A DNA stretch of 64,000 nt from Micropruina sp. (GCF_047602385.1 NZ_JASGHL010000001.1:692360-756359), one strand, 5' to 3'. Counted from the stretch's first letter, positions 1-64,000 are shown. Notes: generated by a model not told the origin, from the sequence alone. A program made the numbers and translations.

Positions 1-2
1 TG

Positions 3-776
3 ACCGTGCTCTGGCCGTCGATGTTCGTCGACAGCCACACCTGGGACGACCTGGCAGAGCTGATCACCGGCCGCACCTTGGTGCTGGTGGACGGACCGGG
101 CCTGGGCCGCAGCGAGCCCCTCACCCGGCGCAGCAGCATCGCCGAGGCGGCCGCGGCGGCGTCCGATCTGCTCGAGCAGCTGCCGTCGCTGGGCCTGGAC
201 GCCGGCCCGGTGGACTGGGTGGGCAACGCCTTCGGCGGCCATGTCGGCTACGAACTAGCTAGTCAGCCCAGGGTGTTGCGCAGTTTCGTGGCGATCAGCG
301 CACCGCCCGAGCCGGTCCCGGCGGCGCTGCGCCGCCAGGTCGCGCTGCTCGGACCACTGCTGCGCACTTTCGGGCCGGTCGGACCGGTGCGGAGTGCCAT
401 CTTCGGGGCATTGCTCACCGATGCCTCGGCTGCCGACCCGCGGATCGCCGGTGTGGTCCGGGCCAGCCTGGCGCGCCCGACCCGGCGCAGCCTCTCGCTG
501 GCGCTGCGTTCGTTCATCGTCGACCGGGTGGACGTCAGCGCGGCCCTGCCCCGGATCGGCGTGCCGACCCTGTTCGTGGCCGGCGACGACCGCGGGGACT
601 GGTCGCCCGAAGACGCCCGACGCGCGGCCGCAGCCGTCCCGGACGCCCGAGCGGTCACCATCGCCGGCGCCCGCACCCTGGTTCCTTTGGAGCGACCCGC
701 CGAGCTCGCCGCAGAGCTGGACCGTTTCTGGGTGCGGCAGAATGGAGCCTCTGTATCGAACCAGGAGAACCCGTGA
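3..776 (+). CDS. Alpha/beta hydrolase-fold protein, 5'-truncated by window edge, atypical catalytic residues
   Basis: LVDGPGLGRS, nucleophile elbow GNAFGG, VPTLFVAGDDR and LVPLERP motifs; frame open to the left edge; stop overlaps the next GTG (GTGA 773-776). Confidence 0.85.
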   Translation, partial: TVLWPSMFVDSHTWDDLAELITGRTLVLVDGPGLGRSEPLTRRSSIAEAAAAASDLLEQLPSLGLDAGPVDWVGNAFGGHVGYELASQPRVLRSFVAISAPPEPVPAALRRQVALLGPLLRTFGPVGPVRSAIFGALLTDASAADPRIAGVVRASLARPTRRSLSLALRSFIVDRVDVSAALPRIGVPTLFVAGDDRGDWSPEDARRAAAAVPDARAVTIAGARTLVPLERPAELAAELDRFWVRQNGASVSNQENP

Positions 777-1784
777 CTGAAACCGCGAGCAACGCCACCC
801 CGTCCCCCGAGTGGGCCGAACTGGGCAAGGTGCTCGTCATCATTCCCACCTACAACGAGGCCGAGAAACATCATCCCGATCGTGCAACGGCTGCGGACCG
901 CGGTGCCGGACGCCGACGTGCTGATCGCGGACGACAACTCCCCGGACGGCACCGGCCGGATCGCCGACGATCTGGTGGCCGGCGACGACCAGGTGCACGT
1001 CCTGCACCGGGTGGCCAAGGAAGGGCTGGGTGCGACCTACCTGGCCGGCTTCGCCTGGGGACTCGAGCGCGGCTACGGCGTCCTGGTCGAGCACGACGCC
1101 GACGGTTCCCACCAACCGGAGCAGCTGCCCAGCATGCTGCGTGCACTCAAGGACGCCGACATGGTGAAGGGTTCGCGCTGGGTGAAGGGCGGTTCGGTGA
1201 AGAACTGGCCCTGGCATCGCAAGGCGATCTCGGTCGGCGGTTCACTGTGGTCGCGGATGATGCTGGGCGTGCCGGTCCGCGATGTCACCGGGGGCTTCTC
1301 CGCGTTCCGCGCCGACACCCTGCGCGGGATCGACCTGGACACCATCGAGTCGGCCGGGTACGCCTTCCAGATCGACCTCGCCCGGCGGGCGATCGAGCGC
1401 GGCTTCCGCGTCACGGAGGTCCCGATCGAGTTCATCGAGCGCGAACGCGGCGACTCCAAGATGAGCGGGGGCATCGCTGTCGAGGCAATGCTGCTGACCA
1501 CCCGCTGGGGCCTGAAGCACCGCAGCCAGCAGGCGAAACAGTGGCTGGGGTTCGCTCGCGATGAGGCCCCAAAGGTGGCCGGCGAGGTCACCGAGAAGGT
1601 GGTCGCCGAGGCGCAGCGGCTGAGCCACGAGGTGAGCAAGCTGGCCGCGGACGCCGCCGAACGACTCGGCCCCGAGGTCGAGAAGTACGCCCAGCGGGCC
1701 AGCGCCGCGGTGGCCGAGCTGAGCAGCACGATCCGTCGCGAATCGACGAAGCTCACCGACGACAAGCCGGACGCCGGCAAATGA
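773..1784 (+). pseudogene. ppm1: Polyprenol monophosphomannose synthase (GT2) with a +1 frameshift at AAA 866-868; sequencing error or real pseudogene
   Basis: VLVIIPTYNEAE is in the 773 frame; DDNSPDGTG, VEHDADGSH, KGSRW and SAGYAFQID are in the 882 frame; removing one A restores E-N-I-I-P-I-V-Q-R; adjacent to fxsA and rbpA as in other actinobacteria. Confidence 0.85.
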
Positions 1785-2341
1785 CCACCCCGCAGCCCGT
1801 GCGCGGCCGGCGGCCCTGGCTCGCCCCGCTGGTGCTGCTGTTCTTCCTGACCGTCCCGATCATCGAGGTCTGGCTGCTGGTCAGTGTCGGTCAGCTGATC
1901 GGGGTCCTGCCCACGATCGGCATCCTGGTGCTGCAGGCGCTTCTCGGCGGCTGGCTGATGCGCCGCGAGGGCGCCAAGGCCTGGCGGGCACTCAACGAGT
2001 CGGTCGCCTCCGGACGTCTGCCCGGCGGTGAACTGCTCGACCCGGCGCTGATCGTGGTCGGCGGCGTCCTGGTGATGCTGCCCGGGTTCTTCACCGATGT
2101 CTTCGGGCTGATCTTCCTGCTGCCCTTCACCCGTCCGCTGGCCCGCGGCCTGCTGGGGCTGTTCATCACGCGGCGAGCGGCCCGCTCCGGGATCGACCTG
2201 AAGGTGATGCGGGCGAAGATGGAGGGCGACACGGTGATTCGCGGTGAGACCGTACCCGACCAACCACTTCGCGATAGCGCGCCGAACCCGCCGGGCCAGG
2301 CGTCCGATCCCACCGTCATCAAGGGCGAGATCGAACCCTAA
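1781..2341 (+). CDS. fxsA: FxsA family membrane protein
   Basis: VPIIEVWLL, hydrophobic N-terminus, LVMLPGFFTDVFGL motif; ATGA overlap with ppm1. Confidence 0.92.
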   Translation: MTTPQPVRGRRPWLAPLVLLFFLTVPIIEVWLLVSVGQLIGVLPTIGILVLQALLGGWLMRREGAKAWRALNESVASGRLPGGELLDPALIVVGGVLVMLPGFFTDVFGLIFLLPFTRPLARGLLGLFITRRAARSGIDLKVMRAKMEGDTVIRGETVPDQPLRDSAPNPPGQASDPTVIKGEIEP

Positions 2342-2375
2342 CCCGAGCACCGCTGGTGATCAGTACGTCACGGCG

Positions 2376-2705
2376 TCAGTTTCCGCGAATCTCGCCCAGC
2401 CGTTCGGCGAGCAGCTCCTCCAGCTCCTCGATGGAGCGGCGCTCGCGGAGCATGTCCCAGTGGGTGCGTGGCGGCTTGACCTCTTTGACCTCGGGTTCGA
2501 CGCCGTCCGAACGGCGCGCAACCGCGCCGCACCGGGGGCACTCCCACTCGGTCGGCAGATCGGCCTCTTCGGCGAAGGTGACGCTGAAGTGGTGACCCTT
2601 GGGGCAGTCGAAGCCGGTCTCCTGACGGGCGGCGAACTCGACGCCGGCGCCGTCGGCGAAGCTCTTCGAGCCCAGACCCGACCCGCGCAATGATCGCTCA
2701 GCCAT
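2376..2705 (-). CDS. rbpA: RNA polymerase-binding protein RbpA
   Basis: MAERSLRGSGLG, CPKGH...WECPRCG zinc motif, PPRTHWDMLRERRSIEELEELLAERL; SD GGAGAAG upstream. Confidence 0.96.
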   Translation of the reverse strand: MAERSLRGSGLGSKSFADGAGVEFAARQETGFDCPKGHHFSVTFAEEADLPTEWECPRCGAVARRSDGVEPEVKEVKPPRTHWDMLRERRSIEELEELLAERLGEIRGN

Positions 2706-2778
2706 AACTTCTCCCTCCGGCCGGGCGACCCGGCGAGCGGCCCGACCGCCTCCACGCTACCGGGTCACCCCAAGCGCT

Positions 2779-4128
2779 TCACAAGACTTTGGGCAACTCG
2801 TTCCCTGCCTGCTGAATTCCCCGGCGCATATCGACCCGGCTCAGCAATATGCCCCCGACAAGGAAGAACAGCACCAAGGTGAGGATGGCCAGGCGATAGG
2901 ACTGGCTGAACTGGAAGACCAGCGCGAAGCTCAGCGTGCCCAGCCAACTGGTCCCGCGCTCCATCGCCTGATAGAAGCTGAAGTACTCCGACTCGCGTCC
3001 CTTGGGCACCAGCTGGGAATACATCGACCGGCTCAACGCCTGGGTGCCGCCCATCACCAGCCCGATCGCGGCGCCCAGCGCCAGCAGTGCACCGAAGACT
3101 CCGGCGGGCAGGAAGAAGGCGACCGAGACCACCCCGAACCAGATCGCGATGCCGATCAGCACGGTCCGCTTGGCGCCCAGCCGGGCCGCGACGCGTCCGA
3201 ACAACAGGGCACCGCCGAAGGCGACGAACTGGGTGAGCAGGAAGGTGATCATCACGTTCGAGGTGGACATGCCCAACTCGAGTTGCGCGTAGAGGCTGGA
3301 CTGTCCGATCACCGTCTGGATGCCGTCGTTGAAGAACAGGTAGGCGAGCAGGAACAGCATCGTCTGCGGATAACGCCGCAGGTCGATGAAGGTGTCGGCC
3401 AACTGGCGCAGCGGGTTGCGTCGCGCGGCGGGGGAGTCGGCGACGTCCGCCAGAGCACGGGGCGGCAGCGCCCGTAGCCCCAGCACCGGGATGATGGTGA
3501 ACAGCCCCCACCACAGCCCGGCCGACAGCAGGCTGAGCCGGATCGCCATGCCGTAGCTGATGCCGAGCGGCTCGTAGGCGGTCATCACCACCAGGTTCAG
3601 CGCCAGCAGCAGCCCGCCGCCCAGGTAGCCCAGCGCCCAGCCCCGGCTGGAGACCCGATCGCGGTCGTCGGGGGACGCGATCCGCACCAGGATGCCGTCG
3701 TAGATCACCTGGGACGACCCGATGCAAAGATTCGCCACGATCATCAGCACCGCACCCAGCTGCCAGTTGGTGCCGCTGAGCAGGAACATCGCCGATGCCG
3801 CGGCAGCGCCCACCCAGGCCAGGCCGCCCAGCCACCACTGCGGATGCCGGGAACGGTCGGCGATGACGCCGATCAGCAGCAGCGCGATCGTGGTGAGAAT
3901 GGTCGAGATGGTGACCAGGAACGGGTGCACCGCACCCGGCAGCACCCCGATGCCGAACAACGACACCGGGGTGGTGCAGACAGCACCGGCCGCCAGGTCG
4001 GGGCAGGCCGCATTGGTGGCCAGGCTGGTCAGGTAGGGGCCCAGGATCACCGTGGAGGTGGTGGTCACGTAGGCCGAGTTGGCCCAGTCGTACCAGTACC
4101 AGGCCCGCTGCTGTCCGGTGCTGCGCAT
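2779..4128 (-). CDS. MFS transporter (UMF1/Atg22-like)
   Basis: WYWYDWANSAY N-terminal motif, about 12 hydrophobic segments, DRVSSRGWALGYLGG; ATG at 4128 overlaps the upstream gene's TGA. Confidence 0.9.
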   Translation of the reverse strand: MRSTGQQRAWYWYDWANSAYVTTTSTVILGPYLTSLATNAACPDLAAGAVCTTPVSLFGIGVLPGAVHPFLVTISTILTTIALLLIGVIADRSRHPQWWLGGLAWVGAAAASAMFLLSGTNWQLGAVLMIVANLCIGSSQVIYDGILVRIASPDDRDRVSSRGWALGYLGGGLLLALNLVVMTAYEPLGISYGMAIRLSLLSAGLWWGLFTIIPVLGLRALPPRALADVADSPAARRNPLRQLADTFIDLRRYPQTMLFLLAYLFFNDGIQTVIGQSSLYAQLELGMSTSNVMITFLLTQFVAFGGALLFGRVAARLGAKRTVLIGIAIWFGVVSVAFFLPAGVFGALLALGAAIGLVMGGTQALSRSMYSQLVPKGRESEYFSFYQAMERGTSWLGTLSFALVFQFSQSYRLAILTLVLFFLVGGILLSRVDMRRGIQQAGNELPKVL

Positions 4129-4910
4129 CAGTTCCCTTCCCACAGGCCGCGCTCGGCCAAGACCTCGGCAAGCAATTCGATCCGGTCGCTGACCAGGCCG
4201 TCCACCCCCAGGTCGAGGAGTCGCTCCATCTCGGCGCGGTCGTTGACGGTCCAGACCTGGACGGCGCGGCCGGCGGCGTGCGCCGTCCGGATCAGTCCCC
4301 TGGTGAGCACCGGAACCCGGTCGCGCCAGGCGCGGGCCGGGATCTGCAACACCACCCCCGGTGAGCGGGCGATCCGGCGTCCGAGCGGGGCGTAGGCCTG
4401 CCAGGCGACGCCGAGCGGACCGACCGCGGTCGCGACGCGTCCCTGAGCCAGTCGCCGGAACGCCCGGATCCGGGCCGACGAGAAGGAGCCGACGCAGACC
4501 CGGTCGTGGGCGTTGTGGGCATCGATCGCCCGGACCAGCGGGGCGATCGCCTGCGGCACCTTGAGGTCGATGTTGAACCTCGCCTGGGGCAGCGTCTCGA
4601 ACAGCTCGTCGAAACTGGGGATCGGGTCGAGTCCGGCGACGCGGACTTCGCGCAGGGCGTCCCAGGGCAGTTGTTCCGGGACACCGGTGGCGTCGGTGAC
4701 CCGGTCCAGGGTGTGGTCGTGGAAGGAGAACAGCACGCCGTCGGCGGAGGCATGGGCGTCGGTCTCCAGGTAGCGGTAGCCACGCTCGACCGCCCGGCGG
4801 AAGGCGTACATGGTGTTCTCGCGGGGGCGGTCGGCGTCGGTCAGGTAGCCGCCCCGGTGCGCCATCGCGGCGAAGCGCGTGTCGAAGTAGCGGTAGTCGC
4901 CGGCCTGCAC
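4128..4910 (-). CDS. Glycerophosphodiester phosphodiesterase
   Basis: AHRGG, RENT, ETDAH, HDHTLDR, VWTVND and GVDGLVSD motifs; GTG start at 4910 chosen because CATACT lies 6 nt upstream. Confidence 0.92.
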   Translation of the reverse strand: MQAGDYRYFDTRFAAMAHRGGYLTDADRPRENTMYAFRRAVERGYRYLETDAHASADGVLFSFHDHTLDRVTDATGVPEQLPWDALREVRVAGLDPIPSFDELFETLPQARFNIDLKVPQAIAPLVRAIDAHNAHDRVCVGSFSSARIRAFRRLAQGRVATAVGPLGVAWQAYAPLGRRIARSPGVVLQIPARAWRDRVPVLTRGLIRTAHAAGRAVQVWTVNDRAEMERLLDLGVDGLVSDRIELLAEVLAERGLWEGN

Positions 4911-4956
4911 GGGCTCAGTATGGGCGACCGGCGGCGACCAGGGCCATAATCGGGAC

Positions 4957-5262
4957 ATGTCGGAGACTTCTGCACCCATCCGTCAGGCCCTGCGGGACGC
5001 GCTGCCGGGAGCGATGAATGCGCGCGACACACCGGCGCGCGACGCGATCAGGTCGACGCTGGCCGCGATCGAGAACGCCGAGGCGGTCGGCACGACCGAG
5101 CCCGGACGCCCAGAACTCGACGAGGAGCACAGCCTGGAGATCGTCAGCGCCGAGCGTGATGAGCGGTTGGCCGCGGCGGCGGAGTACCGCGGCCGGGGCG
5201 AGCACGACCGGGCCAGCCGGCTGGAGGCCGAGGCGGCGGCGCTGGACGCGTTCCTGTGCTGA
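4957..5262 (+). CDS. Small GatB/YqeY-like helical protein
   Basis: LRDALPGAMNARD...AIRSTLAAIENAE pattern; CATAAT 6 nt upstream of ATG. Confidence 0.7.
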   Translation: MSETSAPIRQALRDALPGAMNARDTPARDAIRSTLAAIENAEAVGTTEPGRPELDEEHSLEIVSAERDERLAAAAEYRGRGEHDRASRLEAEAAALDAFLC

Positions 5263-5322
5263 GACTGAGGGCAATCTGAGAGTGTTTCCGCCGTACGACT
5301 GTCTGCGACACAATAGGGCCTC

Positions 5323-6177
5323 GTGACAACAATCCTCTCCATCCAGTCCTCGGTCGCCTACGGCCATGTCGGCAACAGCGCGGCCACATTCCCGCTGATG
5401 CGCTCCGGCATCGAGGTCTGGCCGGTGCTGACCGTGCACTTCTCCAACCACACCGGGTACGGCGAGTGGCGCGGCCCGCTGCTGGCCGCCGAGGACGTCG
5501 CCGAGGTCGTCCAGGGGATCGATGACCGCGGCGTGCTGCCCAGGGTGGACGCCGTGCTCTCGGGCTACCAGGGGGCCGAAGCGGTCGGCGCCGTGGTGCT
5601 CGATGCGGTGGAGCTGGTCAAGGAACGCAGCCCGCGGGCGATCTACTGCTGCGATCCGGTGATGGGCGACGTCGGCCGCGGCTTCTTCGTCCGGCCCGGG
5701 ATCCCCGAGTTCATGCGCGACCGGGTCGTCCCCAAGGCGCAGATCGTCACCCCCAACCATTTCGAGCTGGACTTCCTCACCGGCCGCGAGACCCGCACCC
5801 TTGATCAGGTGCTGGACGCCGCGCATGCACTGCGCTCCGTGGGCCCGGAGACCGTACTGGTCACGTCGGTGGTGACCGACGCCACCGAGGACGACTCGCT
5901 GACCATGCTGGCGGTGACCGGGGAGGGCGCCTGGCAGGTGACCACCCCGCGGCTGGACCGCACCTTCACCGGCTCCGGCGACCTGACCGCGGCGATGTTC
6001 CTGGCGCACTGGCTACGCACCCAGTCGGCGTCCCAGGCCGTCGGCGCGACCGCCGACATCGTCTACTCGGTGCTGAAGCAGACCGCGGACTCCGGGCTGC
6101 CCGAGTTGCAGCTGGTGGCCGCCCAGGACGAGATCGTCACCCCGACCTACCACTTCGACGTCCACCAGGTGCGCTGA
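5323..6177 (+). CDS. pdxY: Pyridoxal kinase
   Basis: [44 protein letters not shown] motifs. Confidence 0.95.
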
Positions 6178-6180
6178 GGC

Positions 6181-7701
6181 TCAGTCCCGGAAGACCTCGA
6201 TGTGGGCGCCGAGGGTGTTGAGCCGGTTGGGCAGGTCCTCGTAGCCGCGGTTGATCACGTAGACGTCGCGCAGCACGCTGGTGCCACGGGCCGCGAGGGC
6301 GGCCAGCAGCAGACAGACCGCCGGCCGTAGCGCCGGGGGAGAGATGACCTCCTGGCCGCGCCACCGGGTGGGGCCGGTGACGATGATCCGGTGCGGATCG
6401 AGCAGTTGGACGTTGGCGCCCAGCTTGGTGAGCTCCACCAGGTGGATCGCCCGGTTCTCGTACACCCAGTCGTGGATCATCGTGCGACCCTGCGCCACCG
6501 CCGCGATGACGGCGAAGAACGGCAGGTTGTCGATGTTCAGCCCCGGGAACGGCATCGGATGGATCTTGTCCGCACTGGCGTGCAACTCCGATGGGTGCAC
6601 GGTGATGTCGACCAGCCGGGTGTTGCCGTTCTCCGCCGGGTACTCGGGCGACAAGTCCAGCGACTGACCCATCTCGGCCAGGATCTCGAGCTCGATCTCC
6701 AGGAACTCGATCGGGCACCGCTGGACGGTGAGCTCGGAGCCGGTCACGATGGCGGCGGTGAGCAGGCTCATCGCTTCGATCGGGTCCTCGGACGGCGCGA
6801 ACGCGATGTCGGTGTCGATCACCGGCAGGCCGCGGACCCGCAGGGTGGTGGAGCCGATGCCGTCGACCTGGACACCGAGCTGGCGCAGGAAGAAGCACAG
6901 GTCCTGCACCATGTAGTTGCTGCTGGCATTGCGGATGACGGTTTCGCCGGGGTGCCGGGCGGCCGCCATCAAGACGTTCTCGGTGACCGTGTCGCCGCGC
7001 TCGGTGAGAGTGATCGACAGGTGCGCCTGCGGGTCGATCGGGCTGACGGTGGCGTGGTAGGAGCCCTCGGTGGCCTTGATGTCGAGGCCGAAGTGCCGCA
7101 ACGCCTGCAGGTGCGGGGTGACAGTTCGGGTGCCGAGATTGCAGCCGCCGGCATAGGGGAGTTCGAAGAACTTCTCCTCATGCAGCAGCGGACCGAGGAA
7201 CATGATGATCGAGCGAGTCCGGCGGGCGGCCTCGACGTCCATGCTGCTGAGATCGAGCCGTTCGGGACGGATCAGCTCGAGTTCGCTGCGATCGGGCGAC
7301 CAGAGCGCGCGCACCCCGACGCTGGTCAACACCTCGAGGATCCGGTTCACCTCTTCGATCTGCGCGATGCCACGCAACACGGTGCGGCCGCGGTTCAGCA
7401 GGGAGGCGCACAGCAGCGCGACGGCCGCGTTCTTGGACGACCGGACCTCGATCGATCCGCTGAGGGTGGTCTCGCCGCGGATCCGCAGGTGCAGCGCGCC
7501 GCTGCTCGACTGGGGCTGTTCCAGTGCCTCGGCGATCCGGTTGACCAGGTCGACGGACAGTTGCCGTTGACCGGCTTCGAGGTCGCCGATGATGTCGGTC
7601 GAGGTGCCCAACTCGGCGGCCAGCTCCTGTTGGGAGAGTCCGCGCTGCCTACGGGCGTCCCGGATCAGGAAGCCGATGCCGGTGGGGGATAGCTCTGCCA
7701 C
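6181..7701 (-). CDS. murA: UDP-N-acetylglucosamine 1-carboxyvinyltransferase with N-terminal XRE-type HTH
   Basis: IRDARRQRGLSQQELA HTH followed by SSKNAAVALL, AGGCNLGTR (Cys115/Arg120 equivalents), HDWVYENR, PPALRPA; GTG start at 7701 has TATGCT 6 nt upstream. Confidence 0.92.
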   Translation of the reverse strand: MAELSPTGIGFLIRDARRQRGLSQQELAAELGTSTDIIGDLEAGQRQLSVDLVNRIAEALEQPQSSSGALHLRIRGETTLSGSIEVRSSKNAAVALLCASLLNRGRTVLRGIAQIEEVNRILEVLTSVGVRALWSPDRSELELIRPERLDLSSMDVEAARRTRSIIMFLGPLLHEEKFFELPYAGGCNLGTRTVTPHLQALRHFGLDIKATEGSYHATVSPIDPQAHLSITLTERGDTVTENVLMAAARHPGETVIRNASSNYMVQDLCFFLRQLGVQVDGIGSTTLRVRGLPVIDTDIAFAPSEDPIEAMSLLTAAIVTGSELTVQRCPIEFLEIELEILAEMGQSLDLSPEYPAENGNTRLVDITVHPSELHASADKIHPMPFPGLNIDNLPFFAVIAAVAQGRTMIHDWVYENRAIHLVELTKLGANVQLLDPHRIIVTGPTRWRGQEVISPPALRPAVCLLLAALAARGTSVLRDVYVINRGYEDLPNRLNTLGAHIEVFRD

Positions 7702-7816
7702 CCGGGAAGCATAGGCCATGCGATCGGCGGCCGATCCCGACCGGTCGGCGACAAGGGTGATCATCGTGGCGCCGGTGGGCTGAAAACTGTGGATGGCGTC
7801 CACTAGGGTGCTCCCC

Positions 7817-9214
7817 ATGAGCGCACACTTCGACGTCGTTGTCCTGGGAGCGGGCCCGGGCGGGTATGTGGCCGCCATCCGCGCCGCACAGCTTGGCCAG
7901 AAAGTGGCCATCATCGAGAAGCAGTGGTGGGGCGGCGTCTGCCTCAACGTGGGCTGCATCCCGACCAAATCGTTGCTGCGAAACGCCGAGCTGGCGCACA
8001 TCTTCACCCACGAGAAGGAACTGTTCGGCATTGAGGGCGAGGTCACCTTCAACTTCGGCAAGGCGTTCTCGCGCAGCCGTGAGGTGTCGAACCGCATGGT
8101 CGGCGGCATCCACTACCTGATGAAGAAGAACAAGATCACCGAGTTCAACGGCTGGGGCACCTTCGTCGACGCGAAGACGATCGAGGTGAAGACCGACTCC
8201 GGCACCGAGACGGTCACCTTCGACAACTGCATCATCGCCACCGGTTCGACCACCCGGATGATTCCCGGCACCTCGCGCAGCGCTCGCGTCTTCACCTACG
8301 AAGAGCAGATCCTGGCCGACAATCTGCCGGCCTCCATCATCATCTGCGGCTCGGGCGCGATCGGCACCGAGTTCGCCTACGTACTCGCCAACTACGGGGT
8401 CAAGGTCACCATCGTCGAGTTCCTCGACCGGATGGTGCCGCTGGAGGATCCGGAGATCTCCCGCGAGCTGGCCAAGGCCTACAAGAAGCTCGGCATCGAC
8501 GTGCTCACCTCGACCAAGGTCGAGGCCATCGAGGACACCGGTTCCGGCGTCAAGGTGACGGTCAGCCCGGCCAAGGGCGGCGACAGCCGGGTGCTCGAGG
8601 CCGACCGGGTGCTGCAGTCGATCGGCTTCGCCCCGCGCACCCAGGGCTACGGCCTGGAGAAGCTGGGCGTCGAACTGACCGAGCGCGGCGCGATCAAGAT
8701 CGACGACTACATGCGCACCAACGTCCCGGGCATCTACGCGATCGGCGACGTCACGATGAAGCTGGCGCTGGCGCACACCGCGGAGGCCCAGGGCGTGGTC
8801 GCCGCCGAGACGATCACCGGGGCCGAGACCATGCCGATCAACTACGACATGATCCCGCGAGCGACCTACTGCCAGCCGCAGATCGGTTCGTTCGGCTACA
8901 CCGAGGAGCAGGCCAAGGAGCGCGGCTACGACGTGAAGGTGGCCAAATTCCCGTTCACCGCCAATGGCAAGGCGCACGGCCTTGGCGATGCGACCGGCTT
9001 CGTGAAGGTGGTGGCCGATGCCGAGCACAACGAGATCCTCGGCGCCCACATGATCGGACCCGATGTGACTGAGCTGCTGCCCGAGCTGACGCTGGCGCAG
9101 ATGTGGGACCTGACCGCCGAAGAGGTGGGCCGCAATATTCACGCCCACCCGACCCTGTCGGAGACCTTGAAGGAGTCGGTGGAGGGCATCGCCGGCCACA
9201 TGATCAACTTCTGA
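7817..9214 (+). CDS. lpdA: Dihydrolipoamide dehydrogenase
   Basis: [34 protein letters not shown]. Confidence 0.96.
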
Positions 9215-9273
9215 TCCGGAAACCACCGGGGCGGGTGGGTGCCCGACGGGGATCCGGCGCAGACAATGGGTCA

Positions 9274-10248
9274 ATGCCTTCCTACCGCCGTGCCGCCGCT
9301 TCGGCTGCTGCCCTGTTGCTGACCGCGTGCGGCAGCGTGCCACCGGCCGCGCCGACCTCACCGACCAGTTCGGCGTCGCCGAGCCAGGGGAGTGCGACAC
9401 CGTCGGCCTCGCCGACCGAACCGTCGTCGTCGCCATCGGCGAGTCCGGCCGTCGAGTTGCCGCGCGGCGGCCGCGAGTTGTTTCCGCACTACCGGTTGTT
9501 CGGCTACTCCGGCTACCCTGGCGCGCCCGGCCAGGGTCGGCTCGGCACCGGTGACCTGGACGGCCGGATGCGCGAGATCGAGCAGCGGGGCAAGGCCTGG
9601 ACGGGTGGACGCGAACTGCTGCCGGTGATGGAGCTGATCGCCGTCACCGTGCACGGGTCTCCCGGCAGGGACGGCATGTACCGCAGCCGCGCCCCGGAGT
9701 CGGTGATCAAGCGCTGGCACGACGCGGCGACGAAGCACAAGGCGTTGCTGTTGCTCAACATCCAGCCCGGTCGCGCCGACTTCATCGACGAGGTGAGGTA
9801 CTTCGAGAAGTGGCTCAAATATCCCAACGTGGGCGTGGCCCTCGACCCCGAGTGGGCGGTCGGAAAGGGCCAAGTGCCGGGACGGGTGTTCGGCAGCACC
9901 TCCGGCAAGGAGCTCGACGATGTCGCGCGCTACCTGTCCGAACTGACGATCGCCCACAATCTGCCCGAGAAGGTGCTGCTGTTCCATCAGCTGCACGTCA
10001 GCATCGTGGCCAAGCCCAAGCAGCTGAAGCCCCACCCGCAGGTGGTCTACATCAACGCGGTGGACGGCATCGGCTCGCCGGGGGCGAAGATCGCCACCTT
10101 CCGCGGCGTGATGCGGACGCGACCGTCCTACGTCCATGCCGGGTTCAAATTGTTCTACTCCGAGGACGTCAAGACCGGCAAGCGGCTGATGACCGCGACC
10201 GAGGTCCTGCGGCTCAAGCCACAGCCGGAGTACATCCTGTTCGAGTGA
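9274..10248 (+). CDS. Uncharacterised lipoprotein with Ser/Pro linker and VALDPEW-containing catalytic-like domain
   Basis: Lipobox LLTAC after a basic/hydrophobic signal; Ser/Pro/Thr-rich tether; globular domain with C/G-ending codons. Confidence 0.8.
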   Translation: MPSYRRAAASAAALLLTACGSVPPAAPTSPTSSASPSQGSATPSASPTEPSSSPSASPAVELPRGGRELFPHYRLFGYSGYPGAPGQGRLGTGDLDGRMREIEQRGKAWTGGRELLPVMELIAVTVHGSPGRDGMYRSRAPESVIKRWHDAATKHKALLLLNIQPGRADFIDEVRYFEKWLKYPNVGVALDPEWAVGKGQVPGRVFGSTSGKELDDVARYLSELTIAHNLPEKVLLFHQLHVSIVAKPKQLKPHPQVVYINAVDGIGSPGAKIATFRGVMRTRPSYVHAGFKLFYSEDVKTGKRLMTATEVLRLKPQPEYILFE

Positions 10249-10302
10249 AGACCACGTCCTGGGGCCTGGTCATAATCGAAACTGTGTTCTACGCTGGCCG
10301 GC

Positions 10303-10764
10303 ATGACCTTCGAGTTCCAGGTGACCTTTGACTGCCACGACCCCAAGTCACTGTCGACCTTCTGGCGCGATGCGTTGGGCTACGTCCACCCGGCACCGCC
10401 CGGCGTCGAGTTGGCTGCGGGCGAGGACCCGCTGGACGCCTGGGACGAGTTCCTGGAGCGGATGAAGGTGCCGATCGAAAATCGCAACTCCAGTTCGGCG
10501 CTGGTGGATCCGGGCGGCCGCGGCCCGCGGATCTTCTTCCAGCAGGTTCCCGAGCCCAAGCAGAGCAAGAACCGGCTGCATCTCGACGTCCGGGCCGCGC
10601 CCGGCTTACAGGGCGAGGCGCGGCTGGCTGCACTCGAGGTCGAGTGTGAGCGGCTGGTCGGGCTGGGCGCGGCCAAGGTCCAGGTGTTCGAGCCGCAGCC
10701 CGGTCTGGGCGACTGGTTCATCGTGATGCGCGATCCGGAAGACAATGAATTCTGCCTGGATTGA
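10303..10764 (+). CDS. VOC/glyoxalase family protein
   Basis: FQVTFDCHDP, FFQQVPEPK, KNRLHLDV, MRDPEDNEFC. Confidence 0.92.
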   Translation: MTFEFQVTFDCHDPKSLSTFWRDALGYVHPAPPGVELAAGEDPLDAWDEFLERMKVPIENRNSSSALVDPGGRGPRIFFQQVPEPKQSKNRLHLDVRAAPGLQGEARLAALEVECERLVGLGAAKVQVFEPQPGLGDWFIVMRDPEDNEFCLD

Positions 10765-10894
10765 CCGGTCGCGCGAGGAAATGGCGGGCAGGTGACAAGC
10801 TCAACACAATATGAGTGTCGGCGTCCGGGGCGATTCCGATGGCGCGGGCCGCGGTGTGACGATGAGCGCACCACCGCGGCCCCAGGAGGACCAG

Positions 10895-12415
10895 ATGACC
10901 CACGTCGACGCCGATCCAACTCGGAGTCTGCCTGCCCAATCGATCGCCTATCCCAGCGGTAGAGGACGTCCCCGGCGCGACCGATCCGAGTCCGCACCCC
11001 ACGTCGTGGTGTTGTTCGGCGCCACCGGCGACCTTTCCCGCCGCAAGCTGCTCTGCGGTCTGGCGTATCTCGCGGTCTCCGGGCTCACCGGGGGCCTTCG
11101 AGTCATCGGAACCTCACTCGACGAACTCAGCGAGGAGCAGTTCCGCCAGTTCGCGCGCGACTCGATCGAGCTGGTCGGCAACCGCAAGCTGACGCCGGAG
11201 CAGTGGGACCAGTTCGCCCCGCTGCTGTCCTACGTTCCGAGTAGCGCGGGACCCGCGGCGTTGGAGGCGAAGGTGCGCGAGGCCGAGGCCGAGCTCGGCG
11301 AGGGCGTCCGCCTTCTGCATTACCTCAGCGTGCCGCCGAGGGCGGCGACCGCGGTGATCACCATGCTCGACCAAGCCGGTCTCGTCGACAGGTCCAGAGT
11401 CGTCATGGAGAAGCCGTTCGGCGAGGACCTGGAGTCAGCGATCGCGCTCAACGCTGAGGTGCACAAGACCTTCGAGGAGGAGCAGATCTTCCGCATCGAC
11501 CACTTCCTCGGCAAAGAGGCGGCGCAGAACATTCTGGCCTTCCGTTTCGCCAACGGCCTTTTCGAGCCGATCTGGAACCGCAATTTCATCGATCATGTCC
11601 AGATCGACATCCCAGAGTCACTCGGACTCGACGCCCGCGCGGCGTTCTATGAGCCGACCGGCGCCCATAAGGACATGGTTGTCACCCACCTGTTCCAAGT
11701 GATGGCGTTCGTGGCTATGGAGCCGCCGACGGCGCTCGAGCCGCGGGCCATCTCGGAGGAGAAGAACAAGGTCTTCCGGTCACTTCAGCCGATCCAACTC
11801 TCCAACGTCGTGCGCGGCCAGTACTCGGGCTACCGGGATGAGGACGGCGTGCACCCCGAATCCGACACCGAGACCTTCATCGCGCTCAAAGTCGAAATAG
11901 ACAACTGGCGCTGGGCGGGCGTGCCGTTCTATCTGCGCACCGGCAAGAGGATGGAAGAGGGCATGCGGATCATCTCGATCGCCTTCAAGGAGGCTCCCAA
12001 GTCGATGTTCCCCGCAGGCTCCGGCATCGGCACCCAGGGGCCGGACCACCTGACGTTCGACCTCGCCGACGAGGCGAAGGTGTCGCTGTCCTTCTACGGC
12101 AAGCGGCCCGGTCCCGGGATGAAGCTCGAGAAGCTCTCGATGCAGTTCTCGACCCAGGAGACCTCGCGTGCCGGCGACGTCCTCGAAGCCTACGAGCGGC
12201 TGATCCTGGACGCGATGCGCGGCGATCACACGCTGTTCACCACGGCCGAGGGCATCGAGTCGCTGTGGGAGCGTTCGATGCCGTTGCTGGACGACCCACC
12301 GGAGGTCAAGTTCTACGCCCCGGGCTCGTGGGGGCCGAACGCGATCCATCACCTGATCGCACCGCACGCCTGGCGGCTGCCATTTGAGCGGCAATGGCGT
12401 GAGAAGAGCCGCTGA
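10895..12415 (+). CDS. zwf: Glucose-6-phosphate 1-dehydrogenase (stand-alone type)
   Basis: [44 protein letters not shown]; SD AGGAGG upstream of ATG 10895. Confidence 0.95.
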
Positions 12416-12618
12416 CACCCTCCTCGGCGATGTGTCCGATAAGCAACATTATGTCAGAACGAAACGACACTGATGCGCGGCACAAGCAACCAGAGCACAT
12501 CCGCAACTTCGTGCGCTGGCTCAATCGAGACGACCACCGCGGCAGCAAGCACGCCCGGCGTGGCAAGCGACGCACCGTGAACACGGGGACCTCATGGCTC
12601 TTCCCCAGGCGCCGCCGG

Positions 12619-12633
12619 TATACTCGCGGGTAT
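12619..12633 (+). promoter_or_regulatory. -10 hexamer TATACT with overlapping near-palindrome ATACTCGCGGGTAT (candidate autorepression operator)
   Basis: TATACT 12619-12624 lies 7 nt before the antitoxin ATG; 14-bp palindrome with one mismatched pair at 12620-12633. Confidence 0.55.
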
Positions 12634-12844
12634 GACCCAAACCACGATCAAGGTGCCGTACTCCGTCCGCGATCGGCTCAAGGCTCGTGCCGCTGCTCAC
12701 GGACTGACCCTGGGCCAGGAAATTGAGCGCCTTCTCGACGAGCAAGCTGAGCGGCCGAGGCCGTCGATCGGCGGATTCAGGTCGACCGCTGCGCTGAGCG
12801 CTGAGGAAATCGACAGTGCGCTCGCCTCGGGCTTCGGACAGTGA
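12632..12844 (+). CDS. Type II antitoxin (ribbon-helix-helix-like, VapB-type)
   Basis: TTIKVPYSVRDRLKARA RHH-like start; 70 aa; GTGA overlap with the PIN gene. Confidence 0.8.
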   Translation: MTQTTIKVPYSVRDRLKARAAAHGLTLGQEIERLLDEQAERPRPSIGGFRSTAALSAEEIDSALASGFGQ

Positions 12845-13269
12845 CTGCCGCCATTGTTGACACGAGCGCGATTCTGGCGCTCTTCGATGAAGGCTACGCC
12901 GAACATCCCGCCCTCGCCCGACTAGTGTCGGATGGATCCTGGGATCTGATCGTTTCGCCGTTCGTCGTCGCCGAAGTCGACTACATGTTGGCTACTCGGC
13001 TGGGGTCCGCAGCGGCTGGCCGATTCCACCACGATCTACTGGTAGGCGCCTATCACCTGGCGCCCTGGCGGGTTGAGGATCACGCACTCGCGGTCAAAGT
13101 TGGTCAGCGTTTCGGCTCCGAGTACGTCGGCGTGGCGGACGCGGCCAATGTCGTGCTGGCCGCCACTTATCGCACGAATATCTTGCTTACACTCGATCAA
13201 CGCCATTTTCGCGCGCTGAGTCCGATGACGTCCGACGCGGCCTTCCGGCTGTTGCCCTACGACGTCTGA
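12841..13269 (+). CDS. vapC: PIN-domain toxin VapC
   Basis: IVDTSAILA, VVAEVDY, GVADAANV, LTLDQRHF. Confidence 0.92.
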   Translation: MTAAIVDTSAILALFDEGYAEHPALARLVSDGSWDLIVSPFVVAEVDYMLATRLGSAAAGRFHHDLLVGAYHLAPWRVEDHALAVKVGQRFGSEYVGVADAANVVLAATYRTNILLTLDQRHFRALSPMTSDAAFRLLPYDV

Positions 13270-13294
13270 GCTTGTTCAGCCGTTGACCGACGCG

Positions 13295-13909
13295 TCAGTT
13301 CGGCATCACGACGATGTCACCGTTGCGCGGCAGCCGTCCGTCGAAGGTGAGCGGGACGGCCGTTGCGCGTGCTATGTCGGCGGTGCTGATCGCCTGCAGG
13401 TGGACATGCGGTTCGGTGCTGTTGCCGGAGTTTCCGCACCGTCCGAGCAGGTCACCGCGACGGACGTGCCCACCCGGCCGGACCGTGACGCTGCCCTGCT
13501 GCAGGTGGCAGAGCGCGAGCACGATGCCGGACGTCTCGATCAGCACGTGGTTGCCGGCCAGCGCCAGCCAGCCGCCGCTCGCTCGCCGGGCCTGCGTCAA
13601 CGCGTACCAGACCGACGGCAGGCCTCGGTAGGCGGGGTGGTCGGCCTCGGGGTCATGGATGGCCACCACGGTGCCGTCCGCCGGCGCAACGATCGGACGT
13701 CCGAAGCCCGGAAAGCGGTCGGCCGGCTCCGGCCGGAACAGTGACGCCGTCGTGATCGGCGCCGTGCGCCCGTCCGCTCCGACCGGAACGAAGTCGATCG
13801 CATACGAGGTGGCGAACCGGGTGGTGCCGTGGCTCGGCACCCGGTCGGCGGGACTGTTCTGGACCAGCCACCGCCCGGTGAACGGAAAGCCGACATCGAC
13901 CCCCGTCAT
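13295..13909 (-). CDS. M23 family metallopeptidase-like protein, no signal peptide
   Basis: PIVAPADGTVV, GNHVLI, LCHL, GNSGNSTEPHVHLQ. Confidence 0.88.
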   Translation of the reverse strand: MTGVDVGFPFTGRWLVQNSPADRVPSHGTTRFATSYAIDFVPVGADGRTAPITTASLFRPEPADRFPGFGRPIVAPADGTVVAIHDPEADHPAYRGLPSVWYALTQARRASGGWLALAGNHVLIETSGIVLALCHLQQGSVTVRPGGHVRRGDLLGRCGNSGNSTEPHVHLQAISTADIARATAVPLTFDGRLPRNGDIVVMPN

Positions 13910-14457
13910 CCGAGCCTCCCTGATCGGACGTGCTCGCGGACCGTCAGTAGCGTGCGCCCATGCCTGGTCTGCAGGTAAGGCCGGCCGGAATCACGGAAGC
14001 CGAGCTTCTCCAGGACGCGTCGGGAGGCCAGATTCCAGTCCCACACCGACGCCCAAAGCCGGTGGTGACCTACGGCGTCCGTCCATTCTGTGACGGCCCT
14101 GCCCGCCTCGGTGGCGTAGCCGCGATTGTGCACCGCGCGCAGCAGTTCGAAGGCGAGTTCGGGTTCTCCGTCGCCGCCGTGCTCGGTGAGCAGAAGCCCG
14201 CAGTAGCCGATCACGTCACCGCTCCCCTGCTGGCACACGGTGAGCAACTGCATCGTCGGATCGTCGCGGTGCTCGCGGATGTGCGCGGCGATGTCGTCGA
14301 CGTTCGGACGCCCCGTGGCGTCGATCCGCCGGTGCGCCGGGACCCGGGCATCCCGCTCGCACCACAACTGATGGACGACAGCGGCGTCCTCGGGCTGCTG
14401 AGGGCGCAACCGCAGGCGTGCTGTCTCCAAAGCGGTCAACACGGGCGCGGGCGACAT
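13906..14457 (-). CDS. GNAT acetyltransferase (RimJ/RimL-like)
   Basis: LETARLRLRP, VIGYCGL, PELAFEL, NRGYATEA, NLASRRVLEKLGF. Confidence 0.9.
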   Translation of the reverse strand: MSPAPVLTALETARLRLRPQQPEDAAVVHQLWCERDARVPAHRRIDATGRPNVDDIAAHIREHRDDPTMQLLTVCQQGSGDVIGYCGLLLTEHGGDGEPELAFELLRAVHNRGYATEAGRAVTEWTDAVGHHRLWASVWDWNLASRRVLEKLGFRDSGRPYLQTRHGRTLLTVREHVRSGRLG

Positions 14458-14507
14458 AGCGGCATTGTGTCTTGTTCGCGGCGCCGGGTTGATGGTTACG
14501 TTGCGCC

Positions 14508-14887
14508 ATGTCGTCCGCCGTTACCTGCGATGCCAGCGGGATGATCGAGATTCACCGGCTCTTCCGGGTCGGCTTCGGCGAGGGTCCTGCTCTGGTCGCC
14601 GGCGTCCGCGAAGGCGACGCTGCGCACGCCGAGGTCGTCGGTCAACAACTGGCGCTGCTCTCGACCGGACTGCACGCCCAGAGGCCGAGGTGGCCTGGTT
14701 CGGTGAACACGGACGCCGGGCAACCCCCAAGGGCCAGCTCTGGAATCAGCTCGGTGCCATCCTGGCCGCGCAACCCGACGGCGGCGAGCAGTGGCTGCGC
14801 AAGAACCTGCCGGCACCGGTCCGGCTGCTGTGGCGATGGATCGGTAAGCCGCGCTACGCCGCGCACCGGGCGAAGCTGACCAAGTGA
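14508..14887 (+). pseudogene. Hemerythrin-domain gene with internal deletion and frameshift near 14680
   Basis: CDASGMIEIHRLFR...GLHA in one frame joins EAEVAWFGEHGRRATPKG...PVRLLWRWIGKPRY in another; the central HHxxE/H/HxxxE segment is absent. Confidence 0.75.
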
Positions 14888-14952
14888 CCCGAAGGAATAC
14901 TCCGTGCCCTGACATGGTTGTTGAATCTGCAACTACCACTCGGGAGGAACGC

Positions 14953-15969
14953 GTGACCAAGAAGATCGGCTTTCTGTCGTTCGGGCACTACCGGGACGTC
15001 GCCGGCTCCCGTGTCCGCAGCGCCGCCGACGCACTGCGCGATCACATCGAACTGGCGGCCGCGGCCGAGGCGGCGGGAATGGACGGCGCCTGGCTGCGGG
15101 TCCACCACTTCGATCACAGCCTGTCGGCGCCCTTCCCCCTGCTGTCGGCGATGGCGGCGCGGACGTCCAGGATCGACGTGGGCACCGGCGTGATCGATCT
15201 CCGCTACGAGAACCCGCTGTACCTGGCCGAGGAGGCGGCGGCCACCGATCTGATCGCGTCCGGACGCCTGCAGCTCGGCATCAGCCGCGGCTCGCCCGAG
15301 CCGGCGACGGACGGCCAGGCCGCCTTCGGCTACCGGCTGGCCGACGGCCAGGACTGGGCCGGGGTGACCAGGGACCGCGCGGAGTTGTTCCGGCGGGCGA
15401 TCGCCGGTGATCCGGTGGCCCGCTCACAGCGTGCCGTCGCGTCCGGTACCGGGCCCGACCTCGCGGTCCAGCCGCTCTCCCCCGGCCTGCCCGGCCGGAT
15501 CTGGTGGGGCGCCGGCAGCCACGCCACCGGGGTGTGGGCCGGGGAGCACGGCTACAACCTGCTGTCGTCCACCCTGCTGCTGGCCGACGACGGCCGTCCG
15601 TTCCACCTGCAACAGGCGGACCAGGTGCGCGACTACCGGACGGCGTTCGCCGCCGCCGGGCACACCCTCGGCGGGCTGACTGCGGTCACCCGGAGCGCGT
15701 TCCCGATCACCACCGCCGAGGACCGGGCCTACTTCGGCGCCCGCAGCGGCGGGGAGGGGGTCGGCGTCCTGGACGGCACCACCGCGCGCTCGGGGCCGAC
15801 GTTCGCCGGCCCGCCGGAGCAGGTGGCTGCGGACCTGCGAGCCGACGAGGCGGTGCGAGAAGCCGACTACGTGCTGTTCGCGCTGCCGTCCATGTTGGGG
15901 GTGGACTACAACGCCCACCTGTTCGAGAACCTGGTCGCGGTGGCCCGCGACCTGGGTTGGAAGGAGTGA
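14953..15969 (+). CDS. LLM-class flavin-dependent oxidoreductase (luciferase-like)
   Basis: KIGFLSFGHY, RVHHF, RYENPLYLAEEAA, GRLQLGISRGSPE; SD GGAGGA before GTG 14953. Confidence 0.92.
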   Translation: MTKKIGFLSFGHYRDVAGSRVRSAADALRDHIELAAAAEAAGMDGAWLRVHHFDHSLSAPFPLLSAMAARTSRIDVGTGVIDLRYENPLYLAEEAAATDLIASGRLQLGISRGSPEPATDGQAAFGYRLADGQDWAGVTRDRAELFRRAIAGDPVARSQRAVASGTGPDLAVQPLSPGLPGRIWWGAGSHATGVWAGEHGYNLLSSTLLLADDGRPFHLQQADQVRDYRTAFAAAGHTLGGLTAVTRSAFPITTAEDRAYFGARSGGEGVGVLDGTTARSGPTFAGPPEQVAADLRADEAVREADYVLFALPSMLGVDYNAHLFENLVAVARDLGWKE

Positions 15970-15975
15970 CACCGA

Positions 15976-16320
15976 ATGACCACCATCTACGACTGGGAGG
16001 CGGCGCTGCTCGCCTTCAACACCCGCGACTACGCCGGTGCGATCGACCGGTTGACCCGGATCCTGCAGGCTCAGCCCGGCCACACCGACGCACGCGAGTA
16101 CCTGGCCCGCGCGTACTATCTGCGAGCCGCGCTGAAGCCCGCCGAGGAACAGGCCCGGACGATCCTGGCCGCCGATCCGACCAACGAGTACATCACCCTG
16201 CTACTGGCCCGGGTGCTGGAGCGGCAGAGCCGGCATGAGGAGGCGGCCGGCGTCCGGCGTGTTCTGGTCGCCCTGACCGGTGACGAGCGACACGGAGCGG
16301 CGCACCGCGCTATGGCCTGA
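15976..16320 (+). CDS. Small tetratricopeptide-repeat protein
   Basis: TPR-like helices (AREYLARAYY, YITLLLARVLERQSR). Confidence 0.8.
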   Translation: MTTIYDWEAALLAFNTRDYAGAIDRLTRILQAQPGHTDAREYLARAYYLRAALKPAEEQARTILAADPTNEYITLLLARVLERQSRHEEAAGVRRVLVALTGDERHGAAHRAMA

Positions 16321-17122
16321 CCGACCGACGCCCGGCCCGGTCGGCGGGGACGACCATCGGCGTCGCCGTCGCCGGGTCCGGGATCACCGTGCAGGCCAGG
16401 CCGAAGACCTCCGCGACCAGTTCCGGGGTGACCACGTCGGCCGGGGTGCCGGCGGCCACGATCCGGCCGTCGACCATCGCGATCAGGTGATCGGCGTAGC
16501 GGCAGGCGTGATTCAGGTCGTGCAGCACCGCGACGATGGTGTATCCGTCGGCGCGCAGGTCGGCGCACAGATCCAGCACGTCCAGCTGGTGGGTGATGTC
16601 GAGAAAGGTGGTGGGCTCGTCGAGCAGCAGCAGGTCGGTCTGCTGGGCGAGCACCATCGCCAGCCAGGCCCGCTGCCGCTGTCCGCCGGACAGCTCGTCC
16701 ACCGGTCGGTCGGCCAGTTCGGTGACGCCGGCAGCAGCCATCGCCTGCTCGACAGCGACCTGGTCGGCCTCCGACCATTGCCGCAGCAGGCTCTGATGCG
16801 GGAACCGGCCGCGGCCGACCAGGTCCTGCACCGTGATGGTCTCCGGCGCGACCGCTGACTGCGGCAGCATGCCCAGGGTGCGCGCCACCGCCTTGGCCGG
16901 CATCGAAGTGATCGCGCGGCCGTCCAGCAGGACCGTCCCGGCGTGCGGTTTCAGGATCCGGGCCAAGCCGCGCAGCAGGGTCGACTTGCCGCACGCGTTC
17001 GGACCGACGATCACACTGAACCGGCGGTCCGGGACGGCCAGATCCAGGCCGCTGACCACCACCCGATCGTCGTAGCGCAGCTCCAGCCCCTCGGCGACCA
17101 GCCGGGACGTCTCGATCCTCAT
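16310..17122 (-). CDS. Iron-siderophore ABC transporter ATP-binding protein
   Basis: GPNACGKST, LSGGQRQR, LLLDEPTTFLD, VLHDLN. Confidence 0.95.
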   Translation of the reverse strand: MRIETSRLVAEGLELRYDDRVVVSGLDLAVPDRRFSVIVGPNACGKSTLLRGLARILKPHAGTVLLDGRAITSMPAKAVARTLGMLPQSAVAPETITVQDLVGRGRFPHQSLLRQWSEADQVAVEQAMAAAGVTELADRPVDELSGGQRQRAWLAMVLAQQTDLLLLDEPTTFLDITHQLDVLDLCADLRADGYTIVAVLHDLNHACRYADHLIAMVDGRIVAAGTPADVVTPELVAEVFGLACTVIPDPATATPMVVPADRAGRRSVRP

Positions 17123-18156
17123 CACGCTCTCCTTCGCCACTCGCGCGACAACAGCCACGCGAGGTAGATCCCGCCGACCCCGCCGGTGATCACGCCGACC
17201 GGCAGGTCGGTGTCCCCGAACGCTCGCGACCCGATCAGGTCCGACGCCGCCAACAGCGTCGCGCCCATCGCCGCGGAGGCCAATACCACCGGCGCACGGC
17301 GTCCGCCGACCATCCGCAAGGCCAGCTGCGGCGCGGCCAGCGCCACGAACGAGATCGGCCCGGCGGCCATCACCGCCACCGCCGACAGCCCGACCGAGAC
17401 GGTCAGGGTGGCCGCGGTGACCAGGCCCAGCCTGACCCCGAGGGCGGACGCCACCTCGGGCCCCAGCAGCACCACCCGGAGTTGCCGGCCGACCACCAGG
17501 GCGGCGGGCAGCAGGATCAGCAGGCCCGCCCCGGCTACCGCGACGTCCACCCAGTCGCTGCTGTTCAGGCTGCCCACCAGCCAGCGGGTGGCGTTCATCG
17601 ATTCCCGCACCGTGCTGCGGGTCAGCAGGTAGGCCGACACCGAGTCCAACAGGGCGCCGATACCGATGCCGATCAGGATGATCCGGTATCCCACGTCGCG
17701 GGCGCCGGAGGACAGCACGAAGACCGCCGCCGCGGCCACGGCGCCGCCGGCAATGGCGAACGCGGCGGCCTGCTGGCGCTCACCGAGACCGATCACCAGC
17801 ATCGCCAGCAGCGCGCCCACGGCGGCGCCGGAGTCGAAGCCGATCACGTCCGGGCTGCCCAGCGGGTTCCTGGTCAGGGCCTGGACCAACGCTCCGGCGG
17901 CACCCAGTCCGGCGCCGACCAGGACGGCGACGCAGGCTCGCGGCAGCCCGATCTCCCAGACCACGAAGTCGAACTCGTCGGTGCGGCGGAGCACGGTGTC
18001 GATCAGCTCGGCCGGCGAGACCGGCAGCGGCCCGCTGCCCAGCGTGGCGAACACGATCGTGAGCGCGCAGCCGAGCAGGCCGAGCGGCACCAGGGCACCG
18101 CGGGCGGACGCGAGCACCCGCCACCGGCCGATCCGGACCGTGGTTGGCGCGGTCAT
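17122..18156 (-). CDS. FecCD family iron-chelate permease
   Basis: LPRACVAVLVGAGL, TRNPLGSPDVIGF, GPISFVALAAP, LPVGVITGGVGG. Confidence 0.93.
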   Translation of the reverse strand: MTAPTTVRIGRWRVLASARGALVPLGLLGCALTIVFATLGSGPLPVSPAELIDTVLRRTDEFDFVVWEIGLPRACVAVLVGAGLGAAGALVQALTRNPLGSPDVIGFDSGAAVGALLAMLVIGLGERQQAAAFAIAGGAVAAAAVFVLSSGARDVGYRIILIGIGIGALLDSVSAYLLTRSTVRESMNATRWLVGSLNSSDWVDVAVAGAGLLILLPAALVVGRQLRVVLLGPEVASALGVRLGLVTAATLTVSVGLSAVAVMAAGPISFVALAAPQLALRMVGGRRAPVVLASAAMGATLLAASDLIGSRAFGDTDLPVGVITGGVGGIYLAWLLSREWRRRA

Positions 18157-19172
18157 AGCCGTCCCACCCGTCGAGCCCGGACCAGCCAGATCAGCACGGG
18201 TGCCCCGACCACTCCGGTGACGATGCCGACCCCGACCTCCTGCGGCCAGGCGATCACCCGGCCGGCCACATCGGCGACGATCAGCAGCAGTGCGCCCAAG
18301 AGCGCGGACGCCGGCAGCATCGCCTTGTGGTCGACCCCGACGGTGAGCCGGGCCAGATGCGGGACGGCCAGTCCGACGAACGCGATCGGACCGACCGCCG
18401 CTGTCGCGGAGCCGCACAACAGCACGATCACCAGGGCGCTCAGCAGCCGGGTGGCGAGCAGGTTGGCGCCGAGCGCCCGGCCCGCCTCCTCGCCCAGCGA
18501 GAGCGCGTTGAGCGGCCCGGCCAGTGCCAGCATCCCGACCAGTCCGGCGACCAGGAACGCCACCACCGGGCCCACCTCGTCCAACGTGCGCCCGGTCAGC
18601 GCGCCGATGTCCCAGTAGCGGAAGGAGTAGTACGCGGTCGGGTCGGTGAGCATCGCCGCCACCACGTAGGACTGCAGCAGCGCTTGGACGGCGGTGCCGG
18701 CCAGCAGCATCCGAACCGGGTTGGCGGTGCTGCGGCGTCCGGACCCCAGCAGGTAGACGACGATCGCCGCACCGGCCGCGCCGAGGAGCGCGAACCAGAT
18801 GTAGCCGGCGGGGTGGGTGATCCCGAAGACGCTGATCGCAGTGACCACCGCGGCCGCGGCTCCGCCGTTCACCCCCAGCAGCTGCGGGTCGGCCAACGGG
18901 TTGCGGGTGATCGACTGCATCACCGCGCCGGCCGCGCCGAGCGCCGAGCCGACCAGCAGCCCGAGCACCGTGCGCGGCAGCCGTCCGCCGCGGACGACGT
19001 CGATTGCCTCTTGATCGTGTCCCAGCAACCCGGCCCAGACCTGCCCGGGGCTGAGCGGGTTCGCCCCGATCGCCAGACTGGCCAGGCAGGCCGCCAGCAG
19101 CCCGGCCACGGCGAGCCCGATGGTCAGCCCGGTCAGCGCGGTACCGCCGACCCGTCCGGAGGTACGCGCCAC
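18153..19172 (-). CDS. FecCD family iron-chelate permease
   Basis: RLPRTVLGLLVGSAL, TRNPLADPQLLGVNGGA, GPIAFVGLAVPH. Confidence 0.93.
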   Translation of the reverse strand: MARTSGRVGGTALTGLTIGLAVAGLLAACLASLAIGANPLSPGQVWAGLLGHDQEAIDVVRGGRLPRTVLGLLVGSALGAAGAVMQSITRNPLADPQLLGVNGGAAAAVVTAISVFGITHPAGYIWFALLGAAGAAIVVYLLGSGRRSTANPVRMLLAGTAVQALLQSYVVAAMLTDPTAYYSFRYWDIGALTGRTLDEVGPVVAFLVAGLVGMLALAGPLNALSLGEEAGRALGANLLATRLLSALVIVLLCGSATAAVGPIAFVGLAVPHLARLTVGVDHKAMLPASALLGALLLIVADVAGRVIAWPQEVGVGIVTGVVGAPVLIWLVRARRVGRL

Positions 19173-19192
19173 CCGCCTACAGTACGAGAAAG

Positions 19193-19211
19193 TTTGGATT
19201 GCCTAGCCTAA
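19193..19211. promoter_or_regulatory. IdeR/DtxR (DmdR)-type iron box
   Basis: TTTGGATTGCCTAGCCTAA matches TTAGGTTAGCCTAACCTAA at 15/19 positions; lies between divergent TACTGT -10 hexamers (19179-19184 minus, 19219-19224 plus) of siderophore uptake genes. Confidence 0.8.
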
Positions 19212-19259
19212 GTCCGACTACTGTGAGCCGGGTCGAGCAACGATGCGAAGGGCGAACGA

Positions 19260-20306
19260 ATGAATCACGACGATGCACTGTGGGGCCGCCTGGTGAGCCG
19301 CCGGAGCCTTGGGCTGGCGAGTCTCGGGATTGCCGGCGGGGCCCTGGTGGGCTGCGGCAGCACGCCCTCGACGCCCGCCTCCCCCAGCGCGGCCGGCACG
19401 CCGAGTACCGCGGACGCCAGCTTCCCGACCACCGTGATCCATGCCTTCGGACAGACCACGATCAACGCCCAACCCACCCGGGTGGTCTCGGTCGGGGTGA
19501 CCGAGCACGACTTTCTGCTGGCCCTCGGGGTGATCCCGGTCGGAGTCACCGACTGGTACGGCGATCAGCCGTACGCCACCTGGCCCTGGGCGCGCGCAGC
19601 ACTCGGATCGGGGCAGCCCACCGTGCTGAAGAACGCCGACGGTTTCCAGTTCACCAAGATCGCCCAGCTCAAACCCGACCTGCTGATCGGGCCCAATGCG
19701 GGCATGGAGCGCGGCGACTACGACAAGCTCTCCAAGATCGCTCCCACCATTCCGCACGCCAAGGCCGACGCGGCCTGGTTCTCCCCCTGGCCCGATCTGC
19801 TGGCTCCGATCGCCCAGGCAGTCGGCAAGGTCGCCGAGGGCAAGCAGCTCGCCGCTGCGGTGAAGAAGAAGTTCGCCGACGCGGCGGCGGCCAACCCCGG
19901 ATTCGCCGGCAAGAAGGCGATCTTCCTGCAGAACGCGGTCTACGACGGAAACCTGATCGCCTACCAGAACGGCCTGAGCACCGAGTTCCTCACCGACCTG
20001 GGCCTGACCGTGCCCGCTGAGCTCGACGCCTACGTGAAGAAGGGCGAGCAGGCCTACATTCCGGTGGAGAAGATCAGCGTCCTCAATGCCGCCGACGTGC
20101 TGATCTGGGCGACCGAGAAGGACGCCGACCGGGTGGTCCTGGAGAAGGTGCCCGGCTTCAAATCGCTTACCGCGGTGCAGGCGGGACGCTCGATCTACAC
20201 CGGCGGGGAGCTGGCCGGCGCCATCTACTTCGCCTCGCCACTCAGCCTGCCGTACGTGGTGGACAAGCTGGTGCCGATGCTCGCCGGGGCGTTCGCCTCG
20301 CGCTGA
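19260..20306 (+). CDS. Iron-siderophore ABC substrate-binding lipoprotein with Tat-like signal
   Basis: SRRSLG twin-arginine-like motif, lipobox LVGC, HAFGQT, PTRVVSVG, IAQLKPDLLI, LSKIAPT. Confidence 0.92.
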   Translation: MNHDDALWGRLVSRRSLGLASLGIAGGALVGCGSTPSTPASPSAAGTPSTADASFPTTVIHAFGQTTINAQPTRVVSVGVTEHDFLLALGVIPVGVTDWYGDQPYATWPWARAALGSGQPTVLKNADGFQFTKIAQLKPDLLIGPNAGMERGDYDKLSKIAPTIPHAKADAAWFSPWPDLLAPIAQAVGKVAEGKQLAAAVKKKFADAAAANPGFAGKKAIFLQNAVYDGNLIAYQNGLSTEFLTDLGLTVPAELDAYVKKGEQAYIPVEKISVLNAADVLIWATEKDADRVVLEKVPGFKSLTAVQAGRSIYTGGELAGAIYFASPLSLPYVVDKLVPMLAGAFASR

Positions 20307-20313
20307 ACGCGGT

Positions 20314-21648
20314 TCACTCGAGGCTCTGCTCCAGCAGCCTGAGCCAGACCTCGCTGGCCGTGGGATAGCTGGGTACCGCGTGCCAGAGCTGCTGCAGCGT
20401 CAGCCCGCCGACGATCGCGACGGTGGCGGCATGCAATAGTTCGGCCACGTCAGTGCCGACGAAGGTCGCGCCCAGCACTCGGTCACCGCCGCCGACCACC
20501 AGCCGCGCCGAACCACGGGGATGGTCGACCAGCAGCGCCGCACCCGAGGCCGAGTCGATCGAGACCTCGAGGGCGCGGGCAGCCGGATCGTCGGCCAGCG
20601 CCTGGGCCAGCGTGGCACCGACGGTCGCGACCTCGGGATCGGTGAAGATCACCTGGGGCACCGGGACGCCGTCCGGCTGGTCGGGAACCGGACGGCCCAG
20701 CGCCTCGGCGCGCAACCGGGTGCCCAGTTGCCGGGCCCGGTACTTTCCCCAGTGGGTCAGCGCCGGTTCACCCGAGGCATCGCCGACCAGGTGCAGCCAC
20801 CCGGGACGGTCTCCGGACGGCACGGCGGAGGTGTCCGGTACCCGTCCGGCGGCGACCAGCACTTCATCGAACTCCAGGACCTCGCCGGCCACGCTGAGCC
20901 GGACGGGGCCGCCGTGCGGGCGGCCGAGCTGCCGGTCGCCGGCCCCGGGCCGGTCGGCGGCATCGACGGATACGCCGAGGCGCACCTCGACCCCGGCTCG
21001 GACCAGCGCCTCGCCGACCAACTCGGCGGCGAACGGCTCCAGCCGGTCCAGCAGCCGGTGCCGGACCAGCATCGTCACCCGGCTGCCCAATGCCGCCATC
21101 CAGGTGGCCGCTTCGCAGGCAACCACCCCACCACCGACGATCGCCAGCCGAGCGGGCACCTCGACGACACCGGTGGCGTCCCGATTCGTCCAGGGCCGGA
21201 CGCCGGCCAACTCGGCGGGGATGGCCGGCCGGCTGCCGGTGGCGACGACGACGGCGTGCCGTGCGGTGAGCGTCCGGTCCCCCACCTGCACCTGGCGCTC
21301 ACCGCTGACCCGGCCCACGCCGCGGACCACGTCGATGCCGGCGGACGCGGCCCAGGACGCCTGACCGGAGTCGTCGTAGTGACTCACCCAGTAGTCGCGC
21401 CGGGCCAGCACCCCCGCGTTGTCGATGCTGGTCGGCACCACGCCGCGCAGGTCGTGGGTGAGCGCCGCCACGTTGACCGGGCGTAACAGGGCTTTGCTCG
21501 GCATGCAGGCGTAGTAGGAGCATTCCCCGCCGATCAACTCCGCCTCGACCAGCGCCGCGGTCAATCCTGCGCCGCGGACGAAGTACTGTGCCACGTTCTC
21601 CCCGACCGGTCCGGCGCCGAGGACGATCAGGTCGTAGCTGTCTGTCAT
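20314..21648 (-). CDS. Class I pyridine nucleotide-disulfide oxidoreductase of unknown substrate
   Basis: GAGPVGE, GGECSYYACMPSK, GGGVVACE, C-terminal AVPSYPTASE. Confidence 0.9.
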   Translation of the reverse strand: MTDSYDLIVLGAGPVGENVAQYFVRGAGLTAALVEAELIGGECSYYACMPSKALLRPVNVAALTHDLRGVVPTSIDNAGVLARRDYWVSHYDDSGQASWAASAGIDVVRGVGRVSGERQVQVGDRTLTARHAVVVATGSRPAIPAELAGVRPWTNRDATGVVEVPARLAIVGGGVVACEAATWMAALGSRVTMLVRHRLLDRLEPFAAELVGEALVRAGVEVRLGVSVDAADRPGAGDRQLGRPHGGPVRLSVAGEVLEFDEVLVAAGRVPDTSAVPSGDRPGWLHLVGDASGEPALTHWGKYRARQLGTRLRAEALGRPVPDQPDGVPVPQVIFTDPEVATVGATLAQALADDPAARALEVSIDSASGAALLVDHPRGSARLVVGGGDRVLGATFVGTDVAELLHAATVAIVGGLTLQQLWHAVPSYPTASEVWLRLLEQSLE

Positions 21649-21671
21649 CGCACCATCGTCGCCGCGTGCGA

Positions 21672-21706
21672 AAGGGCCGGCAACCCCCTCGGGGGTGCCG
21701 GCCCTT
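21672..21706 (-). terminator. Intrinsic terminator of the minus-strand gene at 21717-21986
   Basis: AAGGGCCGGCA...TGCCGGCCCTT stem with inner CCCC/GGGG, ending in TTT on the minus strand. Confidence 0.75.
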
Positions 21707-21716
21707 GTCGTCTGGG

Positions 21717-21986
21717 TCAGGCTCGACGTCTGCCGCTGACCAGGCCGATCAGCCACAGCAGCAACACCGCGCCGCCGATCGCGGTCAGCATGCTGAAGAT
21801 CAGCCCGCCGCCCGCGACGTTCACGTTGAACGCGCTCAGGATCCATCCACCCAGCAGGCCACCGACGATGCCGACGATGATGTTCATCAGGATGCCCATC
21901 GAGGCGTCCGTCTTCATGATCTTGCTGGCAATCCATCCGGCGATGCCGCCGAGGATGATCCAGCCCAGGAATCCCCAACTCAACAT
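21717..21986 (-). CDS. GlsB/YeaQ/YmgE family stress membrane protein
   Basis: [36 protein letters not shown]; SD GGAGG. Confidence 0.92.
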
Positions 21987-22165
21987 TGCTGTTCCTCCTT
22001 GTCTCGTTGCAGTTCACGTACCGTCAACTGTAGGCGGGCAGATCCCAGACCGGTCCCTGGCTGCTCCCTGGATCTGCCGAATCGACCCTTTGGGGTGGGG
22101 GCCTGCGCGAAGCCGATCCGCGTGGGGCGCGTTGGCTCAGCAGATCTCCGGGACAACCTGGCCGG

Positions 22166-22564
22166 TCAGGCCTGGTCGATCCTGACCACATTGCCGGACG
22201 GGTCCCGCACCGCGCAGTCGCGCACTCCCCAGAACTGATCGGTCGGCTGCTCCAGCACCTCGACGCCGGCCTGGCTCAGCCGGGCGAAGAGGCCGTCCAG
22301 GTCGTCGGTGCGGAAGTGCGCCGCGCTCAGCGCTCCTTTGGCCAGCAATCCCCGGAGCACCTCAGTGTCGGACGGCGCGTCGGCGAGGTAGTTGCTCAGC
22401 ACGATCGAGAAATCCGACTGCCCCGGTGCCGCCAGGGTGATCCAGCGGTGCTCGCCGTTGGCCACGTCGTTGATCACCTCCAGCTCGAGCAGGTCCCGGT
22501 AGAAGCTGAGCGCTGGTTCGGTCTCGGTCGCCGCGACGAAACAGCGGGAAACACCAATTGTCAT
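22166..22564 (-). CDS. VOC/glyoxalase family protein
   Basis: ALSFYRDLL, RWITL, FRTDDLD, DQFWGVRDCAVRDPSGN. Confidence 0.9.
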   Translation of the reverse strand: MTIGVSRCFVAATETEPALSFYRDLLELEVINDVANGEHRWITLAAPGQSDFSIVLSNYLADAPSDTEVLRGLLAKGALSAAHFRTDDLDGLFARLSQAGVEVLEQPTDQFWGVRDCAVRDPSGNVVRIDQA

Positions 22565-22691
22565 GACTCAGAGGCTAGACACCGGACGTCCGGGTGACTT
22601 CTCCGATCCTGACCGATCGGCCGCGCGCCGCCGATTTGGTGGCGCACTCCGCACCACGTAGGGTTGCTCGGCTGTCAACGGGAAGGTGGAG

Positions 22692-24155
22692 ATGAGCAAG
22701 ACCGAGCGGGTGACCGAGGCGCCTTGGCTGGCGGCCAAGGACCGGTCCGTGATCACCATCCTGCTGGTGGCGACCTTCGTGGTGATCCTCAACGAGACTG
22801 CGCTGAACGTCGCCCTCACCTCGGTGATGACCGACCTGCACGTCGACGAGCGCACGGTGCAGTGGCTGACCACCGCCTTCATGCTGACCATGGCAGTGGT
22901 CATCCCGATCACCGGGTGGCTGCTCGAACGGATCCCGACCCGCGCCGCGTTCATCCTTGCGATGAGCCTGTTCACCGCCGGCACGCTGGTCTGCGCAGTC
23001 GCCCCGACCTTCGCACTGGTGCTGGCCGGACGGATCGTCCAAGCGAGCGGAACGGCGATCATGATGCCGCTGCTGATGACCACGATCATGCAGCTGGTGC
23101 CCCCCGCGCATCGCGGGGCCGTGATGGGCAACATCTCACTGGTCATCTCCGTGGCGCCCGCGCTCGGCCCGACCCTGGCCGGGGTGGTGCTGCAGTTCAG
23201 CAGCTGGCGCGGCGTCTTCGCGTTGATGGTGCCGATCGGCCTGGCCATGCTGATCGGCGGGGCGCTGCGAATCGCCAACGTCAATGAGCCGGTCCGGGTC
23301 CCTCTCGACGTGCTCTCGATCCCGCTCACCGTGCTCGGCTTCGGCGGCCTGGTCTACGGGCTCAGCCTGATCGGCGACACCGGTGCCCCGGCGGCCGAAC
23401 TGGCCACGGTGTTCTCGATCGCCATCGCCGCCCTGATCGCCTTCCTCTGGCGGCAGCTGCTGCTGGCCCGCAGCGACCGCGCCCTGCTCGACCTGCGCGC
23501 CTTCCGGCACGGTGCGTTCACGATCAGCGTCGTGGTGATGGCACTGGCGATGATGGCGCTGTTCGGCACCATCATCATGCTGCCGCTGCTGTTGCAGCGC
23601 GCCCTGCACCTGCCCGCGCTGAGCGTGGGGCTGATCCTGCTTCCCGGCGGCCTGCTGATGGGTGTGCTCGGCCCGATCGTCGGACGGCTCTACGACCGGG
23701 TCGGCGCCCGGCCGCTGATGCTGCCCGCCTCGGTGCTGGTGGCCGGCGTGTTCTGGGTGCTGTCGACCATCGCGCCGGACACCCCGTGGTGGCTGGTGCT
23801 GGTCTGCCACATGGCGATGAGTGCGTCCTTCGCCTTCATGTTCACCCCGTTGTTCACCATCGCCCTGGGCTCGCTCCCCCGGCAGCTCTACACCCACGGC
23901 TCGGCGATCGTGGGCACCGTGCAGCAGCTCGCCGGAGCCCTGGGCACCGCCGTGTTCGTGACGGTCTTCGCCACCCAGTCCGAGGCTCGGCGACAGACCG
24001 GGGCCGGGGTCGAGGCGAGCCTTCTGTACGGCTCGCACCTGGCCTTCATCGGTGCCGGAGCGGTCTGGCTGCTGGCCATCGTGGCCATCGCCTTCCTGCG
24101 GACGCCCGAGCCCGAGGCCGAGGCTTCGCACGGAACCGAACGCGATTTGGATTGA
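22692..24155 (+). CDS. DHA2-family MFS multidrug transporter (LmrB-like)
   Basis: ILNETALNVAL, QWLTTAFML, GRIVQASGT, APALGPTLAG; 14-TM pattern. Confidence 0.93.
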   Translation: MSKTERVTEAPWLAAKDRSVITILLVATFVVILNETALNVALTSVMTDLHVDERTVQWLTTAFMLTMAVVIPITGWLLERIPTRAAFILAMSLFTAGTLVCAVAPTFALVLAGRIVQASGTAIMMPLLMTTIMQLVPPAHRGAVMGNISLVISVAPALGPTLAGVVLQFSSWRGVFALMVPIGLAMLIGGALRIANVNEPVRVPLDVLSIPLTVLGFGGLVYGLSLIGDTGAPAAELATVFSIAIAALIAFLWRQLLLARSDRALLDLRAFRHGAFTISVVVMALAMMALFGTIIMLPLLLQRALHLPALSVGLILLPGGLLMGVLGPIVGRLYDRVGARPLMLPASVLVAGVFWVLSTIAPDTPWWLVLVCHMAMSASFAFMFTPLFTIALGSLPRQLYTHGSAIVGTVQQLAGALGTAVFVTVFATQSEARRQTGAGVEASLLYGSHLAFIGAGAVWLLAIVAIAFLRTPEPEAEASHGTERDLD

Positions 24156-24194
24156 GTGCTGGTGGGCCGCGGCCGGATACGGCACGATACGCCC

Positions 24195-25067
24195 ATGGCG
24201 AAACTTCCAAAGTTGGATAACGAGCTCTACGAGGCAGAGTTGCTGCGGTTGCAGTCGGAACTGGTGGAGATGCAGGAATGGCTGCGTACCGAGGGTAAGC
24301 GGCTGGTGGTGGTGTTCGAGGGGCGTGATGCTGCGGGTAAGGGTGGTGCGATCAAGCGGATCACGGAGTATTTGAGTCCGCGGATCGCGCAGGTGGTGGC
24401 GTTGCCGGCTCCGACGGAGCGGCAGCAGTCGCAGTGGTATTTCCAGCGGTATATCCAGCATCTGCCGTCGGCTGGTCAGATCAAGTTGTTCGATCGGTCG
24501 TGGTACAACCGGGCCGGTGTGGAGCGGGTGATGGGGTACTGCAGCACCGCGGAGCATCGGCGCTTCCTGCGGCAGTGTCCGATCTTCGAGCGGATGCTGA
24601 TCGAGGACGGGATCATTCTTCGTAAGTACTGGTTCTCGGTGTCGGACAAGATGCAGGAGAAGCGGTTCAAGTCGCGGTTGACCGATCCGATGCGGCAGTG
24701 GAAGTTGTCGCCGACGGATCTCGAATCGTTGACCCGGTGGGAGGACTACTCGCGGGCCAAGGATGAGATGTTCGTGCACACCGATATTCCGGAGGCACGG
24801 TGGAATGTGGTGGAGTCGGAGGACAAGAAGCGGGCGCGGATCAACATGATCGCGCATCTGCTGGCGTCCATTCCGTATGAGAAGGTGGAGCGGCCGACGT
24901 TGAAGCTGCCCAAGCGTCCGCCGTCCACCGGCTACCAGCGCACCGATCGCGGCCTGCAGTCCGAGGTGCCGGACGTGACCGTCGGGCTCGAGCGGAAGGC
25001 CAAGGCGGCCAAGTACGTGGACCCCGAGGATGACGATCACCACGACGAAGAGACCCACGAGGGCTGA
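24195..25067 (+). CDS. ppk2: Polyphosphate kinase 2
   Basis: FEGRDAAGKGG, QWYFQRY, FDRSWYNRAG, WKLSPTD, KKRARIN. Confidence 0.96.
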   Translation: MAKLPKLDNELYEAELLRLQSELVEMQEWLRTEGKRLVVVFEGRDAAGKGGAIKRITEYLSPRIAQVVALPAPTERQQSQWYFQRYIQHLPSAGQIKLFDRSWYNRAGVERVMGYCSTAEHRRFLRQCPIFERMLIEDGIILRKYWFSVSDKMQEKRFKSRLTDPMRQWKLSPTDLESLTRWEDYSRAKDEMFVHTDIPEARWNVVESEDKKRARINMIAHLLASIPYEKVERPTLKLPKRPPSTGYQRTDRGLQSEVPDVTVGLERKAKAAKYVDPEDDDHHDEETHEG

Positions 25068-25094
25068 CCCGCAGGTCCGAGGGTTCTGGACGGC

Positions 25095-25129
25095 TCGAAG
25101 GCGCGCCCTGCTCCAGGGCGCGCCTTCGA
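25095..25129. terminator. Perfect 16-bp hairpin downstream of ppk2
   Basis: TCGAAGGCGCGCCCTG-ctc-CAGGGCGCGCCTTCGA; no strong U tract, as is common in actinobacteria. Confidence 0.7.
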
Positions 25130-25144
25130 TGCGATACTGACCGC

Positions 25145-25819
25145 GTGCATAGCAAGCCGCCGGTCAGGGTCGCGCTGATCAACGACTACGAGGTCGTTGT
25201 CACCGGTCTACTTCACATGTTCGCCAACTACGCCGATCGCGTGCAGGTGGTGAAACTCATCGCCGGACGCGAGGTCCGCGAGCGAGTCGATATCGCGCTG
25301 TTCGACAGTTTCGGGAACCTCCCCGCGGACAGCCCGCGAATCGAGGCGGTGCTGCGCAACCCGTTGGTCGGCCGCACCGTGATCTACACCTGGAACTTCC
25401 AGCCGGCGCTGATCGAACGGGCTCGCCAGCAGGGCGTCTCGGGGTATCTCTCCAAGACCTTGCCGGCGCGCGCCCTGGTGGCCGCGATCGAAGAGGTCCA
25501 CGCCGGCCGGGTGGTGGTCAGTCCGGCGCCGAAGGCGGTAAGCCCGAGCGGTGGCGACTGGCCCGGACGCGAGGAAGGGCTCTCCTACCGCGAGAGCGAG
25601 GTCTTGGCGCTGATCACCCATGGGCTGCCGAACGCGGAGATCGCCCAGGGCATGTATCTCAGCCCCAACTCGGTCAAGAGTTACATCCGCTCGGCGTACC
25701 GCAAGATCGGGGTGGCCCGCCGCTCCCAGGCCGTCGCCTGGGGGATGCGGCACGGCTTCTCCACCGACTACGTCCGGCTCGACCCCGCCGACGTCGAACC
25801 CGACCCCGAGACCGGCTAG
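25145..25819 (+). CDS. NarL/LuxR-family response regulator (orphan)
   Basis: RVALINDYEVV, IALFD, GYLSK receiver; LSYRESEVLALI...SPNSVKSYIRSAYRKIG HTH. Confidence 0.9.
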   Translation: MHSKPPVRVALINDYEVVVTGLLHMFANYADRVQVVKLIAGREVRERVDIALFDSFGNLPADSPRIEAVLRNPLVGRTVIYTWNFQPALIERARQQGVSGYLSKTLPARALVAAIEEVHAGRVVVSPAPKAVSPSGGDWPGREEGLSYRESEVLALITHGLPNAEIAQGMYLSPNSVKSYIRSAYRKIGVARRSQAVAWGMRHGFSTDYVRLDPADVEPDPETG

Positions 25820-26439
25820 GCCTCGAACAGACTGAGGTCGCCGGCGCCGCGCCGGATCACCACGATCTCGTCTCCGGTGAGGTCGATCACGCTGGTCGGC
25901 TCGCTCCCGCAGTCACCCGAGTCGAGCACCGCGTCGAGGGCATGCCCGACCTCGTCGTTGACGGTCCAGCCGTCCGCCATCGGTTCGGACTGGCCGGGCA
26001 GCAGCAAGGTACTCGACATCAGCGGTTCGCCCAGCTCGTGCAGCAGGGCGAGCGCGGTCACATGCTGCGGCAGCCGGACGCCGACGGTCTTCCGCTTCGG
26101 CTGCAGCATCACCTTCGGCGCCTCTCTGGTGGCGGTGAGGATGAAGGTGTAGCCGCCCGGGGTGGCAGCCTTGATCGCCCGGAAGACATCGTTGCTCATC
26201 TGGACGTACTGGCCGAGCTGGGCGAACTCGCTGCAGACCAGGGTGAAGTTGTGCTTGGCGTCGAGTTGCCGCAGGTCACGGATCCGGTCCAGGCCGGAGC
26301 GGTTGCCGAGCAGGCAGCCGAGCGCGTAGCCGGAGTCGGTGGGGTAGGCGACCAGTCCCCCCTCGCGCAGGATCGCCGCCACCTGCGCCAGGGCACGAGG
26401 TTGCGGGTTTGCGGGGTGGACGTCGAAGTAGCGGGCCAT
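25816..26439 (-). CDS. Sua5/YciO/YrdC family protein (threonylcarbamoyl-AMP synthase fold)
   Basis: AYPTDSGYALGC, TPGGYTFIL, KRKTVGVRLP, PLMSST. Confidence 0.92.
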   Translation of the reverse strand: MARYFDVHPANPQPRALAQVAAILREGGLVAYPTDSGYALGCLLGNRSGLDRIRDLRQLDAKHNFTLVCSEFAQLGQYVQMSNDVFRAIKAATPGGYTFILTATREAPKVMLQPKRKTVGVRLPQHVTALALLHELGEPLMSSTLLLPGQSEPMADGWTVNDEVGHALDAVLDSGDCGSEPTSVIDLTGDEIVVIRRGAGDLSLFEA

Positions 26440-26502
26440 CGGGGGGAGCCTTCCTGTCGAGACCTGCCGGCGGGCAGCCGAATCAGCCGCCAGAATGCAG
26501 CC

Positions 26503-27636
26503 ATGACGATCTTCTCGCTGACCGAGGCCGAATTGCGACAACGACGCAGCCTCAAGTGGCAGACCTACGACGCGGACGTGCTGCCGCTGTGGGTCGCGGA
26601 GATGGATTCGGCGATGCTGCCCGCCGTCCGGGCCAGCTTGGACGCCGCCCTGGACCACGGTGACACCGGCTATCCGTTCGGCGACGACTATGCCGATGCC
26701 TACCGGGCCAGCGCGGCAGCCCGCTGGGGCCTGGACCTCGCCGCGCAACAGGTGCGTCGAGGCGGCGACGTGATGAACGCCGTGCTGTGCGTTCTGGAGG
26801 CGACCACGAATCCCGGCGACGGCATCGTCATCACCACGCCGGTCTATCCCCCGTTCTGGCAAGTCACCAACGGCTACCGGCGGCACACCGTCCCGGTTGC
26901 GTTGACGGCTGAGGGGCGCCTCGACCTGGACGCCCTGGCCGCGGCCTTCGCCGAACCGGACGTGACGGCGTTCCTGCTCTGCTCGCCGCACAATCCGACC
27001 GGGACGGTGCACACGGCCCAGGAACTGACGGCGGTGGCCGAGCTCTGTGTGGCGCACGGCGTCCAACTGGTGGTGGACGAGATCCACGCCTGGCTGATCG
27101 ATCCCGGGACGACGTTCGTGCCGACGCTGGCGGTGCCGGCCGCTCAGCGTGCGGTGGTGGTCACCTCGGCGGGAAAGTCGTGGAACCTGGCCGCTTTCAA
27201 AGCCGGGCTGTACATCGCCGGTTCCGAGGCGGACGGGGCGGTGCGCCGGCTGCCGCCGCTGGCTCTGCAGTCGACCGGGCACCTCGGCGCGATCGCCCAC
27301 ACCGCCGCGCTGCGGCACGGCCAGGACTGGGTCGACCAGGCCAGCGCCGAGATCGCCGCCCACAAGCGGCTGCTCACCGACCTGCTGCACGCGCTGCTTC
27401 CCGGTGCCCGCTACCGCGCCGAGCCGGGCACCTATCTGGCCTGGGTGGACTGCACCCGGCTCGGGCTGGAGGATCCGTATGCCCACTTCCTGACCGCAGG
27501 CCGGGTGGCGTTCTCACCGGGCCGGAATTTCTCGCCGGAGCACCGCCAGTGGGTCCGGATCAACCTGGCTGCCTCGCCCACCATGATCACCCGCGCCGTC
27601 GAGCGGATGGCGGCCTCGCTTCGCCTGGCCGCCTGA
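26503..27636 (+). CDS. MalY/PatB-type PLP enzyme (cystathionine beta-lyase-like)
   Basis: SLKW, LPLWVAEMD, LCSPHNPTG, VDEIHA, SAGKSWNLA, GTYLAWVD, VRINLA. Confidence 0.92.
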   Translation: MTIFSLTEAELRQRRSLKWQTYDADVLPLWVAEMDSAMLPAVRASLDAALDHGDTGYPFGDDYADAYRASAAARWGLDLAAQQVRRGGDVMNAVLCVLEATTNPGDGIVITTPVYPPFWQVTNGYRRHTVPVALTAEGRLDLDALAAAFAEPDVTAFLLCSPHNPTGTVHTAQELTAVAELCVAHGVQLVVDEIHAWLIDPGTTFVPTLAVPAAQRAVVVTSAGKSWNLAAFKAGLYIAGSEADGAVRRLPPLALQSTGHLGAIAHTAALRHGQDWVDQASAEIAAHKRLLTDLLHALLPGARYRAEPGTYLAWVDCTRLGLEDPYAHFLTAGRVAFSPGRNFSPEHRQWVRINLAASPTMITRAVERMAASLRLAA

Positions 27637-27641
27637 CTGAC

Positions 27642-28043
27642 TCAGTCGAAGAGCTGGGCCGAGGCGCTGCCGTGCGCCTCGAGGCGAGAGATCCCGATCA
27701 GGCTGAGCAGCACGGTGTCGACGGTGCTGACCGTGGTCACCTCGACGCTGCCGTCGCCGGCCAGCCGCACCTCGCCGCGCAGACCAGGCTCGCCGGCGAT
27801 CACCTGCCGGGCGGCGGCAACGGCGACTGCCGGCTCCGGGCGGCGACCGGCCTGCCGCTGCGGCGCCGTCGCATCGACGGCAGCCCGGGCGGCCGCCGCG
27901 GCGGTCAGCTCGGCCCGGCGGTCCGCGGCGGTCTTGCGGCCACCGTCCACCACGAGGCCGGCGATCAGCAGCATCGCCAGCACGGCGACGACCACGAACG
28001 CCGACAGCGCCAGGCCTCGTTCGCCGCGTCCGGTCCGCTTCAT
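27642..28043 (-). CDS. TadE/TadG-like pseudopilin (orphan)
   Basis: GERG prepilin-like cleavage motif followed by a hydrophobic helix, LVVDGG, AAAAARAA; CAGACT 6 nt upstream of ATG. Confidence 0.75.
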   Translation of the reverse strand: MKRTGRGERGLALSAFVVVAVLAMLLIAGLVVDGGRKTAADRRAELTAAAAARAAVDATAPQRQAGRRPEPAVAVAAARQVIAGEPGLRGEVRLAGDGSVEVTTVSTVDTVLLSLIGISRLEAHGSASAQLFD

Positions 28044-28163
28044 CCGCTCAGTCTGCCCCGCCGGATGGCCGGGTGGTGAGTTGTCCACAGCTTTGCGGAC
28101 CGGCTGGGGCGACCGGCCACTAGGCTGACGAGCACGTCTCGTCTGCCAGAAAGGCCCACACTC

Positions 28164-29390
28164 ATGGTTCAGAAGGTCGCCCTGCTCACCGCCGGTGGTT
28201 TCGCCCCGTGCCTGTCCTCGGCCATCGGAGGCCTGATCGGACGGTACACCGAGGTCGCGCCCGACGTTGAGATCATCGCCTACAAGTACGGCTACCAGGG
28301 CCTGCTCACCGGCGACTACCTTGAGGTGACGCCGGAGGTCCGTGCCAAGGCCCACCTGCTGCATCTCTACGGCGGATCGCCGATCGGCAACTCGCGGGTC
28401 AAGCTGACCAACGCCAAGGACCTGGTCAAGCGCGGGCTGGTCGCCGAGGGGGACGACCCGCTCAAGGTGGCCGCCGACCGCCTGGTCGCCGACGGGGTGG
28501 ACGTGCTGCACACCATCGGCGGCGACGACACCAACACCACCGCGGCCGACCTGGCCGCGTACCTGGCCAGCAACGACTACGGGCTCACCGTGGTCGGGCT
28601 GCCGAAGACGATCGACAACGACGTGGTGCCGATCCGGCAGTCGCTCGGGGCCGACACCGCGGCCGAGATGGGCGCCCGGTTCGCCCGCAACGTGCTCGCC
28701 GAGCACAACGCCGGGACCCGGATCCTGATCGTCCACGAGGTGATGGGCCGCAACTGTGGCTGGCTGACCGCCGCGACCGCCCGCAAGTACCGGGAATGGC
28801 TCAGCACGGCCGAGTGGCTGCCCGAGATCGGCCTCGACGCCAAGGCTTGGGACGTCCACGCCGTGTTCGTGCCGGAAGCCGTGATCGACCTGCAGGCCGA
28901 GGCCGCTCGGCTCAAGGAAGTGATGGACACGGTGGGCAACGTGACCATGTTCATCTCCGAGGGCGCCGGCGTGGAGAGCATCGTGGCCGAAATGGAGAAG
29001 GCCGGCGAAGAGGTGGCCCGGGACGCCTTCGGGCACATCCGGCTGGAGCGGATCAACCCCGGCGCCTGGTTCGCCAAGCAGTTCGCCGAGATGCTCGGCG
29101 CGCAGAAGATCCTGGTCCAGAAGTCCGGCTACTACTCCCGCTCAGCGGCCGCGAACTCCTACGACCTGGACCTGATCCGCTCGATGACCGACCTGGCCGT
29201 CGACTCGGCCCTGCGCGGCGAGCCCGGCGTGATCGGCCACGACGAGGAGAACGGCGACGTGCTGACCGCGATCGCGTTCGACCGGATCAAGGGCGGCAAG
29301 CCGTTCGACATCGAGCAGGACTGGTACCTCGACCTGTTGTCCGAGATCGGCCAGCCGGAGCCGGTCGCCGCCCCGCCCGCCGAGCACTGA
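28164..29390 (+). CDS. pfp: Pyrophosphate-dependent phosphofructokinase (Propionibacterium type)
   Basis: LTAGGFAPCL, GGSPIGNSRVK, IGGDDTN, PKTIDND, EVMGRNCG, KSGYYSR. Confidence 0.95.
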   Translation: MVQKVALLTAGGFAPCLSSAIGGLIGRYTEVAPDVEIIAYKYGYQGLLTGDYLEVTPEVRAKAHLLHLYGGSPIGNSRVKLTNAKDLVKRGLVAEGDDPLKVAADRLVADGVDVLHTIGGDDTNTTAADLAAYLASNDYGLTVVGLPKTIDNDVVPIRQSLGADTAAEMGARFARNVLAEHNAGTRILIVHEVMGRNCGWLTAATARKYREWLSTAEWLPEIGLDAKAWDVHAVFVPEAVIDLQAEAARLKEVMDTVGNVTMFISEGAGVESIVAEMEKAGEEVARDAFGHIRLERINPGAWFAKQFAEMLGAQKILVQKSGYYSRSAAANSYDLDLIRSMTDLAVDSALRGEPGVIGHDEENGDVLTAIAFDRIKGGKPFDIEQDWYLDLLSEIGQPEPVAAPPAEH

Positions 29391-29399
29391 GCCGCGGCA

Positions 29400-29433
29400 C
29401 CGAGCGTTCAGCCGGTCGCGGCTGAACGCTCGG
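29400..29433. terminator. 15-bp hairpin between convergent pfp and CHAD genes
   Basis: CCGAGCGTTCAGCCG-gtcg-CGGCTGAACGCTCGG; contains the CHAD stop codon. Confidence 0.7.
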
Positions 29434-30292
29434 GCAACGGCACCGCACGCGCGGCCGCGAGCGCTGAGCGGCCACGCTGCAGGGCTTCGTCACGCTGGCG
29501 GAGTTCCAGCGCGATCAGCGCCAGGTAGCCGGACGGGGACTCGCCGGCCTCGCTGGCGTGGACCGCCGCAGTGGCCAGGTAGGCCTCGGCCACCACGGTG
29601 TCCTGGAACTCGCCGAGCGCCTCGGTGACTTCTTCCCACGCTTCGGCCAGCGTCTTCGCAGGGTCGCCGAACGCCGGGATCAGGGCTTCGGAGCAGTACC
29701 GCGCCGCCTTGGCGGCCTTGCGCACCTCATGCCAGCGGTGCGGATCGTCGTCGGTCTCCGCCGCTCGCTCGGTCAGCCTGCCGACCCGTCTGACAGCCCG
29801 CTCCAGCAGCCCGGGCAGGGCGTCGACTCCCGCTGCGCGGGCCGAGCCGCGAACCGGCGGGTCGTCGACGAATCGGGCCAGCCGATCGCGCAGCTGCGGG
29901 TAGCGCTCGGTCTGCATCGATTCCACCAGCGCAGCGTGGGCGCGGGCATGGCTCTCGTCCAGGGCCGCCGACAGTCGCTCGGCGACCGGGCCGGCTTCAT
30001 CGTCGCCGGGCAGGGTGTCGAGCGCGGTCAGCAGCCGCTCCTTGAGCACCTCGGCGTCCCGGGGACCGCCCAGGTGGTCGGCGTGCCAGGCCAGTTCGGC
30101 GCGCAGCGCGCGCACCTGCTTGCGCTTGAACAACGAGGCGAACGTCCGCAGCGCGCTGCGCGAACGGCGGGTGGCCACCCGACTGCGGTGGACGGCGTCC
30201 GGGGCATCGGCGGCCACGTCGTCGGCCCGGGAGGCGATCACCTCGGCCTGGGTACGCAGATAGTCGATGACGATGCCGGCGGCGGTGCTCAT
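29408..30292 (-). CDS. CHAD domain protein (polyphosphate-binding family)
   Basis: VHRSRVATRRSRS, LGGPRDAEV, WHEVRKAAKAARY, LGEFQDTVVA. Confidence 0.92.
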   Translation of the reverse strand: MSTAAGIVIDYLRTQAEVIASRADDVAADAPDAVHRSRVATRRSRSALRTFASLFKRKQVRALRAELAWHADHLGGPRDAEVLKERLLTALDTLPGDDEAGPVAERLSAALDESHARAHAALVESMQTERYPQLRDRLARFVDDPPVRGSARAAGVDALPGLLERAVRRVGRLTERAAETDDDPHRWHEVRKAAKAARYCSEALIPAFGDPAKTLAEAWEEVTEALGEFQDTVVAEAYLATAAVHASEAGESPSGYLALIALELRQRDEALQRGRSALAAARAVPLPERSAATG

Positions 30293-30936
30293 TGATTGCT
30301 CGCTGTCTCTTCGGTGCGGACGACGCCCAGGTCGTCGACCACCTCACGGGGCTCGGTCTGCTCGGCCTTGGCCAGCCGGCTGCGTCGCCGGGGCTGCCGT
30401 GGCATCGCCTCGTCGTCGGGGCCGAGCGCCGAGCCGAGCAGGATCGGGGTGACCGCGGCGAACGCCCACACCGCCAGGGCGGACGGCGAGCGCAGGGCGA
30501 GCGCGATCGGCACCGTGTCCCCCGGCTTGGCCAGGGCGAGCCGCTGATCGAAGGCCTGCCCGCCGAGCACCTCGCCCAGCTGCCAGCAGACCACGCCGGC
30601 CAGCAGTCCCAGCCCGGCGGCCAGGAACGCGCAGGGCCAGCCGATCGCCTTGAACCGCCGCCAGGTCGCCACACCCAGCCCGGCCCCGACGACGGCGCCG
30701 ATCACGGCGTACCAGGCGTCCCCGGCGAAGAACTCGGTGAGTGCCCGCTCGCTGACGGTGGCGGAGCCATCGGCTTGGACGATGTAGGCGGGTGGCCGGA
30801 CCACCAGCCGCCACAACACCGCGCCGGCGATCCCGGCCACCGCGGCGATGCCCGCCAGGATCAGGGCCGCGGTGCGGTCGTCACGACGAGCCGGAGTCAC
30901 CGAATCCTCGGCGGTCGGGGACGGCGGGGTGCTCAC
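30289..30936 (-). CDS. Membrane protein, possibly DUF2567-like
   Basis: Four hydrophobic segments, FFAGDAWY motif; TAGGCT 6 nt upstream of GTG; position after dnaE. Confidence 0.7.
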   Translation of the reverse strand: MSTPPSPTAEDSVTPARRDDRTAALILAGIAAVAGIAGAVLWRLVVRPPAYIVQADGSATVSERALTEFFAGDAWYAVIGAVVGAGLGVATWRRFKAIGWPCAFLAAGLGLLAGVVCWQLGEVLGGQAFDQRLALAKPGDTVPIALALRSPSALAVWAFAAVTPILLGSALGPDDEAMPRQPRRRSRLAKAEQTEPREVVDDLGVVRTEETASNQ

Positions 30937-30952
30937 CCGGTAAGCCTAGTGC

Positions 30953-33900
30953 TCATGTGCTCACACACGACGGGCCCAGCAATGCCTTGAGGTCGGCCAT
31001 CAGCGGCGGCGACGGCATCACCCGCAGGGTCTCTTCCAGCTTCCAGACCGTGGTCCGGTTCGAGGTGGTCAGCCGTACCCGCACCTCGGTGGCGCCCGGG
31101 TGGCTGGTCAGCACGGTGCGCAACTGCTGGACGACCGCCGGCGTGCAGCGGGCCGCCGGTAGCGAGATCACCACCGGCCCGGACGGGCCTTCGGAGACGT
31201 CCGGGAAGCTCACGTCGGTGCCGCGGATCTCGACGCCCTCGTCCTTGCCGACCACCCGGCCCTTGATCCGGACGATGGTGTCGGTGGCCAGCTGCAGGGC
31301 GACCAGGTTGTACGCCTTGGGGAACAGCAGCACCTCCACCGAGGCGTCCAGGTCCTCCACGGACAGGATCGCCCACAGGTCGCCGTTCTTGGTCTGCTTG
31401 CGGGTGACCTGGGTGATCATCCCGGCGATGGTGGTCTGGATGTCGCGCGGGCCGTCCTCGGCGACGATCTGGCCGATCGAGTGGTCGCGGTTGGCGAGCA
31501 GCACGTGCTCCAGCCCAAGCAGCGGGTGGTCGGACACGTACAGGCCGAGCATCTCGCGCTCGAAAGCCAGCCGGATCCGCTTGTCCCACTCCTCGACTGC
31601 GGGCACCGGCGAACTGACCAGTGCCTCTCCCCCGCCGAAGTCGCCGAACAGGTCGTCCTGGCCGTTGGCCTGGTTCCGCTTCAGGTCGATCACCTCGTCG
31701 ACCTTCTGCTCGTAGCACTCCATCAGGGCGCGCCGGGTGTGCCCGAGCGAGTCGAACGCGCCGGCCTTGATCAGCGACTCGATCACCCGCTTGTTGCACA
31801 CCACCAGCGGCACGTTGTCCAGGAATTCGTTGAAGTCGGACGCCTTGCCGTTGCTCTCGCGGCCCTCGACGATGCCCTTCACCACGTTGTCGCCGACGTT
31901 GCGGATGGCGCCCAGCCCGTAGCGGATGTCGCTGCCGACCGGGGTGAACATGCCGTCGGATTCGTTGACGTCGGGCGGCAGCACCTTGATGCCCATCCGG
32001 CGGCACTCGGCCAGGTAGATCGCCGATTTGTCCTTGTCGTCCTTCACCGACTGGAGCAGCGCCGCCATGTACTCGGCCGGGTAGTTGGCCTTCAGGTACG
32101 CCGTCCAGTACGAGATCAGCCCGTAGGCGGCGGTGTGGGCCTTGTTGAACGCGTAGTCGGAGAACGGCACCAGGATGTCCCAGAGGGCCTTGATCGCCGA
32201 AGCGGAGAAGCCGTTGGCCTGCATCCCCCCTTCGAAGTTGACGAACTCGGCCTCGAGCACCTCCTTCTTCTTCTTGCCCATCGCCCGGCGCAGCTCGTCG
32301 GCGGCGCCGAGGGTGTAGTTGGCCACCTTCACCGCGATCTGCTGGACCTGCTCCTGGTAGACGATCAGGCCGTAGGTGAGGTCGAGGATCTCGGCGAGCG
32401 GCTCGGCCAGCTCGGGGTGGATCGCGGTGATCGGCTGCTTGCCGGTCTTGCGCAGCGCGTAGTTGGTGTGGCTGTTCGCCCCCATCGGGCCCGGCCGGTA
32501 CAGCGCCAACGCGGCCGAGATGTCCTCGAAGCTGTCCGGCTGCATCTGCCGCAGCAGCACCCGCATGCCGCCGCCGTCCAGCTGGAAGATGCCGAGGGTG
32601 TCGCCGGTGGCCAGCAGCTGGTAGGTCGACGGGTCGGTGAGGGTCTTGCTGAGCTCGTCCAGGTCGATGTCGATGCCCTGGTTCGCCTTCACGTTGGCGA
32701 TCGCGTCGTCCAGGATGGTCAGGTTGCGCAGGCCGAGGAAGTCCATCTTGACCAGGCCCAGCGACTCACAGCTCGGGTAGTCGAACTGGGTGATGATCTG
32801 GCCGTCCGACTCCCGCTTCATCACCGGGATGACGTCGAGCAAGGGGGCCGACGACATGATCACCCCGGCGGCATGGACGCCCCACTGCCGCTTCAGGCCC
32901 TCGATGCCCATCGCGGTGTCGACGACCTCTTTGACCTCGGGCTCGGACTCGTACAGCGTCCTGAACTCGCCGCCCTCGGCATAGCGGGCGTGTTGCGGGT
33001 TGAATACCTCGGGCAGCGGGACGTCCTTGCCCATCACCGGCGGGGTGTAGGCCTTGGTGATCCGCTCGCCCAGGCCGAACGGCTTGCCCAGCACCCGTCC
33101 GGCGTCCTTGATCGCCTGCTTGGCCTTGATGGTGCCGTAGGTGACGATCTGGCAGACGTGGTCGTCGCCATACTTCTCGGTGACGTAGCGGATCACCTCG
33201 CCGCGGCGACGCTCGTCGAAGTCGATGTCGAAGTCGGGCATCGATGGACGTTCGGGGTTCAGGAAGCGTTCGAAGATCAGTCCGTGCGGAACCGGGTCGA
33301 GGTCGGTGATCCGCAGCGCGTAGGCGCACATCGAACCGGCGCCGGAGCCGCGGCCCGGACCGACCCGGATGCCGTTGTTCTTCGCCCAGTTGATGAAGTC
33401 GGCGACCACCAGGAAGTATCCCGAATAGCCTTTTCCAGCGATGACCCCGGTCTCGAACTCGGCCTGTTGAATTGCGTAGTCAGGAACGCCTTCGGGGAAG
33501 CGGAACTCCAGTCCGCGGCGGACCTCTTTGACGAACCAGGACTCCTCGGTCTCCCCGGCCGGTACCGGGAAGCGGGCCATGTAGGTGCCGGTGCCCTCGT
33601 CGAAATGGGTCTCGCAGCGCTCGGCGATGGCCAGCGTGTTGTCGCAGGCCTCGGGCAGTTCCCGCCAGATCTCGCGCATCTCGGCGGGGCTCTTCAGGTA
33701 GTAGCCGTTGCCGTCGAATTTGAACCGGTTCGGGGTGTCCCGGTTCGAGCCCGACGACACGCACAGCAGGGTGTCGTGGGCCTCGGCGTCGCCGGCGTGC
33801 ACGTAGTGCAGGTCGTTGGTGGCGACCAGCGGCAGCTTGAGGTCCTTGGCCAGCCGGAGCAGGTCGTGCCGGACCCGGCGTTCGATGTCGAGGCCGTGGT

Positions 33901-34468
33901 CCATCAGCTCGCAGTAGAAGTTGCCGGCGCCGAAGATGTCGCGGAACTCGGCGGCCGATTCGACCGCGCGGTCGTACTGGCCGAGTCGCAGGTAGGTCTG
34001 CACCTCACCCGAGGGGCAGCCGGTGGTGGCCAGGATGCCCGAGTGGTACTCGTGGAGCAGTTCGCGGTCGGCGCGCGGCTTGTAGAAGAAGCCCTCCTTC
34101 GAGCTGCGCGAGCTGAGCCGGAACAGGTTGTGCATCCCCTCCGGACTGGACGCCCACATGGTCATGTGGGTGTAGGCGCCCTTGGACGCCACGTCGTCGC
34201 CGGTGCCGTCGCCGAATTGGACGCGCTTGCGCTCGCTGCGGTGCGTCTTGGGGGTGAGGTACGCCTCGAGGCCGATGATCGGCTTCACCGCGGAGCCTTT
34301 GGCCGCCTTGTACCACTCGTAGGCGCCGAACAGGTTGCCATGGTCGGTGACCGCCAGGGCCGGCATGCCCATCTGCTCACAGCCCTTGACCAGGTCTTTC
34401 AGCCGCGCCGCGCCGTCCAGCATCGAGTACTCGGAATGGCAGTGCAGATGCACGAACCCATCGGCCAT
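30953..34468 (-). CDS. dnaE: DNA polymerase III alpha subunit with intact PHP domain
   Basis: HLHCHSEYSMLDG, TDHGNL, ATNDLHY, GPGRGSGAGS, MPDFDIDF, KMDFLGLRNL, YAFNKAH; no intein. Confidence 0.98.
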   Translation of the reverse strand: MADGFVHLHCHSEYSMLDGAARLKDLVKGCEQMGMPALAVTDHGNLFGAYEWYKAAKGSAVKPIIGLEAYLTPKTHRSERKRVQFGDGTGDDVASKGAYTHMTMWASSPEGMHNLFRLSSRSSKEGFFYKPRADRELLHEYHSGILATTGCPSGEVQTYLRLGQYDRAVESAAEFRDIFGAGNFYCELMDHGLDIERRVRHDLLRLAKDLKLPLVATNDLHYVHAGDAEAHDTLLCVSSGSNRDTPNRFKFDGNGYYLKSPAEMREIWRELPEACDNTLAIAERCETHFDEGTGTYMARFPVPAGETEESWFVKEVRRGLEFRFPEGVPDYAIQQAEFETGVIAGKGYSGYFLVVADFINWAKNNGIRVGPGRGSGAGSMCAYALRITDLDPVPHGLIFERFLNPERPSMPDFDIDFDERRRGEVIRYVTEKYGDDHVCQIVTYGTIKAKQAIKDAGRVLGKPFGLGERITKAYTPPVMGKDVPLPEVFNPQHARYAEGGEFRTLYESEPEVKEVVDTAMGIEGLKRQWGVHAAGVIMSSAPLLDVIPVMKRESDGQIITQFDYPSCESLGLVKMDFLGLRNLTILDDAIANVKANQGIDIDLDELSKTLTDPSTYQLLATGDTLGIFQLDGGGMRVLLRQMQPDSFEDISAALALYRPGPMGANSHTNYALRKTGKQPITAIHPELAEPLAEILDLTYGLIVYQEQVQQIAVKVANYTLGAADELRRAMGKKKKEVLEAEFVNFEGGMQANGFSASAIKALWDILVPFSDYAFNKAHTAAYGLISYWTAYLKANYPAEYMAALLQSVKDDKDKSAIYLAECRRMGIKVLPPDVNESDGMFTPVGSDIRYGLGAIRNVGDNVVKGIVEGRESNGKASDFNEFLDNVPLVVCNKRVIESLIKAGAFDSLGHTRRALMECYEQKVDEVIDLKRNQANGQDDLFGDFGGGEALVSSPVPAVEEWDKRIRLAFEREMLGLYVSDHPLLGLEHVLLANRDHSIGQIVAEDGPRDIQTTIAGMITQVTRKQTKNGDLWAILSVEDLDASVEVLLFPKAYNLVALQLATDTIVRIKGRVVGKDEGVEIRGTDVSFPDVSEGPSGPVVISLPAARCTPAVVQQLRTVLTSHPGATEVRVRLTTSNRTTVWKLEETLRVMPSPPLMADLKALLGPSCVST

Positions 34469-34595
34469 CGGCGGTTTCGACCTCCATGAGTCGGGTGTGG
34501 ACCGGGCGGATCGCCAGGGGAAAGTCCAGCGGAGAGACCCACCCTAACCCCGGCCGCCGACGGTTCCCGACGACACTCGCCGGGCGAGGCGACCT

Positions 34596-36116
34596 TCACC
34601 TGGTCGCGACCAGGGCGGCCCACAGCTCGGCACGCGCCGGGAAGCCGGCCAGGTCGACGCCGAGCAGCTGCTGGGCCTGCGCGACCCGGGTCCGCACGGT
34701 GTGCCGATGGACGCCGAGGGCCTGCGCCGCGGTCTCGATCCGGGCGTCGCACTCGAGCCAGACCCGCACCGTGTGCAGCAGCGCGGTCCCGTGCCGCCGG
34801 TCGTGCTCGCGCAGCGGGGCCAGCTGCGCTTCGGCGATGGCGGTCGCGTCGGTGCCGGACAGTTGGGCGAGCACGCCGTCCCCGGCGAGTTCGGTGAACC
34901 GGGTGACCCGGCCGGCGCCGCCACGGGCGCGCGCGGCCACCGCCTGGGCATGGGCTCCGGAGAAATCCTGGTAGTCGCTCGGCCGCGAGACGCCGACGCC
35001 GGCCTCGAACAGCGCGGCGAACTCGTCCAGCAGCGGTTGATCCGCGACGCCGACGACGATCACCAGCCCGTCCGGTCCCTGACCGTGGAAGACCGAGCCG
35101 CTCTGCCCCTCCAGCCAGTCGGACGCGACCTGGGCGCGGGTCGCGGGCAGGCTGGCGACCGCCACCACGATGGGTGCCGCCGGCAGCGGCGTCCAGAGCT
35201 CGCCGACGACGGGCGCGGCCACGCTGGGATCGTCGCTGAGCAGGCTGCGCACCAGTCCCCCACGCAGCGCCTCGCGGGCCTGGTTGAGCCCGACCGTCTG
35301 CTCCAGGGCGAGGCCGGCCATCGCGATCACCGAGGTCAGGACGCCGCGGCCCTCGGCGTCCAGGCCGGTCGCCGCGATGGCGATCGCACCGCGCAGCTGG
35401 CCGCCCCGTCCGAGCGTCTGCAGGGTGAAACGCTGCCCGGCAGACTCCAGCGACGACCCGGCGCGGACGCCGCGGCGCAGCATCGCACCGACCTCTCCGG
35501 TGACGCCGGTGAGCGCTTCGGCGGCGAGGCCGCCGGCCGGGTGATCGCGGACCAGCGCGCCCGCGGCGTCGAACAGGCCGACCCACGCCCCGAGCTGGCG
35601 GCCGAGTTCGGCCAAGGTCGCACCCAGGCCGTCGGGCTGCAGTGCGGCCAGCGAGATGGCCCGTTGGGCGGCGAGCGCCCAGCTGCGCCGGGCATAGGCC
35701 TGCGCCGCGACCGCCTCGGCGTTCGCCTGCGCCAGCGCGATGAACGGTGTCCGGTAGGGCACCTCGAACAACGGCATCCGTTCGGCTGCACAGGCTTCGG
35801 CCAGCGCGGCCGGGATGCCGTGCCGGACGACCTCGGTGCCGAACCCGAGGCCCCGGACGCCGCGGCGCGCCAGCCGGGCGACGTAGTCCCGATACGGTTC
35901 CGGGCCGCCGGCATCGTCGAACTGGGTGCCGGTGGTGAGCAGCAGCAGGTCGTCGGTCAGGAACGGCGTCGGATCCGCCAGATCGGAGCCGTGCACCCAG
36001 CGCAGCGGTGCGTCCAGGGCGCCGGGGGCCAGCTCCGCCTCGGACCCGGCCAGGCGCAGACTCAGCTCACGGCGAGTGAGCAGGGCACGCAGGGTGGGTT
36101 CTGGTCTAGCAGCCAT
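34596..36116 (-). CDS. PucR/CdaR family transcriptional regulator
   Basis: LRWVHGSDLADPTPFL, LLLTTG, C-terminal AQALGVHRHTVRTR HTH; divergent from gabT. Confidence 0.93.
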   Translation of the reverse strand: MAARPEPTLRALLTRRELSLRLAGSEAELAPGALDAPLRWVHGSDLADPTPFLTDDLLLLTTGTQFDDAGGPEPYRDYVARLARRGVRGLGFGTEVVRHGIPAALAEACAAERMPLFEVPYRTPFIALAQANAEAVAAQAYARRSWALAAQRAISLAALQPDGLGATLAELGRQLGAWVGLFDAAGALVRDHPAGGLAAEALTGVTGEVGAMLRRGVRAGSSLESAGQRFTLQTLGRGGQLRGAIAIAATGLDAEGRGVLTSVIAMAGLALEQTVGLNQAREALRGGLVRSLLSDDPSVAAPVVGELWTPLPAAPIVVAVASLPATRAQVASDWLEGQSGSVFHGQGPDGLVIVVGVADQPLLDEFAALFEAGVGVSRPSDYQDFSGAHAQAVAARARGGAGRVTRFTELAGDGVLAQLSGTDATAIAEAQLAPLREHDRRHGTALLHTVRVWLECDARIETAAQALGVHRHTVRTRVAQAQQLLGVDLAGFPARAELWAALVATR

Positions 36117-36140
36117 GACCACCCCCTCGTCGCGCTCGGC

Positions 36141-36162
36141 GTCTCGGCACGCTCAACCGGCG
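36141..36162 (+). repeat. REP-like short element, degenerate copy
   Basis: GTCTCGGCACGCTCAACCGGCG matches the reverse complement of 60509-60530 at 17/22 positions; intergenic. Confidence 0.4.
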
Positions 36163-36169
36163 AGACTCC

Positions 36170-36211
36170 ATATCCTGTACGTCACGTATAGAGACAGCAG
36201 GATCATATACA
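36170..36211. promoter_or_regulatory. Candidate operator region between the PucR-family gene and gabT
   Basis: AT-rich; ATCCTG-N20-CAGGAT inverted repeat (36172-36203) enclosing TACGT-C-ACGTA (36178-36188). Confidence 0.45.
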
Positions 36212-36257
36212 CCGCGGCGAGTATCGGCACCGAAAGTACGAACCGTAGGCTCCCGCC

Positions 36258-37613
36258 ATGTCTCTCGGACTCGACACCCCTGTCTCGCTCGGCGGGCCCA
36301 CGCTGGAGCAGCGCCGCCGCCTCGTCACCTCGATTCCAGGACCCCGTTCTGAGCAGCTGCTGGCCCGCAAGGCGGCCGCGGTCGCCGCCGGGGTCGGACA
36401 CACCGTGCCCATCGAGGCGGTCGCCGCCGGCGGCGGCGTGGTCGTCGACGCCGACGGCAACTCGCTGATCGACCTGGGTTCCGGCATCGCGGTCACCACC
36501 CTCGGCAACGCACACCCCAAGGTCGTCGCGGCGATCGCCGCACAGGCCGCGCAGTTCACCCACACCTGCTTCATGATCTCGCCGTACGAGGGCTACGTCG
36601 CGGTCGCCGAGGCGCTCAACCGGCTGACCCCGGGTGATTTCGAGAAGCGCAGCGCGTTGTTCAACTCGGGTGCCGAGGCGGTCGAGAACGCGGTCAAGAT
36701 CGCCCGCAAATTCACCGGGCGGCAGGCTGTGGTGGCTTTCGATCACGCCTACCACGGCCGCACCAACCTGACCATGGGGCTGACCGCGAAGTCGATGCCC
36801 TACAAGAGCGGCTTCGGCCCGTTCGCCGCCGAGATCTACCGGGCGCCGATGTCGTACCCGTACCGGGACGGCCTGACCGGTGCCGAGGCGGCGTCCCGAG
36901 CGATCTCGCTGATGGAGAAGCAGATCGGCGCCGACAACCTCGCCGCGGTGATCATCGAACCGATCCAGGGCGAGGGCGGCTTCATCGTGCCGGCCGACGG
37001 CTTCCTGCCGGCGATCGTGGACTGGTGCCGGGCCAACGGTGTGGTCTTCGTCGCCGACGAGGTGCAGTCCGGGTTCGGTCGCACCGGGGTGATGTTCGCC
37101 AGCGAGCTGTTCGGCATCGTCCCCGACCTGGTCGCCACCGCGAAGGGCATCGCCGGCGGCATGCCGCTGGCCGGGGTGACCGGCCGCGCCGAGATCATGG
37201 ACGCCCCGCACACCGGCGGACTGGGCGGCACCTACGGCGGCAACCCGGTCGCCTGTGCCGCGGCGCTGGCCGCGATCGAGGCCTTCGAGACCGAGGGGCT
37301 GCTGGAGCGCGCCCTCGAGATCGGGACGCTGCTGCGTTCCCGGCTGACCGAGTTGCAGGCGTCCGATCCACGGATCGGCGACGTCCGCGGGCACGGCGCG
37401 ATGATGGCGATGGAGTTCGCCGACCCGGTCACCCAGGCTCCGGACGCCGCCCTGACCGCCGCCGTCGCCCGGGCCGCGATCGCCGAGGGCGTGATCGTGC
37501 TGACCTGCGGCACTTACGGCAACGTGATCCGGTTCCTGCCGCCGCTGACCATCTCGGACGAACTGCTGCACGAGGGCCTCGACATCGTCGCCGCCGCGCT
37601 CGCCGCGAACTGA
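36258..37613 (+). CDS. gabT: 4-aminobutyrate aminotransferase
   Basis: IDLGSGIAV, FNSGAEAVENA, YHGRT, EPIQGEGG, DEVQSGFGRTG, TAKGIAGG, GGTYGGNP. Confidence 0.95.
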   Translation: MSLGLDTPVSLGGPTLEQRRRLVTSIPGPRSEQLLARKAAAVAAGVGHTVPIEAVAAGGGVVVDADGNSLIDLGSGIAVTTLGNAHPKVVAAIAAQAAQFTHTCFMISPYEGYVAVAEALNRLTPGDFEKRSALFNSGAEAVENAVKIARKFTGRQAVVAFDHAYHGRTNLTMGLTAKSMPYKSGFGPFAAEIYRAPMSYPYRDGLTGAEAASRAISLMEKQIGADNLAAVIIEPIQGEGGFIVPADGFLPAIVDWCRANGVVFVADEVQSGFGRTGVMFASELFGIVPDLVATAKGIAGGMPLAGVTGRAEIMDAPHTGGLGGTYGGNPVACAAALAAIEAFETEGLLERALEIGTLLRSRLTELQASDPRIGDVRGHGAMMAMEFADPVTQAPDAALTAAVARAAIAEGVIVLTCGTYGNVIRFLPPLTISDELLHEGLDIVAAALAAN

Positions 37614-37650
37614 TCCGCAAGAGATTCAACGAAGAAGGAGAACCGCGCAA

Positions 37651-39009
37651 TTGAGTGAGATCACCCGTGACGTCGTCATCGTCGGAGCCGGCGTCGCCGG
37701 CCTGACAGCGGCCAACGAGCTGACCAAGGCCGGAGCGTCGGTGGCCGTGCTGGAAGCCCGCGACCGGATCGGCGGCCGGCTGTGGACCGACGTCATCGAC
37801 GGCGCCATGCTCGAGCTCGGTGGCCAGTGGGTCTCCCCCGACCAGGACGCCCTGATCGAAACCATCGACGAACTGGGTCTGGAGACCTACGCACGCTACC
37901 GCGAGGGCGATTCGATCTACATCGGCCCGGACGGCGCCCTGGTCCGGTTCACCGGCGACGTCTTCCCGGTGGGTCCCGACACCGCACGGGTGATCGCCGA
38001 GCTCACCGAACGCCTGGACGCGATGGTCGCCGAGATCGACCCCGACCGGCCGTGGGCACATCCGCAAGCGGCCGAATGGGATTCGATCTCCTGGGAGGCC
38101 TGGCTGCGGGCGCAGAGCGACGACGACGAAGCCGTCCGGAACCTCGCGTTCGCGACCGGCCCGGCCATGCTGACCAAGCCCACCCACGCCTTCTCGCTGC
38201 TGCAGTCCCTGCTGATGGCGGCCTCGGCGGGCAGCTACTCGCACCTGGTCGATGCCGATTTCATCCTGGACAAACGGGTCGTCGGCGGGCTTCAGCGGGT
38301 GCCGCTGGCGCTGGCCGAACGGCTGGGCGATGACGTGTTCCTGGGCCGGCCGGTGCGCACCCTGGAATGGGGTGACACGGGAGTGACGGCGATCGCCGAG
38401 GGCATCACCGTGCATGCCCGGCGGGCGATCCTGGCGCTGGCACCGGTGCTCTACCCGCGGATCTCGTTCGTGCCGCCGCTGCCGCGGCTGCAGCACCAGA
38501 TGCACCAGCACCTCTCGATGGGTTTCGTGATCAAGGTGCACGCCGTCTACGAACGTCCGTTCTGGCGTGAGCAAGGCCTCTCCGGCACCGCGTTCAGCCC
38601 CTATGAGCTCTCTCATGAGGCCTACGACAACACCAACCACGGCGACGAGCGCGGCACCCTGGTCGGCTTCGTCTCCGACCGGAACGCCGACGACCTGTTC
38701 CGGCTGAGCGCCGAGGAGCGCAAGCAGCGCATCCTGGAATCGCTCTCGCACTACTACGGGCCGCAAGCCCTCGACCCGGTCGTCTACTACGAGAGCGACT
38801 GGGGCAGCGAGGAGTGGACGCGCGGCGCCTACGCCGCCAGCTTCGACCTCGGCGGCCTGCACCGCTACGGCGCCGAGCTGCGCAGCCCGGTCGGCCCGAT
38901 CCGGTTCGCCTGCAGCGACCTGGCCGGGGCCGGCTACCAGCACGTCGACGGCGCCATCCGGATGGGTCGCCTGGCCGCCCAGCAGATCCTTCAGGAGAAC
39001 CACGCATGA
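37651..39009 (+). CDS. puo: Putrescine oxidase (flavin monoamine oxidase family)
   Basis: GAGVAG, LEARDRIGGR, ELGGQW, HEAYDNTN, SDWGSEEWTRGAY, YQHVDGA, as recalled for actinobacterial PuO; TTG start after AAGGAG. Confidence 0.88.
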   Translation: MSEITRDVVIVGAGVAGLTAANELTKAGASVAVLEARDRIGGRLWTDVIDGAMLELGGQWVSPDQDALIETIDELGLETYARYREGDSIYIGPDGALVRFTGDVFPVGPDTARVIAELTERLDAMVAEIDPDRPWAHPQAAEWDSISWEAWLRAQSDDDEAVRNLAFATGPAMLTKPTHAFSLLQSLLMAASAGSYSHLVDADFILDKRVVGGLQRVPLALAERLGDDVFLGRPVRTLEWGDTGVTAIAEGITVHARRAILALAPVLYPRISFVPPLPRLQHQMHQHLSMGFVIKVHAVYERPFWREQGLSGTAFSPYELSHEAYDNTNHGDERGTLVGFVSDRNADDLFRLSAEERKQRILESLSHYYGPQALDPVVYYESDWGSEEWTRGAYAASFDLGGLHRYGAELRSPVGPIRFACSDLAGAGYQHVDGAIRMGRLAAQQILQENHA

Positions 39010-39893
39010 ACCCACCCATCGTCGTCGGCTACACCGCCACCAAACGAGGCCGGGACGCCGTCGCGTTCGCCGCCCGGCTGGCCGCCGCCACCTCGGCTTC
39101 GCTGGAGGTCGCCGTCGTTCTGCCCGCCCAGGGCCGCAGCGTCATCACTCCCCCGGACGCCGCCTACGAGCGGCACCTGCACGCCCTGGCGGAGCAATGG
39201 CTCGCCGAGGCGATCGGCCAGCTCCCCGGCAGCGTCACCGCGCGGCCGCAGATCCGTCCGGCCGACTCCTTCGCCGAAGGACTGATCGAACTGGCCCATG
39301 AGCGCGGCGCGAGCCACATCGTGGTCGGTGCCGGGGGCGGCGGCCTGCGCGGCCGGCACCGGCTGGGCACGACCAGCACCGAGCTTGTCTACTCCTCCGA
39401 TGTTCCGGTCGTGCTGGTGCCGCGCGGCGCCCGCAAGCTGGCCGCCGACACTCCGATCACCCGGCTCACCGTCGCGGTCAGCCCGCGTCCGACCGGCGAC
39501 ACGGTGGCGGCGGACGCGGCGGCGCTGGCGTCCGCCACCGGGGTGCCGATCCGGTTGCTGTCGCTGCTGGCGGTCGACCTGCCGGCCTCGGCCGACACCG
39601 CCGCGAGCCGGCTGGCCCACTCGACGCAGGCGAGCGAGGTGCTCGCCGCGACCAACACCGTGCTGCCCGAAGGCATGGTCGCCGAGGTGGTCGTCGCGGA
39701 CGGCGACAGCATCGAAGCCGCGGTCGCCGACCTGGACTGGCAGCCCGGCGAGATGCTGCTGGCGGGATCGGGCCGGCTGGCCCAGCCGCGCCGGCTGTTC
39801 CTCGGCTCCACCGTCGCCAAGATGCTCCACGAAGTCCCCGTCCCGGTGGTCGTCGTGCCCCGTGACCGCCACCACGAAGGAGCCGGCGCATGA
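39006..39893 (+). CDS. Tandem-domain universal stress protein
   Basis: IVVGY, HIVVGAGGGG...LGTTS...VPVVLVP and LLAGSGR...LGSTVAK...VPVVVVP; ATGA overlaps on both sides. Confidence 0.92.
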   Translation: MNPPIVVGYTATKRGRDAVAFAARLAAATSASLEVAVVLPAQGRSVITPPDAAYERHLHALAEQWLAEAIGQLPGSVTARPQIRPADSFAEGLIELAHERGASHIVVGAGGGGLRGRHRLGTTSTELVYSSDVPVVLVPRGARKLAADTPITRLTVAVSPRPTGDTVAADAAALASATGVPIRLLSLLAVDLPASADTAASRLAHSTQASEVLAATNTVLPEGMVAEVVVADGDSIEAAVADLDWQPGEMLLAGSGRLAQPRRLFLGSTVAKMLHEVPVPVVVVPRDRHHEGAGA

Positions 39894-41434
39894 CCAACGA
39901 GACTTCCACCACCCCCGACTCCGCCGACCACGGACTTTCCCAGAAGGGCCTCAGTGCCGGCAGCGTCGGACTGATCGGTGCCGTCGTGATCGGCATCTCG
40001 TGCATCGCGCCGGCCTACACGTTCACCGCGGCGGTCGGACCCACCGCGTCCGTGGTCGGCCTGCAGGTGCCGGCGGTGATCCTGGTCGGTTTCCTGCCGA
40101 TGTTGCTGGTCGCCTTCGGCTACCGCGAACTCAACCGCGAGATGCCCGATTCGGGCACCTCGTTCACCTGGGCCACCCGGGCTTTCGGCCCGTGGATCGG
40201 CTGGATGGCGGGCTGGGGCCTGGTGGCGGCGACGATCCTGGTGCTGTCGAACCTGGCCGGCATCGCGGTGGAGTTCCTGTTCCTGCTGATCTCGCAGCTG
40301 ACCGGAAACGAATCCATCGCCGACCTCGCCGGTGTCACCTGGATCAACATCGTGGTCTGCCTGCTGTTCATGCTGGGCGCCACCACCATCTCCTACCGCG
40401 ACATGCAGACCACCCAGAAGCTGCAGTACTTCCTGGTCAGCTTCCAGATGATCGTGCTGCTGTTCTTCGCGATCACCACGATCGTCCAGGCAGTCAACGG
40501 GGGCGCTTTCGACTACACGGCCTTCCAGTTCTCCTGGTTCAACCCGTTCGAACTGAGTTCGTTCAGCACCTTCGCGGCCGGCTTGTCGCTGTCGATCTTC
40601 ATCTTCTGGGGCTGGGACGTCACCCTCACCATGAACGAGGAGACCAAGGACCCGGAGAAGACGCCCGGACGTGCCGCCACCGTCACCGTGTTCACCATCG
40701 TCAGCCTCTACCTGCTGCTCGCGGTGGCGATGATCATGTACTCCGGCGTCGGCGACGGCGAACTCGGCCTGGGCAACGTCGAGATCCAGGAGAACGTGTT
40801 CTTCCACCTGTCCGGGCCGATCCTGGGACCGCTGGCCTTCCTGGTCTCGCTGGCGGTGCTGACCAGTTCGGCGTCCTCGCTGCAGTCGACCTTCGTGTCG
40901 CCGGCCCGGACGCTGCTCGCGATGGGCCACTACGGCGCCTTGTCGCCGAAGTTCGCCGCGGTCAGCCCGCGCTTCTTCACCCCCGGCTACGCGACCATCG
41001 CCTCGTCGATCGTCGCTTCGGGGTTCTACGTGGTGATGCGGGTGCTCAGCGAGGACGCGCTGTGGGACACGATCACCGCGCTGGGCATGATGATCTGCTT
41101 CTACTACGGGCTGACCGCATTCGCCTGCGTGTGGTACTTCCGCAAGCAGTGGTTCGACTCGGCCCGGTTGTTCTTCTTCACCCTGTTCTGCCCGCTGATC
41201 GGCGGGGTGATCCTGCTGGTGCTGTTCTTCACCACGCTCAAGGACTCGATGGATCCGGCCTACGGCAGCGGATCGAACGTCGGCGGCATCGGCCTGGTCT
41301 TCATCCTCGGCGTGGCGGTGATCCTGGTGGGGGTGGTCGTGATGATCTGGCAGTCGATCAAGCGTCCGGCGTTCTTCCGCGGCCAGACCCTGTCGATGGA
41401 CGCCCCCGAGAGCCTGCGAAAGGTACGTCGATGA
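39890..41434 (+). CDS. APC family amino acid/polyamine permease
   Basis: [35 protein letters not shown]; about 12 TM segments. Confidence 0.92.
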
Positions 41435-42894
41435 CCAACAACGAGACCGAACTGCTCGCCCAAGTGCCGACCGGGTTGTTCATCGGTGGCGAATGGGTCG
41501 ATGCCGAGGGCGGCCGGACGTTGCCGGTGCGCGACCCGGCCACCGGCCAGGTGCTGATCGGGATCGCCGACGCCTCGCCCGGCGACGCGCTGCGGGCCTT
41601 GGACGCCGCCGTCGCCGCGCAGGAGTCCTGGGCGGCCACCGCGCCGCGCCGGCGCAGCGACATTCTGCGCGGAGCGTTCGACCTGGTCCGCGAGCACGCC
41701 GACGACCTGGCCCTGCTGATGACCCTGGAGATGGGCAAGCCGCTGGCCGAGGCCCGCGGCGAGGTGACCTACGGCGGCGAGTTCCTGCGCTGGTTCAGCG
41801 AAGAGGCGGTGCGGATCTCCGGCCGCTACGGACTGAACCCCGAAGGCACCGGACGGATGATCGTCTCGCAGCGCCCGGTCGGGCCGTGCCTGTTCGTCAC
41901 CCCGTGGAACTTCCCGCTGGCGATGGCCACCCGCAAGATCGCGCCCGCGCTGGCGGCCGGCTGCACCGTGGTGATCAAGCCGGCCGAACTGACCCCGCTG
42001 ACCACGCTCTACTTCGCGAAGCTGCTGGTCGAGGCGGGGCTTCCCGCCGGGGTGGTGAACGTCTACACCACCAGCCGGTCGTCGGACACCTCCGGTCCGC
42101 TGATCACCGACCCGCGGCTGCGGAAGCTGTCGTTCACCGGCTCCACCGAGGTCGGACGCCGCCTGCTCGCCCAGGCCGCGGACCGCGTCCTGCGGGTGTC
42201 GATGGAGTTGGGTGGCAATGCGCCGTTCCTGGTCTTCGAGGACGCCGACCTCGACAAGGCGGTCGAGGGTGCGATGCTGGCCAAATTCCGCAACATCGGC
42301 CAGGCCTGCACGGCCGCCAACCGGTTCTTGGTGCACGAGTCGGTCGCGGACGAGTTCGCCCGCCGGATCACCGCCCGGGTCGCCGAGCTGAAGGTCGGCC
42401 GCGGTACCGAGGACGGCGTCCAGATCGGACCGCTGATCGACGACCGGGCGGTCGCGAAGGCCGACGAACTGGTTCAGGACGCCGTCAACCGGGGCGCCAC
42501 ATTGCTCACCGGAGGCACCGCCGTGGACGGCCCCGGCACCTTCTTCGAGCCGACGGTGGTCGCCGGCGTCCAAGACGGCAGCGCGATCCTGCGCGAGGAG
42601 ATCTTCGGGCCGGTGCTGGCGATCGCCACCTTCGCCGACGAGGACGAGGCCGTCCGGCTGGCCAACGACACCGACTTCGGCCTGGTGTCCTACGCCTTCA
42701 CCCGCGACCTGGCCCGCGGCCACCGGCTGATCGACCGGTTGGAGACCGGCATGCTGGGCCTCAACGTCGGGGTGGTCTCCAACGCGGCGGCCCCGTTCGG
42801 CGGGGTCAAGCAGTCCGGCATCGGCCGCGAGGGCGGCCTCGAAGGCATCCACGAATACCTGTCCACCAAGTACACGCTGATCCCCGCCGACTGA
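41431..42894 (+). CDS. gabD: Succinate-semialdehyde dehydrogenase (GabD type)
   Basis: [55 protein letters not shown]. Confidence 0.9.
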
Positions 42895-42915
42895 GCGGGA
42901 ACGAAGGGACGTTCC

Positions 42916-44283
42916 ATGAGCGACTACACCGTCGTCAACCCGGCCACCGGGGAGACCCTGGCCCGTTATCCAGGCTCGACCGACGCCGAGGTCGAAGCCG
43001 CCCTCGCCGCCGCGGACGCCGCCTACCGCGACTGGGGACGCAACTCCACCCCCGCCGAGCGGGCCGAGGCGTTGCGGGCGGTGGCCCGGCTGCACCGCGA
43101 GCGCCGCGACGAGCTGGCCGCGATCATCGTCCGGGAGATGGGCAAGCCGTTGGAGGCGGCGCTCGGCGAGGTCGATTTCGCCGCCGACATCACCGAGTAC
43201 AACGCCGACCACGTCGACGACTTCACCGCCGATCAGCCGCTGTCGATCGACGGCGACGGCACCGCGCTGATCCGCCGCTCGCCGCTGGGCGTGCTGCTCG
43301 GCATCATGCCGTGGAACTTCCCCTACTACCAGGTGGCCCGGTTCGCGGCGCCGAACCTGGCGGTCGGCAACACCATCCTGCTCAAGCACGCCCCGCAGTG
43401 CCCCGAGTCGGCGGCCGCGATCGCGTCCATCTACGCCGACGCGGGCTTCCCGGACGGCGCCTACGCCGACCTGCGGCTGACCAACGACCAGGCCGCCGCC
43501 GTCATCGCCGACCCGCGGGTCCAAGGCGTGTCGGTCACCGGCTCGGAGCGGGCCGGCGCGGCGGTCGCCGAGGTCGCCGGCCGCAACCTGAAGAAGGTCG
43601 CCCTCGAACTCGGCGGCTCCGACCCGTTCATCCTGCTCAGCACCGACGACCTGGACGCCACCGCGCAGGCCGCCGTCGACGCCCGGCTGGACAACACCGG
43701 CCAGTCCTGCAACGCGGCGAAGCGGTTCATCGTGGTGGACGGCCTCTACGACGCGTTCCTGGAGAAGTTCGCCGCCGGGATGGCGGCAGCGACGCTTGGC
43801 GACCCGTTCGCCGAGGACACCGTGCTCGGCCCGCTGTCCTCGTTGGCCGCCGCCGAACGGCTGGAGAAGCAGGTGGACGCCGCTCTCGCCCAGGGCGCAA
43901 CCCGGGTGGTCGGCGGCGACCGGGACGGCGCGTTCTTCCCGGCGACGGTGCTGACCGGCGTCACCCCCGAGATGGACGCCTACCGCGAGGAGTTCTTCGG
44001 CCCGGTCGGCGTGGTCTACCGGGTCGCCGACGAGGACGAGGCCGTCCAGGTCGCCAACGCCACCCCGTTCGGCCTCGGCTCGTACGTGTTCACCACCGAC
44101 GCCGAACAGGCCGAGCGGGTCGCGAACAAGATCGAAGCCGGCATGGTGTACGTGAACCTGGTGCTGGCTGACGAGCCGGCGCTGCCGTTCGGCGGTGTCA
44201 AGCGCAGCGGCACCGGACGCGAGCTGGGCCTGCTGGCCGCCGACGAGTTCGTCAACAAGAAGCTGATCCGGGTCGGCGCCTGA
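42916..44283 (+). CDS. Second aldehyde dehydrogenase (Sad/GabD1-like)
   Basis: [54 protein letters not shown]. Confidence 0.88.
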
Positions 44284-44293
44284 CCCCAAGAAC

Positions 44294-44351
44294 CCCTCCC
44301 TAACTATCTCTGCCCTCCCACCTGTGGGAGGGCAGAGATAGTTAGGGAGGG
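44294..44351. repeat. Perfect 28-bp inverted repeat with 2-nt spacer (terminator, cruciform or MITE-like)
   Basis: CCCTCCCTAACTATCTCTGCCCTCCCAC (44294-44321) CT GTGGGAGGGCAGAGATAGTTAGGGAGGG (44324-44351); TTTT at 44355-44358. Confidence 0.95.
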
Positions 44352-44370
44352 CCCTTTTGGTCGGCGGTGG

Positions 44371-46056
44371 TCAGGCTGGCCAGAGGTCGACGACGAATAC
44401 CTCGATGCCGCGCACGACCTTGCCGGTGCGGTCGTAATGCTCGGTGGCGTAGTCGTCCAGGGACAGTCCGCGGGTGCTCCGGTAGCCGACGGCTACCCGC
44501 ACCAGGTAGCGCCCGCCGGCCGCCTCGGGCAGCGTCACCGTCTTCTTCCCGGGCAGGCCGTCGATGCTCCATACCCGCAGGTCTCGGTCGTCGAGGGTGA
44601 TCGGCCAGACGCCCAAGGTCTCCATCAGGACCTCGCCGGGACTCTCCACCGGGGGCGGTTCCGCGAGATAGGCGCTGACCTGAACCTCGGGCGCATGCAG
44701 GTCCGCCGCCGACTCGAGATCGATCCGGCCGAGCTGAATGCGCACCGGGCCGTACTGCTCGGGCTCTTCGTCGGCGTAGCTTGCGTCGTCGGTGGCGATC
44801 ACGATGGTCCGATAGCTGGCGTCCACCTTGCGTTCGATGAGCCGGGCGACCGGGCTGACCGAATCAGCGGACGGAGCATCGGGCCGAACCCGCGCCGAAC
44901 CGCCACCGCCCCGCCGGGAGCCACTCGGTACGGACGCCGGCCAGAGATCGACGATGAACCGCTCCCATCCGGTGAGCGGCTCACCGACCTGGCGGTGTTC
45001 GCGAAGCCGCTCCGCCAGGGTGGCGCCACCCAGGTCCGGATAGCTGGCCACGACCCGCAGCCAGTACCTGCCGTCCGGTGTCTTGGGCAGCCGCAGTCGC
45101 GGTCCTCGGGCCTGATAGACCGCGTCGCTCCAGAATTCGAGCGTGCGACGCTTGAAGCGCACCGGCCAGGTGCCGAGCGGCACGGTTGTCCCTTCGGCTG
45201 TCGGCTCCGATGGCGGCGGTTCGGACGTGTAGGCGCTCAGCTGGATTTCCGGCCGATGATCGTGGGCGGCCGATACCAGTCCGATCCGTCCCGGCTGAAC
45301 CCGGACCCGGCCGCGGTCGCGTCCCCAGGCGTCGCGCAGGGCCGCCCGGACACCGGCTATCTCGATCGGTCCGTAGCCGGCGCCGATCCGCTCTTCGACG
45401 ACCCGACCGTAGAGTCCGGCCGGCTCGTCCGCTTCGTCGCTCGACCACAACTCGCGGTACCCAGGCGGCCTTACCGGCTCCTCGAAGGACAACGCCCAGC
45501 TGCTGGGCAGCCGCGCCGCGAACGGGTCGGGCCAGAACTCGACCAGAAAGCGCTCGCCACCCTCCCGGCGGTCGACCGAGACCCGCAGCACGTACTGGCA
45601 TCCCCTCGAATGCGGGAGCCGCAACAGTTCGGCGTCCCCGCTTTCCAGGTCACCGCCCCACACCTCGACAGTGCGTCGCCGGAAGGTCGTCCGCCAGCTG
45701 CCCAGGGTCTCCATCGGCGCGCTGGGCCCGCGATCGACCGGCGCCGGCGGGGCGTCGTATGCCCTCAGCTCCACCTCGGGCGGGTGATCATCTCCGGTGC
45801 AGACCAGGCCCACCCGGCCACGCTGGACCCGGACGGGTCCGCGATTCTCTCCCCAGTCGTCGCGGAAAGCCGCCTCCCAGTCCTCGGCCAGCTCGATGAC
45901 TCCGTCCCGCGCGTTCAGCTCACGCTCAACCGTGTGACCCACGAGAGTCGCCGGCGGGCGACCATCGTCCATCCCGGACGACGCAGCGCCACGACCCGCG
46001 AATATGGCCGCACCCAAGCGATTCGACATGTCACGCCAATCGCTTCCGAGCATCAC
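44371..46056 (-). CDS. Hypothetical protein of three tandem homologous domains, each ending E-x-F-x-V-[ED]-[FL]-W-P
   Basis: 561-aa ORF; repeats at about 45529-45945, 44938-45414 and 44371-44850 share G[PR]VR[VI]QxGR, HxPE[VI], AYxxxPP, LGxW, LP, Yx[LV]RV; start codon uncertain. Confidence 0.8.
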   Translation of the reverse strand: MMLGSDWRDMSNRLGAAIFAGRGAASSGMDDGRPPATLVGHTVERELNARDGVIELAEDWEAAFRDDWGENRGPVRVQRGRVGLVCTGDDHPPEVELRAYDAPPAPVDRGPSAPMETLGSWRTTFRRRTVEVWGGDLESGDAELLRLPHSRGCQYVLRVSVDRREGGERFLVEFWPDPFAARLPSSWALSFEEPVRPPGYRELWSSDEADEPAGLYGRVVEERIGAGYGPIEIAGVRAALRDAWGRDRGRVRVQPGRIGLVSAAHDHRPEIQLSAYTSEPPPSEPTAEGTTVPLGTWPVRFKRRTLEFWSDAVYQARGPRLRLPKTPDGRYWLRVVASYPDLGGATLAERLREHRQVGEPLTGWERFIVDLWPASVPSGSRRGGGGSARVRPDAPSADSVSPVARLIERKVDASYRTIVIATDDASYADEEPEQYGPVRIQLGRIDLESAADLHAPEVQVSAYLAEPPPVESPGEVLMETLGVWPITLDDRDLRVWSIDGLPGKKTVTLPEAAGGRYLVRVAVGYRSTRGLSLDDYATEHYDRTGKVVRGIEVFVVDLWPA

Positions 46057-47184
46057 TCACACCTGCGCCAGCGCCTGGTCCAGATCCGCCCAGAGGTCCT
46101 CGACGTCCTCAAGTCCGACCGACAGCCGGACCAGCGAGTCCGGCACGGTCTCCGGCTCGGACGCGATCCGCCGCCGCCGCTCCAGCAGCGACTCCACCCC
46201 GCCCAGGCTGGTCGCCGGCACCCACAGCTGCACTCCGTGCACCAGGCGCTCGGCGGCGTCGATCCCCCCGACCGGCTCCAGTGCGAGCATGGCGCCGAAG
46301 CCGCGCATCTGCCGGCGGGCCAGGTCGTGACCGGGGTCGTCGACCAGCCCCGGATAGCGCACCCGGTCAATCGCCGGATGCGCGTTCAGCCGCTCGGCGA
46401 GCACCCCGGCGGTGGCCTGCTGGCGCTCTAGCCGGACCGACAGCGTCCGCAGGCCCCGCAACACCAGCCAGGCCTCCATCGGGCCGAGAATCGACCCCTG
46501 CATGGTGCGATACGACTGCAGCCGGTTCAGCAACTCCTCGTCGCGGGTCACCAGCGCCCCGGCAACGACGTCGGAGTGACCGGAGAGGTACTTGGTCGCC
46601 GAATGCAGCACCACCGAGGCGCCCAGATCGAGCGGATTCTGCAGCAGCGGGGTGGCGAAGGTGTTGTCGACGCCGATCCGGACGCCGGACGCCGCGGCAC
46701 CCTCGGCGAGGGTGACCAGGTCGGCGACCTGCAGCAGCGGATTGGTCGGCGACTCCAGGATCAGCCAATCGGCGCCGGGCAGGGCGGCCAGCACGGCGTC
46801 GGTGTCGGCGATGTCGACGGTGCTGAGCGAGATCCGGCCGGCGGCGGCCAGCTGCCGGGCCAGCGCCAGCATGGTGTTGTAGGCGCTGTCCGCCATCACC
46901 AGCCGGCCACCTGGTTCGATCAGGTCGAACAGCGCCGCGCCGGCCGCCATCCCGGAGGCGAAGCACAGCGCCGTGCCGTGCTCGAGGACGCCGATCGCGT
47001 CCTCCAGCGCGCGCCAGGTCGCGTTGTTGCTGCGGCCGTAGACGCCGATATCGGTGGCGCCGAGCGGTCCGCTGGACAGGTAGGTCGAGGTCAACTCGAT
47101 CGGTGGGCTGACCGGTGCCCCGGTCTGGTGCGCCGGGCGTCCGGCGATCACCGCCCAGGTATCCGCAGACCAATCGCCGCTCAT
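46057..47184 (-). CDS. Trans-sulfuration PLP enzyme (cystathionine gamma-synthase/lyase family)
   Basis: [57 protein letters not shown]. Confidence 0.93.
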
Positions 47185-48164
47185 GCTGTCGTCCTCTCCT
47201 CGGCGTCCCACCAGCGCAGCACGCGGGTGGCGTACAGGGTCAGCCACGGTGACGGCTCCCCCACCGGGACATCCACTGCGAACCACTCCTGCCCGCGGTG
47301 GTGGACGTCCTGGCGCCAGCTGCCGTCCGGTTGCCGCTTGGAACGTACCAGTCCGACCGCCTCGGCCAGCCGCGGATCAGGACCGGTGCCGTCCAGGGCG
47401 GCGGCGCGCCGGAAGTGGTCCAGGGCGCTCAGCGCGGTGTACTTCCACCGGAACGGGTAGCCGAATGAGCCCACCCAGTCGCCGATCGGCTCGCCGGTGG
47501 AGAGGCGGTACAGCAACCGGCGGCTGAGCAGGTACTCCTCGGCCGGACGCCGCAGCGCCGCGAGCCCCTCGTCGTCGCCGAAGTGTGCCTGCCGGTAACG
47601 CAGCGCCTCCAGAACATGCAGCGTCGAGTGCACCGACGAACGGACCGAGCCGTTCTCCCACTCGCAGTTCCAGCCGCCGTCGCTCAGCTGATGCTCGGCG
47701 AACCAGGCGAGCAGGCCGGTCACGTCGGCACCCAGCCAGGTGCCGGTGGCCAGCGTGTAGCCGTTGATGCAGCAGTCCACCTCGCCGCCCCAGTACGGCA
47801 GGTCGTCGTACTCCCAACGCGAGTTCCGGGCCAGCTTCTCCGCGGTCCCGGCCAGCACGGACGCGTCCACACCCCACTCGCGGAGCATCTTCAGCGTCCA
47901 GGTGGTCGCCGTCCAGGGCTGACCCTGCTGGCCCTCGCGCCACGCCGTGGGGTGACCGGACGCCGGAAAGTATGCCCCGCCCGCCCACTGTCCGTCGGCG
48001 TCCTGGAGTGCGAGCAGGCGCGCTCCCAAGCCCTGGGTGGTGACTCGGGCCCGGGTCGCTTTCCACACTGTTTCGTCGGCGCCGGCGAGGTCGCGTTCCA
48101 CCTGCCAGCGCAGGGCCGGATCAGTGGCCAGGAGCCAGTCGATCGGGTTGATCGGATCGGACAT
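47181..48164 (-). CDS. Squalene-cyclase/prenyltransferase-fold protein of unknown function
   Basis: QW-like repeats QDADGQW, QLSDGGWNC, RQPDGSW; EVDCCING; no DxDD motif seen. Confidence 0.8.
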   Translation of the reverse strand: MSDPINPIDWLLATDPALRWQVERDLAGADETVWKATRARVTTQGLGARLLALQDADGQWAGGAYFPASGHPTAWREGQQGQPWTATTWTLKMLREWGVDASVLAGTAEKLARNSRWEYDDLPYWGGEVDCCINGYTLATGTWLGADVTGLLAWFAEHQLSDGGWNCEWENGSVRSSVHSTLHVLEALRYRQAHFGDDEGLAALRRPAEEYLLSRRLLYRLSTGEPIGDWVGSFGYPFRWKYTALSALDHFRRAAALDGTGPDPRLAEAVGLVRSKRQPDGSWRQDVHHRGQEWFAVDVPVGEPSPWLTLYATRVLRWWDAEERTTA

Positions 48165-48198
48165 GGCGGCACTCTAGTGCCCGGTCGCTCGGCGAGCC

Positions 48199-48723
48199 TC
48201 AGAGCAGATCGACGAGCTTGGTCACCGTGTTGACGTTCCGGGCGGTCACGATCCGCGGCTTGACCAGGCTGGGCAGCCTCGCCGCCAGCTTGGACGTGCC
48301 GATGCCGTCCACGCAGTCCAGCCAGACCTCGGTCCCGGCGATCTGGATGCGCTCATGAACCGCCACCTTCTCGAGCCGCTCAGCGAGCCCGGCCGGTGCG
48401 GCGGCGTCCAGGAAGCAGATCAGGACCTGCGAGCCCTTGCCGTCGGCGAACGGGTTGTCGTCGAGCAGTGTCTGCAGCTGGGACTTGGACCGCAGCAGCA
48501 CCTCGACGGCGAAGCCGGCGTGCTCCTTGATCGCCTTCTCCAGCTGTTCCCGGACCGCCGCCTGAGCGCCGGATGCGCTGAACACCACGTTGCCGGACGC
48601 CAGCAGTGTCTTCACTTCGGTGAACCCGGCCTCGTCCGCGACCCGGCGCAGATCGGCCATCGCCAGCTTGCGGCCCCCGACGTTGACCGCCCGCAGCAGT
48701 CCCGCCCAACGCTTCGTCGCCAT
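48199..48723 (-). CDS. DUF1697 domain protein
   Basis: LLRAVNVGG, MADLR, TLLASGNVVF, NPF, TARNVNTV. Confidence 0.9.
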   Translation of the reverse strand: MATKRWAGLLRAVNVGGRKLAMADLRRVADEAGFTEVKTLLASGNVVFSASGAQAAVREQLEKAIKEHAGFAVEVLLRSKSQLQTLLDDNPFADGKGSQVLICFLDAAAPAGLAERLEKVAVHERIQIAGTEVWLDCVDGIGTSKLAARLPSLVKPRIVTARNVNTVTKLVDLL

Positions 48724-48860
48724 CGCCCCATCATGGGCGAGAACGGCGCGTCGCGCACGGGGCCCACTCTCACAGGCGCCCATCCCTCAACGGAACACTT
48801 GCCGCATACCTGCCCTCATGCCAGCATTCTTGCCGTAGAAATCGGCGAAAGGAACGAAAT

Positions 48861-49790
48861 ATGCGCAGAGTCAGCCTGATCGGCGTACCCACGGACATCG
48901 GCGCGTCCACCATCGGCGGCCGGATGGGTCCGCAGGGACTCAGGGTGGCGGGTATCGCGCAGGCATTGGAGGCGTTCGGCTGCGACGTCCGTGATGTCGG
49001 CGATCTGACTGGCCCGGACAATCCGCAGCAGGCGCCGGTCGACGGCTACCGCCATCTGCCCGAGGTGGTCGAGTGGAACCGGGCGCTGTACGACGCGATG
49101 ACCACCGAACTCGCCGACGGCCGGACGCCGATCGTGCTGGGCGGCGACCACTGTCTGGGCATCGGCTCGATCGCCGCCGTCGCCGATCACTGCCGGCGGG
49201 TGGGCAGGAAGCTCCGGGTGATCTGGGTGGACGCCCACGCCGACTTCAACACCGCCGAACTGACCCCTTCGGGCAACATCCACGGGATGCCCGTCGCCTG
49301 CCTGACCGGGCACGGCCCCGACCAGTTGACCCGGATCGGCGAGCACTTCCCGGCGATGGCGCCGGACGAGATCCGGCAGATCGGCCTGCGCAGCGTCGAC
49401 CCGGGCGAGAAGCGGTTCCTCCGCGAGCAGGGCATCGAGGTGTTCGACATGCGCTACCTGGACGAGATCGGCATGCGGGCGACCATGCAGCGCGCACTGG
49501 ACGGGGTGGACGACAATACTCACGTGCATCTGTCCCTCGACCTGGACTTCGTCGATCCGGCGATCGCCCCCGGGGTCGGTACGCCGGTGGTCGGCGGCCC
49601 CACCTACCGCGAGGTGTCGCTGTGCATGGAGATGCTGGCCGACACCGGCCAGCTGGCCTCCATCGACCTGGTCGAGGTGAACCCGGCGCTCGACGTCCGC
49701 AACGCGACCGCCGAGCTGGCCGTCGACCTGGTCGAATCCCTGTTCGGCAAGAGCACCCTGCTGAGGCTGCATGCGAGCGCCATCGACTGA
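48861..49790 (+). CDS. rocF: Arginase
   Basis: GGDHCLGIGS, WVDAHADFN, SGNIHGMP, SLDLDFVDP, PGVGT, DLVEVNP. Confidence 0.95.
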   Translation: MRRVSLIGVPTDIGASTIGGRMGPQGLRVAGIAQALEAFGCDVRDVGDLTGPDNPQQAPVDGYRHLPEVVEWNRALYDAMTTELADGRTPIVLGGDHCLGIGSIAAVADHCRRVGRKLRVIWVDAHADFNTAELTPSGNIHGMPVACLTGHGPDQLTRIGEHFPAMAPDEIRQIGLRSVDPGEKRFLREQGIEVFDMRYLDEIGMRATMQRALDGVDDNTHVHLSLDLDFVDPAIAPGVGTPVVGGPTYREVSLCMEMLADTGQLASIDLVEVNPALDVRNATAELAVDLVESLFGKSTLLRLHASAID

Positions 49791-50661
49791 GGCCGAGCTC
49801 GCCGAATCCGCGTGGCGCCCGCTCGCTGAGCGCCACGCGGCCAGGGTGCGCGCCTGGACCGATCCGCACCTCGAGCGTCGATCGCGCAACCAGCGACACC
49901 CGGTCGAGGACTTCCTCTGGGAGTACTACTCGTACTCCCCCAAAGCATTGCGGAGCTGGCATCCGGGCTGGGGGGTCGTGCTGCGCGGCGACGTGGCCGG
50001 GTTCACCGCCGTCCGTGGTTTCTGGGTGGACGGCGACCGTGCCTTCGTCGATCCCGCGCTGGCCGGACGCCGCGCCGAGCAGCTGCGCTGGATCCGCGGC
50101 CTGCTGGCCGCCACCGAGAGCCGTCCGGCGCGACTGGGCTGTTTCGGGCTGCACGAGTGGGCGATGGTCTACTGCAGCCGTCCGGACCAGCTGCGGCACA
50201 CCCAGCTGCCGCTGCGGCTCGGCCCGGACGGCACCGACGCCGTCGTCGAGAGCCACCGGATCACCTGCACCCACTACGACGCCTACCGCTTCTTCACCCC
50301 CGCGGCGGTGGAACTGAACACCCGCCGGCCCACCCTGGCCGACCGGGTCGACAACGAGCAACCCGGCTGCCTGCACGCCCAGATGGACGTCTACAAGTGG
50401 GCGCACAAGCTGGCGCCGTTCACCTCGGCCGACCTGATCGCCGACTGCTTCGCGCTCGCGCGGGAGATCCGCGTGCTCGACATGCGCGCCTCGCCCTACG
50501 ACCTGACCGGCTGGGGATACCCGCCGGTCGCCATCGAAACCGCCGCCGGCAAGTCCGAATACATCCAGGCGCAGCGGGATTTCGGCGACCGGGCCAATGC
50601 GCTGCGCCGGCGGTTGATCACGGTCTGCGACGCGGTGCTCGAACCGGCCACGTCCAGTTGA
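49771..50661 (+). CDS. Conserved actinobacterial protein (family often labelled 3-methyladenine DNA glycosylase)
   Basis: HPVEDFLWEYY, CFGLHEWAMVY, CTHYDAYRFFT, EQPGCLHAQMD, DMRASPYDL. Confidence 0.8.
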   Translation: MRAPSTEAELAESAWRPLAERHAARVRAWTDPHLERRSRNQRHPVEDFLWEYYSYSPKALRSWHPGWGVVLRGDVAGFTAVRGFWVDGDRAFVDPALAGRRAEQLRWIRGLLAATESRPARLGCFGLHEWAMVYCSRPDQLRHTQLPLRLGPDGTDAVVESHRITCTHYDAYRFFTPAAVELNTRRPTLADRVDNEQPGCLHAQMDVYKWAHKLAPFTSADLIADCFALAREIRVLDMRASPYDLTGWGYPPVAIETAAGKSEYIQAQRDFGDRANALRRRLITVCDAVLEPATSS

Positions 50662-50682
50662 CCGGCGAGATCATTCGACCGG

Positions 50683-52059
50683 ATGATTAACCCCGTGGGA
50701 ACGGCGCTGGATGATTCGAAGTTGCATTGCACGGTCGCCGAACTGTTCACTCCGCGGGCCAAGCGCCAACGCTGGCTGGACGTCGAGGCAGCGCTCGCCC
50801 GGGCGGAAGCAGACGCCGGGCTGGTCCCTGGGGCGGCCGCGGAGGCCATCATGTCCGTCGCCCGCCTGGACCTACTCGACTACGACGCCCTGCTCGCCGC
50901 CGAAGCGGCGGCTGGACATGTGATGGTGCCGCTGGTCAACGCGCTCGCCGAAGCCGTCGGGGCCGAGCACGGTGGCTGGGTGCACTGGGGTGCCACCACG
51001 CAGAACATTCAACAGTCCGGCGACACGGTCGGCGTCGCCCGCGCGCACCGCATCCTGGTGAATCGGCTGCGCCGGGTGCTCGTTGCCCTCGCTGACCTCG
51101 CCGATACCCACGCGGAGACCCTGATGGCCGGCCGGACCCACGGTCAGCACGCCGTCCCGATCACCTTCGGCTACAAGGCTGCGGTCTGGGCCGACCTGAT
51201 CGGACGGCACCTGGCGCGACTGCAACAGGCCGAGCCGCGGCTGTTCGTGGCGATGCTGGGCGGCGCGGCCGGTACCTTCGCCACCTTCGGTACGGCCGGC
51301 CCGGACGTCCAGCAGCGGTTCGCCGAGCAGTTGGGTCTGGCGCCGATGCCCATTCCGTCGCGGGCGATGGTCGACCATCTCGCGGAGTGGGTGTGCCTGC
51401 TGGGCATGGTGGCTGCCACCGCGCAATCCATCGCCGAGGAGGTGATCCGGCTGATGGCGTCCGAGTTCGGCGAGGTCTCCGAGTCGCTGGCGGCCACCGA
51501 TGTGGGCAGTTCGACGATGCCGCAGAAGCGCAACGCGAAGCTGTCGATGGGCATCGTCACCGCGGCGGCGCAGGCTCGGGCGTTGGTGCCGCTGGCACTG
51601 GAGGCGACCGTGCAGGCCCACGAGGTCGACGGCGCCCGGTCGGCCATGATGGACCGTGCGATCGAAGGCTCCGCCACCCTGCTGGACGACATCCTGGACC
51701 GGCTGGAGCGACTGCTCGCCGGACTCGAGATCCACCCCGAGCGGATGCGGGCGAATCTCGACCTGACCGGTGGCCTGATCAGCGCTGAGGCGGTGATGAT
51801 GCGGCTGGCCGAGGTGCTCGGACGGCAACGAGCGCACGCCGTCGTCCACCACGCCGCCCGGGAGTCGGCGCTCAACGGCGACGACTTCGCCGCCGTCCTG
51901 GCCCGGGAACCTGCGGTGGCGGCGACGCTCAGCGATGCCGAGATTCAGGCGCTGCTCGACCCGGCCCGGCATGTCGGGCTGAGCGCCGAGTTGGCCCGGC
52001 AGACCGCCGCCCGGGTCCCCGAGGCTAGCGGCGGGCGTCCATCACCTGCGGCAGGTTGA
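50683..52059 (+). CDS. Adenylosuccinate lyase/fumarase-superfamily lyase (PurB/PcaB-like)
   Basis: WLDVEAALA, HWGATTQN, GRTHGQHA, GSSTMPQKRN; start uncertain (50683 or 50695). Confidence 0.85.
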   Translation: MINPVGTALDDSKLHCTVAELFTPRAKRQRWLDVEAALARAEADAGLVPGAAAEAIMSVARLDLLDYDALLAAEAAAGHVMVPLVNALAEAVGAEHGGWVHWGATTQNIQQSGDTVGVARAHRILVNRLRRVLVALADLADTHAETLMAGRTHGQHAVPITFGYKAAVWADLIGRHLARLQQAEPRLFVAMLGGAAGTFATFGTAGPDVQQRFAEQLGLAPMPIPSRAMVDHLAEWVCLLGMVAATAQSIAEEVIRLMASEFGEVSESLAATDVGSSTMPQKRNAKLSMGIVTAAAQARALVPLALEATVQAHEVDGARSAMMDRAIEGSATLLDDILDRLERLLAGLEIHPERMRANLDLTGGLISAEAVMMRLAEVLGRQRAHAVVHHAARESALNGDDFAAVLAREPAVAATLSDAEIQALLDPARHVGLSAELARQTAARVPEASGGRPSPAAG

Positions 52060-52408
52060 GGCTCAGCAGGACCCGGTCGGCAGTGATCAGCGAGGCGCGT
52101 TCGACCGACGCCTGGGCAAGCAGCAACCGGTCGAACGGATCATGCCGAAGCAGCTCGGGAAACCCGGCGACCGCGGCCGCGTGGTCGGCGTCCAAAGCGA
52201 TCAGGGTCAGTCCGGATCGCTCCAGTTGTCGGGCGACGTCGTCGGGCACATCCAGGCGGCCCAGCATCTTCTTGATCGTGATCTCGGCGATCGAGACCGC
52301 CGAGAACCCAACCGTATCGGCGTCCGAGATCGCCTGTCTGGCGCGGTCGCCGATCCGCTCCGGCGCGAACAGCAGCCACAGTGCCACCTGGGTGTCGAGC
52401 AGGATCAC
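52025..52408 (-). CDS. vapC: PIN-domain toxin VapC
   Basis: ILLDTQVALW, SAVSIAEITIK, HDPFDRLLLAQA, LITAD; GTGA overlap with the antitoxin. Confidence 0.92.
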   Translation of the reverse strand: MILLDTQVALWLLFAPERIGDRARQAISDADTVGFSAVSIAEITIKKMLGRLDVPDDVARQLERSGLTLIALDADHAAAVAGFPELLRHDPFDRLLLAQASVERASLITADRVLLSLNLPQVMDARR

Positions 52409-52650
52409 CCGTCGACCTCCAGGTCTCCACTCCATAGCGCCCGTACCTCGGCATCTGACGCCTCGAAGGCCGCGTCATCGATGACCACCTGTCCGCTGCC
52501 GCCGCCGAACACGATGTCGGAACGCCGGATCGCCACCAACTCCACCAGCGGCCGTCCCGCCCTGGCGATGGTGATGCGTTCACCCGCCTGGGCACGTTCG
52601 ACCAGACGCGAGAGGTGCGTCTTCGCTTCCTGGATGTTGACGGTCGCCAT
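52405..52650 (-). CDS. Phd/YefM family antitoxin
   Basis: VNIQEAKTHLSRLV, GERITIARAGRP. Confidence 0.93.
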   Translation of the reverse strand: MATVNIQEAKTHLSRLVERAQAGERITIARAGRPLVELVAIRRSDIVFGGGSGQVVIDDAAFEASDAEVRALWSGDLEVDG

Positions 52651-52671
52651 CGCGCCAGCGTACCTGGCTCA

Positions 52672-52688
52672 ACCAGACCAGACCAGAC
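52672..52688. repeat. ACCAG x3 direct repeat upstream of the TA promoter
   Basis: ACCAGACCAGACCAGAC, beside CTGG-N5-CCAG (52664-52676) and upstream of -10 TACGCT (52657-52662, minus). Confidence 0.6.
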
Positions 52689-53264
52689 TCAGTCGTCCAC
52701 GAGTTCGGACGCGGCCACCTCGGCGGGGGTCGGGCCCTTGATGTAGCTGGCCGCGCTGACCGTGCCGCCACGGGAGATGTTGGTGTCCGCGGCCGGAGCG
52801 ATGTCGGTGTTCTGACAGCTGACCCCCAGCCACGTCCCGTCGGCCAGCTTGACCAGGGTGGCACTCAGCACCCCGCGTCGCGGATCCACCGGCTCGCCGT
52901 CGGGGTCCACCTGCCCGGAGACCTGCCAGCGGGCAATCACCACGGCCGCGTCGTCACCGAGCAGGCGCTGGCTCACGTCCAGCAGTTCGAGCTTCGCGCT
53001 GGGGAAGGCGTGGGTGAAGCCGAAGCGCTGCGCCTTGACGATCGAGCGTCGTCCGGTCCAATGCAGGCCGACCACGTTGACGAAGTCGGCGTCGTCGACG
53101 AAGAGCCGTCCGATCGCCTCGGCGTCCTTGTCGTCCCAGGCTCGGACGAACTCCGTGATCAGGTCCGTCGGCACCCTCAGCGGCGGGTCCATCGGCGTCC
53201 CGGCCGGGAACGGCAGATAGCTCAGCTCGCGGGCCCGCTTGAGCAGCTTCTTCAGTTTCGCCAT
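52689..53264 (-). CDS. SgcJ/EcaC family (NTF2/SnoaL-like, DUF4440) protein
   Basis: FVRAWDDKDA, LFVDDADFVNVVG, WTGRRSI, VSCQNTD. Confidence 0.85.
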   Translation of the reverse strand: MAKLKKLLKRARELSYLPFPAGTPMDPPLRVPTDLITEFVRAWDDKDAEAIGRLFVDDADFVNVVGLHWTGRRSIVKAQRFGFTHAFPSAKLELLDVSQRLLGDDAAVVIARWQVSGQVDPDGEPVDPRRGVLSATLVKLADGTWLGVSCQNTDIAPAADTNISRGGTVSAASYIKGPTPAEVAASELVDD

Positions 53265-53271
53265 GACTTCC

Positions 53272-54744
53272 TCACACCATCATCGGACGCTCGGTGGGCA
53301 GGATCGGCTTGGGCAGCCGGGACGTGCCCTGCAGATAGGCGTCCACGCCGTTGGCGCAGGAGCGCCCCTCGGCGATCGCCCAGACGATCAGTGACTGGCC
53401 GCGGCCGGCGTCACCAGCCACGAACACCCCGGGCACCGAGGTGGCGTAGGTGGCGTCCCGGGCGATGTTTCCGCGCGGGTCCAGGTCGACGCCCAGCTGC
53501 TCCACCAGCCCGGGCTTCTCGGGTCCCACGAAGCCCATCGCCAGCAGCACCAGCTCGGCCGGCAGCTCCCGTTCGGTGCCGGGCACCGGCTCGAACCGGC
53601 CGTTGCTGAACGCCACCTCGGACAGCCGCAGCTTCGCCACCCGGCCGTCGGCGTCGCCGACGAACTCGCTGGTCGAGACCGCATACACCCGCTCGCCGGC
53701 CTCCTCGTGGGCCGAGGAGATCCGGAAGGTCATCGGATAGGTCGGCCAGGGCTGATTCGCCGGCCGCTGCTCGGGCGGCATCGGCAGAATCTCCAGCTGG
53801 GTGACCGAGGCCGCCCCCTGCCGGATCGAGGTGCCTAGGCAGTCGGCGCCGGTGTCGCCGCCACCGATGATCACCACGTGCTTGCCGGTCGCCGTGATCT
53901 GGTCGGGCACCCCCTGGCCGAGCGCGGCGCGGTTGGCCTGCGGCAGGAACTCCATCGCCTGGTGAATGCCGCTGAGCTCGCGGCCGGGCACCGGCAGGTC
54001 GCGCGCCACCGTCGACCCGATGGCCAGCACCACGGCGTCGAACCGGTCCAGCAACTGCTCACCGGACAGATCGCCGTCGGAGCCGATCCGGCGTCCGGTC
54101 TTGAACACGGTGCCCTCCAGCCGCATCTGGCGCAGCCGGCGCTCCAGCACGGCCTTCTCCATCTTGAACTCGGGGATGCCGTAGCGCAGCAGGCCGCCGA
54201 TGGCGTCGGCCCGCTCGTACACCACCACGGTGTGCCCGGCCCGGGTGAGCTGCTGCGCGGCGGCCAGGCCGGCCGGCCCGGACCCGATCACCGCCACCGT
54301 CTTGCCGGTGTGCCACTCCGGGGTGACCGCGGTCACCCGCCGGTCGCTCCAGGCCCGGTCGATGATCGCCACCTCGACGTTCTTGATCGTCACCGGCTCG
54401 CGGTTGATGCCGACCACGCAGGCCGTCTCGCAGGGTGCCGGGCACAGCCGTCCGGTGAACTCGGGGAAGTTGTTGGTGGCGTGCAGCCGGTCGGTCGCTC
54501 CGCGCCAGTCGTCGCGCCAGACCAGGTCGTTCCACTCCGGGATCAGGTTGCCCAGCGGGCAGCCCTGATGGCAGAACGGGATGCCGCAGTCCATGCAGCG
54601 GCCGGCCTGCTTGGTGATGATCGGCAGCACCGCCTTGCCCGGCGAGTCCGGATAGACCTCGTTCCAGTCCAGCACCCGCTCGGCCACCGGACGCCGCCCG
54701 GCGACCTCCCGCGGGGTGGTCATGAAACCCTTGGGGTCAGCCAT
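53272..54744 (-). CDS. gltD: Glutamate synthase small subunit
   Basis: [50 protein letters not shown]. Confidence 0.97.
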
Positions 54745-57700
54745 GCGCGGCCTCCATCATCATCGCGGTGGTCGCCACCTCGTCCAGTCCGGCCTGTTCG
54801 GCTTGCGCCCGCGCCGCCAGGACGCGGGCGTAGTCGCGCGGCAGCACGGTGGTGAAGCGGGCGCCGAGGTCTTCGACGGCGAGCAGCCGCTCGGCCACCG
54901 CGGACCCGGTCTCCTCCAGGTGCTTGCCGAGCAACTGCCGGATCCGGGCCAGGTCGGCCTCGGTGGGCTCCAGCGGATCGGCCATCTCGGTGTTCAGCCG
55001 TCCGGCGTCCAGATCGAGCACGTAGGCCACGCCGCCGGACATGCCGGCCGCGAAGTTCCGGCCGGTGCCGCCCAGGATCACCGCTTCGCCCCCGGTCATG
55101 TACTCGCAGCCATGATCGCCGACGCCCTCCACGACGGCGGTCGCCCCCGAGTTGCGGACGCAGAACCGCTCGCCGACCTTGCCCCGGATGAACAGCTCAC
55201 CCGAGGTGGCGCCGTAGCCGATCACGTTGCCGGCGATGATGTGCTCCTCGGCGACGAAGGCGGCGTCCTCGGCCGGACGCACCGTCAGCCGTCCGCCGGA
55301 AAGCCCCTTGCCGAAGTAGTCGTTGGTATCGCCGACCAGCCGCAGTGTGACGCCGGCCGGCAGGAAGGCACCGAAGCTCTGGCCGGCGGTGCCGCGCAGG
55401 GTGAGGTCGATGGTGTTCTCGGGCAGACCCTTGCCCCGGGTCGCCTTGGTCACCTCGTGGCCCAGGATGGTGCCGACCGTGCGGTCCACGTTGCGCACCG
55501 TGAGATCGGCCCGGACCAGTTCGCCGCGGACCAGCGCCGGCTCGGCCAGCGCGATCAGCTGCGTGTCGAGTTTGGCTTCCAGGCCATGGTCCTGGCCGGT
55601 GATCCGGTGCAGCGGACCGTCGGTGTCCACCCAGTGCAGGATCGGCTCAAGATCGAGGCCCTTCGCCTTCCAGTGCTCGATCGCCCGGCGGGCCTGCAGC
55701 ACCTCGACGTGGCCGATCGCCTCCTGAATCGAGCGGAAACCCAGCGAGGCGAGGATCTCGCGGACCTCCTCGGCGATGAACTCGAAGAAGTTGACCACGA
55801 ACTCGGGCTTGCCGCTGAACTTCGCCCGCAACTCCGGGTTCTGGGTGGCGACCCCGACCGGGCAGGTGTCCAAGTGGCAGACCCGCATCATGATGCAGCC
55901 CGAGACCACCAGCGGCGCGGTGGCGAAGCCGAACTCCTCCGCGCCCAGCAGGGCGCCGATCACCACGTCGCGGCCGGTCTTCAGCTGGCCGTCCACCTGC
56001 ACCACGATCCGGTCCCGCAGGCCGTTGATCAGCAGGGTCTGCTGGGTCTCGGCCAGGCCCAGCTCCCACGGTCCGCCGGCGTGCTTGAGCGAGGTCAGCG
56101 GCGCCGCGCCGGTACCGCCGTCGTGGCCGGAGATCAGCACCACGTCGGCCTTGGCCTTGGAGACGCCGGCCGCGACGGTGCCGACCCCGACCTCGGCGAC
56201 CAGCTTGACGTGTACCCGGGCGACCGGGTTGGCGCACTTCAGGTCGTGGATCAGCTGCTTCAGGTCCTCGATCGAATAGATGTCGTGGTGCGGCGGCGGG
56301 CTGATCAGGCCCACGCCCGGCGTCGAATGCCGGGTACTGGCCACCCACGGGTAGACCTTCTGGCCGGGCAGTTGGCCACCCTCGCCGGGCTTGGCGCCCT
56401 GGGCCATCTTGATCTGGATGTCGGTGGCGTTGGTCAGGTAGTCCGACGTCACCCCGAACCGTCCGGACGCCACCTGCTTGATCGCGGAGCGCCGCTGCGG
56501 ATCGTAGAGCCGGTCGACGTCCTCGCCGCCCTCGCCGGTGTTCGACTTGGCGCCGATCCGGTTCATCGCCACCGCCAGCGTCTCGTGCGCCTCGCGGGAG
56601 ATCGAGCCGTAGGACATCGCGCCGGTGGAGAACCGCTTGACGATCTCGCTGACCGGCTCAACCTGATCGATCGGCACCGGCCTGCGATCGGACGCGAACT
56701 CGAGCAGCCCGCGCAGTGTCATCAGCCGCTCGGCCTGGTCGTTCACCCGCTCGGTGTAGGCCTTGAAGATGTCGTAACGCTTCGACCGGGTGGCGTGCTG
56801 CAGCCGGAACACCGTCTCGGGGTCGAACAGGTGCGGCTCGCCCTCGCGGCGCCACTGGTACTCGCCGCCGACGTTCAGGGTGCGGTGCGGCAGGGTGATC
56901 CGGTCCGGCGGGTAGGCCTGGGCGTGCCGGGCGGCGATGCCGCGGGCGATCTCGTCCAGGCCGATCCCCTCGACCCGGCTCGGGGTGCCGGTGAAATAGG
57001 CGTCCACGAAGTCGGAGCTCAGCCCCAGCGCCTCGAAGATCTGCGCGCCGGTGTAGGACGCGATGGTCGAGACGCCCATCTTGGACATCACCTTCAGCAC
57101 GCCCTTGCCGAGCGCCTTGCGGACGTTCGCGACCGCCTTCTCGGGCTCGACTTTGACCAGCCACTCGCGGCGGGCCAGGTCCTCGGCCGACTCGAACGCC
57201 AGGTACGGGTTCACCGCGGCGGCGCCGTAGCCGATCAGCAGGGCCAGGTGGTGCACCTCGCGGACGTCGCCGGCCTCGACGATCAGGCCGACCTGGCTGC
57301 GCTTCTTCTCGCGCACCAGGTGGTGGTGCACGGCCGCGGTGAGCAGCAGGGACGGGATAGGCGCCAGGTCGGCGTTGGAGTGCCGGTCGGACAGCACGAT
57401 CGTCCGGCAGCCGCGCTCGATGGACGCGGTGACCTCGCGGCAGAGCTCGTCCAGTTGCAGCTTCAGCCCCAGCGCACCTTCCTCGACCGGGTACAGGCCG
57501 CGGACGACGTGAGTGTCGTAGGCGGGCATCAGCCCGTCGCGGTTGATCCGGACCAGCTTGGCCAGCTGGTCGGAGTCGAGCACCGGATAGCCGATCACGA
57601 TGTGCTTGCAGGAGTCCGGTCCGGGCTGCAGCAGGTTGCCCTCGGGGCCGAAGGTCGAACTCAGCGAGGTGACCAGCTCTTCGCGGATCGCGTCCAGCGG

Positions 57701-59257
57701 CGGGTTGGTGACCTGGGCGAACAGCTGCGCGAAATAGTCGAACAGCAACCGGGGACGCTCGCTGAGCACCGCCAGCGGGGTGTCGGTGCCCATCGATCCG
57801 ATCGGCTCGGCACCGCTGTTGGCCATCGGAGCCAGCAGCAGCTTCAGCTCCTCGTGGGTGTAGCCGAAGACTTGCTGCCGGCGCAGCACCGAGGCGGCGC
57901 TGTGCACCACGTGCTGCCGTTCGGGCAGGTCGTCGAGATCGACCCGGCCCTGCTCGACCCACTCGCCGTAGGGATGCTCGGCGGCCAGGGACGACTTGAT
58001 CTCGTCGTCGTCGATCAGCCGGTGCTCGGCCAGGTCGACCAGCAGCATCCGGCCCGGCTGCAGCCGGCCCTTGGCGACCACCGAGCTCTGTGGCAGATCG
58101 AGGACGCCGGACTCCGAGGCGAACACCACCAACCCGTCGTCGGTGACCCAGTAGCGGCCCGGACGCAGACCGTTGCGGTCCAGGGTGGCGCCGATCAGCG
58201 AGCCGTCGGTGAAGCAGACGGCCGCGGGGCCGTCCCAGGGCTCCATCAGCGAGGAATGGAAGGAGTAGAACGCCCGGCGGTCCGGGTCCATCTCCGCGTT
58301 GTTCTCCCACGGCTCGGGGATCATCATCATCACCGCATGCGGCAGCGAGCGACCACCCAGATGCAGCAGCTCGAGCACTTCGTCGAACGACGCCGAGTCG
58401 GAGCCGCCCGGGGTGCAGATCGGGAAGATCCGCTCCAGGTTGCCGGGAATCCGGTCGCTGGCCAGCAACGCCTCGCGGGCCCGCATCCAGTTGCGGTTGC
58501 CCTTGACCGTGTTGATCTCGCCGTTGTGCGCGATCAGCCGGTACGGGTGGGACAGTTCCCAGGCCGGGAAGGTGTTGGTGGAGAACCGGGAATGCACCAG
58601 GGCCAGCGCCGACGCCATCCGCTCGTCGGTCAGATCGGGAAAGACCTCGGCCAGTTGCTGGGTGGTGAGCATGCCCTTGTACACGGTTGTCCGGGCCGAC
58701 AGCGAGGCGAAGTACACCCCGGTCTCGTTGCGGGCACGCTGCCGCAACGGGTACGCCAGCCGGTCCAGCTCGATGCCTTGTTCCCCGCCGGGAGAGCTGA
58801 CGAACAGCTGCTCGAAGACCGGCATCGCCTCTCGCGAGATCGGGCTCAGGGTGCCGTCCTGCGTGGGCACCGGACGCCAGCCGACGACGTCCAGGCCTTC
58901 CTCGACCGCGATGTACTCGATCGCGCGCTTGGCGCCGGCCCGCTTGACCGGAGAGGTCGGCAGGAATGCCATGCCCATCGCGTAGCCGCCCGCCTGGGGC
59001 AGCTCGAAGTCGGCGACGGCACGGAAGAAGGCGTCCGGGATCTGCAGCAGCATGCCGGCTCCGTCGCCGGCGGCGGCGTCAGCACCGGTGGCGCCGCGGT
59101 GGTCCAGGTTCTCCAGCGCGGTCAGGCCTTTTGCCACGATGTCGTGGCTGGCCTCACCGCTGAGCTTGGCGATGAAGGCGACGCCGCAGGCGTCATGCTC
59201 GAAGGCGGGGTCATACAGTCCCTGGCGCGGCCGGTGGGGCATCGACGTTCCAGTCAT
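54737..59257 (-). CDS. gltB: Glutamate synthase large subunit
   Basis: [74 protein letters not shown]. Confidence 0.98.
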
Positions 59258-59363
59258 GGCGTTCTCCTCATCCTCCGGGGCGAAGCTCGGGTGCCGGAGG
59301 GCACGCCTCCGCGTCCGCCACCCGACGTCGACGCTGTGCGCGCTGCGCAGCTTACAAAGCCTA
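59258..59363 (-). promoter_or_regulatory. gltB promoter (-10 TAGGCT at 59358-59363) and structured leader of about 95 nt
   Basis: Stems 59287-59293/59319-59325 and 59295-59300/59306-59311; alternative pairing 59272-59278/59294-59300; SD GAGGAGA at 59263-59269. Confidence 0.5.
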
Positions 59364-59457
59364 CGATTCGCCGCGTGAAGCCTGCTTGCATCATGGACCG
59401 GCGGATGTCGGGGGCCGGGCCCTCGACTCCGCAGGGTGCTAACCCTAGCCTGAGGCC

Positions 59458-60495
59458 ATGACAGCCACAGAATGGCGGTCCGTCGCCGATGTCAACGAAG
59501 CCTCCTTCACGGTGGACCTGCCGGCGGGCTGGAGCCACGACGTCCGGTTGCTGCGGGTCGGCCCGGCGCAGCGGCGAGTGGTTCGGGCAGTCTCTCCCGA
59601 CGGCTCGTTGCGGCTCAGCTTGCACGACCCCGACCTGCCCGACTTCTACGAGCCGTCCTCGGGCATGTTCATCCAGCCCGGTGTCCACCAGTTGGCCGGG
59701 TATGTCGACGCGGAGGCGTTCCTGCCGCAATACCTGAGTCAGCGCTTCGGCGCGGCCCCCGGGTTTCGCGCCGGCGCCGTCCAGCCCGAGCCCGAGTTGG
59801 TTCAGGCCACGCATCAACGGGCCGCGGAGGCCGGAGTTCGGCTGCGGTGCACCGCAGCCTCGGCGCGCTTCGGCTTCACCGACCAGGGCCGCACCGTCGA
59901 GGCCCTCGGCTTTGTGTCGACGAACTCGTTCGGCCCCAGTTGGATGGCGGACGTCTGCGTCCTGTTCGTGACCGGGGGCGGCGAGCCCGACCGGGCGCTG
60001 CTACTGAAGGCGATGTATTCGGAACGGACCAGCCCGCAATGGCGGGCCGCCGAGAATCAGCTGTTCGCCAACCAGCAGGCGATCAACGCCCAGCAGAGCG
60101 CGGCCTGGATGAACCTCAACACCACGATGCACAACCAGCGGATGGGCGACATCGTCGCCGCCGGTGCGGCCAACACGGCGATCCACGAGCAGCGGGTCGC
60201 AATGGGAGAGGCGAGCACCGCGTCGTTCCTGAACCGGCTCAACCAGCCTTCGGGCGGCACAGCCGACTCGCCCGGGCTGGACGCCCAGCACTCGTGGATC
60301 AACGCGATGCGCGAGGAGGAGACGGTGCGCACCGCGTCGGGCGACGACGTGCAGGTGGACGCCGGGGCCGACCGCTACTTCGTCGACGAACGCAACCGGC
60401 GCTGGGTGGGTGCCTCCGGTTCGGCCGACGCCAACGATTTCCGTGCCGCCGGACTGAACCCCGACGATTACCAGGAAGGCCAGATCCGGCGCTGA
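59458..60495 (+). CDS. Hypothetical protein with Q/N/A-rich helical C-terminal half
   Basis: 345-aa ORF with C/G third positions; TAGCCT 6 nt upstream of ATG; no signal peptide. Confidence 0.8.
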
Positions 60496-60507
60496 GCCGG
60501 TGCCCAC

Positions 60508-60531
60508 CCGTTGGTCGAGCTTGTCGAGACC
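60508..60531 (+). repeat. REP-like element CCGTTGGTCGAGCTTGTCGAGACC
   Basis: Intergenic between convergent genes; imperfect self-hairpin with GTCGAG x2; related sequences at 36141 and 10794. Confidence 0.55.
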
Positions 60532-60543
60532 TCTCCCCCGCCT

Positions 60544-61497
60544 TCAGCTGTCCGCGGGATCCTTGCCGTTGAGGGCCGGGGTCTCGACGTCGTCGTCCTG
60601 GGTGCCGTCGGCATCATCGCTGGGTTCGGCGGAATCGGCGTCCGGGCTCGCCGCAGCGGTGAATTCGACGCCGTTCTCGCGTCCGGGCCGGTTCTTCACC
60701 AACCAGACCAGCACGGCCACACCGGCCAGGCAGATCAGCGCGGCGACCGCCTGGTTGAACCGGATCGGGCCGAAGGTGTCGTAGGAGAAGTCCAGCCGGA
60801 TGCCCTCGGTGAAGAACCGGCCGAAGCCGTACAGCGCGATGTACAGGGCGAACACCTTGCCGTGTCCGAGCCGGAAGCGCCGGTCCGCCCAGATCAGGGT
60901 GACCGCGACCAGCACGTTCCACAACGATTCGTAGGCGAAGGTGGGGTGGAAGGTCGCATACTGCTCGAAACCGGGCACCCGGTGGGAAGGGTCGATCTCC
61001 AGTCCCCACGGCAGGTCGGTGGGCAACCCGTAGAGCTCCTGGTTGAACCAGTTGCCGAACCGGCCCAGCGCCTGCCCGACCGCGATGCCCGGCGCCAGCG
61101 AGTCGGCCAGCGCCGCGAATCGGACGCCGTAGCGGCGACACATCAGCCAGGCGGCCAGCGCGCCGCCGCCGATCGCCCCGTAGATGGCGATGCCGCCCTC
61201 CCAGATCCGCAGCGCACTCCACGGGTCGATGCCGGGCGCGAAGTAGTCGCCGAGGTGGGTCAGCACGTGGTAGATCCGGGCGCCGACAATTCCCGCCGGG
61301 ATCGCCACCAGCACGATGGTTTCGAACTGTTCGGGCTTGCCGCCGCGGGCCTGCCAGCGTCGGTTGCCGATCATCCAGGCGGCGATCATGCCGGCGATCA
61401 GGCAGAGCGCGTAGATGTGCAGGAAGAACGGACCGAGCTGCCAGCCGCTGACCGGCGGGGACGGGATGGAGAACAGCACCCGCCCATCCTGCCCCAT
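60544..61497 (-). CDS. lgt: Prolipoprotein diacylglyceryl transferase
   Basis: IVGARIYHV, IWEGGIAIYG, GRFGNWFNQELYG, HPTFAYES, RFFTEGIR; acidic tail. Confidence 0.95.
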   Translation of the reverse strand: MGQDGRVLFSIPSPPVSGWQLGPFFLHIYALCLIAGMIAAWMIGNRRWQARGGKPEQFETIVLVAIPAGIVGARIYHVLTHLGDYFAPGIDPWSALRIWEGGIAIYGAIGGGALAAWLMCRRYGVRFAALADSLAPGIAVGQALGRFGNWFNQELYGLPTDLPWGLEIDPSHRVPGFEQYATFHPTFAYESLWNVLVAVTLIWADRRFRLGHGKVFALYIALYGFGRFFTEGIRLDFSYDTFGPIRFNQAVAALICLAGVAVLVWLVKNRPGRENGVEFTAAASPDADSAEPSDDADGTQDDDVETPALNGKDPADS

Positions 61498-61501
61498 CGG
61501 G

Positions 61502-62266
61502 TCACTCCAGTTCGGCCAGCACCGCTTCGGGGACGTCTTCGTTGGAGTAGACGGTCTGGACGTCGTCCACGTCCTCGATCGCGTCGAGCAGCTTGAACAG
61601 CTTCTCGGCCGCGTCCTTGGCGTCGATCGCCTGGGTGTACTGCGGCACGAACTGCACCTCGGCCGACTCGTAGTCCAGGCCGGCGTCCTGGACGGCCTTG
61701 CGGACGTCGACCACGGCGCTGGGATCGGAGATCACCTTGAAGGTCTCGCCCTCGTCCGAGACGTCCTCGGGATCGGCGTCCAGCGTGGCTTCGAGCAGGT
61801 CGTCCTCGTCGAGTTCCTTGCCGCCCTGGGTCTTGGCCACCTCGACGATGCCCTTGCGGTCGAAGATCCGCGACACCGAGCCGACGTCGGCCATCGTGCC
61901 GCCGTTGCGGGTGACCGCCACCTTCACATCGGACGCCGACCGGTTCCGGTTGTCGGTGAGGCACTCGATCAGGATCGCGACCCCGCCCGGGCCGTAGGCC
62001 TCGTACATGATCTCGGTGTAGTCGACGGTCTCGCCGCCGATGCCCGAGCCCCGCTTCACCGCACGGTCGATGTTGTCGTTGGGGACCGAGTTCTTCTTGG
62101 CCTTCTGGATGGCGTCGTAGAGGGTGGGGTTCCCACCGGGGTCACCGCCGCCGACCCGCGCTGCCACCTCGATCTTCTTGATCAGGTTCGCGAAGAGCTT
62201 GCCCCGCTTGGCGTCGATCGCCGCCTTCTTGTGCTTGGTGGTGGCCCATTTGGAGTGCCCGCTCAT
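61502..62266 (-). CDS. yebC: YebC/PmpR family protein
   Basis: [43 protein letters not shown]. Confidence 0.97.
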
Positions 62267-63276
62267 CTACGTCCCATCTGCTGCTCGTCCGTCTGCGCGG
62301 CCCCGATTGTATCGACCCGCGGACGGCACACGTACCAGACCATCGAGTCCACGCCGGTGTAACCGAGTCCGAGATAGGGACGGGCACCCTGCCCGGATTC
62401 GGTGTCGATGCCGATTCCCGCGGTGTTCAGGCCGGCCTGGAGGAACGAGTCCCGGCTGCGCTGCAGCAACAGGTGAAAGATGCCGCGGTTGCGCCATTGC
62501 GGGCACGCCCCGAGATACTCGGTCCAACCGACGCGGTGGCCCGCCAGGTAGGTGTCCGCGTTCAGCGCCCAGCCGACCGGCTGATCGCCGACCACGGCGA
62601 CCCAGGACCAGTCGTCCCGCACGCCCGCGCCGGCCAGCCCCCAGGTCCAGCCGCCGGGATCGATCGCCTCGTCGGGGTCGCCGAGGGTCGCGTTGTGGAG
62701 CTGCCGGACCGGCTCGCTCCACTGCCCCCCGAACGGTTCGAGCCGGACGCCGGGCAGCGGTGCGGGGCCGTCCGGAATCGGTTCCTGCAGGCCGCGACGC
62801 ATCGCGTGGTACCACTTCTGGGGCCGGAATCCGCACGCCGAGAGGGTCTCGGCGAGGAACAGGTTGCCGCTGGAGATCATCATCGACAACTCGGGCGTGC
62901 CGAGGTCGGTCTGCTCGAGATGCCATTCCTGGGCACGTTCCACCTGCCACCGCAGCAGCGTGCCCTGGACGCCGTCGTCCCGCCACGCCGGGTGACAGCC
63001 GCCGTGCAAGCGCAGCCGGTGCGGTGGCTCGCCGACGCCCGGGAGCCGGATCCAGGCATAGGCGATCAGCGTGCCGCTCGGTTTGCGCAGGACGACACCG
63101 GTCTGCGACTCGCGGACCGCGTCGTCCGCGACGGCGGCCTCCAAGGCGGGCAGGTCGTGGTGATGAGTGGCGTCGCCGAAGTGTTCCTCGGCTGCGATCA
63201 GACCGGCGATCTCGGGGATGTCCCGTTGGGAGAGCCAGTGCCAGGTGCAACCGTGGCTCTTGGCCGGTATCGGCAT
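62263..63276 (-). CDS. Tandem GNAT acetyltransferase (MshD-like fold)
   Basis: [11 protein letters not shown] and [11 protein letters not shown] acetyl-CoA motifs, [14 protein letters not shown]; SD GGAGG; ATGA overlap with yebC. Confidence 0.82.
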
Positions 63277-63330
63277 CGTCGCCTCCGTCTTCCAAAACCC
63301 CAATCTAGTAGAACGCCTGGAACAGTGTGC

Positions 63331-63999
63331 TTACTTGCCGGCGACGGCCAACGCATCCTCAAGGGTGAAGTTGCCGACGTACAGGGCGGTGCCGATGATC
63401 GCCCCGGTGACCCCGAGCGGCACCAGTTCGCGCAGCGCTGCCAGGTCGTCCAGTCCGGCGATGCCGCCGGAGGCGATCACCTCGGCGTCGGTGCGCGCGC
63501 AGACCGCGCGGAGCAGGTCGAGGTTCGGGCCGGTGAGCATGCCGTCGGACTTGACGTCGGTCACCACGAAAGCCTGGCAGCCGGCGGCCGAGAGCCGGTC
63601 CACCGCTTCGGCCCAGTCGCCGCCCTCACGGACCCAGCCGCGTGCCGCCAGGCGAGTGCCCTTGACGTCGATCGCGATGCCGATCCGGTCGCCGTGTTCG
63701 GCGATGGCGCGCTCGCACCAGTCCGGGTTCTCCAGCGCGGCGGTGCCGATGTTGACCCGCCGGCAGCCGGTCGCCAGCGCCCGCTGCAAACTGGCGTCGT
63801 CGCGCAGGCCCCCGGAGAGCTCCACGTTGAGGCTGAGCCGGTCGGTGATCGCGGCGATCAGTTCGGCGTTCGAGCCGCGTCCGAAGGCGGCGTCCAGATC
63901 GACCAGGTGCAGCCACTCGGCACCGGCGTCCTGCCAGCGCAGGGCCGCGGTGAGCGGGTCGCCGAACACCTTCTCCGAGCCGGCCACCCCCTGGGTCAG
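63331..63999 (-). CDS. priA: PriA (HisA/TrpF bifunctional isomerase), 5'-truncated by window edge
   Basis: [56 protein letters not shown]. Confidence 0.93.
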
Positions 64000-64000
64000 C

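Follow-up and report, generated by a model that had tools for sequence, protein, structure and literature searches.

A fused triplet of ComJ-like domains in Micropruina and its single-domain relatives beside actinobacterial NucA/NucB DNases

The Locus and Its Variable Slot

The window analyzed here is a stretch of 64,000 nucleotides from Micropruina sp. (GCF_047602385.1, NZ_JASGHL010000001.1:692360-756359) with a G+C content of about 70%. It carries on its minus strand, at 44371..46056, an open reading frame for a protein composed of three diverged copies of one domain. Read from the GTG at 46056 the frame encodes 561 amino acids, and it closes with a TGA at 44371-44373. The probable start of this gene, which we call the triple gene, is however the ATG at 46053 (560 amino acids), the GTG being an alternative; this ATG lies 3 nt past the TGA of the upstream gene, an AGGTG is found a few bases 5' of it, and in the alignment of the orthologues all begin at the same methionine. 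The upstream gene (46057..47286, minus strand) encodes a PLP enzyme of Cys/Met metabolism. Downstream, a convergent aldehyde dehydrogenase gene (42916..44283, plus strand) is separated from the triple gene by a perfect palindrome with 28-bp arms (44286..44360, no strand assigned). The palindrome is one copy of a palindromic repeat that is dispersed genome-wide, and it is probably a bidirectional terminator.

The PLP enzyme and aldehyde dehydrogenase genes border a slot whose content varies from genome to genome. In the window the triple gene is alone between them, and it is followed by a rifampin-phosphotransferase-like gene in L001 and in GCA_009612815.1 and by a beta-lactamase-like gene in G003. 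The slot of G004 contains an Rph-like gene and no triple gene, that of G011 is an empty site with about 95 bp between the two borders, and that of G009 holds a 58-aa remnant of the third unit and a broken beta-lactamase-like gene. A frameshift in GCA_009612815.1, seen in two assemblies, splits the triple gene into segments of 271 and 303 amino acids. The gene is thus intact in about 6 lineages, frameshifted in one, present as a remnant in one and missing in most. The PLP gene is kept at all the loci that have the triple gene, and it also occurs without it.

Three Diverged Copies of One Domain

From its N-terminus the protein consists of unit 1 (aa 37-178, 45523..45948), which was delimited by pairwise BLASTP and the orthologue alignment, linker 1 (aa 179-213, 45418..45522), unit 2 (aa 214-375, 44932..45417), linker 2 (aa 376-400, 44857..44931) and unit 3 (aa 401-561, 44374..44856), all on the minus strand. 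The original prediction, made from the DNA sequence, had recognized three aligned units in one frame, and pairwise BLASTP bears this out: the units align end to end with 36.9% identity between units 1 and 2 (E 8e-29), 34.4% between units 1 and 3 (E 2e-25) and 39.6% between units 2 and 3 (E 1e-32). A similarity of 34-40% over the full length of three units of ~160 amino acids is far above chance, and all of the shared motifs quoted in the prediction are present. The residues conserved in the family at large (R45, H55-x-P57, P68, W97, Y118-x-x-R121, E153 and W160-P161) are kept in all three units; the conserved motifs of Imm-ComJ have been given as W, F[DE], PF, Y, Y (PMC3482391). The protein has neither a signal peptide nor a transmembrane helix, as had been foreseen, its highest Kyte-Doolittle mean over 19 residues being 0.67.

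On two points the original description has to be amended. The linkers had been characterized as low-complexity; linker 1 is instead well conserved, with the pattern DPFAA..PSSWALSFE..RPxGYREL and a dN/dS (Nei-Gojobori) of 0.05-0.29. Linker 2, rich in Gly, Ser and Arg, is fast-evolving, its dN/dS ranging by the same method from ~0.6 to above 1 according to the pair compared. The segment that precedes the last strand of units 2 and 3, formerly considered a variable insert, is in the structure model a conserved helix (residues 134-145). In the orthologue alignment the more distant sequences have this helix in their unit 1 as well; hence, it is the lineage of the window that has deleted ~22 amino acids, the helix, from its unit 1.

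Sequence Searches and Distribution

The whole triple protein has no match in Pfam, NCBIfam, PADLOC, PHROGs or the sequences of the PDB, and in Pfam, including the ComJ profile PF11033, this holds even at E<=10. Pfam was equally silent, PF11033 included, for 10 of the single-domain relatives described below (E<=1), and it gave no match for the ComJ-like gene of five members of the family from Streptomycetaceae plasmids (E<=10). Among 5.8 billion proteins searched through a word index there were six full-length relatives only, with identities of 60-97%, one of them named Micropruina sp., and the matches of the triple gene in genome collections were all Micropruina MAGs. Of 61 related genomes searched, 22 are from Micropruina, and 5 of these carry the three-unit gene, which was not found in the remaining genomes of the family and order; three further Micropruina genomes have single-unit paralogues, and G051 gave a weak match only (E 7e-5).

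A HMMER search with a profile of the unit against 1.84 billion representative proteins produced just 23 matches, among them stand-alone proteins of 150-175 amino acids, and a word-index search with the alignment of the family added almost no further relatives. Three large repeat proteins with cadherin, PKD or calycin repeats (P0022, P0025 and P0028) matched the profile weakly and were discarded as generic beta-sandwich noise. Once the profile had been broadened by the addition of Streptomycetaceae plasmid sequences, it had matches in 57 of 401 Actinomycetes genomes (~14%), distributed over 30 of 175 genera. The canonical ComJ profile passed its Pfam cut-off in a single one of 401 Actinomycetota genomes, and this match is dubious: it is marginal, contains stop codons and lies at a contig end.

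A ComJ-Like Fold

An AlphaFold2 model of unit 3 (44374-44859, beginning at aa 400), built from an alignment of 21 sequences, has a pLDDT of 92.5 and a pTM of 0.89 and is mostly beta with one helix. The combination of structure prediction and Foldseek comparison that had been advised with the original prediction gave one clear solved relative, ComJ/Nin. The best match in the PDB is B. subtilis ComJ (4mqd; E 3e-6, probability 1.00), an entry described as an "inhibitor of the DNA degrading activity of NucA"; its chains A and B match the model with E values of 3e-6 and 7e-6 and TM scores of 0.57/0.68, the value of 0.68 being that on the target. The second match is CgnJ (6i86; E 2e-4, TM ~0.48) and the next one after these is unrelated (E 0.43). 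Foldseek found no match among viral structures. The model of the full-length protein, for which the alignment comprised 7 sequences, is poor (pLDDT 50.6), and the inter-domain arrangement cannot be read from it.

Relatives Encoded beside NucA/NucB DNases

The neighborhoods of the single-domain homologues, which had also been proposed as a check, hold adjacent DNase genes of the NucA/NucB family (PF14040). In metagenome contigs such a gene directly adjoins the single-domain relative in all five informative cases, the remaining contigs with relatives being too short to be informative. P0010 and P0012 follow NucA/NucB genes of 437 and 418 codons, each with a 4-nt overlap, P0024 comes in the same manner after a DNase gene of 453 codons, and P0027 is convergent with one of 467 codons. 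At the P0014 locus an IS3 element interrupts the DNase gene, whose final 25 codons remain directly next to the homologue; P0023 is a read-through fusion that joins a nuclease fragment to the domain. A search begun from the DNase side had a similar outcome: a member of the family is adjacent in 5 of the 6 NucA/NucB loci sampled from Streptomycetaceae plasmids, these neighbors scoring 31, 30, 19, 15.5 and 7.6 bits against the family profile in a search of six sequences. All five are acidic and annotated as "hypothetical protein", and four of them end in [FY]-x-[IVL]-x-[FLV]-W.

In the ~400 other Actinomycetes genomes searched with the broadened profile, a DNase domain is encoded within 1.5 kb at 7 of the 29 best loci, and in 6 of these 7 the relative is a small stand-alone ORF. 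Four other Propionibacteriales genomes have NucA/NucB genes with no family member nearby; the linkage thus concerns only some of these DNases. Many of the relatives that the broadened profile detects are not beside a DNase gene, and some constitute the C-terminal domain of a membrane protein; the fold, therefore, is not used for nuclease immunity only. Others are fused to pentapeptide repeats, a DNA-mimic fold, and these fusions show that the combining of nuclease-directed modules recurs within the family.

The two full-length linked DNases that were examined (L014, beside P0010, and L022, beside P0012) start with a hydrophobic N-terminus of the Sec type, which is followed by an uncharacterized region of ~270 amino acids. 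In the linked DNases no Pfam domain was detected besides the C-terminal PF14040, and no recognized delivery domain (Rhs, CdiA, LXG/WXG or T6SS adaptors). In L014 and L022 the DNase domain lies within the last 120 residues, a stretch with a pI of about 10. The single-domain relatives have a pI of 4.1-5.4, all but one of them lying at 4.1-4.7.

On the evidence of the predicted fold and the gene context, and with a sequence that falls outside the existing ComJ profile, we conclude that the domain is probably akin to ComJ. A ComJ fold, together with relatives situated beside NucA/NucB DNase genes, leads us to conclude further that the domain represents a strongly diverged and as yet unannotated actinobacterial branch of the Tox-ComI/Imm-ComJ pair. 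The original suggestion of a "ComJ-like or polymorphic-toxin immunity-like" domain has in this way been sustained by two independent tests, the fold match and the nuclease neighbors.

An Orphan Gene under Purifying Selection

It had been remarked that the window contains no toxin gene, and this proves to be true of the whole genome and of the genus. PF14040 was not found in the genome of the window, which is 99.75% complete, in a search in which the B. subtilis positive control scored, and it is absent from all 22 Micropruina genomes searched. No nuclease remnant was found near the triple gene either, and the triple gene is consequently an orphan. Its variable presence in the absence of a cognate toxin is a trait of orphan immunity genes.

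In intact copies of the gene each of the three units is under moderate purifying selection: by the Nei-Gojobori method the dN/dS per unit is mostly 0.23-0.47, with three pairwise values of 0.58-0.76, at dS from 0.12 to ~1. In a maximum-likelihood tree every unit forms its own fully supported clade across the species, from which it follows that the triplication is older than these species. Unit 1 is sister to unit 2 (support 95/92), and unit 3 falls together with the nuclease-linked P0010 and the P0012-containing clade in a group whose branching is not resolved, so that both of these nuclease-linked proteins fall among the three unit clades.

In charge the units differ. Unit 3 is acidic in all orthologues. 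Unit 1 has a net charge of -8 in the window and of +3 to +5 in distant orthologues, being basic in three. Unit 2 is basic in 7 of 7 orthologues (net charge +2 to +8, pI 9.5-10.9), unlike the single-domain relatives, which are all acidic. A basic unit 2 would not complement a basic DNase domain and would be an odd partner for it; its target may be a different one, or it may lie packed against unit 3, which is acidic. The poly-immunity role that the original prediction envisaged for the triplet is complicated by this contrast and stays conjectural.

A Candidate Antidote and Its Alternatives

Our preferred reading, to which we give a probability of about 60%, is that the triple protein acts as a stand-alone antidote against DNA-cutting toxins of neighboring bacteria. 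Each unit would be a diverged ComJ/Nin-like inhibitor, an immunity domain, for DNases of the NucA/NucB type (Tox-ComI, PF14040). In other actinobacteria single-domain relatives are encoded beside a very basic DNase bearing a signal peptide, usually downstream of it with a 4-nt overlap, and they presumably bind and block the neighboring DNase domain stoichiometrically. In an ancestor of Micropruina the domain would then have come to be present three times in a single cytoplasmic polypeptide; internal duplication would have given units 1 and 2, and unit 3 would be an older or separate copy. Such a polypeptide would most likely act as a cytoplasmic decoy or antidote that neutralizes the DNase toxins of competitors in the same activated-sludge communities, and its three diverged units would widen the range of DNase variants recognized. 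By analogy with Nin we infer that the units bind and inhibit DNases directly; the reading further presumes entry of foreign DNases into the cytoplasm and inhibitory activity in each of the three units. The charge complementarity predicted from sequence, between acidic relatives and DNase ends with a pI of ~10, counts for the immunity reading. The decay of the gene in some lineages (frameshift, remnant and empty site) counts against it. So do the Sec signal peptides of the linked DNases, which have no recognized domain for delivery into another cell; these enzymes could themselves be scavenging nucleases whose inhibitor protects the producer only. A more specific version, in which the protein is a three-in-one broad-spectrum antidote and each unit has diverged to neutralize a different actinobacterial NucA/NucB DNase variant, is a tentative proposal that we hold to be doubtful. 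Were it true, the Sec-secreted DNases would be bacteriocin-like weapons that enter neighboring actinobacterial cells, and the ComJ-like family, found in ~14% of the Actinomycetes genomes sampled, would be the matching defense.

The same signs of decay invite the thought that the gene is an evolutionary relic, a fused immunity gene that lingers with little or no function after the loss of its nuclease and is being slowly eliminated. The absence of a cognate nuclease from the genus agrees with this, as do the restriction of the triple form to 5 of the 22 Micropruina genomes, the broken or missing copies in GCA_009612815.1, G009 and G011, the deletion in unit 1 of the window's lineage, and a dN/dS of 0.3-0.4 that is relaxed relative to housekeeping genes. 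Yet dN/dS is below 1 for every unit and every pair, 0.76 being the highest value, up to a dS of ~1; linker 1 is strongly constrained; and the frame and all the core residues are intact in 6 diverged lineages. A functionless gene of 1.7 kb would not outlast such divergence, and we consider a relic rather unlikely. Somewhat harder to credit is a ComJ-fold scaffold that has been neo-functionalized and has ceased to target nucleases; its partner could be either a nucleic acid, contacted through the basic unit 2, or the PLP enzyme, whose upstream gene is translationally coupled to the triple gene. Unit 2 is indeed consistently basic and unit 1 sometimes so, many relatives lie away from DNase genes, and the ComJ fold recurs both in CgnJ of the crocagin cluster and at the C-terminus of membrane proteins. 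Moreover, the PLP gene precedes the triple gene at every locus that has the latter, with stop and start codons 3 nt apart or overlapping. G011 and G004 nevertheless have the PLP gene but no triple gene, so that the former does not depend on the latter, and for this reason a functional tie between the two was ranked low; and the slot accepts unrelated accessory genes, rifampin-phosphotransferase-like and beta-lactamase-like, a pattern more suggestive of an insertion hotspot than of a functional operon. The tree, too, speaks against a scaffold, the closest relatives of the units being nuclease-linked single-domain genes. There is finally self-protection against an endogenous nuclease of another family, encoded elsewhere in the Micropruina genome; the search of the genus covered PF14040 only, which leaves room for such an enzyme, but no nuclease adjoins the triple gene at any of 6 loci, the informative relatives are all linked to PF14040 in particular, and most congeners dispense with the triple gene, all of which makes this explanation highly improbable.

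Comparison with Known Systems

Barstar and the colicin Im proteins are nuclease inhibitors that protect the producer. The single-domain relatives may resemble them in being acidic cytoplasmic partners encoded with a basic secreted nuclease; their folds are unrelated to the ComJ-like domain, and the resemblance is one of analogy only.

The closer comparison is with Nin/ComJ itself, whose gene adjoins nucA and which lysate-mixing assays have shown to inhibit both NucA and NucB, by a mechanism that is still unknown (PMC5758888). Like ComJ/Nin (4MQD, PF11033), its sole strong match in the PDB, the domain has a mostly-beta fold, and its single-domain relatives are small signal-less proteins encoded immediately beside a DNase of the NucA/NucB family. 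Unlike ComJ/Nin, it is ~30 amino acids longer with an extra helix, it has no sequence similarity detectable with the PF11033 HMM or in searches of PDB sequences, and in the Micropruina protein three copies of it are fused in a genome without a NucA/NucB nuclease. The fold is shared with CgnJ (6I86) as well; CgnJ, however, is the weaker match, shows no sequence similarity and belongs to a myxobacterial RiPP cluster that lacks a nuclease.

That this is an undescribed system, for which it had been named the best candidate, is not supported: the pairing of a nuclease with ComJ was reported as the Tox-ComI/Imm-ComJ toxin-immunity pair by Zhang, de Souza, Anantharaman, Iyer and Aravind in 2012 (PMC3482391), and what we have here is a diverged branch of it with a new, fused architecture. 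That work lists Tox-ComI for actinobacteria and does not list Imm-ComJ for them, and it describes orphan immunity genes, and the occurrence of several of them together (poly-immunity), as general among polymorphic toxin systems (PMC3482391). As in those pairs, the single-domain relatives present a nuclease gene and then a gene of mostly-beta immunity type; in contrast to them, the linked DNases carry Sec signal peptides and the ~270-aa N-terminal region in place of Rhs, T6SS or T7SS delivery domains. In Micropruina, furthermore, the immunity-type domains form one fused polypeptide, whereas poly-immunity in polymorphic toxin systems takes the form of an array of genes. What is already known, then, is the association of a NucA/NucB nuclease with a ComJ-type inhibitor and the existence of orphan or multiple immunity genes. 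What is new is an actinobacterial branch that current profiles fail to detect and whose members are annotated solely as hypothetical, the joining of three diverged copies in a single orphan protein restricted to some Micropruina species, and the charge reversal of one unit.

A family of hypothetical proteins thereby gains a name and a testable function, as putative partners of actinobacterial NucA/NucB DNases, and the ComJ/Nin inhibitor fold would be extended to a new phylum, in which divergence has put the sequences beyond the reach of current profiles. The Micropruina triplet would be a compact example of immunity domains joined in one chain and kept without a toxin. Should it prove active, it would indicate DNase-based warfare between actinobacteria of activated sludge and offer three natural specificity variants with which the recognition of nucleases by ComJ-type proteins could be studied. 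DNases of the NucB type are of applied interest for the dispersal of biofilms (PMC5758888), and their natural inhibitors are thus relevant there too.

DNase loci of Priestia and Burkholderia were also considered as a source of canonical ComJ, and there was no ComJ gene at the loci opened. The ORF downstream of the Burkholderia DNase gene is, as judged by eye, SUKH-like.

Variable islet between the PLP and aldehyde dehydrogenase genes

In Micropruina, the slot bounded by the gene of the Cys/Met-metabolism PLP enzyme and that of an aldehyde dehydrogenase forms a small variable islet. Across the loci compared (window 44284-46056 and its counterparts L001, L029, L032, L033, L034 and L059 from other genomes), its content differs by species: it may carry the gene of the triple ComJ-like protein, one that resembles rifampin phosphotransferase genes (PPDK_N, Rph_4th and PEP-utilizers domains), one for a beta-lactamase-like serine hydrolase, or only remnants of such genes, and in some cases it is empty.

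Between two convergent genes of the window lies a perfect palindrome (44286-44360), which is not unique but a member of a REP-like family of dispersed palindromic elements. Its 26-nt arm (CCCTCCCTAACTATCTCTGCCCTCCC) has 94 matches genome-wide when up to 3 mismatches are allowed, versus 0 for the reversed control, and these matches are for the most part arranged as inverted pairs. The palindrome probably acts as a bidirectional terminator as well. Overlapping the PLP gene by about 100 nt at its annotated 5' end, there is a 327-aa ORF (47181-48164, minus strand) that had no match in a Pfam search and is mostly missing from the otherwise syntenic L001.

Settings and fusions of the ComJ-like domain elsewhere

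In another Micropruina genome, G019 (region L019:184-3376), a single-domain orphan copy is situated directly upstream of hsdM- and hsdS-like genes of type I restriction-modification, as judged from their translations, a neighborhood that suggests a defence-island setting.

In a more distant subgroup (L066, L070, L074, L076 and L081), the domain is C-terminal to a part that looks multi-pass hydrophobic and a subsequent Cys-containing region (…RFLC…GRHLCA…ICP…). The open frames span 488-636 aa, their true starts being uncertain in such high-GC DNA; these proteins have no Pfam match, and no DNase was found in their vicinity.

Fusions of the ComJ-like domain to C-terminal pentapeptide repeats are encoded in genomes of other Actinomycetes (L078:1270-2637, L080:776-2425 and L085:823-2226; PF00805, Pfam E 1e-27 to 1e-34), and domain and repeats are both plausible as nuclease- or DNA-directed inhibitor modules. 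On one Streptomyces plasmid, the partner of the NucA/NucB DNase gene is a fusion of the domain with a C-terminal DUF6924 (L054:2938-3810; E 1.6e-28). The fusion hints that DUF6924 may be another immunity-type module.
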